From Patescibacteria group bacterium (lineage in GTDB: Bacteria > Patescibacteriota > Patescibacteriia > UBA9934 > GWF2-40-263): a DNA stretch of 64,000 bases. Made by a program: the position numbers and the translations under genes. The stretch is from the NCBI GenBank assembly GCA_004297215.1, contig SCUM01000001.1, positions 353,181-417,180 of the forward strand, written 5' to 3'. Of the stretch, positions 1 to 64,000 are shown one piece after another (the stretch's first letter is position 1; every line of letters begins with the position of its first letter). The notes beneath the pieces were generated by a model. The model made no database searches, was not told where the DNA came from, and worked only from the letters and a program-made list of their open reading frames with translations.

Positions 1-580
1 CTAAAGGAGAGGGGTGGCTCGGCAGCGCGGGGGCGAGCGGGGTCACGTCGACCCGGTCGTGGGGGATGCTATACGCCTCGCAAGCGGTGCGTTTCGCGTA
101 GGCGCTCACGGCGAGCAGGCGGACGGCGCGATGGACGACGGAATAGGTCTTGAACTCCAACGACATGCGCTGTCGTTCCTCATAGAGCTCGGGATGCAGG
201 CGGAACTCCACGTCGTGCACGACGCCTGCGAGCTTCGTCTTCCCCGAAAACGCCGGGAAGCCTTGGGCCGGGACGAACAGCACGTCCACAGACCCCCTAT
301 CGTCCCCCTTCCCAAGGGGGACACGCGACCGCATCAGTTCCCAACCCACGCGCAGCGGCATCCATCCCCTCCCCGGCAGCCACGACAGCACCTTTGACGA
401 CCAGCCGGCGGGAAGGTCGGCAAGCGCCCCTTCGAGCGGCGCGGGTGAAAACAAAACCACGCGCTCGTCGCCGCGCAGCGCGTGGTTCTTCATGGCTTCG
501 ATCAGGCGGAAGGCATACCACTCGACACCCGTCTTTGTGGGTTTGGCGGCAGAGGAAGCGTCGATGGCGATGAGGGGCAT
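1..580 (-). CDS. Glycosyltransferase family 1 (GT-B fold), partial; C-terminus lies beyond the window start
   Basis: Minus-strand translation from the ATG at 578-580 reads MPLIAIDASSAAKPTKTGVEWYAFRLIEAMKNHALRGDERVVLFSPAPLEG...VDVLFVPAQGFPAF...VVHDVEFRLHPELY, typical of a GT1/GT4 N-terminal domain. It has no stop, so it is absent from the ORF track. Confidence 0.6.
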   Translation of the reverse strand, partial: MPLIAIDASSAAKPTKTGVEWYAFRLIEAMKNHALRGDERVVLFSPAPLEGALADLPAGWSSKVLSWLPGRGWMPLRVGWELMRSRVPLGKGDDRGSVDVLFVPAQGFPAFSGKTKLAGVVHDVEFRLHPELYEERQRMSLEFKTYSVVHRAVRLLAVSAYAKRTACEAYSIPHDRVDVTPLAPALPSHPSPL

Positions 581-586
581 AGCGAT

Positions 587-722
587 GAAAACTTGAAATC
601 TTGAAAACTTGAAGGACCAAAGGGGGACGGAAAGGTTGAAGGACGAAGGTTAAAATTTCATTCTTTCTCCATTCGACCTTTCCACGGACCTTTGGTCCTT
701 CAAGATTTGGTTCTTCAAGTTT
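587..722. repeat. Intergenic word-palindrome hairpin element of the ttgaag/ggaccaaagg family (R1)
   Basis: An imperfect inverted repeat of about 136 bp built from the words gaaaacttgaagg and ggaccaaagg and their complements, centred near 655. Copies of the same family occur at 28055-28197, 39228-39375 and 61484-61622. Confidence 0.8.
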
Positions 723-1727
723 TCAACTCGTAAAGATGCTTCTCTTGTACGCCTCCAGATTCTCCAATGCCACCCCAGTCCCCTTAACGACACACTGCTG
801 CGGATCCTCGGCGACGAAGGTGGGGACGCCGGTCGCCTCGGCAAGCAGCGTGTCGAGGTTGCGAAGCTGGCTCGATCCCCCGGAGAGCACGATCCCCTTG
901 TCCATCACGTCGGCGGACAATTCCGGCGGCGTCTTGTGGAGCACCTCCTTCACGGTGGCGATGATCCCCTCGAGCTCGTTCTGGATGGCGGCCGTGACGT
1001 CGTCGCTTGAGATCTGCACGATCTTGGGCAGGCCCGACATCATGTCGCGGCCCTTCACGTCCATGGTGAGGCGCTCGGGCATGTACATGGCCGAGCCGAT
1101 GTTGATCTTGATGTCCTCGGCCGTGCGCTCCCCCACCGCCAGGCCGTACTTGCGGCGGACGTATTCCATGATGGCGGCGTCGAACTTCACCCCGCCGATG
1201 CGCACCGATTCGGACGCCACGATGCCGCCGAGCGAGATGACGGCCATTTCCGACGTGCCTCCGCCGATGTCGATGATCATGTGGCCGCTCGGGCTCCCGA
1301 TCGGGATGTTGGCGCCGATCGCGGCCACGATGGGCTCCTTGATGACGTACGCGGCCTTGGCGCCCGCCGCGATCGCGGCGTCGATCACCGCGCGCCGCTC
1401 AGTGCTCGTGATGCCGCCCGGCACCGCCACCATCACCTCGGGACGGAACAATCGCATGCCGCCCAGCGCCTTGTTGATGAAATAGCGCAGCATCGCCTCG
1501 GTAGTGCGGTAGTCGGCGATGACGCCGTCCTTGAGCGGACGGCGCGCGACGATGGTGTCCGGGGTGCGTCCGAGCATGTCCTTCGCCTCCTTTCCCACCG
1601 CGAGCACCTTGTTGTCGATCGAGGACACCGCGACGACCGAAGGCTCGTGGATGATGATGCCGCGCTTGGGCACGTACACCAGTACCGTGGTGGTGCCAAG
1701 GTCGATCCCGATCTTTTTTGCGAACAT
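723..1727 (-). CDS. mreB: Rod shape-determining protein MreB (actin-like ATPase)
   Basis: MFAKKIGIDLGTTTVLVYV...GIVLSGGSSQLRNLDTLLAEATGVPTFVAEDPQQCVVKGTG. The start was trimmed to MFAKK (ATG at 1725-1727); the upstream ORF-track extension runs into the hairpin repeat. Confidence 0.95.
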   Translation of the reverse strand: MFAKKIGIDLGTTTVLVYVPKRGIIIHEPSVVAVSSIDNKVLAVGKEAKDMLGRTPDTIVARRPLKDGVIADYRTTEAMLRYFINKALGGMRLFRPEVMVAVPGGITSTERRAVIDAAIAAGAKAAYVIKEPIVAAIGANIPIGSPSGHMIIDIGGGTSEMAVISLGGIVASESVRIGGVKFDAAIMEYVRRKYGLAVGERTAEDIKINIGSAMYMPERLTMDVKGRDMMSGLPKIVQISSDDVTAAIQNELEGIIATVKEVLHKTPPELSADVMDKGIVLSGGSSQLRNLDTLLAEATGVPTFVAEDPQQCVVKGTGVALENLEAYKRSIFTS

Positions 1728-1734
1728 AGATAAA

Positions 1735-1800
1735 GGCGTGAAGGCCTCAGGCGTTGAAGGCCTCAAGGCCTTGTCCGCCTGCGGGCCTACAAAGCCACTT
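1735..1800. repeat. Word-palindrome hairpin of the aaggcctcaggc family (R2) between mreB and the DUF4012-like gene
   Basis: ggcgtgaaggcctcaggcgttgaaggcctcaaggccttgtccgcctgcgggcct, an imperfect palindrome. It is related to 3794-3866 and to a split copy inside the CDS at 24627-24736. Confidence 0.7.
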
Positions 1801-3793
1801 CAAACACCCGGTCCTTATCCAAAACGGTCTCCAGCTCGTATACGTCATTTCCCCACTTGTCGCGGCCCTCCGGGACCGACGCGCTCGTGACGTTCTTATC
1901 AAAATCAAGGCGCAACGTCAAACCTCCCTCCTGCGCTCCGGCCTGCTTGAAGACCTTCAGGCGATAGGAGCCTGAGGCGATGGATTCGACCACCGACGGC
2001 GCGAGGAGATACTCGAAGACGAGGTCGCGCGAAGTCCCCGGTTCGATCGACGTGAACGCGCCGAACACCGTGAAGCCGAGCTCTTGCCCGACGTCGGCCC
2101 CTCCCGCGGCGCCGGAGGGCTCATGCAGGCGGTCGTCCTTGAGCGCGCCGGTGACGCGGATGAACTCGCTCCCCGCCGGCACGTACACGCGGGCGTAGGT
2201 GCGGTAGCGCGTGGTCTTCCAATCGAAGCGTCCCTCGTGGTCGTAATGGATGGTGACGCGACCCACGTATTGTCCGGAAGAATTCTTGAACGTCTCGTAT
2301 CGGAGCGTGCGCTTGACGGCCGGGTCGGTCTTGAGGCTCGCGAGGTTCGCGTCCACCGCCATGAGCGCGTCGCCCCAGGCCGGAGACGCGACGCGCCCGC
2401 CCCAACCCACGGCGTCGATCACCCGCTGCGACGACGGATCCTCGCTGTAGAGGAGGAGGGATTTCGCGACGAGCGCGCGCTCGGCCGCCTGCGCGATCTC
2501 GCCCCAACGCGACACGGGCATCGCCTCGAGCCGCGCCTTCATCCGTTCCACGAGCTCGGCGACGATCTCCTTGCGCTGGGCGAGCGGGATGCCCTGCCCC
2601 GCGTAGCCGACCTCCACCTGGTACTCCAGCTTGTCGTAGACGTTCTCCGAGGAGAAGGTCTGCCCGCCCGCCTCGATGGGGCCGGTAAGCCGCAACAGGT
2701 CGGCGGCGAACGCGGGGGTGAAGCCGATCACGCCGTCAAACGCCGTCGGGGTGCCGCCACCAAGCTCCTGTTCGGATCGGAACAGGCGCAACGCGTCGCG
2801 CGAGGACGCGGCGAAGTCCGGCGACCAGTTAGCGTCGCGGAAGAACCATTTCTGCGCGCCCAGCCAGCGGCGCAGCGGTTCGGGCGGCACCTGCGTGACC
2901 CGCGCCTCGGCCGGGCCGTCGAGCGCGTACGCGTCGTGGGTGTAGAGCGCCGCGATGTCGGCATCCTTCACCGTCAGCGCGCCGTAGGTCCCGATGAACC
3001 CGCCGCCCGGACGCAGCTCCGCGTCGTTCAAGAACAGGAGCAGCGACGTCTTTGACCCGTCGATGCCGGCGAACGCCGGGAGGACGCGCGCGGCACGTGA
3101 GAGCAGGCGCAGCGTTTCCTCCGCCTGCGCCAGCTTCCCTGCAAGCGGTACCAGCGCGGCGAACGTGCCGGAGGCGACTCCCTCGCGGTCGGCTTGCGCG
3201 AGCTCGGCGCGCGCGATCGCGATGCGCTCCGCGGTCTCATCGAGCTCGTCCGCGGACGCGACGAGTCGGCGCAGGAGCAGGCGCTTGGTGGCCGACGGCA
3301 GGTCTCCCAGGCTCGTGCCCGGCGAAGCGCCTTCCGAAAGGGCCTGGAGGTCGGCGGCGGAAAGCCCCGAGAGGCGCGCGAGGTCGGCGCCGAGGGTGGC
3401 CGCGATCTTGAGCGCCTCCACGGCGGAGCGGCCCGCGGCGGCGAGCGCGGAGGCCGCCCGAGCCTGCGGAGCGACCCACGGCAGGAACTCGAGCGGCAGG
3501 AGGGCGGCGGCGTTGCGGTCGGCGCGGGCGAACCGCTCGTCGGCGCGCTCGAGCTCGAAGAGCGCCGTGTCGAAATCCAGCGATTCCGCCGCGTCACGGG
3601 CGGCCTCGAGCGCGGCGCGGCCGTCGGAGGCGGCGGCGTACAGGGCGCCGAGCGCGACCGCGAGCCAGATGGCGTACCCGACGAGGACGGTCGCGACGAG
3701 CGTCGCGGCGATCACAAGGCCCCGCTTGATGCCGTGACGGCGATGAACGGGAGCGGGTTCCGCGCGATGGAGGAAATTAGCGCTGTGGGACAT
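1787..3793 (-). CDS. Membrane-anchored DUF4012-like envelope protein
   Basis: 668 aa with an N-terminal TM helix (LVIAATLVATVLVGYAIWLAVALGALYAAA) and a long extracytoplasmic region. Length, architecture and clustering with glycosyltransferases match DUF4012 proteins. The family assignment is from memory, not a search. Confidence 0.55.
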   Translation of the reverse strand: MSHSANFLHRAEPAPVHRRHGIKRGLVIAATLVATVLVGYAIWLAVALGALYAAASDGRAALEAARDAAESLDFDTALFELERADERFARADRNAAALLPLEFLPWVAPQARAASALAAAGRSAVEALKIAATLGADLARLSGLSAADLQALSEGASPGTSLGDLPSATKRLLLRRLVASADELDETAERIAIARAELAQADREGVASGTFAALVPLAGKLAQAEETLRLLSRAARVLPAFAGIDGSKTSLLLFLNDAELRPGGGFIGTYGALTVKDADIAALYTHDAYALDGPAEARVTQVPPEPLRRWLGAQKWFFRDANWSPDFAASSRDALRLFRSEQELGGGTPTAFDGVIGFTPAFAADLLRLTGPIEAGGQTFSSENVYDKLEYQVEVGYAGQGIPLAQRKEIVAELVERMKARLEAMPVSRWGEIAQAAERALVAKSLLLYSEDPSSQRVIDAVGWGGRVASPAWGDALMAVDANLASLKTDPAVKRTLRYETFKNSSGQYVGRVTIHYDHEGRFDWKTTRYRTYARVYVPAGSEFIRVTGALKDDRLHEPSGAAGGADVGQELGFTVFGAFTSIEPGTSRDLVFEYLLAPSVVESIASGSYRLKVFKQAGAQEGGLTLRLDFDKNVTSASVPEGRDKWGNDVYELETVLDKDRVFEVAL

Positions 3794-3866
3794 GAGAGAA
3801 AGGCGTTAAGGCCTCAGGCGGACAAGGCCCACAGGACCTTTCACGCCTGCGGGCCTGAGGGCCTTA
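3794..3866. repeat. Word-palindrome hairpin of the aaggcctcaggc family (R3); its right arm overlaps the last codons of the GT2 gene
   Basis: gaaaggcgttaaggcctcaggcggacaaggcccacaggacctttcacgcctgcgggcctgagggccttaagg. The right arm encodes the C-terminal residues ...LRPSGPQA of the GT2 gene at 3841-4662. Confidence 0.7.
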
Positions 3867-4662
3867 AGGATTTTCCTTTCCATTTCTTATAATAGTATAG
3901 CGCACTTCGGAGCTGGATCCTCGTGAGCGGGTTCATGAGCTGGCGCCAGAGGCTGCCCTCGGCCGTCTCGCGGCGATGATAATGGACGAGTTTCGCCCCT
4001 GGATGATAGGTGACCTTCCATCCGGCTTCCCAGAACCGACGGCACCAGTCCTGATCCTCGAAATACACGAAGAAGCCCGGGTCGAACCCGCCCACCTGCT
4101 CGTACGCCGTTCGCCGCACGCACAGGGCGGCCCCGAGCATGTAGTCCACGTCGCGGCTCTCCGTATGGTCCCACTCGGCCATGACATAGGCGTCGAGCGC
4201 CCGCCGCGCGCGCGGAAACAGCGGCGCGAGCCACGGCAGGCGCCGCCAGGCGATCACCTCCGGCGCCATGAAGCGGAAGCAGCTGTGCTGGACGGCGCCG
4301 TCCGGACGCAACAGCTGCGGCCCGCACATCCCCACCTCCGGGGAGGCGTCCATGAACCGCACGAGCTCCTCGAGCGCGCCTGAGAACACCGCGATGTCCG
4401 GATTGAACACCAACAAGTACCGCCCCGTGGCCTCCCCCATGGCGCGGTTCATCCCGCCGCCGAACCCGAGATGCCGGTCCGGGACGATCAGCCTGACCTC
4501 GGGAAATTCCCGGCGAACGGCCTCCGCCACGCGCATGGAAGGGTTGTTGTCCACCACGATCACCTCGTACGAGAGCTTGGGCGCCACGAGACGGATCCCC
4601 TTGAGCGTCTGCCGAAGCAGCCCGGGCGTGTTGTAATGGACGATGAGAATTGATAAATCCAT
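3841..4662 (-). CDS. Glycosyltransferase family 2
   Basis: MDLSILIVHYNTPGLLRQTLKGIRLVAPKLSYEVIVVDNNPS...LLVFNPDIAVF, a GT-A fold with a DxD-type motif. Confidence 0.85.
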   Translation of the reverse strand: MDLSILIVHYNTPGLLRQTLKGIRLVAPKLSYEVIVVDNNPSMRVAEAVRREFPEVRLIVPDRHLGFGGGMNRAMGEATGRYLLVFNPDIAVFSGALEELVRFMDASPEVGMCGPQLLRPDGAVQHSCFRFMAPEVIAWRRLPWLAPLFPRARRALDAYVMAEWDHTESRDVDYMLGAALCVRRTAYEQVGGFDPGFFVYFEDQDWCRRFWEAGWKVTYHPGAKLVHYHRRETAEGSLWRQLMNPLTRIQLRSALYYYKKWKGKSLRPSGPQA

Positions 4663-4745
4663 ACGAGGGGCAGATGGCAGTTGGCAGATGGTAGTCGGGG
4701 TCTTATGGCCCCCTAACTGCTAACTGCCCACTGCCAACTGCATTA
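4663..4745. repeat. Word-palindrome hairpin of the gcagatggcag/ctgccaactgc family (R4)
   Basis: ggggcagatggcagttggcagatggtagtcgggg / ccccctaactgctaactgcccactgccaactgc, an imperfect palindrome that exactly fills the spacer between the two GT2 genes. Confidence 0.75.
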
Positions 4746-5795
4746 CTACACGAACCACTTCCTCATCTCCTTCGCGCTTGCCTTGCGAGAGCGCATGATC
4801 TCGCGGCGCTTGCGCAGCATGCGCGGGAGCCGCGCGAGCGCTTGGACGAACGCGCCGAGGTTGCGCGTCTCGAACACGGCGACGTACGCCAGCTGCAGCG
4901 CCTCCCGGCACAGGATCCACGGCGAGGCGAGCAGGCCGTTCACGAACAGCTCGTCCTTCATGAGCATGTTCCAATGGTTGCGGGCGGAATAGCCGGAACG
5001 CGCCTGGGAACGCCCGAACCGTTCGCGCAGGCGCTTGAACGCTCCGGCCGACTCGCTCCCGCCCATGGCGCGATGGTGGTGCGCGCGCGCCTCCGGCACG
5101 AACAGGGCGGAGAACCCGGCGAGGCGCAGCCGCCAGGCAAGGTCGACGTCTTCCTTATACGCGAAGAAGTCCGCGTCGAAATATTCTTCGTCGACCTTCA
5201 CGTCCTCGAGCGCGGAGGCGCGATAGAGCGCGAGCGCGCCGGAAATCCCGAACACGTCGGTCAGGGCGTCGTACTGTCCGCGATCGAGCTCGCCCGCCCC
5301 GCGATCGGCCACCGTGCGAGCGCGCGTGCCCCGCAGCCCCGTGGAATCGATGACGTCGCTCTTCACCGTCTCGCGCAGGTCCTCGTCTTCCAGGCGCTCA
5401 CGCGAGGCGCGCAACAGCTTCCCTCCGAGGCTCCCGGCCTCGGGGTGCGCATCGGCGGCCGCGACGATCTTCTCCAGGAAGTCCGGCGCGAGGATGACGT
5501 CCGGGTTCACCACGAGCGCGTAACGGCGCGCGAGGTCGTCGGAGGGCCAATGCGAGAGGGCGTAGCGGATCCCCTGGTTGTGCGCGGCCGCGAACCCGAG
5601 GTTGCGCGCGTTGCGCAGGTACGCCACGCGAGGATGATGCGCGCGCACGTACGCCTCGCTCCCGTCCACGCTGCCGTTGTCGATGATGAACGCTTGGAAA
5701 TCCCGGAACGTCTGCGCTTCCACGGACGCAAGAAGCTCCGGCAGGTACCGGAGGCTGTTCCAAGCGACGATGGTGAGATGGACGCGGGGAGTCAT
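4746..5795 (-). CDS. Glycosyltransferase family 2
   Basis: MTPRVHLTIVAWNSLRYLPELLASVEAQTFRDFQAFIIDNGSVDGSEAYV. The start was trimmed to MTPRVH (ATG at 5793-5795); the ORF-track extension MKNVGCRIFFILHPTVYILHPT is the translated hairpin repeat. Confidence 0.85.
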   Translation of the reverse strand: MTPRVHLTIVAWNSLRYLPELLASVEAQTFRDFQAFIIDNGSVDGSEAYVRAHHPRVAYLRNARNLGFAAAHNQGIRYALSHWPSDDLARRYALVVNPDVILAPDFLEKIVAAADAHPEAGSLGGKLLRASRERLEDEDLRETVKSDVIDSTGLRGTRARTVADRGAGELDRGQYDALTDVFGISGALALYRASALEDVKVDEEYFDADFFAYKEDVDLAWRLRLAGFSALFVPEARAHHHRAMGGSESAGAFKRLRERFGRSQARSGYSARNHWNMLMKDELFVNGLLASPWILCREALQLAYVAVFETRNLGAFVQALARLPRMLRKRREIMRSRKASAKEMRKWFV

Positions 5796-5797
5796 GG

Positions 5798-5868
5798 CGG
5801 TAGGATGAAGGATGTAGACTGTAGGATGAAGGATGAAAAATATCCTACATCCTACATTCTTCATCCTA
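5798..5868. repeat. Word-palindrome hairpin of the gtaggatgaagg family (R5)
   Basis: gtaggatgaaggatgtagactgtaggatgaaggatg aaaaata tcctacatcctacattcttcatcctac. Confidence 0.75.
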
Positions 5869-5873
5869 CATAT

Positions 5874-7361
5874 TTATCTAAGCTTCTTCGTGACGTTGAA
5901 CCCGAGATAGGAGCCCAGCAGGAACCGCGTCTGCGCGTCGATCGCCGGCAGGGCGCCGAACAGGATGAAGGTGACGGGGAGCAGCAGCCACTGCGCCACC
6001 ATGAGCAGCCACGCCCATCCCTTCACCGATGCCGGGCGCGGCGGGAGCAGCGTGAGCGACAGGATCCCGGACACGAACACGCCGGCCATGGCGAGCTGCA
6101 TGATGTGCTGGAGCGTGAACGGGGCGGCCTGGATGAGCGCGTCCGGGTCGCGCACGAGCGCGAGCGGGAGCTGGCCGAACAGGAAGATGAGCAACGGCGC
6201 CGTGGCCCAGGTGTACATCCCTTCCAGGTGGTTGAACAGGTACCGCGCCTTCTTCATGAGCGGGATCCCTGGCGCGGCGCCAAACGCCGCGACCATCGCG
6301 GGAAGATGCTCCACCCCCCATGCCCAACGCCGCTGCTGCTTGTAGAGCGCCTTGAGCGCAGCCACGTACGTCTCCCCGGAAACGGCGTCCATGGACACGG
6401 GGAGGTACAGGGGCGTGACGCGATAGTCGCCGCGGTAATGCACGAACGCCTGCAGGAAGATGCGGCTGTCCTCCGAGACGATGTCCTTCTGCCAGAACCG
6501 GACGTCCTTGAGCATCTTCCACGGCATGGAGTGGCTGGAGAAGGTCCACAGCCGCTCGGGGCGCGCGAGCTCGCCCATGAGCCAGAAGGTGGTGCCGAAC
6601 GCGGCGATGCGCACCGGCGCCGGCGCGGTCCAGATGGTGTTGGAAAACAGCACTACCGGCTGGTAGCTGCAGCGCAGGGGGTCCTCGACGGTGAGATACG
6701 TGCGCGCGAGGTACGAGAAGTACTGCGGATGCACCACCGTGTCCACGTCGAACGCCGAAACGATCAGGTCCTCGTCCTTCAGGGTCGGGAACTCGGCGGT
6801 GAGGACCTCATCCGCGCGGTGTCCGGCCCAGTTGAGGTTGGATCCCTTCCCCGGGATCTCGTCCGGCAGCCCGGCGGGATGTTCCGTGACGATCAGCTTC
6901 TTGAAGCGGTGACCGAACTCGCGCTCGATCGCGGCGGCGTTCTTGCGGAACCGATGCGCGTCGCGCTCTTCGCCGGCAAGCACCACGATCATGCGCTCGT
7001 GCGGCACGTGGGCGGACAGGAGCGATCGCAGCGTGGCGCGGATGACCGACAGTTCTTCCTTGTACGTGGGGAGGAACACCAGGTGGTGGATGCGTTCATG
7101 CCCCGGGATCTCCCGCACCCGCGCGGCCCAGTCCACCTTCGAGGCGCGGCGCACTTCCACCCAGGCGATCACCAGGAAGATGATGAAATACGCCACGCGG
7201 AAGAACCAGTACAGGTCGAACACGATGATGAACACCACCACGTACACCGGGGCGAAGAACGACAAGGCGAGTCCAAGGATGAGCGTCCCCCACACGAGCG
7301 CCCCCGGAAGCATCTCCCAAAAGCGCATGCGGCCGTACTTATAGCCGTAAAAGCCGTCCAT
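5874..7361 (-). CDS. Membrane-embedded processive family 2 beta-glycosyltransferase (cellulose/chitin-synthase-like, QxxRW motif)
   Basis: 495 aa with N-terminal TM helices, a GT2 core (FDVDTVVHP) and the processive-GT signature YKQQRRWAWGVEH, followed by C-terminal TM helices. Confidence 0.8.
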   Translation of the reverse strand: MDGFYGYKYGRMRFWEMLPGALVWGTLILGLALSFFAPVYVVVFIIVFDLYWFFRVAYFIIFLVIAWVEVRRASKVDWAARVREIPGHERIHHLVFLPTYKEELSVIRATLRSLLSAHVPHERMIVVLAGEERDAHRFRKNAAAIEREFGHRFKKLIVTEHPAGLPDEIPGKGSNLNWAGHRADEVLTAEFPTLKDEDLIVSAFDVDTVVHPQYFSYLARTYLTVEDPLRCSYQPVVLFSNTIWTAPAPVRIAAFGTTFWLMGELARPERLWTFSSHSMPWKMLKDVRFWQKDIVSEDSRIFLQAFVHYRGDYRVTPLYLPVSMDAVSGETYVAALKALYKQQRRWAWGVEHLPAMVAAFGAAPGIPLMKKARYLFNHLEGMYTWATAPLLIFLFGQLPLALVRDPDALIQAAPFTLQHIMQLAMAGVFVSGILSLTLLPPRPASVKGWAWLLMVAQWLLLPVTFILFGALPAIDAQTRFLLGSYLGFNVTKKLR

Positions 7362-7373
7362 AATCGAAAGAAT

Positions 7374-7412
7374 CCTAACAAAAAACCGCCCTTGAGTCTA
7401 GGGCGGTCTTCG
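7374..7412 (-). terminator. Rho-independent terminator downstream of the 7420-8310 gene
   Basis: The minus strand reads ggcgaagaccgccctagactcaagggcggttttttt: a 7-bp GC stem followed by a U-run. Confidence 0.6.
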
Positions 7413-7419
7413 CCATATC

Positions 7420-8310
7420 CTACTCTATTTCCTTCCATTCCTTCTCACGCTCCTTCATGCTTTTTTCCAACTTCTTACGGACATCCTGAATCGTCATCGG
7501 CGTATGCGCCTGCTTCCCCCGATAATCGACCCAGAGTTCCCCATTGCCGACATCGAGGTGCGAGCTTTCGACAAAATCCCTATACGTTCCACCAAGCTCA
7601 TTGATGCTCTCGACGTTTATAGACTTACCCATTGCCATAAGCGTCAGCCAGTCACTGAAATAATTGTGACTCACGGAAACTAGGTGGGTAGGTCTGTCCG
7701 GAAAGTGTTTTTTTGAAAGCTGATCCATGCGTTCAACATAATCCACAGCTAGGAAAGCGTATTCTTCCGGCGTTTGGATGAATTCGGCTGGATTAATCGT
7801 CGAAGGATCTATGTCTGGATGTGTACGTCTAAGTTCCTCCTTGAGCGCGGGGATTTCTTCCTTCCTTGCGGTCCAAATCTTTCCTACGATGGACTCATCT
7901 TTGTAGAGGCTGCGCCATTTTTGAAAAGCTGAGTCAGCCAGATCCTCCTTCCTGAGACTGTATCCGAGCATGGTTTGCGGAGCCGTCTCCGTGATGAGAA
8001 GTTTCTTGTCAGTTCTGGTTTTAGCTTCATCAATTTTCTCAGCATCCTTCACGGATACAGCTTCGAAGTCGCCATCTTGTGAAACCAGGTCGAGTAAACT
8101 TGATTCCAAGGTCCGCTTTGTATCAATTGCACGGCCGATGTTTGAAGAAAAAAGCACAATGACAGCAGGAGCAGGAATCTCCTTTAGACGTTCGTAAAGC
8201 TCATGCGCCTTTTTCTTGGCCTGTTCAATCCCCTGTTCGGATAATCCTTCCCCCTTCTTGTGTCCGTGACGCATGATCTCGAACTGTGTGCCCGACCGTC
8301 GTTCCGTCAT
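7420..8310 (-). CDS. Histidine phosphatase superfamily protein (phosphoglycerate-mutase-like branch), paralog 1
   Basis: The N-terminus FEIMRHGHKKGEGLSEQGIEQAKK matches the RHG catalytic motif plus the LTEKGREQA-type segment, and a second His motif is present (LVSVSHNYFSDWL). The start was set to MTERR (ATG at 8308-8310), which forms an ATGA overlap with the stop of the 8307-9521 gene. It lies in the lower-GC island. Confidence 0.6.
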   Translation of the reverse strand: MTERRSGTQFEIMRHGHKKGEGLSEQGIEQAKKKAHELYERLKEIPAPAVIVLFSSNIGRAIDTKRTLESSLLDLVSQDGDFEAVSVKDAEKIDEAKTRTDKKLLITETAPQTMLGYSLRKEDLADSAFQKWRSLYKDESIVGKIWTARKEEIPALKEELRRTHPDIDPSTINPAEFIQTPEEYAFLAVDYVERMDQLSKKHFPDRPTHLVSVSHNYFSDWLTLMAMGKSINVESINELGGTYRDFVESSHLDVGNGELWVDYRGKQAHTPMTIQDVRKKLEKSMKEREKEWKEIE

Positions 8311-9521
8311 AGATGAGAGGTATATTTGGCAGCCCGTTTTAAGACCGTAATCTTGCCGTTGGTGGCATCGAGCTCGATCAGGTCCCCATCGCGGATGATA
8401 TCCGTCGCGTGATGGGTGGCTACGAGACACGGTACGCCAAGTTCACGAGACATGATGGCGGCATGCGAATTCAATCCGCCCTGGTTCGCGATGATTCCAC
8501 CGGCCTTTTTCATGAGCGGAACGAACTCGGGCGAAGTCGTCTCCGTGACCAGGATGGTTCCCTGCGGCATTTCCATCAGGTGTACGCTCTTTACGAAATC
8601 CTCATAACTCTTCCCGTATTCCGGCAAGATGACACGGGCGCGCGCTGTCACTTTTCCACGGTTCGCGATCGTCCCGCCGCATTCCGTCATGTTCGAATAA
8701 TCAGGTTCTGCGAAACGCCCGAGAACTAATTTCTTGTCGATACCATCCAATTCGTACCCGCGTCCGTTCTCGGAATAAATCAGGTACGAATGCTGACGTG
8801 CCCTGATGATGGTATCAGGCGCCAGAGTACCTTGTTCTAACAGGCGAATGAGCTGCTTAATGCTGTAAAATTTCACGTCTTCCACGTTCGTCCCATGTTG
8901 TGCGGCGGCCAAATCCGCATAATGGTAGAGGCAGGTGGTGAGCAATTCGACAAGTAAAGGGCGGCTCTTCATCTTGAGGTCGTCACCCAAGACCAACATG
9001 TTTTTCTCCAACAAGGCGTCGGTATTTTCGAAACAGCCATCTGTGAAGAAAAATTCGGTCTTTTCAAAGTAGTAATACAGCTTCTGGACAATCGCCTTGA
9101 GGTCGCAGACGTCATTGATGGTAACGACGGTCTTTTGACGGGACGTCTTGAGATAGGATTCGCTTTCAGCGATGACTTCTCGGAATCCTTTCTCAAAACG
9201 AACAAAATTTTCCTCTTGTGAAAAGATAGCCCGGCCGATCTTCATGGTCTCCGCCGCGATGGAACGTGGGATGTACGAGCGCAACAGGTCATTTTCATAC
9301 ATCCACAAGAAGCCCCGGTCGAAGTAATGCTGCGCGGAAAAATCTATAAGAAGATAACCCAACCCCTTGAAGTTAAAGGCACGGATATAGTCTTTCGGCG
9401 TAATTTTCTCCAATTGATACATAGGCATGATCATTAGCATGTAGCCTATCAAAAACATCGACACGAGGCTAGATTTTCCCTGAAAAATTAAGATGGGTTC
9501 TGTAACTACTGCAAAAACCAT
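8307..9521 (-). CDS. PEP-utilizing-enzyme mobile (phosphohistidine swivel) domain protein with a novel N-terminal region, paralog A
   Basis: The C-terminus GGIIANQGGLNSHAAIMSRELGVPCLVATHHATDIIRDGDLIELDATNGKITVLKRA is the PEP-utilizers His domain (GGxxSHAAIxAREL). The roughly 300-aa N-terminal region has no domain I can recognise. GC is about 48%. Confidence 0.7.
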   Translation of the reverse strand: MVFAVVTEPILIFQGKSSLVSMFLIGYMLMIMPMYQLEKITPKDYIRAFNFKGLGYLLIDFSAQHYFDRGFLWMYENDLLRSYIPRSIAAETMKIGRAIFSQEENFVRFEKGFREVIAESESYLKTSRQKTVVTINDVCDLKAIVQKLYYYFEKTEFFFTDGCFENTDALLEKNMLVLGDDLKMKSRPLLVELLTTCLYHYADLAAAQHGTNVEDVKFYSIKQLIRLLEQGTLAPDTIIRARQHSYLIYSENGRGYELDGIDKKLVLGRFAEPDYSNMTECGGTIANRGKVTARARVILPEYGKSYEDFVKSVHLMEMPQGTILVTETTSPEFVPLMKKAGGIIANQGGLNSHAAIMSRELGVPCLVATHHATDIIRDGDLIELDATNGKITVLKRAAKYTSHL

Positions 9522-9722
9522 TTTTTCAAGGGTTTTCGGTTGACAAGGGCGTTAATTTCTGCTATCTTTCAACGTTGTTCGTTCCATCCAATCTACTGTT
9601 GAAAGCGGTATTTTGCAGCCGAAGTTCGGCGTCAAATAGCCGTTTTCAACAAAAGGAAAATCGTGGATCAATGGTTTGTTCCAAGATGTACCTACGGCAT
9701 ACGTGAAAGGCAGGGTAGTTAA

Positions 9723-10499
9723 GTGACCGACACGTCAAAACTCGAGACCAGCAAGCCGGCCTCTGACCTCATCCATGGCCTCTTCACCCCTCTCGCGCGC
9801 AAGCTCGAGATGGTGAGGAACTATCCCGGGGTGACCCAGGAGATGATCGCGGAGGCGCTCGATGAGGCGAATGTCTCTGGACTCCTCGGCCGCTACGAAG
9901 CCGAGAGCCCAGAATATCCGCGGCTCGACGTGGTCGTTACGGTGTACAGGGAGAGCGTCCTGGCAACGTTCCTGTACGCGCGCGATCGGATGCGCGAAGC
10001 CTTCGGTGAAGGATTCTCCCAGTGGGAACATGCCTATGGAGAGGGTGTGGATGAAAACCGCATCCGACTCCTCGAAGGCGTCCCAGATCATCGCAACTGT
10101 GTTCGTATCGAGGTGCTAGACCTCCGCGATTGTTGTGAACCCCAAAAGCGCACTCTGCCCGAAAGAGATGGGTATATGCCTAGCGCGTTCCGTGTGCCGA
10201 GATCGGCCACCTTCGCACCCATCTACGCCGGGGCTCAAAGCCCGAGGTGGGTACGTCAGATGAGCACCGCCGACGACGACGTTCCTTGGGTTATTTGTGG
10301 TGGAATTGAGCTCAATGATCCTTGCCTCGATAAACTGTGGGGAGCCTTGCCGGGTGTCAGGCTCTTTGAGGGGAAAGCTGAACTCTTCGCCATGAAGTGT
10401 GACTGCTGGGTCTATCCCAACTGTGCCATGCCTTCCCTCTGGACACGAGAAACCGTGGGGACCCATCACAGGTATCAGTTTATCTATGGGAAAGGTTGA
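9723..10499 (+). CDS. Hypothetical protein (orphan, island-associated)
   Basis: A 258-aa ORF with GC3-biased codon usage and no motif I recognise. It is followed by a terminator hairpin. Confidence 0.45.
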   Translation: MTDTSKLETSKPASDLIHGLFTPLARKLEMVRNYPGVTQEMIAEALDEANVSGLLGRYEAESPEYPRLDVVVTVYRESVLATFLYARDRMREAFGEGFSQWEHAYGEGVDENRIRLLEGVPDHRNCVRIEVLDLRDCCEPQKRTLPERDGYMPSAFRVPRSATFAPIYAGAQSPRWVRQMSTADDDVPWVICGGIELNDPCLDKLWGALPGVRLFEGKAELFAMKCDCWVYPNCAMPSLWTRETVGTHHRYQFIYGKG

Positions 10500-10585
10500 T
10501 CTCTTCACCTACGAATGTGACCGCTGTCTCTATGACGGCCACGCTTTGCCTCCCCTCCGGGAGTGAGCGTTGGCACAGGGATGCT

Positions 10586-10639
10586 CGGAACTCGAAATCC
10601 TCGGTCTTCGGACCTTAGATCTCAGTTCCGGGCTTTTTT
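10586..10639 (+). terminator. Rho-independent terminator after the 9723-10499 gene
   Basis: cggaactc...gagttccg stem enclosing an inner hairpin, followed by ggcttttttac. Confidence 0.55.
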
Positions 10640-10645
10640 ACATAC

Positions 10646-10921
10646 TCAAAGATATATTTCGCGCCGATGTCCGATCTTTACGATCTCGATGCGTTTCGCT
10701 GATGCGTTCACGATGCCGATGAGACGGTAATCCCCGACCCGGAACCTGACGTCACCCGCGGCCGGCTCGCGCAGGCGCTTCGCGAACGCGGACGGATTCG
10801 ACTGTTTCCCGAGCCAGACGAGCTTGTGCACGATGCGGCGCGCGACGGCGTGGTCGAGACTCCGCAGGTCCTTCTCGGCCTGCGTGGTCAGGACCAGCTT
10901 AAATGCCATAGGCCTTGGCAA
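10646..10921 (-). CDS. RelE/ParE family type II toxin
   Basis: A 91-aa basic protein ...RFRVGDYRLIGIVNASAKRIEIVKIGHRREIY with the RelE/ParE fold signature. It overlaps the upstream antitoxin by 23 nt. Confidence 0.7.
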   Translation of the reverse strand: MPRPMAFKLVLTTQAEKDLRSLDHAVARRIVHKLVWLGKQSNPSAFAKRLREPAAGDVRFRVGDYRLIGIVNASAKRIEIVKIGHRREIYL

Positions 10922-11177
10922 GATCGGCGATGGAAACGATCTCTCCCTTCTTCAATCCTTGTCGCGCCTTCTTCACGCGTGCTCGCAACGTGCGGCTCGA
11001 CGCGGCTTCCAGGTCTTCGAGCAGCTCGTCCATCTCCGCACTGGAGAAGAAGAATCCGAGCGTGGTGCTCCCGCGCATCACGCGCGTGACGTCCCGAAGG
11101 GTCTTGGAAGGATTCTTCTGGACATCGCGGATCGAGGCGACGTGTTCCTTTGCCAACAGCTGGTAGACCTTTGCCAT
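10899..11177 (-). CDS. Type II antitoxin (Phd/YefM-like) partnered with the RelE/ParE toxin
   Basis: A 92-aa acidic protein (…ELLEDLEAASS…) immediately upstream of the toxin and overlapping it, the classic antitoxin-toxin operon arrangement. Confidence 0.5.
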   Translation of the reverse strand: MAKVYQLLAKEHVASIRDVQKNPSKTLRDVTRVMRGSTTLGFFFSSAEMDELLEDLEAASSRTLRARVKKARQGLKKGEIVSIADLAKAYGI

Positions 11178-11226
11178 ATCGTATGTAGATTATTACATAC
11201 TTTATATCGCGGCGCAGAACCGTCCG

Positions 11227-12243
11227 TCAAGCCCGTTTCAAGATCCTCACGACCCCCTTCTCCGCGTCCACTTCCACCTCATCGCCATCTTTCAGAACTT
11301 TCGTCGCGACCTTGGTGCCGATGATGCACGGCTTCTTGAGTTCACGCGATACGATGGCGGCGTGGCAGGTGATGCCGCCCTCATCGGTGACGAACGCGGC
11401 GGCACGGCGCATCGCTGGAAGGAAATCCGGGGTGGTCATCGTGGAAACGAGGATTTCCCCTTCTTGGACGGATGCTACTTGCTCACGCTTCTTCAAGACA
11501 CGGACCCTGCCGCTCACCTTCCCTTTCTGCGCGATCTGCCCTTTGAGCTCCCCGGCCATTTGCGCTTCCTTCGCAGGGTCGACCAAGACGATATCCGTAT
11601 GATCCTGCACGTACTCATGGAGGGAAATGGCCCCTTGCGGAATACCGTCGACGAACAGGTACTTCTCGCGCCGAGCGCGAAGGGTCGCCGGGTCGATACC
11701 AGCTGCAAGGTCTGCCATGGTGACGTACCAGGTGAGATCCTCGTTCCCCGGCAGCAAGGCCGCCAGCGTCTTTTGGATATAAATTTCAGCGTCCACGAAA
11801 AACGTGTCGCGGGCGCGCAACTCCAACGCCAGGTCACGAGCGGATTGGAGCGAATCCTCGCTGGTAATCACGTAAAACAGCGCGAGCCAATTTGCGAGAG
11901 CGACGCGCGTCTTTTGCAGCGTACCCTTGAATCCCGCGACGGTCGTCTCGGGTATTGCCCAAATCGACATCAGTTCGGACAATTGCCCTTGATACTCGGC
12001 GACCTTCGAGCGCACGAGTTCCAGGTCTTGTCCGTACGCGCGCCCCGCATTCGCGACGATCCAGGTATTCGCCTCCTTGCGTACCCAGATTTCAATGATG
12101 CCATCCGCGCAATCGATGAGCAGCGCCGGGCGCGGAACGGCCGTGTCCCCGAACTTCTCCGGGACATCCACCAAGAAAGTCTGCATCCAGACTTCCTGCA
12201 CGATTAAGGTTGATTGACGGCTATACAGCTTCTCGAAGGTCAT
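11227..12243 (-). CDS. PEP-synthase/rifampin-phosphotransferase-like protein with linker/central and phosphohistidine swivel domains but no ATP-grasp domain, paralog B
   Basis: MTFEKLYSRQ...GRVRVLKKREQVASVQEGEILVSTMTTPDFLPAMRRAAAFVTDEGGITCHAAIVSRELKKPCIIGTKVATKVLKDGDEVEVDAEKGVVRILKRA. The start was set to the ATG at 12241-12243, 32 nt downstream of the ATP-grasp gene stop. Confidence 0.7.
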   Translation of the reverse strand: MTFEKLYSRQSTLIVQEVWMQTFLVDVPEKFGDTAVPRPALLIDCADGIIEIWVRKEANTWIVANAGRAYGQDLELVRSKVAEYQGQLSELMSIWAIPETTVAGFKGTLQKTRVALANWLALFYVITSEDSLQSARDLALELRARDTFFVDAEIYIQKTLAALLPGNEDLTWYVTMADLAAGIDPATLRARREKYLFVDGIPQGAISLHEYVQDHTDIVLVDPAKEAQMAGELKGQIAQKGKVSGRVRVLKKREQVASVQEGEILVSTMTTPDFLPAMRRAAAFVTDEGGITCHAAIVSRELKKPCIIGTKVATKVLKDGDEVEVDAEKGVVRILKRA

Positions 12244-12275
12244 AATTCTACGTCCCTTCAGGCACGCTTCAATCC

Positions 12276-13223
12276 TCACGACCCGCTTAGCGTCGTGATC
12301 GGCCGGCTTTGGACGATGTAAAACGTCCCGCCCTCCATGGCCCATTCGATGTCGCACGGGAAACCGTAATGTGCCTCGATGCGCTGGCAGATTCCGCCGA
12401 TGTCGCGGATCTGATCGGGAGAGATCTTTTGCGCGTTTTTCTTTTCCGCTGGCACGGGGATCTTCTCATTCCCGCCGGTCGAGCGCACCATCATGAGTTC
12501 CTGCTCGGACACGTTCACGTCGATGAGCGACTTGTCGGTCTTGTCGACGACGTACGAATCCGGCGTCACCTGCCCGCCCACGATCATCTCCCCCAGGCCC
12601 CAAGCCGCCTCGATGATCATCTGGTTGCGGTCCTCCGTCACGGGGTGGACCGTGAAGGTGATGCCGGACACCTCGGACTGCACCATCTTCTGCACCACGA
12701 CGGCCACCGACACGTGCGTGTCCACCATCCCCTTTTCGTTGCGGTACACGATGGCGCGTGGGGTGAACAATGATGCCCAGCAGCGCTTCACGTTCACGAG
12801 CAGCGTCTCGTGCGTCGTGTTGAGGTAGCTCTCCAGCTCCCCGGCCCAGCTGGCGACGGAAGAGTCTTCGGCTGTGGCGGACGAACGGACCGCGACGAAC
12901 TCGGCACCGAGCGCGGCGAACGACGCCTCGATTTCTTTCCCGAGGTCCTCGGGAAACTTCGCGTCATGAATGAGGTCATGCAGCACGCGCGACGCACGGT
13001 CTACGGAAGCCACGTCCTCGTAGTTCACCTTGGCGAGCTGCGCCTTCACTTCCTGGGTCAGGTCCGTCTCCTCAAGAAACCGATCGAACGATTCCGCGAC
13101 GACGACAAATCCCGGCGGCACCGGGATGCCGGCTTTCGTCATCTCCCCAAGCGACGCCCCCTTGCCTCCCGCTTCGCCGACATTTTCCTTTCCGAGCTGT
13201 TCGAACGGTTTCACGAAAGGCAT
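12276..13223 (-). CDS. Stand-alone PPDK_N-type ATP-grasp nucleotide-binding domain protein (PEP synthase / pyruvate phosphate dikinase N-terminal domain)
   Basis: MPFVKPFEQLGKENVGEAGGKGASLGEMTKAGIPVPPGFVV...AVRSSATAEDSSVASWAGELESY...DIEWAMEGGTFYIVQSRPITTL. It ends where full-length PEP synthases continue into the central/His domains. Confidence 0.8.
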   Translation of the reverse strand: MPFVKPFEQLGKENVGEAGGKGASLGEMTKAGIPVPPGFVVVAESFDRFLEETDLTQEVKAQLAKVNYEDVASVDRASRVLHDLIHDAKFPEDLGKEIEASFAALGAEFVAVRSSATAEDSSVASWAGELESYLNTTHETLLVNVKRCWASLFTPRAIVYRNEKGMVDTHVSVAVVVQKMVQSEVSGITFTVHPVTEDRNQMIIEAAWGLGEMIVGGQVTPDSYVVDKTDKSLIDVNVSEQELMMVRSTGGNEKIPVPAEKKNAQKISPDQIRDIGGICQRIEAHYGFPCDIEWAMEGGTFYIVQSRPITTLSGS

Positions 13224-13227
13224 ATGA

Positions 13228-14670
13228 TCAGGCTCGTTTCAAGATTGTCACGATTCCCTTCTCCGCGTCCACCTCTACCTCATCGCCGTCCTTGAGCACC
13301 TTGGTCGCGATCTTCGTGCCGATGATGCAGGGTATTTTCAACTCCCGCGATAAGATTGCCGCATGGCAGGTGATGCCGCCTTCGTTGGTGACGATAGCGA
13401 CGCACTTACGGAGAAACTGCATGAAATCCGGCGAGGTCATGGAGATTGCCAGGACGAACGGCTCATCGGGTACTGCCTCCTTCGGATGCGCAACGACCCG
13501 CACGATTCCCCTTGCCTTCCCCCTGAACGCGACCTGTCCACGCACTTGATCATGTTTTCCCTCATCGGTTCTAACAGCATCGAAAATTTTTTTTGCGTTT
13601 TCACCGACCACGTAACTGCCCTTTTTCCCGTTTTCCCAATACACGAGCAAGCCACCGTCTCGCCTTGCACCAAGCAGGTCCTTGTACGTCTTGTCCTGCA
13701 GTTTCGCCAGCGTCAGTTCGCCAGCATACGAATATTTCAACGCGTCGTGGCTGACATCAAATTTTTCCGCCAACCCGCCTAGCGCCCAGTCGATTAACGC
13801 GAACAGCCGCTGTTCGTAAGCCATGCGCTCGTCGCGGTTGTACTGACAATACCCAAAGAGCGAGAAAATGTTCCGTTCCTGCGTGTTTGCGCCGAGCTTT
13901 TTCAAGATGGCCTGTTTGGCCTTCGCCAATACCTTCTGTTCCTTCGGGTTGAATTTCTGTGCAGCTTCGGCATCCCTCAGCACGTCCTCAGCCGAGTACT
14001 CGACGTACCCGTTGAAATTCGACTTGGCATACGCGAACGCGCGTGCCAACCGCTCGGCGGCCTTCCTTTTGTTGACGGCCCGGCGTATTTTTTTCGAAAT
14101 AACGATTTGCCGTTTTACCGTTTCGGAAATTTCCGAACTATGGAAAAGGGTTGAAAAATGTGCCTGCCGTTGATCCAGCGGGACACGCTTCTGCTCCAAC
14201 CACCAGTTCGTCCAGTCGGTCGCCATGTCCCCGATCATGGCTGCCAATGGCGAAACCGCCCAAATGTCTTCCAACACCCGCTGGCACTCGTGAACCAATT
14301 CGACCAATTGCTCTCCAGACAGCATGGAGAAGGCTTTGCCGCCGTATCGATGCCACAAGCGATCGGATTGCGCTTTGACCTTGTCCCAACGCCGAAGATA
14401 CATTCTGAAGTTTTTTCCCGACAAGAAATAATCCAGTACGGAATATCCGAACATGCGGACGTTCAGTTTGATGAAGGATGTCTCTCCCTGGTATAGCCAA
14501 TATCCATCCGCGAACAGGAGGGAAAAGCGGTAGTAACGCTCGATGTGCTGATCGGCCCATACCTTCATGTAAGGATCCAGAAACGCTGGCGTCCCCGGCC
14601 TCTGAGCGACGAGCCATGTCTTGGATTCGGGCAAAGGCGGATGCGGATAGGAAAATCGTACGGGATTCAT
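13228..14670 (-). CDS. PEP-synthase/rifampin-phosphotransferase-like protein with a roughly 390-aa central domain and a phosphohistidine swivel domain but no ATP-grasp domain, paralog C
   Basis: C-terminus ...VRGQVAFRGKARGIVRVVAHPKEAVPDEPFVLAISMTSPDFMQFLRKCVAIVTNEGGITCHAAILSRELKIPCIIGTKIATKVLKDGDEVEVDAEKGIVTILKRA. Its 3-prime roughly 170 nt are about 80% identical at DNA level to the 3-prime end of 11227-12243. Confidence 0.7.
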   Translation of the reverse strand: MNPVRFSYPHPPLPESKTWLVAQRPGTPAFLDPYMKVWADQHIERYYRFSLLFADGYWLYQGETSFIKLNVRMFGYSVLDYFLSGKNFRMYLRRWDKVKAQSDRLWHRYGGKAFSMLSGEQLVELVHECQRVLEDIWAVSPLAAMIGDMATDWTNWWLEQKRVPLDQRQAHFSTLFHSSEISETVKRQIVISKKIRRAVNKRKAAERLARAFAYAKSNFNGYVEYSAEDVLRDAEAAQKFNPKEQKVLAKAKQAILKKLGANTQERNIFSLFGYCQYNRDERMAYEQRLFALIDWALGGLAEKFDVSHDALKYSYAGELTLAKLQDKTYKDLLGARRDGGLLVYWENGKKGSYVVGENAKKIFDAVRTDEGKHDQVRGQVAFRGKARGIVRVVAHPKEAVPDEPFVLAISMTSPDFMQFLRKCVAIVTNEGGITCHAAILSRELKIPCIIGTKIATKVLKDGDEVEVDAEKGIVTILKRA

Positions 14671-15443
14671 ACACGCATATTCGCCTCTACGAGAGAGAGC
14701 GGGGCCGGTATTTCGTCCTCTCTGTCGTAATGCGTGCGGCCATTGAGCGCCACATCAAGCGCAACTAAGCTCGACATGTGGCCTACGCCGTAAAAGAAGA
14801 TGGGGAGTCCCTCATTCGCGTGCACGACCTCTTTTAATTTCAGCACCTCCTCACGCAACTGCGCTGCCCTCTTCTTCAAGATTGAGTCCTCACGAGCAAG
14901 ATCCTGATTGACCGCAGTAAAAAATAATTCCATCTCCCGTGCATGGCCTTTTCCTCCTCCCGCACTCGAGATATATTGGCTCAACTCCTTATCGTCTTCC
15001 TGGTCTTGCTGCGCGATCCGCTGCATGAGTTGCAACATGCCTGGAGCTTCTTTGGGCATGTCGGACGTTCCCGTCGTCCGGATTCCCATATCCGTCGTCG
15101 ACTCCCCTATCGTGTCCGTATAAATCTGCTTGGTCCCGCTTTCACGGATATGGTCTTCCAATGATTCTAGGATATATTCCGCTGTGAAACGCGTACGCGG
15201 ATAGTTCGTGGTCGAAAAAATCACGAGCGCGCGTTCGGGAAGCGATGAAAAAATATCTTGTGCAAGTGTTTCCATCTTCTCGAGACTGCGATAGGTAACC
15301 TCTGGATCAGAAATGTGCAGACGCTCGCAGATTTCCTTCCATCTCGCCTGCTGTTTGCCTGTTAAGCCGGACGCCTCAACGGTTGACCGTTCCTCCCCGG
15401 CTTTCATCTTTTCCCCGTGCCTGATAAGTGAGAATCTTTCCAT
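14667..15443 (-). CDS. Histidine phosphatase superfamily protein, paralog 2
   Basis: MERFSLIRHGEKMKAGEE...LTGKQQARWKEICERL is the RHG catalytic motif, and a second His motif is present (FFYGVGHMSSLVAL). Its stop forms an ATGA overlap with the start of the 13228-14670 gene. Confidence 0.65.
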   Translation of the reverse strand: MERFSLIRHGEKMKAGEERSTVEASGLTGKQQARWKEICERLHISDPEVTYRSLEKMETLAQDIFSSLPERALVIFSTTNYPRTRFTAEYILESLEDHIRESGTKQIYTDTIGESTTDMGIRTTGTSDMPKEAPGMLQLMQRIAQQDQEDDKELSQYISSAGGGKGHAREMELFFTAVNQDLAREDSILKKRAAQLREEVLKLKEVVHANEGLPIFFYGVGHMSSLVALDVALNGRTHYDREDEIPAPLSLVEANMRV

Positions 15444-15461
15444 ATAATCAAGGATGTTATC

Positions 15462-15492
15462 GAAAAACCGCCCTATTTACAAGGGCGGTTTG
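15462..15492 (-). terminator. Rho-independent terminator downstream of the 15508-16188 gene
   Basis: The minus strand reads aaaccgcccttgtaaatagggcggtttttcg. Confidence 0.6.
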
Positions 15493-15507
15493 GCCGTTGC
15501 GAGTATC

Positions 15508-16188
15508 TTACTTCTCGCTCGTGAGGTCCTTGCGGAGCTGCTCGAGCACGCGGTGCGCATGCTCCTTGCCGCCCAGGCCGAACGCGAGGCCGCCGGCGAG
15601 CGCGAGCATGGCCACCAGGCCCGTGAACAGCGTGTTGATGATGGCCGTCGCGATCTGCAGCTGCACCAGGGCGGCCATGAAGCTGAACACCACGATCGCC
15701 CACTTGGCGAGGCCGGCGAGGAAATCCGCCGAGGCGAGCTGGGCCGCTTCCACGGCGCTTTTCACCACCGAGCGGACGAAGTTGCCGAGCAGGATTCCGG
15801 CCAAGAGGATGACCACGGCGATGATGACGTTCGGGATGTAGATCACCACCTGCTTCAAGTAATCCGTGATCTGCTCCCAGCCGAGGATGTCGGTGGCCGC
15901 GATGAGGGACACGATGATGAAGAACCAGCGCACGATCCAGGCGAGCAGGCGGCCCACGTGCAGGCGCAGCCCGACGCGTTCGAGCGCGGCCTTGAGCTCA
16001 AGCTTGGACACGAGTTCGTCGAGCCGCAGCAGCTCCACCGCCTTAAGCACCACATGGCTTAGGATGGCGGCCACCACGAGGCCGGCCACGAACACGACCG
16101 CGGCCGCCAGGACGTTTGGCAACGCCAGGGTGATGTTCGTCCACACGCTTAGGAGGGTTTCTTGGAACACGTTGACCGTCGGGTTCAT
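15508..16188 (-). CDS. Integral membrane protein with conserved TM-helix repeats (MscS-associated TM_helix type)
   Basis: 226 aa with repeated hydrophobic helices bearing charged caps (…VVFVAGLVVAAILSHVVLKAVE… / …VVILLAGILLGNFVRSVVKSAVE…). Confidence 0.5.
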   Translation of the reverse strand: MNPTVNVFQETLLSVWTNITLALPNVLAAAVVFVAGLVVAAILSHVVLKAVELLRLDELVSKLELKAALERVGLRLHVGRLLAWIVRWFFIIVSLIAATDILGWEQITDYLKQVVIYIPNVIIAVVILLAGILLGNFVRSVVKSAVEAAQLASADFLAGLAKWAIVVFSFMAALVQLQIATAIINTLFTGLVAMLALAGGLAFGLGGKEHAHRVLEQLRKDLTSEK

Positions 16189-16204
16189 ACGTTGGGCTTA
16201 GGGA

Positions 16205-16636
16205 TTAGGAGTTTGATATATAGGGTATAACGTTTGAGGATTTGGGCAAGGTGATGTTGGGGGGTCGGTCATACACAGGGCTTACGAATCCAACACCCGG
16301 TGTTGGACGGTTGAACGCCCCTGAACCCATCAATTGTTCAAGGCTCTTTTTTTCCTCATTCGCGATGCCGAACACGGGAATGTTCCGCGCAAACGCGATC
16401 GCGTTCGCGATCGTCACGGACATGCGGCTTGCCGTGAAGGCCCCCGGACCCGTCACGACGCACACGCGGCCCGCATCCGCGAGATCGCACCCCCAGGAGG
16501 CCAGCGTCTCGTCGATGGCCGCGAGATACCGCTCCGGTTCGGCTTCCACTTCGGTCGTCCGTGCGAGCTTCCCGTCCTCCATCCATCCGATCGAAATGCG
16601 ACGGATATCCTGAGCAGAAATCACCAAAGACGTCAT
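16205..16636 (-). CDS. tsaB: tRNA threonylcarbamoyladenosine biosynthesis protein TsaB (YeaZ), minimal form with the N-domain only
   Basis: ...AGRVCVVTGPGAFTASRMSVTIANAIAFARNIPVFGI matches the TsaB GPGSFTGLRIG... core. It is only 143 aa. Confidence 0.7.
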   Translation of the reverse strand: MTSLVISAQDIRRISIGWMEDGKLARTTEVEAEPERYLAAIDETLASWGCDLADAGRVCVVTGPGAFTASRMSVTIANAIAFARNIPVFGIANEEKKSLEQLMGSGAFNRPTPGVGFVSPVYDRPPNITLPKSSNVIPYISNS

Positions 16637-17241
16637 ACGCCGAGCGTATTCACCATCACGATTTTCTCCCCGCCCAAGATGGACATGAGGAACCGGTCGG
16701 CGATCTGCCGGCGGTACAGGAACTCTTCCTTCGGGAGCAGCGTATAGTTCACTTCGTGGCCCAAATCCGCCTCGAACTGGCCGACGACGCGCTGGAGCTC
16801 GGAGGGATCGATGCCGCCGACGATGACGATGTCCGTGGGGACGTCGCTGCGGTCCACGAACCGCCCGGTGAGCGCGAAATACTCGATGCTCCCCTTCTTC
16901 TCCAACTCCTTCACGAGGATCTTCTTCAGGAGCACCTGCATCTTCTTGAACATCCCCCGCAGGTCCTCGAACAGGAGGAAGTCGGCGTTCACGATGTAGT
17001 ACTTCTTCTTCTCGGCGAGCGAGGCTCCCGGCTTGGGGATGGCGCCGACCTTCTCGACCACCAGGCCGAGCTCCACGAGGTTCTTGAGCTCCCGGCGCAC
17101 GGAATTGAGCTGGGCGTCGATCTTCCTGGTAAGCTCGCGGACGAAATAAGAGGTTTCCGGATTCATCAAGAACAGCCCGAGCAGGCGGGCGCGGGTCTTT
17201 GAGCCAAACAGCTGTTCAAGCTTGAACTCGTGCGAAGGCAC
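16633..17241 (-). CDS. Winged-helix transcriptional regulator-like protein; start uncertain
   Basis: The N-terminal segment LEQLFGSKTRARLLGLFLMNPETSYFVRELTRKIDAQLNSVRRELKNLVELGLV has the look of a winged-helix DNA-binding domain. The ORF-track GTG start at 17298 would overlap the -10 box of the divergent promoter, so the start is placed at the in-frame GTG at 17239-17241; this is uncertain. Confidence 0.45.
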   Translation of the reverse strand: MPSHEFKLEQLFGSKTRARLLGLFLMNPETSYFVRELTRKIDAQLNSVRRELKNLVELGLVVEKVGAIPKPGASLAEKKKYYIVNADFLLFEDLRGMFKKMQVLLKKILVKELEKKGSIEYFALTGRFVDRSDVPTDIVIVGGIDPSELQRVVGQFEADLGHEVNYTLLPKEEFLYRRQIADRFLMSILGGEKIVMVNTLGV

Positions 17242-17260
17242 AGGGAGGACGTTCGTTGCA

Positions 17261-17288
17261 TTGCGACAAGCTCCTTCTCGGGTATAAT
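17261..17288 (+). promoter_or_regulatory. Sigma-70-like promoter for the 17319-19463 gene
   Basis: TTGCGA at 17261-17266, a 16-nt spacer, a perfect TATAAT at 17283-17288, and the ATG 30 nt downstream. Confidence 0.45.
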
Positions 17289-17318
17289 CCTTGCACACCG
17301 CCTTGAATCGGGCAACCC

Positions 17319-19463
17319 ATGGCTCCCAAGGAATCTTACCTGAAAGCCGGCACGTACGCGGATCCGAGCCCGAGCCCGTCCGCCCCGCGCCTCACCCTTA
17401 CCCCGCTGCACGGACGAGACGGGTTCGCTTTCGCGTTGTGCGTGACCGCGACCAAGCGGCCGTCTCCGGACGCCAACCTCGCGTGCCGCCTGGTGGAGGA
17501 GCATCTGGACCGCCTGGCCGCCTCCTTCGGCATGGGCGACCACCCCCAGCACAGCTTCGAGGCGTTCCTTGGCGCGATGAACGCCGCCATTTCCGAGCTG
17601 GTGCGCACCACCGAGTGGACCCTTCCCATCCGCGACTTCCGGGCGCTCGTGGGGATCGCCTGCGGGTCGGAGATGTACCTCTCCGGCACCGGCGACCTCA
17701 CGGCGATGTTCCTGCACCGCACGCAGGACAACCGTTACCAGGCGTTCAACCTCACCCGCAGCATCCAGACGGAGCAGGCGCTCCCCACCTGGGAAAAGCC
17801 GTTCGCCGTGGTGCTTGACGGGGAGCTGCGCCCCGGCGACGTATTCTGCCTGTCGAGCAAGGAGCTCGCTCCCGCCATCGGCAACGACGAGCTGTGCGGG
17901 GTGCTCTCCTCGCTCCCGCCCATCGGGGCAGCCGCGAGGATCCGCCAGTATTTTGCCTTCAACGACGTGCTTTCCATCCTGGTGCTGCGCGCGCAGGCCG
18001 AAGAGGCGGCGCCGGCCGTGGAGCAGGCCAAGCCCCGCTCCGAGGTGTCGCTCGACCGGCTGGTGGAATCGCGCGAGCGGACCGACCGCCTCATCGAGGA
18101 CCAGGCGCCGCGCGGAAGCGCGCTGTTCGCCCTGGCCCGCCGTCTCCTGCGCCCCCGCGCCCCGGAAGAGCCCGGCATGCCGCGCCCGGCGGGATGGCTG
18201 CGACGCGCCGCGCGCTCCGCCTCCCGCGCCGCCCTCTCCCTCGTCGGACACACGGCCGCAAACGCGCCGCGCGGGGACGCCCGGGCGCGCATCGTGCGCG
18301 AGCCTAAGGAGCGGATGGGCGAACGGGTGAGCGGACTCGTCCTGCGCCTGCGAGACCTGCCCAGGACGAGCCGGAGGCTCGCGATCGCGGCCTTCTGCGT
18401 GCTCGCGGCGCTTAGCATCAGCCTCGCGGCGCTGTCGCGAACGCAGGCGAGACGCGAGGTCCAGGAGGCGTTTAACGAGCGTATGCGCGCCGTGGAAGAG
18501 CTGCGCGACCAGGCGGCAGCCGCGGCGATCTATCGCGACGAGGACCGCGCCCGGCTCCTCTACGGCGAGGCGCTTGCGGACCTTCGCGAACTCGCGCTCG
18601 ACACGCCGGAGCGGCGGGAGGCCGGACGGCGCATCGAGCAGGACGTGACGGCGGCGCTCGACCGGCTGCGCCGCGTGGTGCGCCTGCCGGATCCTCCCCG
18701 GATCGCTTCGGCCCTGGACGCCCGGGCGGTCGTCGGCGACGGGACGCATCTCTACCTGTTTGGCGCCGACAAGGGCATCCTGCGGGTGAATCCATCCTCC
18801 GGCGCCGCGGAACCCCTGCCCGTTCCCGCCTCGGCCGTGGGCGTCGCCTTGAAGGCGTCCGTCGAGGACGCAACCGTGGCGTTCCTCGACGACCGTCCGG
18901 GCGTGTCAGAGCTCGTCCTGTCCGACGCCCAGATGAAGGTCACCTCCCTTGCCCCGGCCGCGGACGCCGCCTGGAAGGACCTCACGGCATACGGCGGACG
19001 CCTCTACGTCCTTTCCGTGTCGCTCGGCGACGCGCAGGTGCTGAAGTTCCCGAGCACCACGTCGGGATTCGGGCAGCCGAGCGGATGGATCCGCTCCAAG
19101 ACCTCTTCGCTCGCCGACGCGCGCGGCCTTGCCGTGGACGGATACGTGTACGTGCTCACGGGGAGCGACCTCCTGCGCTTCGTGAACGGAGGGGAATCCG
19201 GCTGGGACCTGCGGGGGGCGGAGCCCGCCATGGCCGACGCGCAGGACGTCTGGACCTCGTTCGAAAGCGAGCGGCTGTACGTGCTCGAGCCTTCGCAGCG
19301 CCGCGTCCTCGTGTTCGCCAAGGAAGACGGGACGCTCCTCGCCCAATACGTCGCTGACGCGTTCGCGCAATCACGCGACCTGTTCGTGGACGAGAAGGAA
19401 GGCACCATCTATGTGCTCACGGGCGATGCGCTCTACGGCTTCCGCCCCACGGCGCAGCCATAA
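17319..19463 (+). CDS. Large hypothetical protein with a central TM segment
   Basis: 714 aa with protein-like composition, whereas the long antisense ORF at 17166-18749 is Arg/Gly-rich junk. It has a central hydrophobic helix (LAIAAFCVLAALSISLAAL) and a C-terminal beta-rich region. No motif I recognise. Confidence 0.45.
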   Translation: MAPKESYLKAGTYADPSPSPSAPRLTLTPLHGRDGFAFALCVTATKRPSPDANLACRLVEEHLDRLAASFGMGDHPQHSFEAFLGAMNAAISELVRTTEWTLPIRDFRALVGIACGSEMYLSGTGDLTAMFLHRTQDNRYQAFNLTRSIQTEQALPTWEKPFAVVLDGELRPGDVFCLSSKELAPAIGNDELCGVLSSLPPIGAAARIRQYFAFNDVLSILVLRAQAEEAAPAVEQAKPRSEVSLDRLVESRERTDRLIEDQAPRGSALFALARRLLRPRAPEEPGMPRPAGWLRRAARSASRAALSLVGHTAANAPRGDARARIVREPKERMGERVSGLVLRLRDLPRTSRRLAIAAFCVLAALSISLAALSRTQARREVQEAFNERMRAVEELRDQAAAAAIYRDEDRARLLYGEALADLRELALDTPERREAGRRIEQDVTAALDRLRRVVRLPDPPRIASALDARAVVGDGTHLYLFGADKGILRVNPSSGAAEPLPVPASAVGVALKASVEDATVAFLDDRPGVSELVLSDAQMKVTSLAPAADAAWKDLTAYGGRLYVLSVSLGDAQVLKFPSTTSGFGQPSGWIRSKTSSLADARGLAVDGYVYVLTGSDLLRFVNGGESGWDLRGAEPAMADAQDVWTSFESERLYVLEPSQRRVLVFAKEDGTLLAQYVADAFAQSRDLFVDEKEGTIYVLTGDALYGFRPTAQP

Positions 19464-19546
19464 GCAAAACCGACCCGCGGGGGGCGGCGTTGCGCAACGG
19501 ACATCATGTAAAAAAGATCCCGCTTCTTGGTCGAGGCGGGGTCGCG

Positions 19547-20158
19547 TCAATCGAAGACGAGCGCGGCGCGTTGCACGCACACGTCGAGGGATCCGAAGTG
19601 CACGTGCTGACAGAGGAACGCGACGGCGGCATCCACCTGTTCATTCGTGGATTTCTTCGCCTCCATCGCCTCCTTCAGCGGCCCTTTCGCGTGGTAGGAG
19701 GTGAAGAGGATCCACTGCTCGATGTACCGCCCGCTCCCCTCCTCGCGCTGCGACCTCATGCACTCGAACCCGTAGGATCGGAGCTTCGAGGCGTTGCGCT
19801 CGTAGCTTTTCGGCTCCCGATCGCCCGCGCCGACGTACTCGACGGTGATTTTCGGGAGGCAGCTGGCCTTCATCCTCTGCTCATCGAACATCTCGATCTG
19901 AATCGAGCCTTTGCCCGAAATGAACGGCTGCCAGAACGGACGCATCCGCTCGTCCTCGATCGGGTCCGGGGCCGGGAGGTGCGCTTCGGAGAACTGCAGT
20001 TGGCCGTCCTCCCCTTTTCGGACCCAGCAGGTGCCGACGGTCATGGCGGCATCCAGCTTCGCGATCTCCTCCGGCGTCAGGCCGGCGACCGTGACGGACT
20101 CGTGCCCGCGCGACTGGACGTACGCCCGTGCCTTCTCCTTCTCTGATGAACCGAACAT
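19547..20158 (-). CDS. Hypothetical protein
   Basis: A 203-aa ORF with balanced composition and no motif I recognise. Confidence 0.4.
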   Translation of the reverse strand: MFGSSEKEKARAYVQSRGHESVTVAGLTPEEIAKLDAAMTVGTCWVRKGEDGQLQFSEAHLPAPDPIEDERMRPFWQPFISGKGSIQIEMFDEQRMKASCLPKITVEYVGAGDREPKSYERNASKLRSYGFECMRSQREEGSGRYIEQWILFTSYHAKGPLKEAMEAKKSTNEQVDAAVAFLCQHVHFGSLDVCVQRAALVFD

Positions 20159-20213
20159 GTGTCCTCCTCGTTCAAGTGCCCACGTTCAATACGCCCAACC
20201 GCAATCCATGTCA

Positions 20214-20246
20214 AACGAAAAACCGCCCTGCAGGGGGCGGTTCTCG
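20214..20246 (-). terminator. Rho-independent terminator downstream of rplL
   Basis: The minus strand reads cgagaaccgccccctgcagggcggtttttcgtttg. Confidence 0.6.
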
Positions 20247-20277
20247 AGATCCTTCGGCCTCGAGGTGGCCTCAGGAT

Positions 20278-20311
20278 GACTTTGAAGTAACAGGATTGTT
20301 ACTTCAAAGTC
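20278..20311. repeat. Perfect 15-bp-stem palindrome that includes the rplL stop codon
   Basis: gactttgaagtaaca ggat tgttacttcaaagtc. The left arm mirrors the last four rplL codons (VTLK) plus the TAA stop, and it carries the ttgaag word. Confidence 0.7.
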
Positions 20312-20694
20312 ACCTGCGCGCCGGCTTCCTCGAGCTTCTTCTTCATTTCCTCGGCCTCGGCCTTCGCGACGCCGGCCTTCACCACTTTGGGGGCGGCATC
20401 CACGATCCCCTTGGCCTCGGCAAGGCCCAGGCCCGTGATTTCGCGCACGGCCTTGATGACGGCGATCTTGCTGGCACCGGCGCCGGTGAGCTCCACGTCG
20501 AAGGAGGACTTCTCTTCCGCGGCGGCAGCGCCGGCGCCGGCGGCGGCCATCACCATGGCCGGGGCGGCGGACACGCCGAACTTCGCTTCCAGGCACTTCA
20601 CGAGCTCGGCGAGGTCGAGCACGGAGAGCTTCTCGATCTCGCTCACGAGGGAGGCGAACTTCGCCGGGACCTCGACTTTCACTTCGTCTGACAT
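20299..20694 (-). CDS. rplL: 50S ribosomal protein L7/L12
   Basis: [41 protein letters not shown]...[56 protein letters not shown]. The start was trimmed to the ATG at 20692-20694. Confidence 0.95.
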
Positions 20695-20697
20695 AAC

Positions 20698-20774
20698 GAT
20701 AGGGGGTAGGTAGTAGGGGGTAGGGGGTAGTATGGAGGATTTTTGTCCTACCACCTACCAACTACCACCTACGC
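20698..20774. repeat. Word-palindrome hairpin of the gtagg family (R6) in the rplJ-rplL spacer
   Basis: gggggtaggtagtagggggtagggggtagtatggagga ttttt gtcctaccacctaccaactaccacctacgc. Confidence 0.75.
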
Positions 20775-20781
20775 ACTTTAG

Positions 20782-21279
20782 TTAAGCCGCCTGCTTCACA
20801 CGGATCGCTTCCAGCACGCGGACGAAGGCGGACACGGGAGCGAACATGGTGCCCACGACGCGGCCGCGCTGCGCCTGCTTGCTCTCGAGCTTCGCGAGCG
20901 CCTTCATGGCGTCCGCGCCGACGAACTTCCCTTCCAGGATGCCGCCGACGATTTGGATCCCTTCCTTATCCTTGCCTTTCGCGAGGTCCGCGACGAGCTT
21001 GGCCGGAGCCACTTCGTCCTCCATGCCGAAGGTGGCGAGGATGGAACCGGAGAGCGCCCCCTTTTCGACCTTGAGGCCCGACTGTTCGAGCGCCTTCTGA
21101 AGAAGCGTCTTCTTCGCCACGGTGAGCTCGACGCCGGTCTCGCGCCCCTTTGCGCGCAGCGCGTCGGCGTCGCCCATGGTGTACCCCGCGATCGAGGTGA
21201 ACACCGCCGCCTTCATGCGGCCGAGCTTGTCGACGAGCCCGGAAAGGGCCTCTTCCTTTTGAGCCCTGGTTTTGGCCAT
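20782..21279 (-). CDS. rplJ: 50S ribosomal protein L10
   Basis: MAKTRAQKEEALSGLVDKLGRMKAAVFTSIAGYTMGDADALRAKGRE... Confidence 0.95.
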   Translation of the reverse strand: MAKTRAQKEEALSGLVDKLGRMKAAVFTSIAGYTMGDADALRAKGRETGVELTVAKKTLLQKALEQSGLKVEKGALSGSILATFGMEDEVAPAKLVADLAKGKDKEGIQIVGGILEGKFVGADAMKALAKLESKQAQRGRVVGTMFAPVSAFVRVLEAIRVKQAA

Positions 21280-21465
21280 AGGTATCGACCTTTAGGTGTA
21301 TTAAAGAAAATTCTGCGAACGAATCGCAGAAGACACGCGCCAAACGGCGGGGAGGCTGGCCTCGACGGGACTTATCTCGGATCCTTCGCTTTCGCTCAGG
21401 ACCTTCGGCCCGTTGTCTTTGGCGATCCAATTGCCCCGGCACTATACCCAAGGGCCGGGAGGGCG

Positions 21466-22161
21466 TCAACCCCCGACCATGGTCCCCGTGAACCGATGCC
21501 CGGAGAGGAGCGCGTCGAGATTCTTGAGGTCCGTGCCGTTCACGATGGCCACTTTCATCCTGGACGCGGAGGCGAGCTTCGCGGCCACCGGGTCGAACGG
21601 GACGTTCATGCCCGGGTCCCACTCCTCTCCCACCATCTTGCGGAACTCCTTCCAGCCGATCCGCATGACGGGCTCGGCATCCTTGTGCTTGCCCGGATCC
21701 TTGTCGTACAAGTAGTCGATGTTGGACAGGTTCACGATGAAATCCGTGCCTAGGCGCTTGGCAAGGCGCACGGCCACGTAGTCGGTGCTCCACCCAGGCT
21801 TCCATCCGGCGCCGATCATGACCGGCTTCGCCCAGCGCGTGGGCGCGCGCGTGGGATCCTTGATGACGGCCGGGTGCGCCACGTCGCGGAAGAGGGTGCG
21901 CAGCAGGTGGCCGTTCATGCGCGTGGCGTGGATGCCCAGCCAGTCGAGGTCATCGCGGGTGAGGTTGCCCATCTTGCGCGCCGCGTCCTGGTACGCGCGC
22001 GCCGTCGCCCCTCCGCCGACGACGATGAGGAACCGCCATCCCCGCGAGACGTGGCGCAGGATGAGCTCGCGGAACCCCTTGAGGAACTCGGTGTCCATGC
22101 CGCCCTTGGGCGCCACGATGGATCCGCCGAGGGACAGGACGAAGGTGGGCTTACCGGTCAT
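21466..22161 (-). CDS. Amino-acid-kinase family protein, likely UMP kinase (PyrH-like)
   Basis: MTGKPTFVLSLGGSIVAPKGGMDTEFLKGFRELILRHVSRGWRFLIVVGGGATARAYQ has the AAK-fold glycine-rich motifs. The start was trimmed to the ATG at 22159-22161, which forms an ATGA overlap with the holin-family gene's stop. Confidence 0.65.
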   Translation of the reverse strand: MTGKPTFVLSLGGSIVAPKGGMDTEFLKGFRELILRHVSRGWRFLIVVGGGATARAYQDAARKMGNLTRDDLDWLGIHATRMNGHLLRTLFRDVAHPAVIKDPTRAPTRWAKPVMIGAGWKPGWSTDYVAVRLAKRLGTDFIVNLSNIDYLYDKDPGKHKDAEPVMRIGWKEFRKMVGEEWDPGMNVPFDPVAAKLASASRMKVAIVNGTDLKNLDALLSGHRFTGTMVGG

Positions 22162-22508
22162 GTTTCTTTTGCGTGCTTGATAAGCCAGTTGGTGCCCATG
22201 CTCACGACCCAGAGCAGGAACGCGGCCATGAACGCGGGAAGGAACCCGGAAACGTGGAACCCTTTCACGATGGTGCTCGTGAGCCAAATCATGAGCGCGT
22301 TGATCACGAACGCGAACGCTCCGAGCGTGAGGACGGTCACCGGCAACGTGAGGATGAACAGGAGGGGCCGGATGAGCGCGTTCACGAGGCCGAGCACGAG
22401 CGCCGCGACGAGCGCCGCATAGAACCCGTCCACGCCGAATCCTGGGACGACGTTTGCGATGACGATGAGCGCGAGCGCATTGAGGATCCAGCGGAGAATG
22501 AGGGACAT
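22158..22508 (-). CDS. Phage-holin-4 (DUF360) family small membrane protein
   Basis: 116 aa with four TM helices (MSLILRWILNALALIVIANVVPGFGVDGFYAALVAALVLGLVNALIRPLLFILTLPVTVLTLGAFAFVINALMIWL...), the typical family architecture. Confidence 0.65.
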   Translation of the reverse strand: MSLILRWILNALALIVIANVVPGFGVDGFYAALVAALVLGLVNALIRPLLFILTLPVTVLTLGAFAFVINALMIWLTSTIVKGFHVSGFLPAFMAAFLLWVVSMGTNWLIKHAKET

Positions 22509-22512
22509 AGGG

Positions 22513-22716
22513 TCAGACGGATTCGTATTTGGCCTTGATCTCGCGCACCTTGTTCTCCACCTCTGAAAGCTTTTCCTTGCAGGCGGCGGCGAGCTCGAGC
22601 CCGCGCTCGAACTTCTTGAGCCCCTCGTCGAGGTCGGCTTCGTCGCGCTCGAACCACTCGGTAATGGCTTCCAGCTCCTGGAAGGCTTTGGCGAAATTGA
22701 CGGCTTTCTTTGCCAT
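22513..22716 (-). CDS. xseB: Exodeoxyribonuclease VII small subunit
   Basis: MAKKAVNFAKAFQELEAITEWFERDEADLDEGLKKFERGLELAAACKEKLSEVENKV. Its position directly downstream of xseA supports the call. Confidence 0.8.
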   Translation of the reverse strand: MAKKAVNFAKAFQELEAITEWFERDEADLDEGLKKFERGLELAAACKEKLSEVENKVREIKAKYESV

Positions 22717-22838
22717 AGTTTGTTGGTACTGCGTGTTGGTGCGCTGCGGCGCGTTTGGGCCTGATGGCGTCGGCGACGAACGCAGCCGCAGGCTGCACCG
22801 ACGACCCGTCAGGGCCACTCACGCCGAAGGCGCTGACA

Positions 22839-24047
22839 TCATATCAACCTCTGCTTCCCCTTCCCGTTAATCCGCGTCACGTCGGCGTCAAAGCGCCCGC
22901 GCGCCAATCGTACCTCGACTTCGGCTCCCACCTCAAGGGCGGACGCGTCGCGGGCCACGTGGCCGCCCACGCTCACGATCCCGTACCCGCGCGCGAGCAC
23001 GCGCGTGGGGTCGACGTTCTTCAGCAGCCGTTCGCCCCCGAACACGCGCTCGCGCAAGCGCGGGATCCAACGTCCGGCCGCGCCGTCGAAGGCGGAGACG
23101 GTCGCGTAGAGCCGCTCGCGCTCCCGAGACACGAACGCTCCGGCGGCTGATGCCACGTGGCCGACCGTCCGTCGATGCGCGTCGAGCTTCTCGCGCAGGC
23201 GCGTCTCGACGTGGCGCGCCATACTTTCGACCTCATAGCGCACCTCCTCGCGGCTCGGACAGACGCGCTCGGCCGCGTTGCTCGGCGTGGACGCCCGGAC
23301 GTCCGCCACGTAGTCGCACAGCGACTCGTCGCGCTCATGGCCGATCCCGACGACGACGGGAATCCGACACGAGAACACGGCGCGGGCCACGGACTCGTCG
23401 TTGAACGCGTGCAGGTCCTCCAGCCCGCCGCCGCCGCGCGTGAGCACGAGCACGTCGGGACGCTCCGCCTCGGGGAGCGCGTTGAAATGGGCGAACGCGG
23501 CAAGGATCTCGGGCACGGCGCTTGCGCCCTGCACGTGCACGCTCGAAAACAGCACATCCACCCCGCCCCAGCGGTTGCCGAGCACGCGCAGGAAATCGCC
23601 GTACGCCGCGGCCTCGCGCGAGGTGATGAGCCCGACGCGCTCGGGAAACCGCGGGAGCGGCCGCTTGCGCGCGCCGTCGAACAGCCCTTCTTCCTGGAGT
23701 TTCGCCTTGAGCGCGAGGTACGCCCGCTTGAGCGCCCCTTCGCCGACGAGCTCGACCGCCCGCACGTCCATCTGGAACTTGCCGAACTTGGGGCTCACCT
23801 TGGCTCCCCCGGTCACGCGCACGCGCATCCCGTCCTCAAGCGGCACGGACAGCTGCCACACGGTCATGAAGCACTTGAGCACCGCTCCGGCTTCGGCGTC
23901 CTTCAGGTCGAAGCTCACCCACTTGCCGTGGCTTACGCGCAAATCCGACACCTCCCCTTCCACGCCCACGTCCGAAGGCACCTCGCGCAGCCGGTCGTTC
24001 ACCAGGTCGAGGTATTGGGCGACGGAGATGGCGGCGGGGACGGACAT
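22839..24047 (-). CDS. xseA: Exodeoxyribonuclease VII large subunit
   Basis: An OB-fold N-terminus followed by ...RVGLITSREAAAYGDFLRVLGNRWGGVDVLFSSVHVQGASA...VLVLTRGGGGLEDLHAFNDE...VVVGIGHERDESLCDYVADVRASTPSNAAE. Confidence 0.9.
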   Translation of the reverse strand: MSVPAAISVAQYLDLVNDRLREVPSDVGVEGEVSDLRVSHGKWVSFDLKDAEAGAVLKCFMTVWQLSVPLEDGMRVRVTGGAKVSPKFGKFQMDVRAVELVGEGALKRAYLALKAKLQEEGLFDGARKRPLPRFPERVGLITSREAAAYGDFLRVLGNRWGGVDVLFSSVHVQGASAVPEILAAFAHFNALPEAERPDVLVLTRGGGGLEDLHAFNDESVARAVFSCRIPVVVGIGHERDESLCDYVADVRASTPSNAAERVCPSREEVRYEVESMARHVETRLREKLDAHRRTVGHVASAAGAFVSRERERLYATVSAFDGAAGRWIPRLRERVFGGERLLKNVDPTRVLARGYGIVSVGGHVARDASALEVGAEVEVRLARGRFDADVTRINGKGKQRLI

Positions 24048-24048
24048 G

Positions 24049-24888
24049 TCAGGAATTCGGCTCGATCACCAGCACGCGCTTCGCTCCCGAAAGGCCGCCC
24101 TCTTCCGCGTCCCAGTCGTCCATGGCATCCATGATCGTCTCGAACGGATACACGTATCCCTCCCCGCGTCGCGTCCCTGGATCGTTCGTGATGAACCCCT
24201 CCTCCGTCCAGCCGCGGATCACGATCATGTGGTAGAGAGGGCCCGGCTGCTTGAAGTACGGATTATGCAATTCCCTGCCCGCGGCCGGCATGATGACCGG
24301 GTGCCCGGCGCGCACTTCGCGCTTGATGTCCTCGACCGTCGGCGCCTTGACGACCTCGGCCGTCTCGTACCCGAAGAATTTCCTGGCGATGACCCCCGTC
24401 TCCGCCGCGGTCGTGTCCTCGAAGTACCCGAACTGCTTGTTCTCGAAATCGACGATGGCAAGGAGCTCCTTGTCCGCCCCGTCGGGGTCGAAAGAGGTCC
24501 GGCCGTCGTAGAACGCGTCCACCATGAGCAGGCTCGCCTCCTCGCAGGTTTCCTCATGCACCTCGTCCCAGATCGCGAGCGGCGCCTGGGAGGTGAACGG
24601 GACGGCGAGGTTGAAGGAGGTTGGGAGAGGCGTTAAGGCCTCAGGCATTGAAGGCTTCAGGGGAGATTTCGCCGGTTTGACTTCCGATGCCGGCACGGCT
24701 GCTGGGGCCTTGTCTGCCTGAGGCCTTACCGCCTCTTGAACGGTCACATCCTCGAAGCTCACCGCAGGCGGAAGCTCCGGTTGCATGGCCGAACGGAAAT
24801 AGTCCGCGATGACCACGCGGTTCACGACGGCCGCCGCGAGGGCGGCGACGGAGAGCGGGACGATGATGAGCATCGGTCGTAAACGCAT
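24049..24888 (-). CDS. Membrane-anchored papain-like (peptidase C39-like) cysteine peptidase domain protein
   Basis: Signal/TM anchor MRLRPMLIIVPLSVAALAAAVV, then a Pro/Ala/Lys-rich linker that is encoded by an embedded word-palindrome repeat, then a catalytic-domain-like region with conserved C and H (…TCEEASLLMVDAFY…GHPVIMPAAGREL…GPLYHMIVIRGW…). Confidence 0.5.
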   Translation of the reverse strand: MRLRPMLIIVPLSVAALAAAVVNRVVIADYFRSAMQPELPPAVSFEDVTVQEAVRPQADKAPAAVPASEVKPAKSPLKPSMPEALTPLPTSFNLAVPFTSQAPLAIWDEVHEETCEEASLLMVDAFYDGRTSFDPDGADKELLAIVDFENKQFGYFEDTTAAETGVIARKFFGYETAEVVKAPTVEDIKREVRAGHPVIMPAAGRELHNPYFKQPGPLYHMIVIRGWTEEGFITNDPGTRRGEGYVYPFETIMDAMDDWDAEEGGLSGAKRVLVIEPNS

Positions 24889-24889
24889 A

Positions 24890-25333
24890 TCAACGGTACA
24901 TCGGGACGGCCTTGATCGGCTTGCCGGGACTCGTCTGGAGGCAGCGCTTCTCCCCCTTGGACGGCCCTTCGCACTCGTAGCCGGACGGACATTGGTCGTC
25001 CGTGGCGCACACGCAATACGACGCACGCGCTTCGCGGCAGGTGGCGCCGCTCCCGTCGGTAAAGCAGATCACGCCGGGAAACGAACAGGCGTCGTGCACG
25101 TCGGGCGTATCGAAGCACTCGCTCACGCGCTCGTACCTCACCGTGCCTCCCGCCGCCTCGCACGCCTCGGTCGCCGGGCGGTTGAACGGTTCTTGCGTGG
25201 CGAGCGGCAGCTCCATGAGCGCCACGGTTTCGGGCGCCTTGGCCGTGCGGATCGCGAAGGTCGCCGCGGCGGCGATGACCGCGAGCGCCGCGACGAACAG
25301 GAGGAGCAGCCGGCGTTCGGAAATCTCGGCCAT
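24890..25333 (-). CDS. Secreted cysteine-rich protein (hypothetical)
   Basis: Signal anchor LLLLFVAALAVIAAAATFAI followed by a mature part with 12 Cys (…CEAAGGT…CFDTPDVHDACSFPGVICFTDGSGATCREARASYCVCATDDQCPSGYECEG…). Confidence 0.4.
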   Translation of the reverse strand: MAEISERRLLLLFVAALAVIAAAATFAIRTAKAPETVALMELPLATQEPFNRPATEACEAAGGTVRYERVSECFDTPDVHDACSFPGVICFTDGSGATCREARASYCVCATDDQCPSGYECEGPSKGEKRCLQTSPGKPIKAVPMYR

Positions 25334-25336
25334 AGG

Positions 25337-25519
25337 CTATTCCTTCGGGACAGGTCGCGCGAACTCCGGAGCGGGCATGGGCTTGTACGGGTCGATGCCC
25401 GTCTGGGAACGGACATCCGGGGCGCGGCGCGAAGCCATCACTCCGATAACCGAGATGACGAGCAGCACGGCTCCGACCGTGAACGCGATGGCGAGTTCGT
25501 GTTTGATCACCTGTTTCAT
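25337..25519 (-). CDS. Small single-pass membrane protein (hypothetical)
   Basis: 60 aa with one TM helix AIAFTVGAVLLVISVIGVMA. It is tightly packed between flanking genes. Confidence 0.35.
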   Translation of the reverse strand: MKQVIKHELAIAFTVGAVLLVISVIGVMASRRAPDVRSQTGIDPYKPMPAPEFARPVPKE

Positions 25520-25520
25520 A

Positions 25521-26918
25521 TTATCGGCAGTTTTCTTGTAACCATTCCTTCAGCTTCCACGTCGCGCGTACGTCATCCTCGTTGTAGTCCAGGATCTTCT
25601 GCTTGAGCGCGTCGTCCTTGGTGCCCAGCCATTTCTCGAACCAGATCACGGAGTTGGCTCCCGAGGCGTCTTCCGCGCGCCAGGTGAAGCCGAGATAACT
25701 CGCGATGTCCTTCAGGCTGTAGAAGGTGAGCGGGAAGATCACCGCGGGGCGCAGCGCCATGTTGACGTCGATGAGGTTGCGTTCCATGGCCTCGCGCGCG
25801 ATGGCGCTCGTGCCGTAGCGCGCCGCGAACCGGCGGAGCACGTCGGCCTCGAACGTGCCGTAATGGTACACCGGCGTGTCGAACTCGCTCTCGAGGAACC
25901 CGGTGAAGTCGCGCCACATGCGCTCCTGGTCCTCCGGGCTCGACGCGAAGAAGGACCGGTATTCGCTCTGGTTCCCATCGACGACGAGGACGCCGAACAG
26001 GTAGTCGAGGTCGCGCAGCGGGTCGCTCTCGATATCGAAGTACACGGCGCGCTTCCCGACCGGGAAATCCACCATGCCCGTGATGAGATGCGTCCCCTTC
26101 TTGAGCGCCACGGCCTGGTCGCGCATGCGCTCGATGCGCTCGTGCCGCACGCCAGGCGCGCGATGCGACAAGGTCTCGACGGACGAGGCGGCCAGCTCGT
26201 CGATCGTCTTCACGCCGGCCGCGGAAAGCGCCGCCACCTCTTCCCGCCACACGCGATTCAAGAGCGACAGGTCGTTGCAAGATTCCGAGATCCCCTTGCA
26301 CTTCGGAAACCACGGCGACTGCTTGCACCCGCTCGTCACGAAGTGCGCCGGCTTCTCCCCGGAGACGATGCGCTCGATCTCGTCGAGGGTCAGCGCGTAC
26401 TCGCCCTCGAACGCGCCGATGTCGTATGGCAGCACCGTCTTGTCGGGCGTGATGACGTACCCGCGCTGCGGCTTCACCCCTTGGACGCGTTCGAGCAGCT
26501 CCGCGTAGAAGCAGCCCTGGAACGCGAAATCGTCGCGCATCTCCCGCGCGCCCTTGAAATCCGCCGCCACGTAATACCAGTCGCCCAGGCGCGAACGCCC
26601 TTCCACTTTTTCGAGCACGTCGGGGGTGCCGATCCAATGCTTATCGATGAGCACGGCGCGATAGATGGTGGCTCTTCCCTCCTTCATGAACGCCAGGGTC
26701 TGCATGAATCCGTCCTCGGGATCCTCGTACATGACCTCGGCCACGTCCGGACGGCCCTCAAGCAGTTCACGCTGCTTCTCATGGATGAGCCCCTGGGTGG
26801 TGAGCAGTTCGAGGAGCGGCTCATGCGGCGCCAGCTCGTCCGCATGCGCGTTGAAATACACCCAATTGGGGCATTTGAGGTACTGGTAGAACGACTTCTC
26901 CGTGATGAGGCGGGGCAT
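25521..26918 (-). CDS. TM0106-type RecB-family nuclease (Cas4-like PD-(D/E)XK/Fe-S domain fused to an RNase-H-like domain)
   Basis: An N-terminal Cys (YLKCPNW), then ...VAADFKGA... and a C-x5-C-x5-C cluster (GCKQSPWFPKCKGISESC), the four-Cys Cas4/AddB-type Fe-S pattern. The C-terminal half (YFDIESDP...) is RNase-H-like. Confidence 0.65.
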   Translation of the reverse strand: MPRLITEKSFYQYLKCPNWVYFNAHADELAPHEPLLELLTTQGLIHEKQRELLEGRPDVAEVMYEDPEDGFMQTLAFMKEGRATIYRAVLIDKHWIGTPDVLEKVEGRSRLGDWYYVAADFKGAREMRDDFAFQGCFYAELLERVQGVKPQRGYVITPDKTVLPYDIGAFEGEYALTLDEIERIVSGEKPAHFVTSGCKQSPWFPKCKGISESCNDLSLLNRVWREEVAALSAAGVKTIDELAASSVETLSHRAPGVRHERIERMRDQAVALKKGTHLITGMVDFPVGKRAVYFDIESDPLRDLDYLFGVLVVDGNQSEYRSFFASSPEDQERMWRDFTGFLESEFDTPVYHYGTFEADVLRRFAARYGTSAIAREAMERNLIDVNMALRPAVIFPLTFYSLKDIASYLGFTWRAEDASGANSVIWFEKWLGTKDDALKQKILDYNEDDVRATWKLKEWLQENCR

Positions 26919-26930
26919 GGACGGATTATA

Positions 26931-28034
26931 TCATTCCTCGAGGTAATCGGCGGGTTCATACACGTTCCGCGCGTTCCAGATCATCCAACCAGACGCGCCG
27001 GCGTCGCGGGCGGCCTTGATCTGCGCTTCGATGCGCGCCGCGGTGTAGGTGGCGCCGATGTCGAAGTCCTGGATCCATGGACGCAACTTTCGCGCATACG
27101 CCTCGGGCGGGATGCCGAGCGCTTCGAGCATCGCCTTGCCAGAGTCGAACGAATGCTTGGGAACCTCGTACGGGTAGAGCGCCGGATTCTTGTATCCCTG
27201 GAATCCGACGGCGTAGTGCGACGGGTAGGTCATGGGCGAGACGAAATCGACGTACGGGAACGCGTCCACCAGCCGCTGGCCGATGTTGAAATCGTCGACG
27301 CTCTCGAAGGTCATCCCGAACAGGTCGAACGACACGGGAATTCCATCGGTTTTCAATCCTTCCCCGAGCGTCTTGAAGAATCCCTGCATCACCTCCACCT
27401 TGGTCTGTTTCCCGTCGTACACCGGATAACGGATGGCCGAGAGCGCGCCGTCGGAGGCGAAGCGCACGTAGTCGTACTGGATCTCGTCGAACCCGCGCGC
27501 GTACGCCTCGCGAGCGAGCGCGAGCGCATACGTCGCGACGCCCGGATCGGCCGGGTCCACCCAGGCCGCGCCGGTGTTGTCGCGCCAGAGGGAGCCGCGC
27601 GGATAGCGGAACGCGACCTCGGGATGAGCCGCGGCATACGCGCTATCGCGCATCACGGCCACGCGCGCGATGCGGTAGATGCCGGCGTCTTTCAGCCGAC
27701 CGAGAAGCGCCTCAAGGTCGGGGATGGCCGGCTCTTCCTGCGCGTACGGCGCAAGCGACAGGTCAAGCGGCGCGAAGGCGAGCTCCCCGTCGTCCATCTT
27801 GAGGTCGATGACCACGGCGTTGATCCCGCTTCCCTTCATGTATCCGAGCAGCTCGTCGGCGCGCTTCGTGCCCGCGGTCTGGGCGGTCCAATACAACCCG
27901 CGCACTTCATCGGGAATCGGGACGTGGATGGAAGGCGGCGCCGCGTCGGCCACGGTGGGCGGGGGCTCCGGGACGCGGATGCATCCGGCGCCGGCAAGCG
28001 CCAGGGCGGCGGAAAGCAAAAGGAGGCGTTTCAT
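26931..28034 (-). CDS. Lipoprotein with a DUF4015/GHL-type putative glycoside hydrolase TIM-barrel domain
   Basis: Lipobox MKRLLLLSAALALAGAGC, then ...GINAVVIDLKMDDGELAF...GFDEIQYDYVRF..., typical of GH-like DUF4015 proteins. The start was trimmed to the ATG at 28032-28034. Confidence 0.6.
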   Translation of the reverse strand: MKRLLLLSAALALAGAGCIRVPEPPPTVADAAPPSIHVPIPDEVRGLYWTAQTAGTKRADELLGYMKGSGINAVVIDLKMDDGELAFAPLDLSLAPYAQEEPAIPDLEALLGRLKDAGIYRIARVAVMRDSAYAAAHPEVAFRYPRGSLWRDNTGAAWVDPADPGVATYALALAREAYARGFDEIQYDYVRFASDGALSAIRYPVYDGKQTKVEVMQGFFKTLGEGLKTDGIPVSFDLFGMTFESVDDFNIGQRLVDAFPYVDFVSPMTYPSHYAVGFQGYKNPALYPYEVPKHSFDSGKAMLEALGIPPEAYARKLRPWIQDFDIGATYTAARIEAQIKAARDAGASGWMIWNARNVYEPADYLEE

Positions 28035-28054
28035 GTGTCTGCAGCATAGCGGGA

Positions 28055-28197
28055 AAGGACCAAGGCCGGAAGAACCAAGGACCAAAGGAAACGAAAAAGG
28101 ACGAAAAAAAGAAAGATGAAGGTTTAAGCCTTCATCTTTCAGCCTTGAGTCCTTTCACGTGTCCTTTGGTCCTTTAAAAACCTTGATTCCTTGGTCC
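28055..28197. repeat. Word-palindrome hairpin of the ggaccaaagg/ttgaag family (R9)
   Basis: gaaccaaggaccaaaggaaacgaaaaaggacg...aaagatgaaggtttaagccttcatcttt...cacgtgtcctttggtcctttaaaaaccttgattccttggtcc, nested palindromes. Confidence 0.75.
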
Positions 28198-28875
28198 TTA
28201 CTTCTTGTCTTCCACCGTTACCTTCACCATCTTGTCGCCCACCTTGATCTTGTCCACCACGTCCATGCCGGAAAGGACCTTGCCGAAGATGGTGTAGTTC
28301 TTGGGGAGCGGGTAATCCGCGAGCATGATGAAGAATTGGGAGCCGTTGGTATTCGTGCCGGAGTTGGCCATGGCCACGATCCCGCGATCGTACCGGAAGT
28401 CGTCCTTGAGCTCATCCGCGAACCGGTAGCCGGGGCCGCCCGTGCCGATGCGCGGGTCGCCCGGCGGAAGCGTGCGCGAGTACGGGTCGCCGCCTTGGAT
28501 TACGAACCCTTCCACGCGGCGGTGGAACGTGACCCCGTCGTAAAAGCCGAGGCCGGCGAGATACGCCATGTTTGAGACGGCGAGCGGCGCGGACTTGGGG
28601 TACAGCTCGAACGTGATGTCGCCCTTTTCCGTGTGGATGCGGACGACCTTTCCGGTGATCTCGGCGTCCGGCAGCACGCCGGGAGCCGTAAGGGTGGCTG
28701 GTTGTTCGGTCACAACGGGGGTTGGTTCGGGTTGGGTCGGGACGGAGGCCGGAGGGAGGGTGATCTCGACGGCATCGCTCCCGGAGAGCCCGGCGGGCGA
28801 TCCCACTGGCGCACATCCTGCCCCGAGGAGCAGCAATCCGGCAAGGCCAAGGGAGAGACGACGGGACGACGTCAT
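28198..28875 (-). CDS. Cyclophilin-type peptidyl-prolyl cis-trans isomerase, lipoprotein
   Basis: Lipobox LLLGAGC, then ...VRIHTEKGDITFELYPKSAPLAVSNMAYLAGLGFYDGVTFHRRVEGFVIQGGDP...SGTNTNGSQFFIM. Confidence 0.9.
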   Translation of the reverse strand: MTSSRRLSLGLAGLLLLGAGCAPVGSPAGLSGSDAVEITLPPASVPTQPEPTPVVTEQPATLTAPGVLPDAEITGKVVRIHTEKGDITFELYPKSAPLAVSNMAYLAGLGFYDGVTFHRRVEGFVIQGGDPYSRTLPPGDPRIGTGGPGYRFADELKDDFRYDRGIVAMANSGTNTNGSQFFIMLADYPLPKNYTIFGKVLSGMDVVDKIKVGDKMVKVTVEDKK

Positions 28876-28876
28876 A

Positions 28877-29188
28877 CTAGCGGGCCGAAACGGCCTGACC
28901 GTTGAAGGCGTTCACCTGGCTCGAGAGCGACGCGATGTCCATGCTCGAGACCAACACGGCTCCCGAGAGCACGAGCATGACCGCGGCCATGGCAAGGAAC
29001 AGGCGGTTGGGGCCCAGCGGGAGATGGTGGCAGTCGCTGCAACCATAGGCTAGCTGCGGACCCGGCGGCGGTTCGATCGTAGGTTCGTCGGGGCCCTGCA
29101 GGAGCGACATGGGCCCGCCTTCGTCAAGGCTGCGGCGGGCATGCGTGCGGCGGCGCGCGCTGGTCGTGCTGATTCTTCGGGTGGCCAT
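28877..29188 (-). CDS. Small membrane protein (hypothetical)
   Basis: 103 aa ending ...NRLFLAMAAVMLVLSGAVLVSSMDIASL... with the ATG at 29186-29188. The listed 419-aa ORF in this frame is otherwise Arg-rich junk, so only the distal part is called. Confidence 0.35.
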   Translation of the reverse strand: MATRRISTTSARRRTHARRSLDEGGPMSLLQGPDEPTIEPPPGPQLAYGCSDCHHLPLGPNRLFLAMAAVMLVLSGAVLVSSMDIASLSSQVNAFNGQAVSAR

Positions 29189-29247
29189 AGGGATGTGGTG
29201 GGGTGATGTGATTGTGGAAAAGTATAGCACATCCGCCTGACGCGATG

Positions 29248-29973
29248 CTACGGCGAAGGCGCGAGCGGGGCGTCGGGAGGACATCCGGTCCCTCCCTGGA
29301 ACCGCACCGCCACGCGCGTGATCCCGGTCGGCTCGGCGACCTCCTTCGTGGCGACGATCTCGCGTCCGCGAACGAACGCGCCACCACACCCGCCACGCGA
29401 GAGCGGCTCCGCGACCAGGAAAAAGTCCTCGCTGCCCGGCTCCGCGACCGCGGAAAACGCCTCGTACCCGACGGTGCCGGAAGGCGGGAACGAAAGGAGG
29501 GCGTCGAGGAGCGCGGGCGAGACCGTCGAAGCGGGGCCTGGATCGGCCGGGGCCGCGGTCCAGTCCGACAGGCCGGCGGCCGCGTCCGCCATGAGACGTC
29601 CGTCGGCGCGGTCGTCCTGCGACGCGGCGCGACGCCACGCCCCCGCGGCCGGATCGTACCCCCACAAGGCGAGGGCGGCTCCGGGGAACCGCTTCGCGGC
29701 CCAGTCCGGGTCGTACGCCAACGCGACCTCGTATGGACGCATGGGCGCCGCCTCGTCGACCGTCACCCGATACGCGGGCGCGACGCCGGCGCTTGCGACG
29801 CGATCGGAGATTCGCTCCACGCGGATGGAGGAGAACGGACCCGCGGCCGTAAAGCGCCCGTCGTCGGAGCGGCCTTTGGCGCGATCGGGATCGGGCAAGG
29901 CGAACAGGGCCGTAGAGCCGAGGACGACGGCAAAGGCGAGGATGAGAGCGTGGACGGGCAGGCGGTCGTTCAT
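29248..29973 (-). CDS. Secreted hypothetical protein
   Basis: MNDRLPVHALILAFAVVLGSTALFALP is a signal peptide. It makes an ATGA overlap with the upstream small ORF. Confidence 0.4.
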   Translation of the reverse strand: MNDRLPVHALILAFAVVLGSTALFALPDPDRAKGRSDDGRFTAAGPFSSIRVERISDRVASAGVAPAYRVTVDEAAPMRPYEVALAYDPDWAAKRFPGAALALWGYDPAAGAWRRAASQDDRADGRLMADAAAGLSDWTAAPADPGPASTVSPALLDALLSFPPSGTVGYEAFSAVAEPGSEDFFLVAEPLSRGGCGGAFVRGREIVATKEVAEPTGITRVAVRFQGGTGCPPDAPLAPSP

Positions 29974-30209
29974 GAAACGCGTTTCCTCGCCTTGTGCGCG
30001 CGCACGCGCTCGCCGGCCTTCGCGTGCGAGTCGCGGCAGGGCGGATCGACGTCGCACCGCGCGAGCGCGATGGCGTCCTGCTGCTCCCCGATGCGGTCCT
30101 CATAGGCCAGCTCCTCGTCGTGCTTTTGCTCGGCATCCTGCGCGAACACCGCCACCGCGGCGCCGGCGAGCGTGAGGAGCATGGCGATCACGAGCCAGGT
30201 GAAAATCAT
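29970..30209 (-). CDS. Small secreted protein (hypothetical)
   Basis: MIFTWLVIAMLLTLAGAAVAVFA is a signal peptide. The 79-aa ORF is coupled to the downstream gene. Confidence 0.3.
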   Translation of the reverse strand: MIFTWLVIAMLLTLAGAAVAVFAQDAEQKHDEELAYEDRIGEQQDAIALARCDVDPPCRDSHAKAGERVRAHKARKRVS

Positions 30210-30247
30210 AATGACGCAGGGGGCATTCCTGCGTCATTCTACCATAG

Positions 30248-31303
30248 TCACGCCGCGTTCATGGCGGCGTCTTCCCAGGGCGTGCCCGGGCGTCCGAACG
30301 CGCCATAGACGGACAGGTCGCGGTACATCGGCCTCTCAAGGCTTAGCCTTTCCACGATGGCCTCGGGCCGGAAATCGAATGCCCGTTTCGCCGCGGCCGT
30401 GAGGTCCATCTTCGCGCCTTGGGCCTTTTCCCCGACCCCCCGCACCTCGATCGCAACGGGTTCGGCGCGTCCGAGCGCATAGGCGACCGTGACGGTGGCC
30501 GCATCGCATAGGCCCTGGTCAACGAACGATCGGGCGCACGTGCGGGCGAGATATGCGCCGCACCGGGACGCCTTGTACGGATCCTTTCCGGCCATGGGGG
30601 TATCGAATCCTGGCACCAGGCCGCCGTACGTGTCGGATGCCGCCTTGCGCCCGCTCATCCCCGAGTCGGCCCGGAACCCGTGCGCGGTGAACGGCCCGAT
30701 GGGATTCACGGACATCTGCGGCGGCTCCACGCCGAACACGGGCACGATGAGGCGTTCGATGAGCGCGCCCTGCACGTCACGCGGCGCCATGTTGCGGGCG
30801 TGGGAGGCGAGCACGGTGACACCCGCCACGCGCGCGCCGTCTAGCGTCACCTGCACCTTGCCGTCGGGCCGCAGCCAGGAGAACGCCGGGTCGAGCCGTC
30901 GTAGGTCATCAAGGCGGCGTGACAGCTCGTGCGCGTAGACGACCGCGCGCGGCAGCCGCTCGCGCGTCTCGCGCGTGGCGTACCCGCGCACCACCACCAG
31001 GTCGGACGCGCCGCGCGGCGCCTTGCGCATCTCGTCGGACGGCTTTTCCACGTTCACGAACACTTCGATCTCGTCCGTGTAGCCGATCTCCGCATACGTC
31101 TTCTTCGCAAGCGCGGACAGGTCGAAATCCGCCGCGGAATCCAGTTCCCCGGCCACCATCATCATCCCGTGGGACCCCATCACGCACAGGTCCACTGATG
31201 CCTTCGGATCGCGACGCAAACACTCGTCCACGATGGCCTCGGCCACCTGGTCGCACACCTTGTCCGGATTCCCCGCGCACGCGCTTTCGACCACTTTCAA
31301 CAT
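30248..31303 (-). CDS. metK: S-adenosylmethionine synthetase, divergent short form
   Basis: MLKVVESACAGNPDKVCDQVAEAIVDECL (compare GHPDKIADQISDAVLD), ...GASDLVVVRGYATRETRE..., ...GKDPYKASRCGAYLAR... (compare GKDPSKVDRSAAYAAR). It is 351 aa and has Asn in place of the conserved His of the GHPDK motif. Confidence 0.8.
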   Translation of the reverse strand: MLKVVESACAGNPDKVCDQVAEAIVDECLRRDPKASVDLCVMGSHGMMMVAGELDSAADFDLSALAKKTYAEIGYTDEIEVFVNVEKPSDEMRKAPRGASDLVVVRGYATRETRERLPRAVVYAHELSRRLDDLRRLDPAFSWLRPDGKVQVTLDGARVAGVTVLASHARNMAPRDVQGALIERLIVPVFGVEPPQMSVNPIGPFTAHGFRADSGMSGRKAASDTYGGLVPGFDTPMAGKDPYKASRCGAYLARTCARSFVDQGLCDAATVTVAYALGRAEPVAIEVRGVGEKAQGAKMDLTAAAKRAFDFRPEAIVERLSLERPMYRDLSVYGAFGRPGTPWEDAAMNAA

Positions 31304-31440
31304 ATGGAGTGGGTGAAGGGTAGCCGTCCGAGCGCGGAAATTCAAGGGACGAACAGGGGAAACAATCGGGATAACAAAGAGCGCACCTACGGGGCATTGA
31401 GCAGATGGCTCTTTGCCGCGCGGGTGCGCGAGTCGACGGT

Positions 31441-31815
31441 CTATCGACCGTACTTCGTCTTGAGGTCTTCGAGGACGCGCTGCGTCCCCATCCGCTCGTA
31501 AGCATCGAGCACGTGCGGCGGCGGGGGCTCGACCCCGATGGTGCCCTCGCGGGTGTCCGTGCGGAACCACCCCTTGTGGTAGGTTCCATCCTCGGACTGG
31601 CCACGGAAGCACCAGCTCTGACCCGACCCGTCCTTGATACCGACCTCCGTGATGTGGAGCGTCAGCTTCTTGTTCTCCACCCACCAGTTCGACTTGTCGG
31701 TCGACTTGAGGATGAAGGTGACGGGACGGAGATTGTTCATGCTGCGCTCGAACAGCGCGAGCATGAGGTCGTACTTGCTGGGGCCGCTCTTGATACCGAC
31801 GGTGACAGATGCCAT
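31441..31815 (-). CDS. Hypothetical protein
   Basis: A 124-aa ORF starting MASVTVGIKSGPSKYDL... with lower GC than its neighbours and no motif I recognise. Confidence 0.4.
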   Translation of the reverse strand: MASVTVGIKSGPSKYDLMLALFERSMNNLRPVTFILKSTDKSNWWVENKKLTLHITEVGIKDGSGQSWCFRGQSEDGTYHKGWFRTDTREGTIGVEPPPPHVLDAYERMGTQRVLEDLKTKYGR

Positions 31816-31993
31816 TCGGCACCTCCTGACTTGCTGAATACCTCCTTGGATGGTGTGGAGGCGAGCACCGTTACGCACCCTTGCGGATGCGCCACCTGCC
31901 CATACGGGTAGGAATTGCGTCGTGTTTACGACTGATAAAAATACCACAAAAACGCCCTTTTGTCAATAGTTGGTGGCTAAGGTTGACCTAAAT

Positions 31994-32024
31994 CGAAAAC
32001 CCTCGGCGCGAACCGAGGGTTTTC
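31994..32024. terminator. Bidirectional rho-independent terminator downstream of higA
   Basis: cgaaaaccctcgg cgcgaa ccgagggttttcg, a perfect 9-bp stem flanked by A- and T-runs. Confidence 0.65.
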
Positions 32025-32035
32025 GCATCCCGGGC

Positions 32036-32332
32036 CTAGGCGGTTGCGAACACGGACACGTCCCGCTCGATCCGTTTCGCGACGGCATCCTGCACGCAAT
32101 CAAGGTCATAGTGCATTTGCAGGTTCAGCCAGAACTGCGGGGTGGTGCCGAAATAACGCGCGAGACGCAGGGCGGTGTCGGAAGAAACGGACCGTGTCCC
32201 GTGAATGATCTCGTTAATCCGCCGTGCGGGAACCGCGATGTCCTTTGCAAGCCGGTACTGGGTCAGCTTATGCGGACGCAGGAACTCATGGTCCAAAATC
32301 TCGCCTGGATGAACGGGTTTTTGTTTTGCCAT
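32036..32332 (-). CDS. higA: HigA family antitoxin (XRE-type HTH)
   Basis: MAKQKPVHPGEILDHEFLRPHKLTQYRLAKDIAVPARRINEIIHGTRSVSSDTALRLARYFGTTPQFWLNLQMHYDL is the canonical HigA sequence. Confidence 0.85.
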   Translation of the reverse strand: MAKQKPVHPGEILDHEFLRPHKLTQYRLAKDIAVPARRINEIIHGTRSVSSDTALRLARYFGTTPQFWLNLQMHYDLDCVQDAVAKRIERDVSVFATA

Positions 32333-32333
32333 A

Positions 32334-32615
32334 TCAGTGATAATCGATAATTTCTACGTCATGCGCGTATCCGTCCTGCCACCGAAAGCATATGCGCCAC
32401 TGGTCATTTATCCGGATGCTGTAACGATGCAACCGATCATGAAGGAGTTTCTCAAGACGATTCCCAGGCGGCACGACAAGGTCGGCTAATGCGCGTGCCG
32501 CATGGATCATCCTAAGTTTATAGAGAGCCGTCCGCTGAATGTCCGAAGGGATTTTTCTGGACCATTCTCTCTGGAACAGACGCGCGGTCTCCTTATCGGC
32601 GAAGCTCAGAATCAT
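32334..32615 (-). CDS. higB: HigB toxin (RelE/ParE superfamily plasmid-maintenance killer protein)
   Basis: MILSFADKETARLFQREWSRKIPSDIQRTALYKLRMIHAARALADLVVPPGNRLEKLLHDRLHRYSIRINDQWRICFRWQDGYAHDVEIIDYH. Confidence 0.85.
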   Translation of the reverse strand: MILSFADKETARLFQREWSRKIPSDIQRTALYKLRMIHAARALADLVVPPGNRLEKLLHDRLHRYSIRINDQWRICFRWQDGYAHDVEIIDYH

Positions 32616-32823
32616 AATAACGCGTCACGTTATTAAATGTCAATGGGTTCGTGGAGTACAAAAAAACTCCCCAATGGCCCATTTAAGCCGGAAGGGAGTC
32701 CTCTGTCGTCACCCCGATGACCGGTGGAGGTCTCACGAAGATGAGAAGATTTAATCATGTTTTTTTCGTTTTGTCAAAGGCGAGACAAAGCGCCTAGAGA
32801 TCCTTCAGGCCTGATGGCCTTCA

Positions 32824-32871
32824 GCCTGCCTGCCGGCAGGCAGGGATGCCACCGGCCTCTGCGGCCGGTGG
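32824..32871. other. Two tandem perfect GC-rich hairpins in the higB-lexA divergent spacer
   Basis: cctgcctgcc|ggcaggcagg is a 10-bp stem with no loop. gccaccggcc tctgc ggccggtggc is a 10-bp stem with a 5-nt loop. Confidence 0.6.
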
Positions 32872-32913
32872 CACTTATCCACAGTCCCCTCTTTTTCTGC
32901 CAATCTACGACCC

Positions 32914-32959
32914 TTGTGTTCGGTTTTTGTTCGGTCTACAATACGAACATAAAGCGAAC
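32914..32959 (+). promoter_or_regulatory. lexA promoter with two direct-repeat SOS boxes (GTTC-N7-GTTC and GAAC-N7-GAAC) flanking the -10 element
   Basis: TTGTGT at 32914-32919, a 17-nt spacer, and TACAAT at 32937-32942. Box 1 GTTCggtttttGTTC (32918-32932) lies in the spacer, and box 2 GAACataaagcGAAC (32945-32959) lies just downstream of the -10. Confidence 0.55.
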
Positions 32960-33006
32960 AGGAGATTGCTTCGTCGGCTGAAGCCTCCTCGCAATGACAG
33001 ACTCCT

Positions 33007-33624
33007 ATGCCACCTCTCACGAAAAAACAGGCAGAAATCCTTGCTCACATCCGATCCCATATCGCGGAGCACGGGTACGCTCCAAGCTACCGCGAGATCG
33101 CCGAGAACTTTGGCCTCTCCTCCCCTGCCACGGTGCACCAGCATGTGAAGTCGCTCGCCGAGAAAGGGATGATCGAGGTGGGAGATGAGGGCGAAGCGCG
33201 CTCCATCGAACTCGTCGACACCGGCGAGAGCGCCTTGCTCGCGCTCGAGCTCCCGCTGGTCGGCCTCATCACCGCCGGGTCTCCCATCGAGGCGATAGAA
33301 GAGCGCGAAACCATGGCCGTGCCCGCGCAGTTCGTCCTCGACGGCGCAAACTCGTACGTGCTCAAGGTGAAAGGACGGTCGATGATCGACGACGGCATCC
33401 ACGACGGGGACTTCGTCGTGATCGAACGCAATCCAAGTCCAAGAAACGGCGAGGTCGTCGTCGCCCTCCTCGACAACGCGTATGCGACGCTCAAACGGTT
33501 TTATCGCGAGACCAACCGCATCCGCCTCCAACCCGCGAACAGCACCATGGATCCCATCTACGTCAAAGACTGCATCATCCAAGGCGTCGTGCGCGCCGTG
33601 ATCCGCAAGTTCCAGCCGGCGTAG
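33007..33624 (+). CDS. lexA: LexA repressor
   Basis: MPPLTKKQAEILAHIRSHIAEHGYAPSYREIAENFGLSSPATVHQHVKSLAEKGMIE...VKGRSMIDDGIHDGDFVVIE...RLQPANSTMDPI has the Ser/Lys dyad context intact. Confidence 0.95.
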   Translation: MPPLTKKQAEILAHIRSHIAEHGYAPSYREIAENFGLSSPATVHQHVKSLAEKGMIEVGDEGEARSIELVDTGESALLALELPLVGLITAGSPIEAIEERETMAVPAQFVLDGANSYVLKVKGRSMIDDGIHDGDFVVIERNPSPRNGEVVVALLDNAYATLKRFYRETNRIRLQPANSTMDPIYVKDCIIQGVVRAVIRKFQPA

Positions 33625-33723
33625 CACCTCCGCCCGCCGAAGCCTTGGCGAAGGCGGGTCCCCTTCCCTCACGAATCATTTCATTCCCTAGCCGCTGAGC
33701 CGTTCAGGCTCCGCCCATGCTTT

Positions 33724-33894
33724 ATGTCGTCCGCCACGCTCAAGTACTACGACGTCTCCATGGGATTCGTCCCGTTCCGCAAGGAACGCGAACTCGAACG
33801 GTCGATGAACCACCTGCGGCTGCGCGTGTCGCGCCGGCGCTTCAAGCGGGCCGTGCGGCAGATGCTGTCGCGCCTGGACTCGGTCGAGGAATAG
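33724..33894 (+). CDS. Candidate small basic protein (56 aa) between lexA and dinB
   Basis: MSSATLKYYDVSMGFVPFRKERELERSMNHLRLRVSRRRFKRAVRQMLSRLDSVEE. Codon third positions are strongly G/C, as in bona fide genes here. It falls below the ORF-track length cutoff. Confidence 0.3.
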   Translation: MSSATLKYYDVSMGFVPFRKERELERSMNHLRLRVSRRRFKRAVRQMLSRLDSVEE

Positions 33895-33971
33895 TGGAAC
33901 GTATCACCATCCACGCGGACCCACCTTCGCCAAAGGCTTCGGCGGGTCGACATGCATGGCAACGGATCATC

Positions 33972-35210
33972 ATGCATGTCGACATGAACAGCTACTTCGC
34001 CTCGGTGGAGCAGCAGTTCAATCCCGCCCTGCGCGGGAAACCGATCGGCGTGACCGGAAAACGTACCGAACGATCGGTCGTCGCGGCCGCCAGTCGCGAG
34101 GCCAAGCTTCTTGGCGTGAAAACCGCCATGTCCACCTGGGAGGCGAGGCGCATCTGCCCCTCCCTCATCATCGTGCACGGCGACCCGCGCAAGTACGCCA
34201 TGATCACCGAACGCTTCAACGCCATCTTCAACGACCATGCGGACAAGGTGGAGCGCTTCAGCGTGGACGAAAGCTTCCTCGACGTCACCATCGCCGCGCG
34301 GGACTACCTGGGCGCGATCGCCATCGCGCAGTCGATCAAGCACCATCTTCGTCGCGAGTGCGGGGAATGCATCACGGCCTCCGTGGGCATCGCTCCTAAC
34401 AAGCTGCTCGCGAAGGCCGCATCGGAACGCATGAAGCCCGACGGACTTACGGTGGTGAAACCAGGTGAGGAAATCGCGTTCCTGGACACGCTCGCTCTCG
34501 AGGACGTCTGCGGCATCGGGCCGCGCATCGCGAGGCGCCTGGGACAGCTCGGCATCACCACGATCCCCCAGCTGCGCGCCGCGCCGCTGGGACTCCTCGT
34601 GAACGAATTCAAATCCTATGGATGCTGGCTGTTGAACGCCGCGCGCGGCATCGATCCGGATGACGTGGTGCACGACCCTTCGACAGGCTCAGGGCGGCGA
34701 GCGGTCGCCCCGAAATCCGTCGGGCATTCCTACACACTCCCCCGCGACGCCTGCGCGCCTACCACGATCCGTCGCTACCTGCTCGGGCTGTGCGACAAGG
34801 TCGCCTGGCGGCTGCGACGCGACGGGTACGCGGCCCGAAGCGTGAGCGCCTACGTCCGCTTCGGCGACTTCTCCGGCGCCGGACGACAACGACGATTCGA
34901 TGAGCCCGTGAACGACGGGCTTTCCCTCTACCGCATCGCCTGGTCCTTGCTCACAGACCCCCTCATGCTCCCCCTTTCCAAGGGGGAGATAGCTCGTCCG
35001 GTCCGCCTCATCGGCCTGTCGGCTGGCAGGCTCGCGCCTGTCTCCGGACAACCCTCGCTGTTCGCCGCCGACCGCAAGCGCGAGCGCGTGAACGCCGCGC
35101 TCGATCGCGCCCAGCGCCGATTCGGCAGCGGCGCCTGGACCCGCGCATCGCTTCTCAATACGTCCATCCTGGAACGGACCAGCGGGTTCGCGTACGACCA
35201 CGAACTCTAG
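33972..35210 (+). CDS. dinB: DNA polymerase IV (Y-family translesion polymerase)
   Basis: MHVDMNSYFASVEQQFNPALRGKPIGVTGKRTERSVVAAASREAKLLGVKTAMSTWEARRICPSLIIVHGD...FSVDESFLDVT. The start was set to the ATG at 33972. Confidence 0.9.
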   Translation: MHVDMNSYFASVEQQFNPALRGKPIGVTGKRTERSVVAAASREAKLLGVKTAMSTWEARRICPSLIIVHGDPRKYAMITERFNAIFNDHADKVERFSVDESFLDVTIAARDYLGAIAIAQSIKHHLRRECGECITASVGIAPNKLLAKAASERMKPDGLTVVKPGEEIAFLDTLALEDVCGIGPRIARRLGQLGITTIPQLRAAPLGLLVNEFKSYGCWLLNAARGIDPDDVVHDPSTGSGRRAVAPKSVGHSYTLPRDACAPTTIRRYLLGLCDKVAWRLRRDGYAARSVSAYVRFGDFSGAGRQRRFDEPVNDGLSLYRIAWSLLTDPLMLPLSKGEIARPVRLIGLSAGRLAPVSGQPSLFAADRKRERVNAALDRAQRRFGSGAWTRASLLNTSILERTSGFAYDHEL

Positions 35211-35770
35211 TCCGCGCCGAAGGTCCCCTTGATCACCTGTTCGCCCGGGTCAGGATTCCCGTCCTTTTTCTCAAGCGTCACGACCACGCGCGTGTAATCG
35301 TCGACCGTCCCGTCTTTCCCCCCTTCCCAACGCACCACGAATTCCCCGAGGTCGTTCGTGACCATTTCCCCGAGGGAGAAGAACTCGTAGGGCACCTGAC
35401 GGAGGAGCCACGCCTCGTACGCCTGGCTTTCGCGGTCGATCGCCAGTGGGGACATCACGAGCTCCACATAGGGTTTCCCGTCCTCTTGCCCGCGTCGGGC
35501 TACGCCGACCCTCACGCTCGAACGCACGTCAACGAGCGCCGCTTCTCGGTCTTGCCGGGCGGATTCAGGAATGGACGGGGTGATGGAAGTCGGCGTGGCG
35601 ATCGGGGCCGTCGAGGCGATGGAGATCGCCTGGGGTTCTGGCGTGCGGGCGCGGAAGGCTTTCACGCTCACGGCAAAGACGCCCGCGAGCACCGTCACCA
35701 AGAACCCGGTCACCAACACGGGACCAAGTCGGAAGAACCGTCGAGATGAGCGGACATGAGCGTGTCTCAC
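35207..35770 (-). CDS. Single-pass membrane protein with an extracytoplasmic domain (possible anti-sigma-factor-like); start uncertain
   Basis: TM helix LGPVLVTGFLVTVLAGVFAVSV, then a Pro/Thr-rich linker and a globular C-terminus. The start is proposed at the GTG at 35768-35770, which forms a GTGA overlap with the uvrD/pcrA stop. Confidence 0.45.
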   Translation of the reverse strand: MRHAHVRSSRRFFRLGPVLVTGFLVTVLAGVFAVSVKAFRARTPEPQAISIASTAPIATPTSITPSIPESARQDREAALVDVRSSVRVGVARRGQEDGKPYVELVMSPLAIDRESQAYEAWLLRQVPYEFFSLGEMVTNDLGEFVVRWEGGKDGTVDDYTRVVVTLEKKDGNPDPGEQVIKGTFGAD

Positions 35771-37854
35771 AGGTCGTCTACGTTCCTTAGCAGCCCTCGA
35801 TACGGGACATCGGTCTTCTTCTCGCCGAGCGCGTCCAGCACGATCATCGGTTCCTCGTCGGTCCCCCACCGGGAACGGGAAGGCGGCGCCGTGCGCGGGG
35901 CATGCCGCAATCGTACCTCCTCGGCGAGCCCTTGAGGAAGCTCGGTCACCAGGGGCGACGGCGCGCCAATCGAGAACGCGTCGGTCATGGAGGCAATGGG
36001 ATAGGTGAGGAACAGCCGGCGGCGCGCGCGGGTGATTGCCACATACAAGAGGCGGCGCTCCTCCTCAAGCCCGTCTTGCTCCTCGAGCGCGCGCGGATTC
36101 GGGAACTTGCCGTCGGCGAGCCCCATCACGAACACGGCGTCCCACTCAAGCCCCTTCGCCTGATGGATCGTCGTGAGCACCATCTTTTCTTCGTCCTGTG
36201 CCTCGCCGCTCCCGCCGCGCGCCGCCCCGTACTGGTCGGTGAGCGACACCTCATCGAGGAACGACGTGAGCGACTCGTAGCCGTCGGCGAACAGGGCGAA
36301 CTGCTCCAGGTCGTCCAGCCGGTCGCGGAAATCCGGGTACTCGGCCTCGAGGTAATCGCGATAGCCGCTTCCCGCGACTTCGCGGATCATGCCGGATGGG
36401 CCGCCGGCGGCCGCCGCCTTGCGAAGCACGTCACGCGCCGCCTCCCAGCCGCGGGCCGCTTTTCCTGACACGGGACACCGCGCGAGCACGGCCTCAAGCC
36501 CCTCCGCCCCGCGCAGGCCGTCGACGATCTTCCCGGCCGTCACGAGCCCGATGCCGCCCTGGAGCGAGAGCACGCGCATCCAGGCAGCTTCGTCCTTCGG
36601 ATTCGCGATCAGCCGCAGATGCGCCACGAGGTCCTTCACGTGCGCGCGCTCGAAAAACTTCATCCCGCCGCGGTACTCGTACGGGATGTCGCGCTTCATG
36701 AGCTCGAATTCGAGCGACTGCGAATGGAAGCTGGCACGGAACAGCACCGCGATCTCGCAGAGCGGCGTCCCCTCGTCGCGGAGCTGGAGCGCCTGCTCGG
36801 CGATATACCGCGCTTCCTCGGCATCCGTCCCGGCCGGCACCAGGCTCGGCTTTTCCTCGTGCGGACGCACGGCCCGGAGCTCCTTCTTGAACTGGTCCCG
36901 GTTATGCGCGATGACCCCGTTGGCGAGCGCCAGGATGTCGGGGGTCGAACGGTAGTTGGTGAGCAGCCGGAAGGTGGTCGCCCCCGGGAACAGCTCCGGG
37001 AACGCCAGGATGTTGCGGATGTCCGCGGCGCGGAACGAGTAGATGCTCTGCGCGTCGTCGCCCACCACGAGCAGGTTGCGGTGCACGAGCGAGAGCTCGC
37101 GCACGATGTGCGCCTGCAGCGCGTTCGTGTCCTGGTACTCGTCCACGAGCACGTAACGGAAGCGGTCCGCGAGCCGGTCGCGCACGTCGGGCCTCTCGCG
37201 CAGGAGCTTGAGGAGCAGCACGAGCAGGTCGTCGAAATCCACGGCGTCGGACGCCGCCTTGCGCGCCTCATAGAGCTCCGCGATGCGCTCGACGACGGGC
37301 GCCAGGTCGGAAAAATGCGGATGCTTGATCGTGAGCGCGTCGCGCACCGGGATCGTAGCATTGCGCGCGTAGCTCGCGATCCCCTTAAGCACGGCCGGCG
37401 ACGGGAAGCGGCGGGCCGTCGTATCCACATCGGCCTCCTTCACGCACAGTTTGATGAGGTCGCGCGCGTCTTCCTCGTCGAGGATCGTGAACGACGGCGT
37501 GCGGCTGACGAGCGGCGCGTACTGGCGCAACAGCCGGTTCGCGACGGAATGGAACGTGCCGCCCCAGATGCCGGTGGCTCCCGCGCCGAGCAGCCCTTCG
37601 ACGCGGTCGAGCATCTCCTTGGCCGCCTTATTCGTGAACGTGAGCAGGAGGATCTCGTCGGGTCGGACGCCGCCTTCCAGCAGATACGCCACCCGATACG
37701 TGACCGTACGCGTCTTGCCCGAACCAGCGCCGGCGAGCACCAGGCACGGCCCGTCCCCGCCCTCGACCACGGCCAACTGCTCCGGGTTCAGTTCCCCGGC
37801 ATAGTCGATCTTGCGCGCTCCCGCCGGAGCGTCCTTGAGGACGAATTCCTTCAT
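35767..37854 (-). CDS. UvrD/PcrA-type superfamily-1 DNA helicase
   Basis: MKEFVLKDAPAGARKIDYAGELNPEQLAVVEGGDGPCLVLAGAGSGKTRTVTYRVAYLL...TFTNKAAKEM has Walker A and the motifs Ia-VI. Confidence 0.9.
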   Translation of the reverse strand: MKEFVLKDAPAGARKIDYAGELNPEQLAVVEGGDGPCLVLAGAGSGKTRTVTYRVAYLLEGGVRPDEILLLTFTNKAAKEMLDRVEGLLGAGATGIWGGTFHSVANRLLRQYAPLVSRTPSFTILDEEDARDLIKLCVKEADVDTTARRFPSPAVLKGIASYARNATIPVRDALTIKHPHFSDLAPVVERIAELYEARKAASDAVDFDDLLVLLLKLLRERPDVRDRLADRFRYVLVDEYQDTNALQAHIVRELSLVHRNLLVVGDDAQSIYSFRAADIRNILAFPELFPGATTFRLLTNYRSTPDILALANGVIAHNRDQFKKELRAVRPHEEKPSLVPAGTDAEEARYIAEQALQLRDEGTPLCEIAVLFRASFHSQSLEFELMKRDIPYEYRGGMKFFERAHVKDLVAHLRLIANPKDEAAWMRVLSLQGGIGLVTAGKIVDGLRGAEGLEAVLARCPVSGKAARGWEAARDVLRKAAAAGGPSGMIREVAGSGYRDYLEAEYPDFRDRLDDLEQFALFADGYESLTSFLDEVSLTDQYGAARGGSGEAQDEEKMVLTTIHQAKGLEWDAVFVMGLADGKFPNPRALEEQDGLEEERRLLYVAITRARRRLFLTYPIASMTDAFSIGAPSPLVTELPQGLAEEVRLRHAPRTAPPSRSRWGTDEEPMIVLDALGEKKTDVPYRGLLRNVDDL

Positions 37855-37923
37855 GTCCGCGCACTGTATCAGATTAAAAAGCGACCCGACAGATGTCGAG
37901 TCGCGTGCGTCGCAGGGCGGCGA

Positions 37924-39156
37924 TCAGAGGAACTTGTGCAGGTCGTAGCCGATCTCGTACGCCTGATCGTAGTTCGGTCCGTTCTTGTGATTCAGGCATT
38001 CGATCATGGCTTGGATTCCGACCGTGAACCGCGCGATGGCGTTCGCCGAGGCGTACTCGGGCGTCGCTGGTGGCTGTGCCGCGGCGATGCTGTTCAGCAC
38101 GGTGAGAAACAGTTCGAGTTGCTCCACCGTCGGCACGAACTTCCCTTTGGCCGCGAGCGAAAGCGGGATCATCACGAGGTGGTAGCGGCGACCGCCGTGA
38201 AGGTGGCGAACAAGATTCCGCCCCTTCTCGAACAGTGCCTTCGCGCCGACGAGGTTTCCCTCACGCAGCGCCGCGGCCATCGCGGGAAAGTCCTTCTTGC
38301 ACTGGTAGCCGAAGAACCGGCAGAACGGGCTGATGATCATGCCGATCATGCGCTTCGCATGCGCGTCGATGCGGTCGGCCGTCTGGTGCCGCCTCTCCGG
38401 CGTCCACCAGTCGTCCGGCTTCGCCGCGGCTTCCGTGCATTGCTCGTCGAACGCATCGATGGCGTCGTAGACCCGGCCGACGAGGCGGGTGACGACGAAG
38501 ACGCGGGTGTCGAGGTAGACGGGGACCGTCTCTTCCTCCTCGATACGGGCGTCATTCTCCTCGATGGCGAGGTTCAGCATGTACGTGACGACGGACGGAT
38601 TGTTCCGGCCGCGCGAGTCCGCGAGAACCCGGCCGCGGGCAAGTCGCTTCTGCGCTTTCACCTTGTGCTCGTTGCGCGGTTTGCCGAACCGGTCCGGGGT
38701 AGCGTTCGCCTGTTCCCGGAACCCCTCGACGGCGGCGATGCCTCCGTGACCGACGAACTTCGCCTGCTGACGCAGGAGCCGCAGCTCGCGCGCGGCCTCT
38801 TTCAGGTTCGGCACGCTCACGAGATACTCGCCGACAGCCTGGTCGATGCCGCGGACGAACTCCTGCGGCTGACGGAACACCTGGCAGGGTTCGAACGGGC
38901 TGTTCTCGGGAAGAGCCAGGCGCTTGCCGAGCTCGACGTGACGATTGAGAAGGTCGCCTTCCCAGACGATCTGTTCGTCCTGATCCGTGTCGTTTGCCGA
39001 CTCGGTCGCGACGTACACCCCGTCCATGATTTCGCCGACTTCCGCGCGCATCTGAACGCGGCCTTTGAGCGCGATGGCATGCGGCTTGCGCGGCAGGTTG
39101 AACGGGTCGGGATCGGGGAGGTTGGCGATGTCGATGAGCTCGCGCCTTTGAACCAC
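37924..39156 (-). CDS. Hypothetical protein
   Basis: A 410-aa ORF at about 60% GC with protein-like composition and no motif I recognise. Confidence 0.45.
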   Translation of the reverse strand: MVQRRELIDIANLPDPDPFNLPRKPHAIALKGRVQMRAEVGEIMDGVYVATESANDTDQDEQIVWEGDLLNRHVELGKRLALPENSPFEPCQVFRQPQEFVRGIDQAVGEYLVSVPNLKEAARELRLLRQQAKFVGHGGIAAVEGFREQANATPDRFGKPRNEHKVKAQKRLARGRVLADSRGRNNPSVVTYMLNLAIEENDARIEEEETVPVYLDTRVFVVTRLVGRVYDAIDAFDEQCTEAAAKPDDWWTPERRHQTADRIDAHAKRMIGMIISPFCRFFGYQCKKDFPAMAAALREGNLVGAKALFEKGRNLVRHLHGGRRYHLVMIPLSLAAKGKFVPTVEQLELFLTVLNSIAAAQPPATPEYASANAIARFTVGIQAMIECLNHKNGPNYDQAYEIGYDLHKFL

Positions 39157-39227
39157 GGGACACCTCTTTGTTTGGTTGCCAGTCTGGCTTGCCGACCCTA
39201 CGACAAAAACGGACCCGTGTCAATGGA

Positions 39228-39375
39228 TAAAACTTGAAATAGGAAAACTTGAAGTACCAACGGACACGTGAAAGGACGAAAAAGCGAAACGTTTCAAACC
39301 GTTTCGCCTTTTCGTTCTTCAAACGTTTTTCCACCCTCGTTCAAGATTTCAAGTTTTCCTGTTTCAAGTTTTCGT
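39228..39375. repeat. Word-palindrome hairpin of the ttgaag/gaaaggacgaaaaag family (R10)
   Basis: aaaacttgaaataggaaaacttgaagtaccaacggacacgtgaaaggacgaaaaagcgaaacgtttcaaaccgtttcgccttttcgttcttcaaacg...ttcaagatttcaagttttcctgtttcaagttttcg. Confidence 0.75.
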
Positions 39376-41037
39376 TCACCAGCTCCCTCCGCCTCCGCCG
39401 CCAAACCCTCCCCCTGACGAACCGCCTCCGCCGCTTCCGCCAGAACTCGCCGGCGCCGACGCGGCATTAAGCGACGAGATGAAGCTATCCATGCTGTTTC
39501 CGAATGACGATGCATCCCAGGCCGACCCGGCGGGACCCGCGTACCACGCAGGCGACGCCGTTTGCTTTTCCGCGAGCGCGGAAGCCCACTTGTCGGCCAC
39601 CCCGAAGACGATGGCGTAGGGCAACAGCTTCTCGAAGATCCCCTGCTCCTCCTGCCAGCGCGACCGGTACTTTTCCGCTACCGACAGGTACTCCTTGAGC
39701 CCGAGCCCGCGGTCGGCCACGATGGCTCCCTTCTCGGTCTTCTTCGGCATGAACGGGGCGAACAGGAGGAAGAACCCGCCGGTCGTGATGAGCGAAATCA
39801 TGGCGATGGGCCGCCCGGTGATGGCCGCCGCCTGCGCGCCGAGCAGGATGCCCACGGCGAGCACCAGGATCCCGATGACCGCATGCGCGAACCGTTCCGT
39901 GCGCGGGTTCTTCACGTAATAGCCGTCGTCGGCCATGTGCCGGTACAGGGCGTCTTCCAAGGCACGGCGCGCCTTCGCCGTCGCCGCGTCGGAGCCGGAC
40001 AATCCCACTTCGGTCCTCCCCTCGAACAGGAGGTCGAGGAACGCGCGTTCATGCGGCTTGAGGTCGCCGTCCGGCCTCTTGAGCGTCAACGCGTAGTCCT
40101 TGTCCTTTTGCTCGATCGTGAGGAACCCGCGCACGGCCAGGTCCACCACCGTCGCCGCGAAGGCGCGCTGCACGCGGGCGGAAACGAGCGTCCCGAGCTC
40201 GGCCGGACGCAGCCCGGCGGGCGGCTCGTACTCCGCGACGATCGGCCTTTTCCCTTTCGGATCCTCTCCGTGATGCCGCCAACGATGGAACAGGACGAGG
40301 AACGCGAACAACGGGACGATCGGGAAAAACAGGTCCCAGTTGTCCGAAAGCCACCAGGCAAGCCGCGCTTGCGTGCCCGGCTCATGCGCCAGGTTCTTCG
40401 GGAACCGCACCGAGACGGTCATCGGTCCGGTGGCGGACATCCGGATCCCGTCCTTCACGAGCGTGAGCTCGCAGGAGGAGCCGGAAGAGGGGAAACACTC
40501 GTTGCGCAGGTCGCCCGCCGCGGCCCCGGCCACCTTCACGGTCGCCCGCACGGAAGGGAGCGGCGCGTCCCACGCGTCGCCGGTGACGTTCCAATACAGC
40601 TCATCCTCCAAGTCGCGGAACAGCAACGCGTTTTCCACGTGGTACGCAAGGTCGTAGCGGAAGTCGCCCGCGAAGGTGGCGTCCGGTTCGCCGATCTTGA
40701 TCACCTGGTACGCGCCGGAGCGGTAGCTCTCGAACGGCGCGCGCTCCCCGTCGCGCCGGACCGAGTCGACCCGCAGGCGGATGCGGTGCGTGGACCCGTC
40801 GGGACGCTCGTATGCGACCGGGATGAACCGGAACAATCCGTGGCGCGGTTCTTCGAACGAGCCCGTGATCTCCTCGGCCACGTCGAAGGATCCGTCCGAT
40901 CGCACCTCGATGTCCGAGCCAAACGACGTGAACGTGACGCCGCCCTGTCCTTGTGCGGACGCGGAGGCCGCGAAACAGAGAAGGCTAGCGAAGGAAGCGG
41001 CGACGGTTGTCCAGATGCTCCTCGAACGTGCGCGCAT
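39376..41037 (-). CDS. DUF2207-type membrane protein (extracellular domain, multi-TM region, Gly-rich C-terminal tail)
   Basis: Signal peptide, a large extracytoplasmic domain, internal TM helices, and the tail SGGSGGGGSSGGGFGGGGGGSW. Confidence 0.7.
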   Translation of the reverse strand: MRARSRSIWTTVAASFASLLCFAASASAQGQGGVTFTSFGSDIEVRSDGSFDVAEEITGSFEEPRHGLFRFIPVAYERPDGSTHRIRLRVDSVRRDGERAPFESYRSGAYQVIKIGEPDATFAGDFRYDLAYHVENALLFRDLEDELYWNVTGDAWDAPLPSVRATVKVAGAAAGDLRNECFPSSGSSCELTLVKDGIRMSATGPMTVSVRFPKNLAHEPGTQARLAWWLSDNWDLFFPIVPLFAFLVLFHRWRHHGEDPKGKRPIVAEYEPPAGLRPAELGTLVSARVQRAFAATVVDLAVRGFLTIEQKDKDYALTLKRPDGDLKPHERAFLDLLFEGRTEVGLSGSDAATAKARRALEDALYRHMADDGYYVKNPRTERFAHAVIGILVLAVGILLGAQAAAITGRPIAMISLITTGGFFLLFAPFMPKKTEKGAIVADRGLGLKEYLSVAEKYRSRWQEEQGIFEKLLPYAIVFGVADKWASALAEKQTASPAWYAGPAGSAWDASSFGNSMDSFISSLNAASAPASSGGSGGGGSSGGGFGGGGGGSW

Positions 41038-41932
41038 ATTTCACTTCCCCTTCGGGAGTGGTGAGGAAATAGTAATAGGGGTTCTTCGTCGGATGCTCCG
41101 CCGCCTGGATGGCATCGATCCCCGGGTTGCCGATCGGTCCCGGCGGAAGGCCGGGATACCGGTACGTATTATACGGCGAATCCACTTGCAGGTCTTCATA
41201 GGTGACGCTCGGGCGGTTCCCGCCGGTCGCATAATTCACCGTGGAGTCCGCCTGCAGGGCCATCCCGATCTCCAGGCGCTTGCGGAAGATGTCGGAAACC
41301 TGCGCCATATCCTCTGCCCCCCGTACCTCGCGCTCGAGGATGGAGGCGAGGGTAAGCGTCTTCACGAAGTCCTCCCCTTGGACGATTCCGTTTTCCGCGA
41401 GTCGCAGGCCAAACGTGGCGCGGAGCTTCCCGACCACGTCTTCACTCGTCGCGTCCGTGTGGAACCGATAGGTGTCCGGGAACAGGTACCCTTCGAGCCC
41501 CGCGGTTGCCGCATCCCACTCCTCTTTCGTGATATGCGGCAAAGCAGCACGCGTCACCTCGCCGATCTGTCTCACCGTGTACCCTTCCGGAATGGTAATC
41601 TCCACCTCCTCTCCCGCGGTCGACAGGCTCAAGATGGAAAGCAGGGCCACGTAGCTCATCCCCTCCTTCAACGTGAACGTGCCGGCCTTAAGGCGCGGCG
41701 CCGCGCCGGTCAGCCGTGCGAACGCCCTGAACGCGAACGGGCTCTCGATGATCCCGGCCTCCTGCAGCTGTCCGGCCACCGTCCGCGCCGTCGCGCCGGA
41801 AGGGACCGTCAACGAGATTTCTTCCGCTCCCGGTCCTGGAGCGATGAGGATGGCGTCGTACGCCACGGAACCTGCCCAGGCGACGAATGCAAGAGAGCAA
41901 GAAATGGCGAAGAGAAGGAAGAATCGGCTCAT
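40985..41932 (-). CDS. mltG: Endolytic murein transglycosylase MltG (YceG-like)
   Basis: N-terminal TM, then ...RATFGLRLAENG...LTLASILEREV...MALQADSTVNYATGGNRPSVTYEDLQVDSPYNTYRYPGLPPGPIGNPG. The start was set to the ATG at 41930-41932, which forms an ATGA overlap with the manC stop. Confidence 0.85.
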   Translation of the reverse strand: MSRFFLLFAISCSLAFVAWAGSVAYDAILIAPGPGAEEISLTVPSGATARTVAGQLQEAGIIESPFAFRAFARLTGAAPRLKAGTFTLKEGMSYVALLSILSLSTAGEEVEITIPEGYTVRQIGEVTRAALPHITKEEWDAATAGLEGYLFPDTYRFHTDATSEDVVGKLRATFGLRLAENGIVQGEDFVKTLTLASILEREVRGAEDMAQVSDIFRKRLEIGMALQADSTVNYATGGNRPSVTYEDLQVDSPYNTYRYPGLPPGPIGNPGIDAIQAAEHPTKNPYYYFLTTPEGEVKYARTFEEHLDNRRRFLR

Positions 41933-42927
41933 ACCACGTGAGGATAGCGTCCCTTGAGCTTCTCGACCACCTCCTTCACGCGCTGCGCGTCGGATTTCTT
42001 GCACACCAGGAGCGCTTCGGGCGTGTCCACCACGACGACGTCATCCAGCCCGAGCACGGCCACGGGCTTGTTCCCGTACGCATACACGAGCGACCCGCGC
42101 GTGTCGACGAGCACCGAGTCGCCGCGCTCCACATTCGCTCCTTCCTCCGCGAGCTGCGCATGCAGCGCGTCCCAGCTCCCCACGTCGCTCCAGGGGAACG
42201 TGCCCTGGATCACCGTCATGGCCGACGCGGGCATGCGTTCGGTGACGACGCGATCGAACGAGGCGCGCGCGCCCGAGAGGATTTCCGGCGCGTACCGGTC
42301 GCAGGCCTCGACGAACATCCGCGGGGTGGCCATGTAATAGTTCGCGTGCCAGAGATACGACCCGTCCTCGAGATACGACTTGGCCGTCTCGTAGTCCGGC
42401 TTCTCGGCGTGGCCCAGGAACTCGAACGCGTCCACCGCGCCGTCGCATGCCACCATCGTCCCGATGCGCGTATAGCCGAGGCCGGTGCTCGGGAACGTCG
42501 GCGCGATGCCGATGTCCGCGAACGTGCCGCGTTGCTTCACGATAAGCTCTCCGGCGGACAAGCAACGCAAGAACGCTTCATCATCGCCGATGAAGTGGTC
42601 GGACGGGACAAACACCAAGGGTTCGTCCGGCGCAACGTCCATAAGCGCCGCGGCGGCGAACCGCATGGCTGGCCCCGTGTCGCGTCGTTCAGGTTCGACA
42701 AGGATGCGCCCGACGAGCTCCGGGAGTTCCATCGCGACCAGCTCCGCCACCTCGGGAGCGACGCACGCGTAGATCTTTTCCGACGGGATCGACCGCAGCA
42801 GCCGCCGGTACGTGTCACGCAACAACGACTCCTCGGTGAGGAGTGCGGCGAACTGCTTTGGCTTGGCCGTGCGGGAAAGCGGCCACAACCGCACCCCTCC
42901 CCCGCCGCAGAGGATGATGGCGCGCAT
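41929..42927 (-). CDS. Mannose-1-phosphate guanylyltransferase (nucleotidyltransferase family)
   Basis: MRAIILCGGGGVRLWPLSRTAKPKQF... Confidence 0.85.
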   Translation of the reverse strand: MRAIILCGGGGVRLWPLSRTAKPKQFAALLTEESLLRDTYRRLLRSIPSEKIYACVAPEVAELVAMELPELVGRILVEPERRDTGPAMRFAAAALMDVAPDEPLVFVPSDHFIGDDEAFLRCLSAGELIVKQRGTFADIGIAPTFPSTGLGYTRIGTMVACDGAVDAFEFLGHAEKPDYETAKSYLEDGSYLWHANYYMATPRMFVEACDRYAPEILSGARASFDRVVTERMPASAMTVIQGTFPWSDVGSWDALHAQLAEEGANVERGDSVLVDTRGSLVYAYGNKPVAVLGLDDVVVVDTPEALLVCKKSDAQRVKEVVEKLKGRYPHVV

Positions 42928-42930
42928 AGC

Positions 42931-43404
42931 TCAGTCAATGATACCGGTTGAAAGGAGGATCCATACCGCTGCGTATACGGCCAGGAATCCGACGAGGGCG
43001 CCCACCAACGTATCGGTCGGATAATGAACGCGGACGCGGACGCGCGACCAGGCCATGAGAACGGCCGACAGGACGAACAGCGGGGCGAACGGCTCGCCGT
43101 CAAACAGATAGACGTAGGCGATCGCTGATGCGATTGCCGTGTGCGCAGACGGGAATGAAGGGGTCTCCCACAACATCTTGATGAGAGCCTTCTCTCCGTT
43201 TTGGAACGGACGGCGTCGATGGAATGCCAGCTGGAGAAGGAATGCGAACAGCCAGGCGAGGAATACGGGAAGGATCAGGAGCAACAACCCCGTATATCTC
43301 GACAGCAGGAGCCCAAGACACAGGATGACGAAAATCAAATACGTCGCGCACCAAATGGCGACGCGGTCCAAAATGTTTTTCGGCTGGGCCAGTTCGGTGG
43401 TCAT
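42931..43404 (-). CDS. PAP2-family lipid phosphate phosphatase
   Basis: Carries the PAP2 motifs HRRRPF... / PSFPSAHT / SRVRVRVHYPTD. Confidence 0.8.
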   Translation of the reverse strand: MTTELAQPKNILDRVAIWCATYLIFVILCLGLLLSRYTGLLLLILPVFLAWLFAFLLQLAFHRRRPFQNGEKALIKMLWETPSFPSAHTAIASAIAYVYLFDGEPFAPLFVLSAVLMAWSRVRVRVHYPTDTLVGALVGFLAVYAAVWILLSTGIID

Positions 43405-43407
43405 ACG

Positions 43408-44997
43408 TTACAACAGCGCCGTCCCCGTCATCTCCGGCGGCTGCGGGATTCCCAAGACGGACAGGACCGTGGGCGCCACGTCGGCGAGCATGCCGACCGG
43501 CTGCATGAGCGAGAGGTCGCCATCGGGTACTTCCCCGGCAGGCGACGGCACCCCCTTGAACCGGTTCCCGACGATGACGAACGGCACGGGGTTCGTGGCA
43601 TGTTCCTTGTCGATCTCGCCGGTGCGCACGTTGAGCACCTCCTCGCCGTTGCCATGGTCGGCCGTGAGGAACAGGACGCCGTCCTTCTCAAGCACGGCGT
43701 CCACCACCTTCCCGAGGAACCCGTCCACCGCCTCCATCGCCTTCATGGTCGCCGGAAGGTTACCGGTATGCCCCACCATGTCGGGGTTGGCGTAATTCAT
43801 GATGATGAGGTCGTCCTCCCCTTTGCCGATCGCCTCGATCACGCGGTCGGTGAGGTCCGCGCCGCTCATCGCGGGCGCCTCGTCATAGGAGGCCACGCGG
43901 GGGCTTGGCACCAGGATGCGCCGCTCGCCCTTGAACGGCTCCTCTCGCGTGCCATTCACGAAGAAGGTGACGTGCGCGTATTTCTCGGTCTCGGCGATGT
44001 GCAGCTGCGTGAGTCCGGCATCGGAGACGGTCTCGGCCAGCGTCTTGGAAACGGCGACCGGGGGATAGGCGACTTCCACCGGGAGTCCGGACTGGTATTC
44101 CACCATGGTGACGGGAAGCAGGTCCTTGATCGTGGCGCGCGGGAACCGCGTGAAGTCCGGGATGACGAACGCCTTCACGAGCTCGCGCATGCGGTCCGGG
44201 CGGAAGTTGAAGAAGATGACCGCGTCGCCGTCCTTGACCGTCGCGACCGGCTTGTCCGCGTCCGTCATCACGGTCGGGACGAATTGCTCGTCATACACCT
44301 CGCGCGCGTAGCTCTCCCTGATGGCCATGATCGGGTCGCTCGCGGTCTCGCCGACCCCCGCCGCCATCGCGTCATACGCCTTCTGGACCCGATCCCATCG
44401 GTTGTCCCGGTCCATGGAATAATAGCGGCCGCTCATGCTCGCGAGCTTCCCGACCTTCAGCTTCTTCATCGTCGCGAGGAGCTTCCCGACGAAGTCGATG
44501 CCGGCGTTGTAGAGCGTGTCGCGCCCGTCGAGGATAGCGTGCACGAACACCTTCTCGGCTTTCTGCTTCTTGCACAGCTCAAGCAGCGCGAAGCAATGCT
44601 CATCCATGGAATGCACGCGCCCGGCGCTCACGAGCCCGATGAGATGGATCGCGCTCCCGTTCTTCTTCGCATGCCCGATCGCCTTCCGGAACGCCTCGTT
44701 CTCGAAAAAATCGCCGCTGACGATGTCGCGGTTGATGCGCGGGAAGGTCTGGTAGTACACGCGCCCGGCGCCGATGGCGAGATGCCCCACCTCCGAGTTG
44801 CCCATTTCGCCCCACGAGAGCCCCACCTCCTCGCCGGAAGCGCGCAGCGTCATGGTGGGATAGTCGCGGATGAGCGACCGGAACACCGGCATCTTGGCAC
44901 GCGTGACCGCATTCCCCGGCCCATCCGGCGCCACGCCAAACCCATCAAGCACCATGAGCACCGCGGGTTTGGGGCGTTTATTCGAGGCATCTGCCAT
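43408..44997 (-). CDS. gpmI: 2,3-bisphosphoglycerate-independent phosphoglycerate mutase
   Basis: ...VLMVLDGFGVAPDGPGNAV...GNSEVGHLAIGAGRV...DGRD...ADHGN. The start was set to the ATG at 44995-44997. Confidence 0.9.
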   Translation of the reverse strand: MADASNKRPKPAVLMVLDGFGVAPDGPGNAVTRAKMPVFRSLIRDYPTMTLRASGEEVGLSWGEMGNSEVGHLAIGAGRVYYQTFPRINRDIVSGDFFENEAFRKAIGHAKKNGSAIHLIGLVSAGRVHSMDEHCFALLELCKKQKAEKVFVHAILDGRDTLYNAGIDFVGKLLATMKKLKVGKLASMSGRYYSMDRDNRWDRVQKAYDAMAAGVGETASDPIMAIRESYAREVYDEQFVPTVMTDADKPVATVKDGDAVIFFNFRPDRMRELVKAFVIPDFTRFPRATIKDLLPVTMVEYQSGLPVEVAYPPVAVSKTLAETVSDAGLTQLHIAETEKYAHVTFFVNGTREEPFKGERRILVPSPRVASYDEAPAMSGADLTDRVIEAIGKGEDDLIIMNYANPDMVGHTGNLPATMKAMEAVDGFLGKVVDAVLEKDGVLFLTADHGNGEEVLNVRTGEIDKEHATNPVPFVIVGNRFKGVPSPAGEVPDGDLSLMQPVGMLADVAPTVLSVLGIPQPPEMTGTALL

Positions 44998-45066
44998 AGG
45001 TGGGGACATTGTAGCAGAAACCAAACCCCGTCCTCTTAGAGAGGCGGGGTGGTTGGTCCCGAGCCA

Positions 45067-45143
45067 TGGTGGAGCCGACGGGATTCGAACCCGTAATGCC
45101 AGGTGTCAACCCTAGTGAGGTTGCCAATTACCTCCACGGCCCC
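45067..45143 (-). tRNA. tRNA with an encoded CCA; isotype unresolved
   Basis: The minus strand reads GGGGCCG TG GAGG TAATTGGCAA CCTC A CTAGG GTTGACA CCTGG CATT ACGGG TTCGAAT CCCGT CGGCTCC A CCA, a perfect cloverleaf. By canonical numbering the anticodon is UGA, but the 4-nt variable loop and C37 do not fit tRNA-Ser. tRNAscan-SE is needed to decide. Confidence 0.75.
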
Positions 45144-45176
45144 GGCAACGTTTCCGTTGCGGCCCGGGATGTGAAC

Positions 45177-45212
45177 AAAAAAGACCCCCTCAAATTGAGA
45201 GGGTCGTTTTTG
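45177..45212. terminator. Bidirectional rho-independent terminator downstream of eno
   Basis: aaaaaagaccccctc aaatt gagagggtcgttttt. Confidence 0.65.
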
Positions 45213-45349
45213 TGACACCTGGATGGAGGAAATGCCTCACTAGGATATTAGGAGCGTATCAGTTTCCCGCGAAAATGTCAATCTTCACCTGTGGATTGTT
45301 TAATCGCCGAACTCTTCTGAACAGCCATTGCCTGGCGGTCAGATTCATA

Positions 45350-46609
45350 TCAGGCCGTTTCCTCCTCAATCTCCATCAGCCGGTTGTATTTGGCGAGGCG
45401 TTCGGAACGCGATAACGAACCGGTCTTGATGTACTCGGCGTTCACGGCGACGGCAAGGTCCGCGATCGTCGTGTCTTCCGTTTCCCCTGAACGATGCGAC
45501 ACGGAAACCTTGTAGCCGCTCTTTTGCGCGAGGAGGATCGCATCGACGGCTTCGGACAATGATCCGATCTGGTTCACCTTGATGAGGATGGCGTTGGCGC
45601 ACCCATGCGCCACGCCCTGTTCCAGCCGCGCGACGTTGGTGACGAAGAAGTCGTCGCCTACGAGCGCGAGCTTCGCGCCCAGCGTCTCGGTGAGCTTTTC
45701 CCAGCCGTCCCAGTCGTCTTCCGCGAGGCCGTCCTCAAGCGAGACGATCGGATATCTCTTGGCGAGCGCCTTCCAATACGCGATCATCTGGTCGCTCGTG
45801 AACGTCTTCCCGTCGGCTTTCAACACGTAGCGCTTGCGCTTCGCGTCATAGAACTCGCTCGCGGCAGGGTCCATGGCGAGCATCACGTCCTTTCCCGCCT
45901 TGTACCCGGCGGCCGCGATCGCTTTCATGATGGCTTTGAGCGCATCCTCGTTTTTCTTGAACGGCACCGCATAGCCGCCCTCGTCGCCCTTCAGCGTGGA
46001 GTATCCCTGCTTCTTGAGAAGGTCGCCCAGCGCATGGAAGATCTCCGCGCCGCAACGGACGCGTTCGGCAAACTTCTTCTGCATCGGCGCCACCATGAAC
46101 TCCTGGAAATCGATCGCCCAGCCGGCGTGCACGCCGCCGTTCAGGATGTTCATCGTTGGGGTGGGGAGTCGGTAGGGGGTAGGGGGTAGGTGGTAGGCGC
46201 GGCGGAGGTAGGCGTAGAGCGGCATCTTCTTCGCGTTCGCGGCGGCGTGCGCCACGGCGAGCGACACGCCGAGGATGGCGTTGGCCCCGAGCTTTCCCTT
46301 GTTGAGCGTCCCGTCGAGCGCGCACATCCGCGCGTCCACGTCGCGCTGCTTCGTGGCGTCCATGCCGATCACGGCCTTGGCAATCGGGCCGTTCACGTTC
46401 TTCACGGCCTTGAGGACGCCTTTGCCGAAGTAGCGCAACGGATCGCCGTCGCGAAGCTCGAGCGCCTCGTGGCTCCCGGTGGATGCGCCGCTCGGGACGG
46501 AAGCCGTTCCAACCGCGCCGCCCTCAAGCATCACCGTCGCCTGGACCGTCGGGTTGCCTCGGCTGTCGAGGATCTCATGCGCGTGGACGGAGGAGATTTT
46601 GGTGGACAT
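45350..46609 (-). CDS. eno: Enolase
   Basis: [31 protein letters not shown]...[17 protein letters not shown] has the full enolase signature. Confidence 0.95.
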
Positions 46610-46612
46610 ATG

Positions 46613-46706
46613 AAAGGGTTGTAAGGGTTTAAAGGGTTGTAAAGGTGTTGGAATTCTTTTTTGTAAAAAGGCTCCTTCACCTTTATCACTTTTACAACCT
46701 TTTCCA
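46613..46706. repeat. Word-palindrome hairpin of the ggttgtaaagg family (R12) in the pgk-eno spacer
   Basis: gggttgtaagggtttaaagggttgtaaaggtg...cacctttatcacttttacaacctttt. Confidence 0.75.
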
Positions 46707-46708
46707 CC

Positions 46709-47887
46709 TCATGTTTCTAACGCCTCGATCCCCGGCATCTTCTTATCCGCGAGGAAATCGAGCATGGCGCCGCCGCCGGTGGAGATGAGGGTGAACCGAT
46801 CGGCGAGGCCGGCCTCCTCGAGGAGCGGGACCGTGTCGCCGCCGCCCACGATCGTCACGGCCTTGTCGCCCCGTGCCGCGATCTCGCGGGCGAGCTCAAG
46901 CGTGGCGGCCCGGAACGGTTCCTTCTCCACCCACCCGAACGGTCCGTTCCACACGATCGTCCTCGCCTCCTGGATCTCGCGCGCCATGAGCCGCATGCTC
47001 TGCGGCCCGATGTCCACGATGCGGTCACGCGCGCCGACCTCGGCGACGCCCACCGTCCGCGGCTTCCCCCGCGTCCCTGCCATGACGATCACGTCGAGGG
47101 GAAGGAGGAATTTCCCGCGGGATTTCTTGAGAAGGGCGCCGGCGACCTTCACCCCTTCCTCATCATACACCGAGCCGCCGACGTTCAGCCCTTCGGCCTT
47201 GAGGAACGCGGTCGCGAGCGCGCCGCCAACGAGGACGCGGTCCGCGTGCGGGAGCAGGTTCTCCATCACGGGGATCTTGTCCGCGGCCTTGAGCCCGCCC
47301 ATCACGAGCGTGAACGGCCGGCGCGGATGCTTCATCGCCCGCCCGAGCACGGACACTTCCTGCGCGAGAAGCGGCCCGGCATAACTCGGGAGCTCGGCCG
47401 TGATCGCCTCCACGGACGCATGCGCGCGGTGACTCACGGCAAAGGCGTCGTTCACGTACAGGTCGGCGAGGAGCGCGAGCTGCTGCGAGAACGCCGGGCT
47501 GTTGCGCTCCTCGCGCGGGTCGAAGCGGACGTTCTCAAGCAGCACCACCTCGCCGTCCTGCATCTTCCCGACCAGCCGCTCCGCCGACGCGCCGACCACG
47601 TCGCGGGAGACCTTCACGGGCACGCCGAGCAGTTCCGACAGGCGCCGGCCCACCGGTGCCACGGAATACGCGCTCATGCGCCTGCCTTCCGGCCGGCCGA
47701 GATGGGTGGCGACGACGATGCGCGCGCCGCGCTGGCGCAGCCAATCAAGCCCCACGGCTGCGCGGGCGATCTTGCCGTGCGGGCCGTCCACGGCATGCCC
47801 CTTCACGACCGGCACGTTCCCGTCGATGCGCACCAGCACGCGCTTGCCGCGCAAATCCGCCCCGTTCTTGAGCGTCCGAAGGGCCAT
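46709..47887 (-). CDS. pgk: Phosphoglycerate kinase
   Basis: MALRTLKNGADLRGKRVLVRIDGNVPV...HLGRPEG.... The start was trimmed to the ATG at 47885-47887; the ORF-track N-terminal extension is Arg/Ser-rich junk. Confidence 0.95.
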   Translation of the reverse strand: MALRTLKNGADLRGKRVLVRIDGNVPVVKGHAVDGPHGKIARAAVGLDWLRQRGARIVVATHLGRPEGRRMSAYSVAPVGRRLSELLGVPVKVSRDVVGASAERLVGKMQDGEVVLLENVRFDPREERNSPAFSQQLALLADLYVNDAFAVSHRAHASVEAITAELPSYAGPLLAQEVSVLGRAMKHPRRPFTLVMGGLKAADKIPVMENLLPHADRVLVGGALATAFLKAEGLNVGGSVYDEEGVKVAGALLKKSRGKFLLPLDVIVMAGTRGKPRTVGVAEVGARDRIVDIGPQSMRLMAREIQEARTIVWNGPFGWVEKEPFRAATLELAREIAARGDKAVTIVGGGDTVPLLEEAGLADRFTLISTGGGAMLDFLADKKMPGIEALET

Positions 47888-47891
47888 AGGG

Positions 47892-49169
47892 TCAATCGTT
47901 CTTCGAGTAGGCCCTGGTCCCGCGCACCCACACGTGGATGGCCCGGCGCAACGGGAGGATGGAGGAGAAATACAGGAAGTCCGCGACCTTGCGCGCGAGG
48001 TAGCCGAGGCCGTCCGAGAGCACCACGCGGCCGAGGTCGGCGATCGCGTAGCGGCCGCCAAGGGGGGTGACGGTCATCCAATGTTCGGGCGGGATCCAGG
48101 TGAGCGGCAGGCGGCGCTCCAGCCCCCGCGTGACGTTCTCCGCGACGATCGCCGCCTCGCGCGTGGCCGCCTGCGCGAGCGCGGGCACGCGTCCGCCGGT
48201 CTTCGGATGCAGGAACGACGTCGCGTCGCCAAGCGCCCAGACATGCTCCTTGCCTTTCACGGCGAAGGTCGGCGTGACGGCGATCCATCCCTTCGCGTCC
48301 GTGGGCAGGCGCAGCGCCTTCACGGACTCGGGCGGACGGATCCCGCCGGCCCACACCACCACGTCGGCCTCGCGCACGCATTCCTCCCCGTCCCCCTCGA
48401 TCGCGAGACAGGCCCGGCCCGACTCGACGGAAACCACCTTCGTGCCGGTCATGATTTCGACGCCCAGGCGGTCGAGGCGCGCGCCCGCGCGGGCGCGGAC
48501 CTTCTCCGGATGGTTCGGAAGCACGGAAGGCCCGGCTTCCACGATGCGCACGTGCCAGGCGTCGCGCGGGAGCTTCCCGGCATAGGTGAGGCGGTGCAGG
48601 AAATTGGCGAGCTCCGCGGCGAACTCCACGCCGGTCGGGCCGCCGCCGGCCACCAGCACGCACACGCGCTTCTCCTTGCCCTTGCGCTGCGCCTCGAGGA
48701 ACGTGGCGATGCGTTCGCGGATGCGGATCGCGTCAGGCAGCCACTTGAGGAAATAGGCGTGTTCCGCCACGCCGGGCGTGCTAAACGTGTTCGGTACGGC
48801 GCCCAGCGCGATCACGAAGTCGTCGTAGCCAAGCCGGCGGCCGTCACGCAGCAGGATCTCGCGCGCTTCCTCGTCGATGCCCGAAAGGTCGCCGCGGACG
48901 AACCGCAGCGCGCTTTTCTTGACGCGCCTCTCGAAATCGGAAAACGGCACGGCGACCCCCGCGCGCAGCTCGCGCGCCGACGCGCCGCCGTCGCCAAGCC
49001 CGCCGGTGCACACCTCGTACAGGAGCGGGTTGTACACGTGGCTCGTCTCGCGGTCCACGAGCACCACCTCGAACGCCTTCAACCTGGCCCGGCGCTTCAC
49101 GAGCTCGAGCGCGGTGCGGACGCCCGCGAATCCCCCGCCGACGATGACGATGCGATGCGCGCCCTTCAC
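47892..49169 (-). CDS. NDH-2-like FAD/NAD(P)-binding flavoprotein oxidoreductase (type II NADH dehydrogenase family)
   Basis: RIVIVGGGFAGVRTALEL is the FAD GxGxxG motif, and VCVLVAGGGPTGVEFAAELA is the second dinucleotide motif. The start is proposed at the GTG at 49167-49169, which forms a GTGA overlap with the gap stop. Confidence 0.7.
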   Translation of the reverse strand: MKGAHRIVIVGGGFAGVRTALELVKRRARLKAFEVVLVDRETSHVYNPLLYEVCTGGLGDGGASARELRAGVAVPFSDFERRVKKSALRFVRGDLSGIDEEAREILLRDGRRLGYDDFVIALGAVPNTFSTPGVAEHAYFLKWLPDAIRIRERIATFLEAQRKGKEKRVCVLVAGGGPTGVEFAAELANFLHRLTYAGKLPRDAWHVRIVEAGPSVLPNHPEKVRARAGARLDRLGVEIMTGTKVVSVESGRACLAIEGDGEECVREADVVVWAGGIRPPESVKALRLPTDAKGWIAVTPTFAVKGKEHVWALGDATSFLHPKTGGRVPALAQAATREAAIVAENVTRGLERRLPLTWIPPEHWMTVTPLGGRYAIADLGRVVLSDGLGYLARKVADFLYFSSILPLRRAIHVWVRGTRAYSKND

Positions 49170-50173
49170 AGCTTGCCCACGTATTCCACCATGTCGATGA
49201 GCCGCATCGAGTACCCCCACTCGTTGTCGTACCAGGCGAGCACCTTCACGAGGTCTCCGCCGACCACGCGCGTCATCTCGAGGTCCACCACGCTTCCGTA
49301 CGTGCTGCCGATGAAATCGGACGAGACGAGGGGCACGTCGCTCACCCCGAGGATCCCTTTCCAGCGCGGCGACTTCGACGCGTGTACGAACGCCTCGTTC
49401 ACCTGCTCGGGGGTGACGCGCTTCTTCAAAACGAAGGTGAAGTCCGAGAGCGACACGTCAAGGGTGGGCACGCGCACCGCGATGCCGTCGAACAGCCCGT
49501 CGATCGCGGGAATGGCCTTGGAAAGCGCCTTGGCCGCCCCCGTGGAGGTGGGCACCATGTTCACGAGCGCGCTTCTCGCGCGGCGCAAATCCGGGTGCCG
49601 CGCGGGGGGGAGGCTGTCTACCAAGTTCTGCTCGGCCGTCACCGAATGGATGGTGGTCATCATCGCCTTCTTGATACCGAACGTCTCCTCCATGATCGCC
49701 ACCACCGGGCCGATGGAGTTGGTGGTGCACGAAGCGTTATTCACCACCGTGTCGGTCTTTTTCGCGCCCTTGTGGTTCACGCCCATCAGGAACGTGGGCG
49801 TCTCCTTCGCCGGGGCGGAAATGACCACCTTTTTCGCGCCGGCCGTGAGGTGCGCCTGCGCGCTCTGGCGATCCGTAAACCGGCCCGTGCACTCCATCAC
49901 TACCTGAACCTTGTGCGCCTTCCACGGGAGCTTCGTGGGCTCCTTCTCGGCCACGACCGGAATGGCGTGACCGTCGACGATGATGTGCTTCTCGTCGGAA
50001 TCCACCTCGTGCGGCCAGGTGCGGAAGGTGGAATCGTACTTAAGGAGGTGCGCCAGGATCTTGGGCTCCGTGAGGTCGTTGATGGCCACGAACCGCAGGT
50101 CCTTGCGGCCCCAGCCTGCCTTGAACGCCGTGCGCCCGATGCGCCCGAACCCGTTGATGGCGACGCGAAGCAT
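49166..50173 (-). CDS. gap: Glyceraldehyde-3-phosphate dehydrogenase
   Basis: MLRVAINGFGRIGR...SCTTNSIGPV.... The start was trimmed to the ATG at 50171-50173. Confidence 0.95.
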   Translation of the reverse strand: MLRVAINGFGRIGRTAFKAGWGRKDLRFVAINDLTEPKILAHLLKYDSTFRTWPHEVDSDEKHIIVDGHAIPVVAEKEPTKLPWKAHKVQVVMECTGRFTDRQSAQAHLTAGAKKVVISAPAKETPTFLMGVNHKGAKKTDTVVNNASCTTNSIGPVVAIMEETFGIKKAMMTTIHSVTAEQNLVDSLPPARHPDLRRARSALVNMVPTSTGAAKALSKAIPAIDGLFDGIAVRVPTLDVSLSDFTFVLKKRVTPEQVNEAFVHASKSPRWKGILGVSDVPLVSSDFIGSTYGSVVDLEMTRVVGGDLVKVLAWYDNEWGYSMRLIDMVEYVGKL

Positions 50174-50251
50174 AATGGGAGTTGGTATTTGGGAGTTGGG
50201 AGTGGGTAGGAACGGAACGGGGGGAATTGTACCATCCGGCGACAGCAAACG

Positions 50252-50278
50252 AAAATCGGCCCCGGAGGGCCGATTTTC
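50252..50278 (-). terminator. Rho-independent terminator downstream of tsf
   Basis: The minus strand reads gaaaatcggccctccggggccgattttcgtttg. Confidence 0.6.
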
Positions 50279-50869
50279 TTATCCGATCTGGAACCGAGCG
50301 AAGCGGCGGATCTGCATGTTCTCGCCCAAGAGGGCGATCTTCTCTTTCAGCAGGTCCTCGACGGTCTTGTCCTCGTCCTTCACGAAGGGCTGCTCGAGCA
50401 GCACGGTCTCCTGGTACCACTTGGAGAGGCGGCCTTCGACCATCTTCTCGAGGATCTCGGGACTCTTCGCGTTCGGGGCGGATTCCTCGCGGATCATCGC
50501 CTTCTGTTTCTCGACGAGCTCCACCGGCACGGCGTCACGTGAGACGTACAGCGGATCCGACGCGCTCACGTGGAGCGCGAGGTCGTTGCACAGTTCCAGG
50601 AACGCCTCGTTGCGCGCCACGAAATCGGTCTCGCACAGCACTTCCACGAGCACGCCGAGCTTGCCCGTGCCGTGCACATAGGCGTGCACGCGGCCTTCGT
50701 TCGTGAGGCGGTCGGCCTTCTTCACGGCCTTGGCGATCCCCTTCTTGCGCAGGTTCTCCGCGGCCGCGTCCAGGTCGCCGTTCGTCTCTTCCAACGCCTT
50801 CTTCGCGTCCATCATCCCGGCGTTGGTCATCTCGCGCAGCTGCGCGACCGTCTTCGCGTCGATTGCCAT
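50279..50869 (-). CDS. tsf: Elongation factor Ts (short form, 196 aa)
   Basis: MAIDAKTVAQLREMTNAGMMDAKKALEETNGDLDAAAENLRKKGIAKAVKK. Confidence 0.9.
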   Translation of the reverse strand: MAIDAKTVAQLREMTNAGMMDAKKALEETNGDLDAAAENLRKKGIAKAVKKADRLTNEGRVHAYVHGTGKLGVLVEVLCETDFVARNEAFLELCNDLALHVSASDPLYVSRDAVPVELVEKQKAMIREESAPNAKSPEILEKMVEGRLSKWYQETVLLEQPFVKDEDKTVEDLLKEKIALLGENMQIRRFARFQIG

Positions 50870-50871
50870 AG

Positions 50872-50955
50872 TGATAGTGCGTAGTGCGTAGTTGGTAGTA
50901 CGTAGGGCGAGACCTGTTGCCTACGCACTACCCCCTACCGACTACGCACTTCCTC
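50872..50955. repeat. Word-palindrome hairpin of the gcgtag/gtagg family (R13) in the rpsB-tsf spacer
   Basis: gtgatagtgcgtagtgcgtagttggtagtacgtagggc gagacctgtt gcctacgcactaccccctaccgactacgcac. Confidence 0.75.
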
Positions 50956-50962
50956 CTTAAAA

Positions 50963-51688
50963 TTAATCTTTCTTCTCCACGACCGGAACCGCCGCCTTGA
51001 GCGCCTCGGCGCGCCCTTCCTTCACGGCATCGGCGACGAGACGGGACACGAGCGCGATCGTCTTCCCCGCATCGTCGTTGCCCGGGATCACCTGGGCCAC
51101 GTTCGTGGGGTTCACGTTCGTGTCGCACAACGCCACTACCTTCGTCCCGACCACGGCCGCTTCGGTGAGCGCGGTCTTCTCGGTCTTCACGTCGATGATG
51201 AAGATGGCGTCCGGCAGCTTCTCCACGTCCTGGATGCCGCCCATCTTGAACTCCATCTCCGAAATCTCGCGGTCGATCATGAGCTGCTCCTTCTTGGTGT
51301 ACTTCTTGAGCTCGCCCTTCTCGCGCTGGTCCTTGAGCGTCTTCAGGCGCTTGAGCGTCTTCTTGATCTGCGGGAAGTTGGTGAGCGTGCCGCCCAGCCA
51401 GCGCTCGGTGACGTGCGGCATGCCGCAACGGATCGCCTCCGCCTTCACGGCCTCCTTGGCCTGTGGCTTGGTGCCAACGAACAGCACCGTACCGCCACGG
51501 CTGGCAATCCCCTTCACGAAATCCAACGCCTGCTCGAGCTGACGCTGCGACGCCTCGAGGTCGATGATGTGCACGCCGGCCTTCGCGCCGAAGATGTACG
51601 GCTCCATCTTGGGGTGCCAGCGGCTGGTGCGGTGGCCGAAGTGCATGCCGGCTTGCAGCATGTCGGCCAAAGCGGGGATCTTTGGCAT
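50963..51688 (-). CDS. rpsB: 30S ribosomal protein S2
   Basis: MPKIPALADMLQAGMHFGHRTSRWHPKMEPYIFG. Confidence 0.95.
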   Translation of the reverse strand: MPKIPALADMLQAGMHFGHRTSRWHPKMEPYIFGAKAGVHIIDLEASQRQLEQALDFVKGIASRGGTVLFVGTKPQAKEAVKAEAIRCGMPHVTERWLGGTLTNFPQIKKTLKRLKTLKDQREKGELKKYTKKEQLMIDREISEMEFKMGGIQDVEKLPDAIFIIDVKTEKTALTEAAVVGTKVVALCDTNVNPTNVAQVIPGNDDAGKTIALVSRLVADAVKEGRAEALKAAVPVVEKKD

Positions 51689-51868
51689 ATCTCTATCCTT
51701 TTATACGACGACGGGGCGCGCCGGGCCCCTCCTTCGCTCCGTTTGGAGCTTCGGCGGGGAGGATCCGGTCGGCCTTGGCCCGTCTGTTTGATTTAGTGCG
51801 GGAAGGATACGTAAAACGGTAAAAACCGTCAATCCTTAGGCCTAAAGCCTGATAAGGCAGGGAATTTT

Positions 51869-52114
51869 TTAGAGATACTGCTTGATCTGATTCCAGGTGA
51901 TGCCTGATGTCGTCTCGAGTTCCTTCAATATATAGTACAAGACATCCTTCCGAAGATCCGCGATAACAGTCACGGACTTCTGCGTGGCCGGCCAGGTCAC
52001 TTTCACGTGATCGCCCTTGCCGCCGACGGCATTGGCCTCGAAACCGAGACGTCGGAGCGCGTTCAGGAATTTCTTTCGTGAGAGATCTCCTGGCAGCTCG
52101 CTACGCGAAGGCAT
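51869..52114 (-). CDS. hicA: HicA-family toxin (YcfA-like mRNA interferase)
   Basis: MPSRSELPGDLSRKKFLNALRRLGFEANAVGGKGDHVKVTWPATQKSVTVIADLRKDVLYYILKEL fits the dsRBD-like HicA pattern (...GSHxxxxxP.). Confidence 0.6.
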   Translation of the reverse strand: MPSRSELPGDLSRKKFLNALRRLGFEANAVGGKGDHVKVTWPATQKSVTVIADLRKDVLYYILKELETTSGITWNQIKQYL

Positions 52115-52433
52115 ATTCCTTCTCGCCCACACGGTGGACGCCTGCCTCCTTCGCGTACGAAGACGGCACCTCGAAGGCGGTGAGGATGGCATCCTTCACC
52201 TTCTCATCAAGCTCGTCTGCCCGATCGGCATGCGTGATGATGCTCCCGTACCGAAAATCTTCGCTGATGGCGACGACCGAACCGTCTTCCTGCTTCTCGT
52301 GTCGGAAATTGATGCGCCCGTAAAGACGGAAGTAATGGTTCAATTCAACCAATCCGCGCGGAGCGACCCCGCTTCCGAGGACGAATTTCACGAGGTGGTC
52401 TTTTGCCTGCTTATAGATGCCCATATTGCTCAA
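52101..52433 (-). CDS. hicB: HicB-family antitoxin-like protein (UPF0150/RNase-H-like fold)
   Basis: 110 aa, acidic (...HEKQEDGSVVAISEDFRYGSIITHADRADELDEKVKDAILTAFE...), overlapping the downstream hicA-like ORF by 14 nt. Confidence 0.5.
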   Translation of the reverse strand: MSNMGIYKQAKDHLVKFVLGSGVAPRGLVELNHYFRLYGRINFRHEKQEDGSVVAISEDFRYGSIITHADRADELDEKVKDAILTAFEVPSSYAKEAGVHRVGEKEYAFA

Positions 52434-52468
52434 AACGTATCAGAAATCTTCGGAATATTCAATCGTTC

Positions 52469-53497
52469 TCACCGGATAAACATCGCGTCCCCGAACGAAT
52501 AGAACCGATATCCCTTCTCGATCGCCTCTTGATAGGCGGCGAGAACATGCTCGCGACCGGCAAAGGCGCTGACGAGGACGAGGAGCGTGGATTTCGGGAG
52601 ATGGAAGTTGGTGATGAGGGCGTCGATGACCTTGAAGTCGAAGCCGGGGGTGATGAAGAGGTTGATGTCGCCGGAGAATCCCCCGCCAGGAACGCCGCTT
52701 CCTTCGAGTGCACGGACCGTCGTCGTCCCGACGGCGATCACCCGACGACCTTCGGCTTTCGCCTTGTCGATCGCCCGCGAGGTTTCAGGAGAGATCGAGA
52801 CCCACTCGCCGTGCATGACATGCTCCTCGAGCGTCTCGGTCTTCACCGGCCGGAAGGTGCCCAGTCCCACGTGCAGCGTGACGAATGCGAATTCCACCCC
52901 CTTTCCCTTCAGCTTTTCGATAAGCTCCGGCGTGAAGTGGAAGCCGGCCGTCGGGGCGGCGACGGACCCCTTCTCTTTCGCGTAGACGGTCTGGTACTTC
53001 GACGCGTCGTCCGGCGCCTTTTCGACGTAGGGAGGCACGGGCACTTCGCCGAACTCGTCGCAAAACGCGAACACTTCGTCGTCGGAAATGTTGAACGCGA
53101 GCGTCACCGACCCGTCCTCGTGCTTCTCGACGACCGTCGGCTTCAATCCCCCGATCTCGATGGCGTTCCCGACGTGCACGCGCTTGCCCGGGCGCACGAG
53201 CGCGTGCCACAGCGACGCGCCCTCGAGCGCGTCCGGGAGCGGACGCAGCAAGAACACCTCGAACTCCTTGTCGAACCGCTTCCCCCGCAGGCGGGCCTTG
53301 AAGACGCGCGAGTCGTTCATCACGAGCAGGTCGCCGGCCTTGAGCTCGCCGATGATGTCGCGAAACGCCTTATGCGCGGTCTTTCCCGTAAAACGGTCCA
53401 TGACAAGCAACCGCGACGAATCGCGCGGCTCGGCCGGCACCTGGGCGATGCGCTCGGCCGGCAGCTGGTAGTCGTAAAGGGAGACAGGGGTTGACAT
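52469..53497 (-). CDS. queA: S-adenosylmethionine:tRNA ribosyltransferase-isomerase
   Basis: MSTPVSLYDYQLPAERIAQVPAEPRDSSRLLVMDR...GEVPVPPYV...TAGFHFT...IAVGTTTVRALE. Confidence 0.9.
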   Translation of the reverse strand: MSTPVSLYDYQLPAERIAQVPAEPRDSSRLLVMDRFTGKTAHKAFRDIIGELKAGDLLVMNDSRVFKARLRGKRFDKEFEVFLLRPLPDALEGASLWHALVRPGKRVHVGNAIEIGGLKPTVVEKHEDGSVTLAFNISDDEVFAFCDEFGEVPVPPYVEKAPDDASKYQTVYAKEKGSVAAPTAGFHFTPELIEKLKGKGVEFAFVTLHVGLGTFRPVKTETLEEHVMHGEWVSISPETSRAIDKAKAEGRRVIAVGTTTVRALEGSGVPGGGFSGDINLFITPGFDFKVIDALITNFHLPKSTLLVLVSAFAGREHVLAAYQEAIEKGYRFYSFGDAMFIR

Positions 53498-53595
53498 GGG
53501 AGCGACCATACGCGATTTCCCTTGACTTTTCAAGGATCCGACCCTAGACTGCGACACCCTTCACGTCGAAGGGCTCTCACACGCGGAGGCGGAAG

Positions 53596-54267
53596 ATGGC
53601 GACATTGAAGGCGCGGGTGTCGGACGTTCACTCGCTTGGGCGTCTCAAGCCCGGAGCCGACCCTGGCACGCCCATGGTCAAGCACGGGGTCATCGGATAC
53701 GTCTGGCATGACCATCGGTCAGCGGACAAGGCGCATCCGGACGACGGGCGGCGTACGGCACATGTCGAATGCGGCGGCACGGACTACGGGCCGCACCTCG
53801 CCATGGAGCTCCATGACATTACGAGGAACAGGCTCCCGATTTACACGTTCCTCGAGAAGCCGGGCGTGCACGGCGCGGCGGTCGGCGACCGCCGGTGTCC
53901 CGTCCCGTTCGACAAGCTCCGTGAGGATTCGATCGACGCGGACGACGAGGGGAACCTCGTGGCCGTCTCGGTCCACGCCCTGACCAACGAGGTTTCGGCG
54001 ATCCACGGCGGATGGGAAAGCCGCCGGTTCCGAGTCATCGGCGCGCTGCTGATCATCGGCAACGCGGTCGTGTTCCCGGCCGATGACGGCGAGGGGTACG
54101 CCTTGTACGCGCGGGAGACGCCCGCGACGGAGCGTCACAAGCTCCTCTGGATCGAGTCGGTGCACGGCAACGCCATCACCCTCGCCGGGTGCCGCATGGA
54201 CGGGGAATTCGTCCAATTCACCCTCACCCTGGACGCCGGAGCCCAGGACCAGGCCGACGCGGCCTAG
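53596..54267 (+). CDS. Hypothetical protein
   Basis: A 223-aa ORF followed by a terminator hairpin. The opposing long ORF (53719-54912) is Arg/Gly-rich antisense junk. Confidence 0.35.
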   Translation: MATLKARVSDVHSLGRLKPGADPGTPMVKHGVIGYVWHDHRSADKAHPDDGRRTAHVECGGTDYGPHLAMELHDITRNRLPIYTFLEKPGVHGAAVGDRRCPVPFDKLREDSIDADDEGNLVAVSVHALTNEVSAIHGGWESRRFRVIGALLIIGNAVVFPADDGEGYALYARETPATERHKLLWIESVHGNAITLAGCRMDGEFVQFTLTLDAGAQDQADAA

Positions 54268-54272
54268 ACCTC

Positions 54273-54318
54273 TGCCCGGAAACGGGCCTTGCGGGACGCC
54301 TTGCGTGTCCCGTTTTTT
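54273..54318 (+). terminator. Tandem hairpins plus a U-tract terminator
   Basis: gcccggaaacgggc followed by gggacgccttgcgtgtcccgttttttc. Confidence 0.55.
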
Positions 54319-54402
54319 CTTTATCCTCGGCGAAGGACCCCGACGTTCCGGTTCGTGCCGGAAGTCGGGGCTCCGACCCCTTGAATGGGCAGGGCGTCGG
54401 AG

Positions 54403-54430
54403 TTGACAATTCCGACCCTTCCTTATAGAC
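54403..54430 (+). promoter_or_regulatory. Candidate sigma-70-like promoter for rpmE
   Basis: TTGACA at 54403-54408, a spacer of 15 nt to TATAGA or 16 nt to ATAGAC, and about 25 nt to the rpmE ATG. The -10 is a weak match. Confidence 0.3.
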
Positions 54431-54453
54431 TTTCCGCAATTCCGAACCCCTTT

Positions 54454-54744
54454 ATGAAGCAAGAAATCCATCCTGAATACCACCCCAAGGCCAAGATCGC
54501 CTGCGCGTGCGGCGCCAGCTACGCGGTTGGCAGCACCCTGCCGGAAATCGGGGTCGAGTTGTGCGCGGCCTGCCACCCCTTCTACACGGGCAAGCAGAAG
54601 ATCCTCGACACGGCCCGCCGCGTGGAAAAGTTCACCACGCGCACGTCCAAGAAGGCCACCGTCGCCACCGGCACCAAGGTGAAGCGCGCCAAGCGCGCCG
54701 CGGCCAAGGCCGTGAAGACCGAAGAGAAGGCCAAGAAGGCGTAG
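54454..54744 (+). CDS. rpmE: 50S ribosomal protein L31
   Basis: [60 protein letters not shown]. Confidence 0.9.
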
Positions 54745-54799
54745 CCGCGGGAAGGCGTCCGAGCGGACGCTTTTTCCTTTTGCTGATATTCTCCCCTGT

Positions 54800-55885
54800 A
54801 TGGACCTCCTCAAGGAGCTCGACCAGGTGAAAAAACGCGTGGCGGACCTCGAAACCCGATTGGCCGATCCGGGCGTGCTTTCCGATCCCAAGAAACTCCG
54901 CGAGGCCGGCATCGAGTACCAGGAAGCGAAAGACCTGCTTGAGATCGGGGAACGCTATGCGCAGGCCGCCTCGGGGCTCGCGTCCGCAAAGGACATGCTT
55001 CGCGACTCGACCGACCCGGAGATGCGCGCCTTGGCCCAAACGGAAATCGAGGAACTTGCGGGAAAACTCCCGAAGCTCGAGGAGGCGTTCACCCTCGCCC
55101 TGCTCCCTCCCGATCCGCTCGATAAGAAAAACAGCATCGTGGAAATCCGCGCTGGCACGGGCGGCGACGAGGCCGCGATCTTCGCGGGCGAACTGTTGCG
55201 CGCCTATTCGCTGTTCGCCGAACGCCAGGGCTGGAAGGTGTCGCCGGTCACCATGAGCCGCGGCGAGGCGGGCGGGTTCAAGGAAGCGATCGTGGAGATC
55301 GAGGGGAAGAACGTCTACAGCAAGCTCAAGTTCGAATCCGGCGTGCATCGCGTGCAGCGCGTGCCGGAGACGGAAAAGGCCGGACGCGTGCACACCTCGA
55401 CCGCGACGGTGGCGGTCATGCCCGAAGCCGAGGAGATCGACGTACGCCTCGACCCGAAGGACCTGAAAATCGAAGCGAGCACCAGCCAAGGCGCGGGCGG
55501 CCAGAGCGTGAACACCACCTACTCCGCCATCCGCATCGTGCATCTTCCCACGGGCATCGTCGTGCAATGCCAGGACGAACGCAGCCAGGCGCAAAACCGC
55601 TTGCGAGCCATGCAGATCCTGCGCGCCCGCGTGTTCGCGCACGAGCAGGAAAAGGCGGCCAAGGAACGCTCCGCCGCGCGCAAGTCGCAGATCGGCTCCG
55701 GCGACCGCTCGGAAAAGATCCGCACGTACAATTTTCCCCAGGACCGCGTCACCGACCACCGCATCGGGGAAAACTTCCACGACATCCCCGGCATCATGAA
55801 CGGCAATCTCGCCCCGATCTTGGACGCGTTGAACGCGGCGGAATTGAAGGAGAGATTCGAGGCGTTAGCAGAGAAAGAAGCTTGA
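54800..55885 (+). CDS. prfA: Peptide chain release factor 1
   Basis: Has the PET tripeptide at the RF1 codon-recognition position ([13 protein letters not shown]) and the GGQ motif ([12 protein letters not shown]). Confidence 0.95.
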
Positions 55886-55899
55886 AAAGCGAAAGGAGT

Positions 55900-56900
55900 G
55901 CGTAAGAAAGAGGGTTATCCACAGAAATGTGGGTAACGCCCCTTGACGCGTCGTTTAGGGAACGATAAGCTGCTTCTCACGTTGATGAGGCAGAAACGAA
56001 CCGACGACGTCCGTCAGGACGACCGAACGGGCGAAAAGCCTACGCAGCGTGCAAAGTGAGATGACGTCGCTCGAATCGAATGAAGGCCCCGCGAGGGAGA
56101 CCGACAGGAGAAAAGAGCGAGGATCAGGAATCTTCTGAATCATTGATGGGAATCTCTGGTGGTCCTCCGTGACTTACTGGAACCCTCCCATCAGTGCCAT
56201 CAGCCTCCCCGCCGTGAAACAGCGGAATAACCTGGCGCATGTGCATGCGTCTGGTCCAGGAGGAGCGCCGGCTCATCGAGTCGGAACCGGTCCCATTCCG
56301 GAAGGTGGAAAGCAGAAGAAGGTTTGCGGGGTAGCTGGGGAGGAGAAAGACCTCCATGCGAGCCGCAATTCAAGTCGTCGGACATGGAAGCCCGCAATTG
56401 CGCGGTTTCACCTAGAGGACGCTAATAACGTCCGCATAGGTCGCGAATGTCGGAGGGTCGCAAGACCCTAGGGATCAAGAGGCGATTCATCGCTACTTCC
56501 CTTCACTGATGACGCTCGGTGCAGCGATCCTGCACGACAAGTCATGTTTGACACCCTGCCATGGATCGCAAGATCACCAACATGGCTAGGTCCGAACGTC
56601 TTTGAACATGCCGATCCGGAGCCGAACGAGAGTAACATCTCCAGTAGGAAGGTGAGGTGGCTGGTGCTCTCGGGTGCCAGGAAAGACGTCGGGAACGTTC
56701 CCGATCGATATCGAACCGGCGCGTCAGGCATCTGGCGCGTGACATTCGACACGGTGGGTCCCGTTGGGATGTAGGAAGTAGGAAGAGCGCGTGCGCTCGG
56801 ACGAAACTACGTCTCGCGGGCCACCCGTGAAGGATTGCGAGTTGGTCAACTCCAGCGAGCACCTGAGGCCCTAGCGAAAGCGAAGGCCTCTTGAATTTTC
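55900..56900 (+). ncRNA. ORF-free lower-GC insert of about 1 kb between prfA and prmC, ending in a hairpin plus U-tract; candidate large structured RNA or ORF-less inserted element
   Basis: No ORF longer than 106 aa on either strand, and GC is about 10 points below the flanks. The 3-prime end has gaggcc...ggcctc followed by ttgaattttcatttcc, consistent with a + strand transcript. The 8-nt direct repeat agcgaaag occurs at both ends (55888-55895 and 56873-56880). Confidence 0.3.
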
Positions 56901-56935
56901 ATTTCCGAACGTTCGCGCTAGGGTACCATGCGCCT

Positions 56936-57862
56936 ATGACGGTATTCGAGGCCCTGCAATGGGCCAGCGGCAAACTCAAGCCCCATGCGGAATCGGCCAT
57001 GCTCGACGCTGAGGTGCTGCTTGGGCATGCCTTAGGGCTTCCAAAGGCATGGGTGTTCTCGCATTTCGAGTACGAGCTGAAGCCGTACGAGGCCGACAGG
57101 TTCGCATCGTCCGTCGCGCGGCGCATGAAGCGCGAGCCGGTGGCGCACATCATCGGCCAAAAGGAATTCTACGGCCGCAAGTTCCGCGTCACTCCCGCGA
57201 CCCTTATCCCTCGACCAGAAACGGAGCTGCTCGTCGAGCACGCGCTCAGGGCGAGCTACCCCTCTCCTTTAGAAGGAGAGGGCATGGGTGAGGTCTCGCG
57301 AGACAAGGACATGGGTGACGTGCTCTTCGCCGACATCGGGACCGGCAGCGGCGCCATTGCCATTTCCCTTGCCGCCGAATCCGGATTTCCGGCCGTCGCA
57401 ACGGACGTGAGTCGCGAAGCCCTGGCTGTCGCGAAGAGCAATGCCGAAGCGCTCGGCGTTTCCGACAAGGTGGATTTCCGGCTCGGAAATCTCCTGGAAC
57501 CGGTCACGGCCATCTTCAAGAAACTCGGAGACGCGTCGCCGGTAACGCACCTTGTCATCTGTGCCAACCTGCCGTACCTCACCGCGGAACAGGTCGCCTG
57601 CACGGACGCCGACGTAAAAGACTTCGAGCCGCATTCCGCCCTCGTCGCGGGCGAAGACGGCCTGTCCTGTTACTGGCAATTGTTCCGTCAGCTAAAGCAG
57701 AACCGCGGCCTGTTCCCCGCCCGCGTCACGGCCCTCATCGAGATCGACCCGTCGCAGCGCGACAAGGCCGTCGCCCTCATCACGCACGACTTCCCCGCCG
57801 CCAAGCCTGAAGTCCTGAAAGACCTTGCCGGCCTCGATCGGGTCATCTTCGCCGACCTATGA
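56936..57862 (+). CDS. prmC: Release factor glutamine methyltransferase PrmC/HemK
   Basis: ...LIPRPETELLVEHAL...DIGTGSGAIAISLA...VICANLPYL. It has NLPY instead of the canonical NPPY, and a 24-aa insertion (ASYPSPLEGEGMGEVSRDKDMGDV) between the N-domain and motif I. Confidence 0.85.
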   Translation: MTVFEALQWASGKLKPHAESAMLDAEVLLGHALGLPKAWVFSHFEYELKPYEADRFASSVARRMKREPVAHIIGQKEFYGRKFRVTPATLIPRPETELLVEHALRASYPSPLEGEGMGEVSRDKDMGDVLFADIGTGSGAIAISLAAESGFPAVATDVSREALAVAKSNAEALGVSDKVDFRLGNLLEPVTAIFKKLGDASPVTHLVICANLPYLTAEQVACTDADVKDFEPHSALVAGEDGLSCYWQLFRQLKQNRGLFPARVTALIEIDPSQRDKAVALITHDFPAAKPEVLKDLAGLDRVIFADL

Positions 57863-57901
57863 AAATACCAGGACCCGGTCCTGGTATTTCCGCGCGAACG
57901 C

Positions 57902-58999
57902 TTAAAAACTTGGTGCCTCTGCCGGCTCGTGGATGGATACCATTTCGGCGTCCGGGACCACTTCGATCCACGTAAGGCCGGCATTCATCTCCATCTCGGC
58001 GCCATTTTCGTCGAAGAAGCGGATGCGCTCCGTGGCGCTGGGCTTTTTCCAGGTGCCTTTCACCGCCTTGCCGTCCTGGAGCACCATCGCGCTCCCCTCC
58101 CCGACCGTCTTCACCTCGCGACGACCGACCGCGTCGACGACCTTCATCTGGGTGATCACGATGGCGACGTTCGCCGCGGCGACCGGAGAACCGTCCTGCA
58201 TCTGATACGGGAGCCCGCCCTGGCGGCGCGCATACGTGCCCGTCTTCGGATCATACGTCCAGTCCGCCTTGTAACTCGTGGCGCCGAAGTCGACGGTGGC
58301 GCCCGCGCCCTCTGGCTCAGGCTCGATGTCCTTGAACGCCCAGGTGCCATACAGGAGCGTAGGCGCCTTGCCGAGGTCCTCCGCCTTCTTCGCCGCGGCG
58401 GCAAGCCGTTCGGACGAGGTGTACGCGTTGTGCGGGGCGAACCGGTCCGCAGAGCGCCAGTACGCGGCGCCGTTTCCGAACTCGTTGAGGTCGAAAACGC
58501 CCGTGCGGCCGATGAGCTCGAGCGCGGCGTCGGAACCGCCCACATGCGCGTACAGCGCGTCGAGCTCCTGCGCCCAGTCCACGAAATAGGGGCGGGCGGA
58601 GCGCACCGGACCGATCTTTCCCACGTCCGTCCCGGCGGCGAAGAACGCCTCGAGCCGCGGGATGCCGGCCTCCACCGGCGCTTCGATCACCAGGAACGCC
58701 TTGTTGACCCCGCTTTGGGGCCAGGCATCCACGCTGTGGTCCACCATGACGGCATACGCCAAGGGATAATCCTCCATCGGCTCCAGGCGACGCTCGCCCG
58801 TGAGCGGATGGCGGAAGGCGAGCACCTCCTCCCGCGCCTCGTCCGGGGCATCCGGACGGTCAGGCCAGATCACGCCGCGGAACGCGTACAGCCCCAGGAC
58901 AAGCGCAAATGCAAGCGCGATGGCCATCGCGCTTGCATATCCCTCCTTGGTCTTGAGCTTCTGGAACCAGCGTTCCAATTCCTGTCGGTAGTTCGTCAT
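57902..58999 (-). CDS. Membrane-anchored secreted protein, possibly DUF3048-like
   Basis: N-terminal TM helix AMAIALAFALVLGLYAF followed by a roughly 330-aa extracytoplasmic domain. The family assignment is tentative. Confidence 0.4.
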   Translation of the reverse strand: MTNYRQELERWFQKLKTKEGYASAMAIALAFALVLGLYAFRGVIWPDRPDAPDEAREEVLAFRHPLTGERRLEPMEDYPLAYAVMVDHSVDAWPQSGVNKAFLVIEAPVEAGIPRLEAFFAAGTDVGKIGPVRSARPYFVDWAQELDALYAHVGGSDAALELIGRTGVFDLNEFGNGAAYWRSADRFAPHNAYTSSERLAAAAKKAEDLGKAPTLLYGTWAFKDIEPEPEGAGATVDFGATSYKADWTYDPKTGTYARRQGGLPYQMQDGSPVAAANVAIVITQMKVVDAVGRREVKTVGEGSAMVLQDGKAVKGTWKKPSATERIRFFDENGAEMEMNAGLTWIEVVPDAEMVSIHEPAEAPSF

Positions 59000-59052
59000 G
59001 TGGGGATCCTTCGTGCCTGATGGTCCTCAGGATAAATTCGACTAAGTCGAAT

Positions 59053-59772
59053 TTACTTCTTGGCCTTAGGTTCTTCCTTCTTCGCTTCCGGTTTCCCTTC
59101 CGCCCCTTCGGCCGCTTCGGCCCCTTCCTCCTCTTCCTTGCCCTTCTTCTCCACCTCGACCTTGGTGACGTCCGCTTCCGCGACCGTGTCGAGCGCGGCG
59201 ATCTCTTCCTCGGAACGCGGCGCTTCCACGGAGGCGACGGCGCCCTGCGCGTCATCGAGGATGGTGACGCCCGCGGGGACCGCGATGTCGGAAACGCGGA
59301 TGATGTCGTCGAAGGTGACGAGCGTGCTGATGTCAATCACGATCTCGCCCGGCAGGTCCTTCGGCAACGCGCGCACGGTGACCTCTTCCACCGAGTGGGT
59401 GAAGGTGCCGCCGAGGTTCTTGACGGCGTTGGACTCGCCCGTGAACACGAGCTTCACATGGGTCTCGATGGGCTTGGTCATGTCCAGCGCGCGGAAGTCG
59501 GCGTGGATCACCTCGTCGCGCAGCGGGTCGGTCTGGATGTCGTGGATGAGCACGTTCACCATCCCCTTGCCGTCGATCGTAAGCTCGACCACGCCGGATT
59601 CCCCGGCCGCCTTGTACAGGCGCACGAACGCCGGGCGGTCGACCTGGATGGCCGTGGGGGCGTCGATGCCGGCGCCGTATACGATGGCCGGGACCACCTC
59701 CTCGTTGCGCAGCAGGTAGTTCTTGCGCCCCTTGGTGGTGCGGACGTTCGCGTTCAGCTGGTAGGTCTGCAT
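59053..59772 (-). CDS. rplY: 50S ribosomal protein L25 / general stress protein Ctc, with a Glu/Lys-rich C-terminal tail
   Basis: MQTYQLNANVRTTKGRKNYLLRNEEVVPAIVYGAG... Confidence 0.9.
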   Translation of the reverse strand: MQTYQLNANVRTTKGRKNYLLRNEEVVPAIVYGAGIDAPTAIQVDRPAFVRLYKAAGESGVVELTIDGKGMVNVLIHDIQTDPLRDEVIHADFRALDMTKPIETHVKLVFTGESNAVKNLGGTFTHSVEEVTVRALPKDLPGEIVIDISTLVTFDDIIRVSDIAVPAGVTILDDAQGAVASVEAPRSEEEIAALDTVAEADVTKVEVEKKGKEEEEGAEAAEGAEGKPEAKKEEPKAKK

Positions 59773-59852
59773 AGGGTGGTTCCTGGACGGGAAAAGCCCC
59801 GTCGAATGGGCCAAGTATGCAAAAACGGCTGTGATTTGTCAATGCCGAAGCG

Positions 59853-59919
59853 CGTAATGCGTAGGTGGCAGGTGGTAGGACAAAAAATCCTACGCACTAC
59901 GTACTACCCCCTACGTACT
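59853..59919. repeat. Word-palindrome hairpin of the gtagg family (R14)
   Basis: gcgtaatgcgtaggtggcaggtggtagga caaaaaa tcctacgcactacgtactaccccctacgtac. Confidence 0.75.
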
Positions 59920-59921
59920 CA

Positions 59922-60332
59922 TCAGGAGCGGTTCGATCGGGTTTTCGAGGAGAATCGGACCCGCTTTTTCCCTAAGGTGACGGACCTGGCCAATGCGGCG
60001 AGACCGGGGCCGTCCACGAAGGCATGCAGCTCGATCACGTCATCCACGGTGATGGCGCCTGGGCGCTGGAACCGCAGGGCGTCGTCGGCGGACAGGTCCG
60101 TGAGGAGCGCGACCGAGGTCGCGGCTTCCCCCCGGCGCATCACCAGGGAAAGGGTGGCGCAGCCGCATCGCTCACAGGCGGCGTGGATCAGGCTCGTGTC
60201 ATCCCGGGAGCCGAGCACGCGGCTTACGAGGTCCGTGCGGCGTTCGTCGCATGCGGCGCACGAGACGAGCTTCAGCGGCTCATTCCAGGCGTTGTTGGAA
60301 GGCATAGGGGTAAGCGTGGGGGTCACCTCCAT
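59922..60332 (-). CDS. Hypothetical protein with paired CxxC motifs (possible zinc ribbon)
   Basis: ...VSCAACDERRTD...IHAACERCGCATL.... 136 aa. Confidence 0.35.
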   Translation of the reverse strand: MEVTPTLTPMPSNNAWNEPLKLVSCAACDERRTDLVSRVLGSRDDTSLIHAACERCGCATLSLVMRRGEAATSVALLTDLSADDALRFQRPGAITVDDVIELHAFVDGPGLAALARSVTLGKKRVRFSSKTRSNRS

Positions 60333-60362
60333 ACGATAACACGGGCAAGGAAGAAAGGAAGG

Positions 60363-61469
60363 TTAGGCCCCGTCGCGGCGGGAATGTACCGCGACGCTCT
60401 GCGCCACCCCGAGCATGAGCAGGGTGAACAAGAGCGAGCTCCCGCCGTAGCTTACGAGCGGCAGGGTGACGCCGGTCACGGGCATGAGGCCCAGGTTCGC
60501 CCCGACGTTCACGGTGAGCTGCACGAGGATCATGGCGCCGAACCCGATGAGCAAGTGGCTGGTGAAGTCGTCCCGGCTCGCGGCGGCGAGCTGGAGCAGG
60601 CGGACGAACAGGACGGCGAACGCGGACAGGACGATGACGACCCCGAAGAACCCGAGCTCCTCGGCGATGACCGCGAAGATGAAGTCGGTCTGGGACTCCG
60701 GGAGGAACTTGAGCTGGCTCTGCGACCCGAACCCCAATCCGCTGCCGAACAGGCCGCCGCTGCCGACCGCGATGATGGCCTGCGCGACGTTGTATCCTTC
60801 CCCGAGCGGGTCCAAGGACGGGTCGATGAACGAGAGGATGCGCGCTTTCTGATACGGGGCGAGCAACCCCTGCCAGGCCACGACCCCTACGAGCGCCGCG
60901 ATCGCGAGGATGGGGACGAGGTGGCGCGCTCGCATGCCGGCGAACAGGCAGACGGCACCCCAAAGCCCCATGAGCAGGAGCGCCGAGCCGAGGTCGGGCT
61001 GGAGCATCACGAGGACGGCCGGCACGGCGGCGATCAGCCCGCTTTCCACCAGCTCGCGCACCGCGAACCGGGGGCGCGCACGGGAAGAGAAATACGCGGC
61101 GAGCGCCACCGCGAGCGCGAACTTCATGTACTCGACCGGCTGGAAGCGGAACGTCCCGAGGTCGAACCATCCGGTCGTGCCGCGCACGTCCTCGCCAAAG
61201 AGCAGCACGGCCCCGAGCATGAGGACGCCCGCGGCGTACGCGACGACGCTCCAGTTGCGCAACAGCCGGTAATTGCCGCGCGCGGCGAACAGGAACGCCG
61301 CGAGACCGACGCCCGCGGCCAGCAGCTGTTTCTTCACGTTCAGGAAATCCGACTCGGGACGGGACAGGGCCACGGAATAGATGGCGGCGAGGCCGAAGGC
61401 GAGCAACGCGAACACCGCGAAGGCGAGCGGCCAGTCCATGCGTCGCAGGCGGGCGAGGTCGAGGAGCAT
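60363..61469 (-). CDS. SEDS-family peptidoglycan glycosyltransferase (FtsW/RodA)
   Basis: Ten TM helices and ...VMLQPDLGSALLL..., ...NVAQAIIAVGSGGLFGSGLGFGSQSQLKFLPESQTDFIFAVIAEELGF..., ...LPLVSYGGSSLL.... The start was trimmed to MLLDLARL; the upstream extension is the translated repeat. Confidence 0.85.
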   Translation of the reverse strand: MLLDLARLRRMDWPLAFAVFALLAFGLAAIYSVALSRPESDFLNVKKQLLAAGVGLAAFLFAARGNYRLLRNWSVVAYAAGVLMLGAVLLFGEDVRGTTGWFDLGTFRFQPVEYMKFALAVALAAYFSSRARPRFAVRELVESGLIAAVPAVLVMLQPDLGSALLLMGLWGAVCLFAGMRARHLVPILAIAALVGVVAWQGLLAPYQKARILSFIDPSLDPLGEGYNVAQAIIAVGSGGLFGSGLGFGSQSQLKFLPESQTDFIFAVIAEELGFFGVVIVLSAFAVLFVRLLQLAAASRDDFTSHLLIGFGAMILVQLTVNVGANLGLMPVTGVTLPLVSYGGSSLLFTLLMLGVAQSVAVHSRRDGA

Positions 61470-61483
61470 GGGGGGAGGGTAGA

Positions 61484-61622
61484 CGAAAACTTGAAACATG
61501 AAAACTTGAAGGACCAAAGACCCATGAAAAGGTCGATGGATAAAAGGATGAAATTTCAAACTTCATCCTTCAACCTTTCCGTCACCCATTGGTCCTTCAA
61601 GTTTTGGTTCTTCAAGTTTTTT
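61484..61622. repeat. Word-palindrome hairpin of the ttgaag/ggaccaaag family (R11), close copy of R1
   Basis: gaaaacttgaaacatgaaaacttgaaggaccaaagaccc...gtcacccattggtccttcaagttttggttcttcaagtttttt. Confidence 0.8.
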
Positions 61623-61625
61623 ATC

Positions 61626-64000
<2,375 letters not shown>

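Follow-up and report, generated by a model that had tools for sequence, protein, structure and literature searches.

Organization of the region between prfA and prmC

The genes prfA (RF1) and prmC (RF glutamine methyltransferase) are located in the same orientation in the 64-kb stretch of DNA analyzed here (the window) and are separated by a gap of exactly 1050 nt (positions 55886-56935), as delimited by the ORF list and the sequence (Table 1). This gap is the sole ORF-free stretch of at least 1 kb in the window, and the remaining apparent gaps correspond to real genes of low GC content. The GC content of the gap is 57%, compared with 62-67% in the flanks, and its forward strand is rich in purines. 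The initial annotation had described a gap of this size and position with no credible ORF and a GC content of about 55%; the coordinates were borne out and the composition is close to the measured value. As for the neighboring genes, prfA is 47-66% identical to prfA of 80 genomes, while prmC, for which the ATG start codon (MTVFEALQW) agrees with that of the relatives, is 79-80% identical to its homolog in the related genome P0001 (locus L081), and a prmC with 100% identity occurs in Logan SRR8426588.

Table 1. Genes and predicted features in the prfA–prmC region, with positions as numbered in the window.
Feature	Positions	Strand	Basis
prfA (RF1), upstream neighbor	54800-55885	+	ORF list; stop codon ends at 55885
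DnaA box 1, TTATCCACA, perfect consensus	55915-55923	+	sequence motif
DnaA box 2, TGTGGGTAA on the + strand = TTACCCACA, 1 mismatch	55928-55936	-	sequence motif
Putative -35 hexamer TTGACG	55943-55948	+	read from sequence
Putative -10 hexamer TAAGCT, 17 nt after -35	55966-55971	+	sequence; identical in L081 and L083
Conserved 5' segment of the transcript region, incl. UGAUGAG (55983-55989)	55972-56023	+	alignment with L081 and L083
Predicted RNA, about 926 nt	55979-56904	+	conserved A 8 nt after -10 to end of T-rich tail
RNA interior, no detectable relative	56024-56860	+	homology searches negative
Terminator-like hairpin GAGGCC-CUAGCGAAAGCGAA-GGCCUC (56865-56890), then UUGAAUUUUCAUUU (56891-56904)	56865-56904	+	sequence
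Putative prmC promoter, CGC-TAGGGT, 11 nt before ATG	56916-56924	+	comparison with relatives
prmC (RF glutamine methyltransferase), downstream neighbor	56936-57862	+	ORF list

The genome is Uhrbacteria-like (Patescibacteria, candidate phyla radiation, CPR), and the separation of prfA and prmC is ancestral in such genomes. The view that the two genes are normally adjacent holds for the non-CPR relatives that were fetched, in which they are 3-300 nt apart, but the description of the region as an insert that splits the pair is misleading here because the separation is ancestral in the Uhrbacteria-like genomes. The slot between the two genes in these genomes usually also carries a gene for an NTP_transferase, which has been lost from the genome of the window. 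Furthermore, in 12 related loci prmC is directly preceded by an ORF-free sequence of 0.43-1.6 kb in the same orientation (L081, L083, L001, L002, L003, L129, L130, L132, L133/L134, L137 and L138). Two of these, L081 (Logan SRR22387798) and L083 (JGI 3300067034), belong to the nearest relatives and are here referred to as group 1. The contigs of P0002, P0014 and P0059 do not extend into the upstream region.

The longest ORFs within the gap correspond to 106 amino acids on the reverse strand, the same figure as in the initial annotation, and 100 amino acids on the forward strand. A six-frame translation of the gap gave no match at E ≤ 1 in a comparison with 5.8 billion proteins, and a six-frame Pfam search identified no family at E ≤ 1. 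The GC content by codon phase was flat in the gap (0.58/0.57/0.55), in contrast to the values for prfA (0.66/0.41/0.83). Likewise, a tblastn search of the gap with the proteins encoded in the slot of the relatives yielded nothing better than E 0.04 and no decayed NTP_transferase gene. The suggestion that the region is a completely decayed or frameshifted gene, including a former NTP_transferase gene, was rejected because there is no protein similarity in any frame and no codon periodicity.

No known RNA family was recognized in the region. A search against Rfam 15, in which RNase P, tmRNA, SRP, 6S, group I/II introns, OLE, GOLLD, ROOL, HEARO, raiA, riboswitches and hammerhead are covered, gave no match in the whole window at the gathering thresholds, and at E ≤ 10 just three sub-threshold matches of 17-19 bits to unrelated sRNAs, which represent noise, were obtained at positions 55700-57100. 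The Rfam covariance models also gave no match in 19 related loci. The only gene identified by ARAGORN in the window was a tRNA-Ser (45067-45143), and no tmRNA was found in the gap. Thus, RNase P, tmRNA, SRP RNA and an ORF-less intron, all considered previously, were not supported by the Rfam and ARAGORN searches. A group II intron was rejected more specifically because neither Intron_gpII nor group-II-D1D4 matched at E ≤ 10 and because the element is intergenic with a predicted promoter and terminator of its own. Our search of the literature on large non-coding RNAs in Uhrbacteria or Patescibacteria found no paper.

DnaA boxes and a putative promoter at the 5' end

The two DnaA boxes at the 5' end of the gap form an inverted pair with a spacing of 4 nt, and the second box ends 6 nt before the putative -35 hexamer. 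Box 1 is present at the equivalent place in L081 (position 884) and L083 (position 8814). More broadly, all of the 12 RNA-bearing loci except L137 have a DnaA box with at most one mismatch ahead of the -35, no farther away than about 50 nt. The distance from this box to the -35 depends on the RNA type and is 6, 27 or about 40 nt. Such boxes have a background density of about one per 4-8 kb, and 13 relatives that lack the RNA have none at the corresponding position.

The support for the promoter is comparative, in that the hexamers (for the -35, TTGAC) are invariant across the window, L081 and L083 and flank a 17-nt spacer that is not conserved. Other RNA types have TATAGT, TATTAT, TAAATT or TAATCT at the equivalent -10 place. 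A simple promoter scan of positions 55700-57100 did not call the -35/-10 pair because the -10 matches the consensus at just three of six positions. From the position of the conserved A, we infer that transcription would start at 55979, give or take 4 nt.

A terminator-like hairpin and the prmC start

The hairpin and the T-rich run reported earlier at the 3' end of the gap are present, though as a weak signal: the stem is formed by positions 56865-56870 and 56885-56890, and the T-run that follows is interrupted. The hairpin was missed by a simple terminator scan of positions 55700-57100 because its loop is 14 nt long. Nevertheless, the 3' block of about 80 nt (56855-56935) aligns with the block containing the terminator and the prmC promoter in L081 (z 5.4; 0 of 300 shuffles), and all related slot RNAs end in a hairpin and a T-run, 35-60 nt before prmC.

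In the relatives, an extended -10-like motif, TGCTAnnnT, is always located 9-11 nt before the ATG of prmC (TGCTAGGTT in L081, TGCTAGCTT in L083, TGCTAAGAT in group 2, TGATACACT in L138 and TGATACGTT in L137), and the copy in the window has lost the TG. The prmC gene has no Shine-Dalgarno sequence, which together with a putative promoter at a distance of 11 nt from the ATG suggests that its mRNA is leaderless. The prmC mRNA is thus probably leaderless and transcribed from its own -10 element, in line with the earlier proposal that prmC would need a promoter of its own.

The 8-nt direct repeat agcgaaag, previously proposed to be a target-site duplication, does occur at 55888-55895 and 56873-56880 near the two ends of the gap, with the second copy inside the loop of the putative terminator, but its occurrence is at chance level: a match between 8-mers of the head and the tail arises in 4.8% of shuffles, and 12 repeated 8-mers were observed where 10.5 are expected. 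A comparison of the head with the tail revealed no terminal inverted repeats of at least 8 nt, a second copy of the element is absent from the window, and a check for tandem repeats was also negative.

Folding and conservation of the predicted RNA

The forward strand of the predicted RNA (55972-56905) has a minimum free energy of -391.7 kcal/mol. In comparison with dinucleotide shuffles, the z-scores for folding are -5.6 to -6.3 for the forward strand, but only -2.2 to -2.4 for the reverse strand, and six coding controls ranged from -1.7 to +1.6. GNRA sequences are found in 4 of the 14 tetraloops, compared with 0.7 in shuffles, and the interior by itself gives a z-score of -4.5. Several of the hairpins are perfect palindromes at the DNA level, and can be folded on either strand. 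The earlier proposal of a large structured RNA on the forward strand, followed by a terminator, gains support from the strand-specific folding excess, the enrichment for GNRA and the conservation of the promoter in relatives.

The conserved 5' segment is the last stretch that can be aligned with the group-1 RNAs. A group-1 HMM matches 112 nt of the window (55912-56023) with an E-value of 1e-6, and the pairwise alignment has a z-score of 12.3. The motif UGAUGAG in this segment was also inspected for a hammerhead-like or a box C/D-like element, both of which were rejected since there is no stem II, no Rfam match and no conserved CUGA partner in L081 and L083.

By contrast, no relative was detected for the interior of roughly 840 nt. 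Smith-Waterman scores of the interior against L081, L083, L133 and L001 were equal to those of shuffles, nhmmer with the --max option found nothing, and blastn and nhmmer searches against all fetched loci recovered the 5' module only. Phage and plasmid collections gave no match besides one 42-nt chance match, and IMG/VR gave no match to a 20-mer from the interior and 115 chance-level matches to the 5' motif, none of which had the full module. A metagenome scan for the pair of DnaA boxes plus CTTGAC returned 45 loci, all unrelated and none with prfA, prmC or rpmE. The covariance model of a 118-nt three-way junction in the group-1 RNAs reached at best 6.7 bits in the window (E 0.24), which is not significant. 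The RNA of the window was therefore rejected as a member of group 1, since just the 112 nt at the 5' end and the 80 nt or so at the 3' end align while the interior scores like shuffled sequence.

The slot in related genomes

The unit shared by the 12 related loci consists of one or more DnaA boxes (11 of 12), a -35/-10 promoter, an ORF-free sequence, an intrinsic terminator and TGCTAnnnT; in the window, a DnaA box, a promoter, a terminator and a prmC -10 motif are likewise all present. The group-1 RNAs are 1.1-1.3 kb in size with a GC content of 57-60%, and those of L081 and L083 share an overall identity of 80%, which rises to 89% within a domain of 363 alignment columns, whereas the prmC proteins of the two loci are just 63% identical. 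As many as 30 of 289 predicted pairs have changed on both sides between the two RNAs, compared with 0-4 in slid controls, a count that refers to two sequences and to a structure predicted from that same alignment. The folding z-scores are -8.2 and -10.1 for L081 and L083, and GNRA sequences are found in 9 of 19 and 11 of 17 tetraloops, respectively. The ancestral group-1 RNA of the slot is a genuine structured RNA. This covariation applies to the group-1 RNAs, as no homolog of the interior of the RNA in the window was retrieved.

The window is similar to the group-1 loci with respect to the slot, the strand, the inverted pair of DnaA boxes, the -35/-10 elements, the first 45 or so transcribed nucleotides including UGAUGAG and the homologous block with the terminator and the prmC promoter, as well as in GC content, purine richness and folding z-scores. 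It differs from them in that the predicted RNA is 200-350 nt shorter, the interior (compared with L081 positions 996-2150) is without sequence or covariance-model similarity and the upstream NTP_transferase gene is absent.

The other slot RNAs are more variable in their folding. The reverse strand of L002 folds as well as its forward strand, and the group-2 RNAs have weak z-scores (-2 to -2.6) and a weak consensus structure (-37 kcal/mol, with a positive covariation term). A high degree of structure is thus not common to every RNA in the slot, as indicated by the strand parity in L002 and the weak z-scores of group 2.

Interpretation of the locus

Taken together, we consider it rather probable that the gap is a self-contained transcription unit on the forward strand for a large (about 0.93 kb) and highly structured non-coding RNA. 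DnaA occupancy probably gates the transcription of this RNA, because the inverted pair of DnaA boxes abuts a promoter of the sigma-70 type (TTGACG, 17 nt, TAAGCT). The transcript would adopt a fold of multiple domains with an abundance of GNRA-capped hairpins, and the hairpin plus U-tract would stop transcription about 45 nt before prmC, for which a separate -10 element would drive the expression of a probably leaderless mRNA. The slot RNA would most likely act in trans, as a folded scaffold or as a component of an RNP, and not as a leader for prmC.

Judging from its sequence anatomy, the unit in the window is the local member of a family of loci in Uhrbacteria-like CPR genomes with the order DnaA box, promoter, large RNA, terminator and prmC. 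The best reading of the comparison is that these represent a new family of loci with a fast turnover, in which the ends of the unit are inherited while the RNA bodies fall into several types that cannot be aligned with each other. In the window, the interior of the RNA has either been replaced or become too divergent to be recognized, and the upstream NTP_transferase gene has been lost. We can also think of a more far-reaching scenario, which we put forward only tentatively, in which a DnaA-gated RNA cassette between prfA and prmC, with a conserved promoter, terminator and DnaA box, accommodates large ornate RNAs of separate types (0.43-1.6 kb) that have no relationship to each other and that close relatives exchange or invent anew. 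If true, this would add a class of large structured RNAs not seen before, which might form RNA-only assemblies or RNPs, and the production of which would be coupled to the state of replication initiation, with a pattern of turnover that is closer to that of conflict and defense loci than to that of housekeeping RNAs.

An alternative that we find unlikely, yet worth serious consideration, is that the region is the degenerating remnant of a group-1 RNA gene that has lost its function, perhaps together with the NTP_transferase gene, so that the interior drifts while the promoter/DnaA-box module and the terminator have been kept because they would insulate or drive prmC, or bind DnaA. Such a decay could explain why the interior cannot be aligned with L081 despite the 80% identity of prmC, when the RNAs of L081 and the more distant L083 are 80-89% identical, and it fits with the absence of the NTP_transferase gene and with a terminator and a prmC -10 that are the weakest of the set, having an interrupted T-run and no TG. 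However, drift does not account for an interior that folds well beyond shuffles, with GNRA enrichment and strand asymmetry. Furthermore, the GC content of 57% and the purine richness resemble those of the functional group-1 RNAs, unlike the approximately 80% GC at third codon positions, which is the expected endpoint for drifting DNA in this genome. The genomes of CPR bacteria are tiny with little room for non-functional DNA, and 840 nt of junk would be unusual given the tight packing elsewhere in this genome.

We give rather little credence to the idea of a giant cis-acting leader, in which transcripts initiated at the DnaA-box promoter would extend into prmC, with the structured RNA and its terminator serving as an attenuator. 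The position of the RNA directly upstream of prmC and in the same orientation in every locus, the location of the terminator 35-60 nt before the ATG and the weakness of the terminator in the window are all compatible with this idea, but the extended -10-like motif 9-11 nt before an ATG that is devoid of a Shine-Dalgarno sequence argues for a separate, leaderless prmC transcript. No Rfam cis-regulatory family was matched, and we know of no riboswitch or attenuator with lengths of 0.43-1.6 kb and unrelated sequences.

It is very improbable that the region is primarily a DnaA-binding element at the DNA level, such as oriC or a site for titration or reactivation of DnaA similar to datA or DARS, for which transcription would be incidental or auxiliary. 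The consensus pair of DnaA boxes recurs in different lineages, as expected for such an element, and the cumulative GC-skew has a minimum near 59.5 kb of the window, about 3 kb away, but this minimum is weak and depends on the 4.5 kb of sequence that lies beyond it. The region contains just two boxes with up to two mismatches, and no cluster, no AT-rich unwinding element (no 30-nt stretch exceeds 63% AT), no neighboring dnaA gene, which is also not seen in the related loci of 13-15 kb, and no switch in gene orientation. An origin of replication was rejected on these grounds. Nor would a DNA element explain the strand-specific structure over about 900 nt and the 80-89% conservation of the group-1 RNAs with compensatory pairs.

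Finally, there is hardly any chance that the region is an ORF-less mobile insertion of the MITE or intron type, or a frameshifted pseudogene, as might be suggested by the direct repeat near both ends and the GC content below that of the flanks, since terminal inverted repeats are lacking, the direct repeat is no more than expected by chance and has one copy in the terminator loop, no further copy was found in the window, phages, plasmids or IMG/VR, no group I/II intron, HEARO or other Rfam family was matched, the slot is already filled in all close relatives with both ends of the unit in common, and there is no sign of a protein-coding past.

Comparison with known systems and implications

The favored reading of a stand-alone gene for a large non-coding RNA invites a comparison with the large "ornate" RNAs OLE, GOLLD, ROOL and raiA, which are represented by Rfam families and have cryo-EM structures (PMC12286853). 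Like these, the RNA of the window is predicted to come from a stand-alone gene in the size range from several hundred to over 1000 nt, which has a putative promoter and terminator of its own, and it is non-coding and predicted to be densely structured, with many GNRA-capped hairpins and a conserved genomic context. Unlike these, it is found in a CPR/Patescibacteria host with DnaA boxes at the promoter, in the housekeeping context rpmE-prfA-[NTP_transferase]-RNA-prmC instead of a prophage or tRNA neighborhood, and no covariance model matched the window or the 19 related loci. GOLLD and ROOL occur in similar contexts despite having no sequence relationship, a pattern that is paralleled by the unrelated RNA types in the prfA–prmC slot.

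DnaA acts as a transcription factor at promoters with paired boxes, as exemplified by the autoregulation of dnaA and by the regulons of B. subtilis and E. coli (PMC11317965, PMC2533591, PMC13438810). The window resembles the promoters described there in having one or two closely spaced consensus 9-mers just upstream of the -35, but the candidate target is a large non-coding RNA and not a protein gene as at those promoters. Another point of comparison is CcnA of Caulobacter, an sRNA linked to the cell cycle with a promoter that is wired to regulators of replication and the cell cycle (PMC8959179). The window may similarly contain a non-coding RNA with a promoter wired to a replication regulator, although the two RNAs are not homologous and entirely different in size and architecture. 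CcnA, at about 180 nt, is a small sRNA that acts by base pairing, and its host is an alphaproteobacterium.

Large structured RNAs are rare in bacteria, and RNase P, tmRNA, group II introns, OLE, GOLLD, ROOL and raiA have each revealed new biochemistry or architecture. To our knowledge, the candidate phyla radiation has not yet yielded a class of large structured RNAs. If the locus is real, it would represent a new class of RNAs in CPR bacteria, with RNAs of 0.4-1.6 kb produced from a conserved locus, and the consensus DnaA boxes would for the first time tie a large non-coding RNA to the control of replication initiation. The group-1 RNAs, which are 1.1-1.3 kb in size, 80-89% conserved and rich in GNRA, are ready candidates for structure determination. 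The locus would also provide a test case for the replacement of large RNAs under fixed expression signals.

The prfA-prmC gap

The gap between prfA (release factor RF1; end at 55885) and prmC (release factor glutamine methyltransferase; ATG at 56936, N-terminus MTVFEALQW as found in relatives) measures exactly 1050 nt. Its longest ORFs are 106 aa on the - strand and 100 aa on the + strand, in agreement with the initial annotation, which had described it as devoid of credible ORFs and lower in GC content. The measured GC content is 57%, versus 62-67% in the flanks. The + strand is rich in purines, and the GC content is flat across codon phases (0.58/0.57/0.55), the values for prfA being 0.66/0.41/0.83. 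Three further apparent gaps in a map of high-GC3 ORFs across the 64-kb window contain real low-GC genes, for PEP-utiliser and PPDK-like proteins and a HigB/HigA pair, and the prfA-prmC gap is therefore the sole ORF-free kilobase in the window.

A completely decayed gene was among the readings offered in the initial annotation, and six-frame translations of the gap were searched against 5.8 billion proteins and Pfam without a match. Slot proteins of relatives, encoded in the equivalent region, have left no trace in the gap. Together with the flat codon-phase GC, these results speak against a decayed gene. No known RNA family was recognized either: Rfam 15 gave no match in the window at gathering thresholds and three noise matches in the gap region at E<=10 (17-19 bits), and ARAGORN found no tmRNA.

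The slot in relatives

The best matches to prfA and prmC were found in Candidatus Uhrbacteria and other Patescibacteria. In the non-CPR relatives examined, the two genes are spaced by 3-300 nt, whereas within the Uhrbacteria-like clade they are set apart. In the nearest relatives, the metagenome loci L081 (Logan SRR22387798; prmC 80% identical to that of the window) and L083 (JGI 3300067034; 61%), the slot holds an NTP_transferase gene followed by 1351 and 1191 ORF-free nt, respectively. In more distant loci (L001, L129-L135, L137 and L138; prmC about 53-56% identical) this gene precedes 500-840 ORF-free nt. It is absent from L002 and L003, where about 0.8 kb and 2.2 kb, respectively, directly after prfA are ORF-free, and was likewise lost from, or never present in, the window.

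Judged by prmC, L081 is the sister of the window, and L083 falls outside this pair (61-63%). The first 112 nt of the window unit, covering the DnaA boxes, the promoter and roughly 45 transcribed nt, align with the L081 and L083 slot RNAs, here called group 1 (HMM E 1e-6, z 12.3), and the last roughly 80 nt, which hold the terminator and the prmC promoter, do so with L081 (z 5.4). Against each of the other slot RNAs the interior scored no better than shuffles, and a covariance model built on a 118-nt three-way junction that is well supported in group 1 gave 6.7 bits (E 0.24) in the window. Altogether, five or six mutually unalignable types are present: window, L002, L003, group 1, group 2 (including L133 and L001) with the divergent L138, and L137. 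The alignable ends and unalignable interior imply that the ends of the unit were inherited, while the body was either replaced or diverged beyond recognition.

The L003 slot (7062-9241), for which Rfam gave no match, contains a tandem of two RNA-like units. A short, C-rich one (about 7095-7310) comes first, with its own promoter and terminator and a 3' end like that of group-2 RNAs; the second begins with DnaA boxes at 7362 and 7388, followed by a promoter and then by a purine-rich RNA, about 1.6 kb long, in which internal repeats of about 45 nt lie near 8300 and 8575. The slot of L004 (about 7080-7712) contains a 149-aa coiled-coil-like ORF between direct repeats of about 100 nt, and appears to stem from a separate insertion into this site.

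Anatomy of the unit

Features of the candidate RNA gene and of other parts of the window
Feature	Position	Strand	Description
DnaA box 1	55915-55923		TTATCCACA, read from window sequence
DnaA box 2	55928-55936		Near-perfect inverted copy of box 1, 4 nt from it
Putative -35	55943-55948		TTGACG, 6 nt past box 2
Putative -10	55966-55971		TAAGCT, 17-nt spacer after TTGACG
Conserved A	55979		
UGAUGAG	55983-55989		
RNA interior			About 840 nt (56024-56860)
Putative terminator hairpin	56865-56890		UUGAAUUUUCAUUU directly after
prmC upstream motif	56916-56924		CGCTAGGGT; prmC ATG 11 nt further; no Shine-Dalgarno
Histidine-phosphatase-like protein	7420-8430	-	
PEP-utilisers mobile domain proteins	8307-9521; 13228-14670	-	
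PPDK_N protein	12276-13223	-	
HTH_3 antitoxin	32036-32332	-	
HigB-like toxin	32334-32615	-	PF05015, E 4e-20
Other perfect DnaA box	32875-32883		TTATCCACA; feature 32849-32883

In group 1, both DnaA boxes and both promoter hexamers are identical to those of the window but the sequences of loop and spacer are not, as would be expected of an operator-bearing promoter. Equivalent promoters in the other RNA types consist of TTGAC, 16-17 nt and then TATAGT, TATTAT, TAAATT or TAATCT. Of 12 RNA-bearing loci, 11 have a DnaA box (no more than one mismatch) in the stretch of about 50 nt upstream of the -35, against a background of roughly one per 4-8 kb, and none occupies the equivalent place in 13 relatives without the RNA. 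A hairpin and T-run close every slot unit; the 3' hairpin with T-rich tail flagged in the initial annotation is indeed present, but weak. A simple consensus scan called neither the window promoter, whose -10 matches at 3/6 positions, nor the terminator, whose loop is 14 nt, and the support for these predicted elements is comparative.

A TGCTAnnnT-type motif (TGnTAnnnT) follows the terminator, 9-11 nt before the prmC ATG, in the window (56916-56938), L081, L083 and L129-L138, and prmC has no Shine-Dalgarno in any of these. The position of the motif suggests a separate, leaderless transcript, and prmC appears to be leaderless in the Uhrbacteria-like clade.

The group-2 DnaA box TGTGGATAA (L129 914-922, L130 1472-1480, L133 5342-5350) forms the last two codons and TAA stop of NTP_transferase, at a constant 27 nt upstream of the RNA -35. 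This -35 itself falls within the loop of the hairpin that terminates NTP_transferase. Inverted DnaA-box pairs directly abutting a CTTGAC -35 were also seen in 45 unrelated JGI metagenome contigs (L084-L128), many of them marine and low-GC. Examples of the genes downstream are one like rpmH (L108), one like recF (L093) and a conserved ORF that starts MFKKSTSTSRIC. Given this recurrence, the promoter architecture seems widespread.

Evidence for a structured RNA

Predicted folding of slot RNAs and controls (z relative to dinucleotide shuffles)
Sequence	Strand	z	GNRA/all tetraloops
Window 55972-56905	+	-5.6 to -6.3	4/14 (shuffles 0.7)
Window 55972-56905	-	-2.2 to -2.4	0/6
Window interior 56024-56860	+	-4.5	
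Six coding windows, same length	coding	-1.7 to +1.6	0-2 GNRA
L081	+	-8.2	9/19
L083	+	-10.1	11/17
L002	+ / -	-7.0 / -8.1	1/6 / 0/7
Group 2, L133 and L001	+	-2.6, -2.0	2/7, 2/8

The candidate window RNA has a strand-specific excess of stability, with an MFE on the + strand of -391.7 kcal/mol against -345 +/- 8 in shuffles. Both strands of the L002 RNA fold equally well, and the group-2 RNAs are C-rich and weakly structured. The two group-1 RNAs share 80% identity across 1320 columns, rising to 89% in a 363-column domain, although identity between the prmC proteins of these loci is just 63%. The RNA differences concentrate in hairpins that have been swapped, extended or deleted whole. In this comparison of two sequences, with the structure predicted from the same alignment, 30 of 289 predicted pairs had changed on both sides and none was broken, as compared to 0-4 two-sided changes when the partner was slid by 1-3 columns. 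The case for a structured RNA is stronger for group 1 than for the window.

Proposed mechanism and alternatives

The gap finding is real, and of the readings put forward in the initial annotation, a large structured ncRNA is the best supported. We consider it reasonably probable that the gap is an independent gene for a trans-acting structured RNA of ~0.93 kb. Binding of DnaA to the two neighbouring boxes would gate its promoter, transcription would stop ahead of prmC, prmC would be expressed from its own leaderless promoter, and the RNA would exert its function in trans. Of this model, the anatomy, its conservation, the strand-specific excess stability and the lack of coding signal are shown by the sequences; transcription, DnaA binding, trans action and function belong to its predicted part.

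The most serious alternative, though an unlikely one, is a degenerating remnant in which the promoter and terminator alone are still under selection; the unalignable interior and weak terminator fit such decay, but the fold signal is retained, the composition is RNA-like although third codon positions in the genome are about 80% GC, and the genome is compact. We find it harder still to envisage a giant leader or attenuator that controls prmC in cis, since the slot RNA sequences are unrelated and a separate -10 motif lies at a fixed distance from the prmC ATG, despite the invariant position in front of this gene. A DnaA element acting at the DNA level, whether an origin of replication or datA/DARS-like, is quite improbable with only two boxes in the region, no unwinding element and no AT-rich stretch (at most 63% AT per 30 nt). 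Least credible is a mobile insertion or pseudogene, and the earlier suggestions of a mobile insert, intron or pseudogene were not supported: the gap has no terminal inverted repeats, tandem or dispersed repeats or second copy within the window, nothing resembles it in phage and plasmid collections or, for a 20-mer of the interior, in IMG/VR, and the 8-nt direct repeat considered as a possible target-site duplication exists, but such a match occurs in 4.8% of shuffles and its second copy lies inside the terminator loop.

Other features of the window

A type II toxin-antitoxin pair (32036-32615, - strand) sits in a low-GC stretch that was ORF-free at first look. Two low-GC islands on the - strand (7420-9521 and 12276-15443; 50-58% GC versus roughly 64% in the genome) carry similar gene sets and may be acquired or duplicated modules. 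The sole other perfect DnaA box directly follows a GC-rich hairpin, about 130 nt upstream of an ORF start at 33007. The cumulative G-C skew declines steadily over about the first 59.5 kb and rises thereafter; with just 4.5 kb past the minimum and no gene-orientation switch, this may not mark an origin.

Relation to known systems

In kind, the window unit resembles the large, ornate RNAs OLE, GOLLD, ROOL and raiA of bacteria, being a non-coding gene that stands alone, is heavily structured and has a conserved context. The covariance-model test failed for every one of these families, however, so the unit belongs to none of them. The paired DnaA boxes beside the -35 resemble known DnaA-regulated promoters, and E. 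coli DnaA is reported to prefer closely spaced site pairs (PMC11317965). No publication on large ncRNAs of Uhrbacteria or Patescibacteria came up in our literature searches. To our knowledge, no large ncRNA has been described as a product of DnaA regulation. The family-level layout, in which a DnaA-box promoter is followed by a large RNA of variable type, a terminator and prmC, is both new and interesting.
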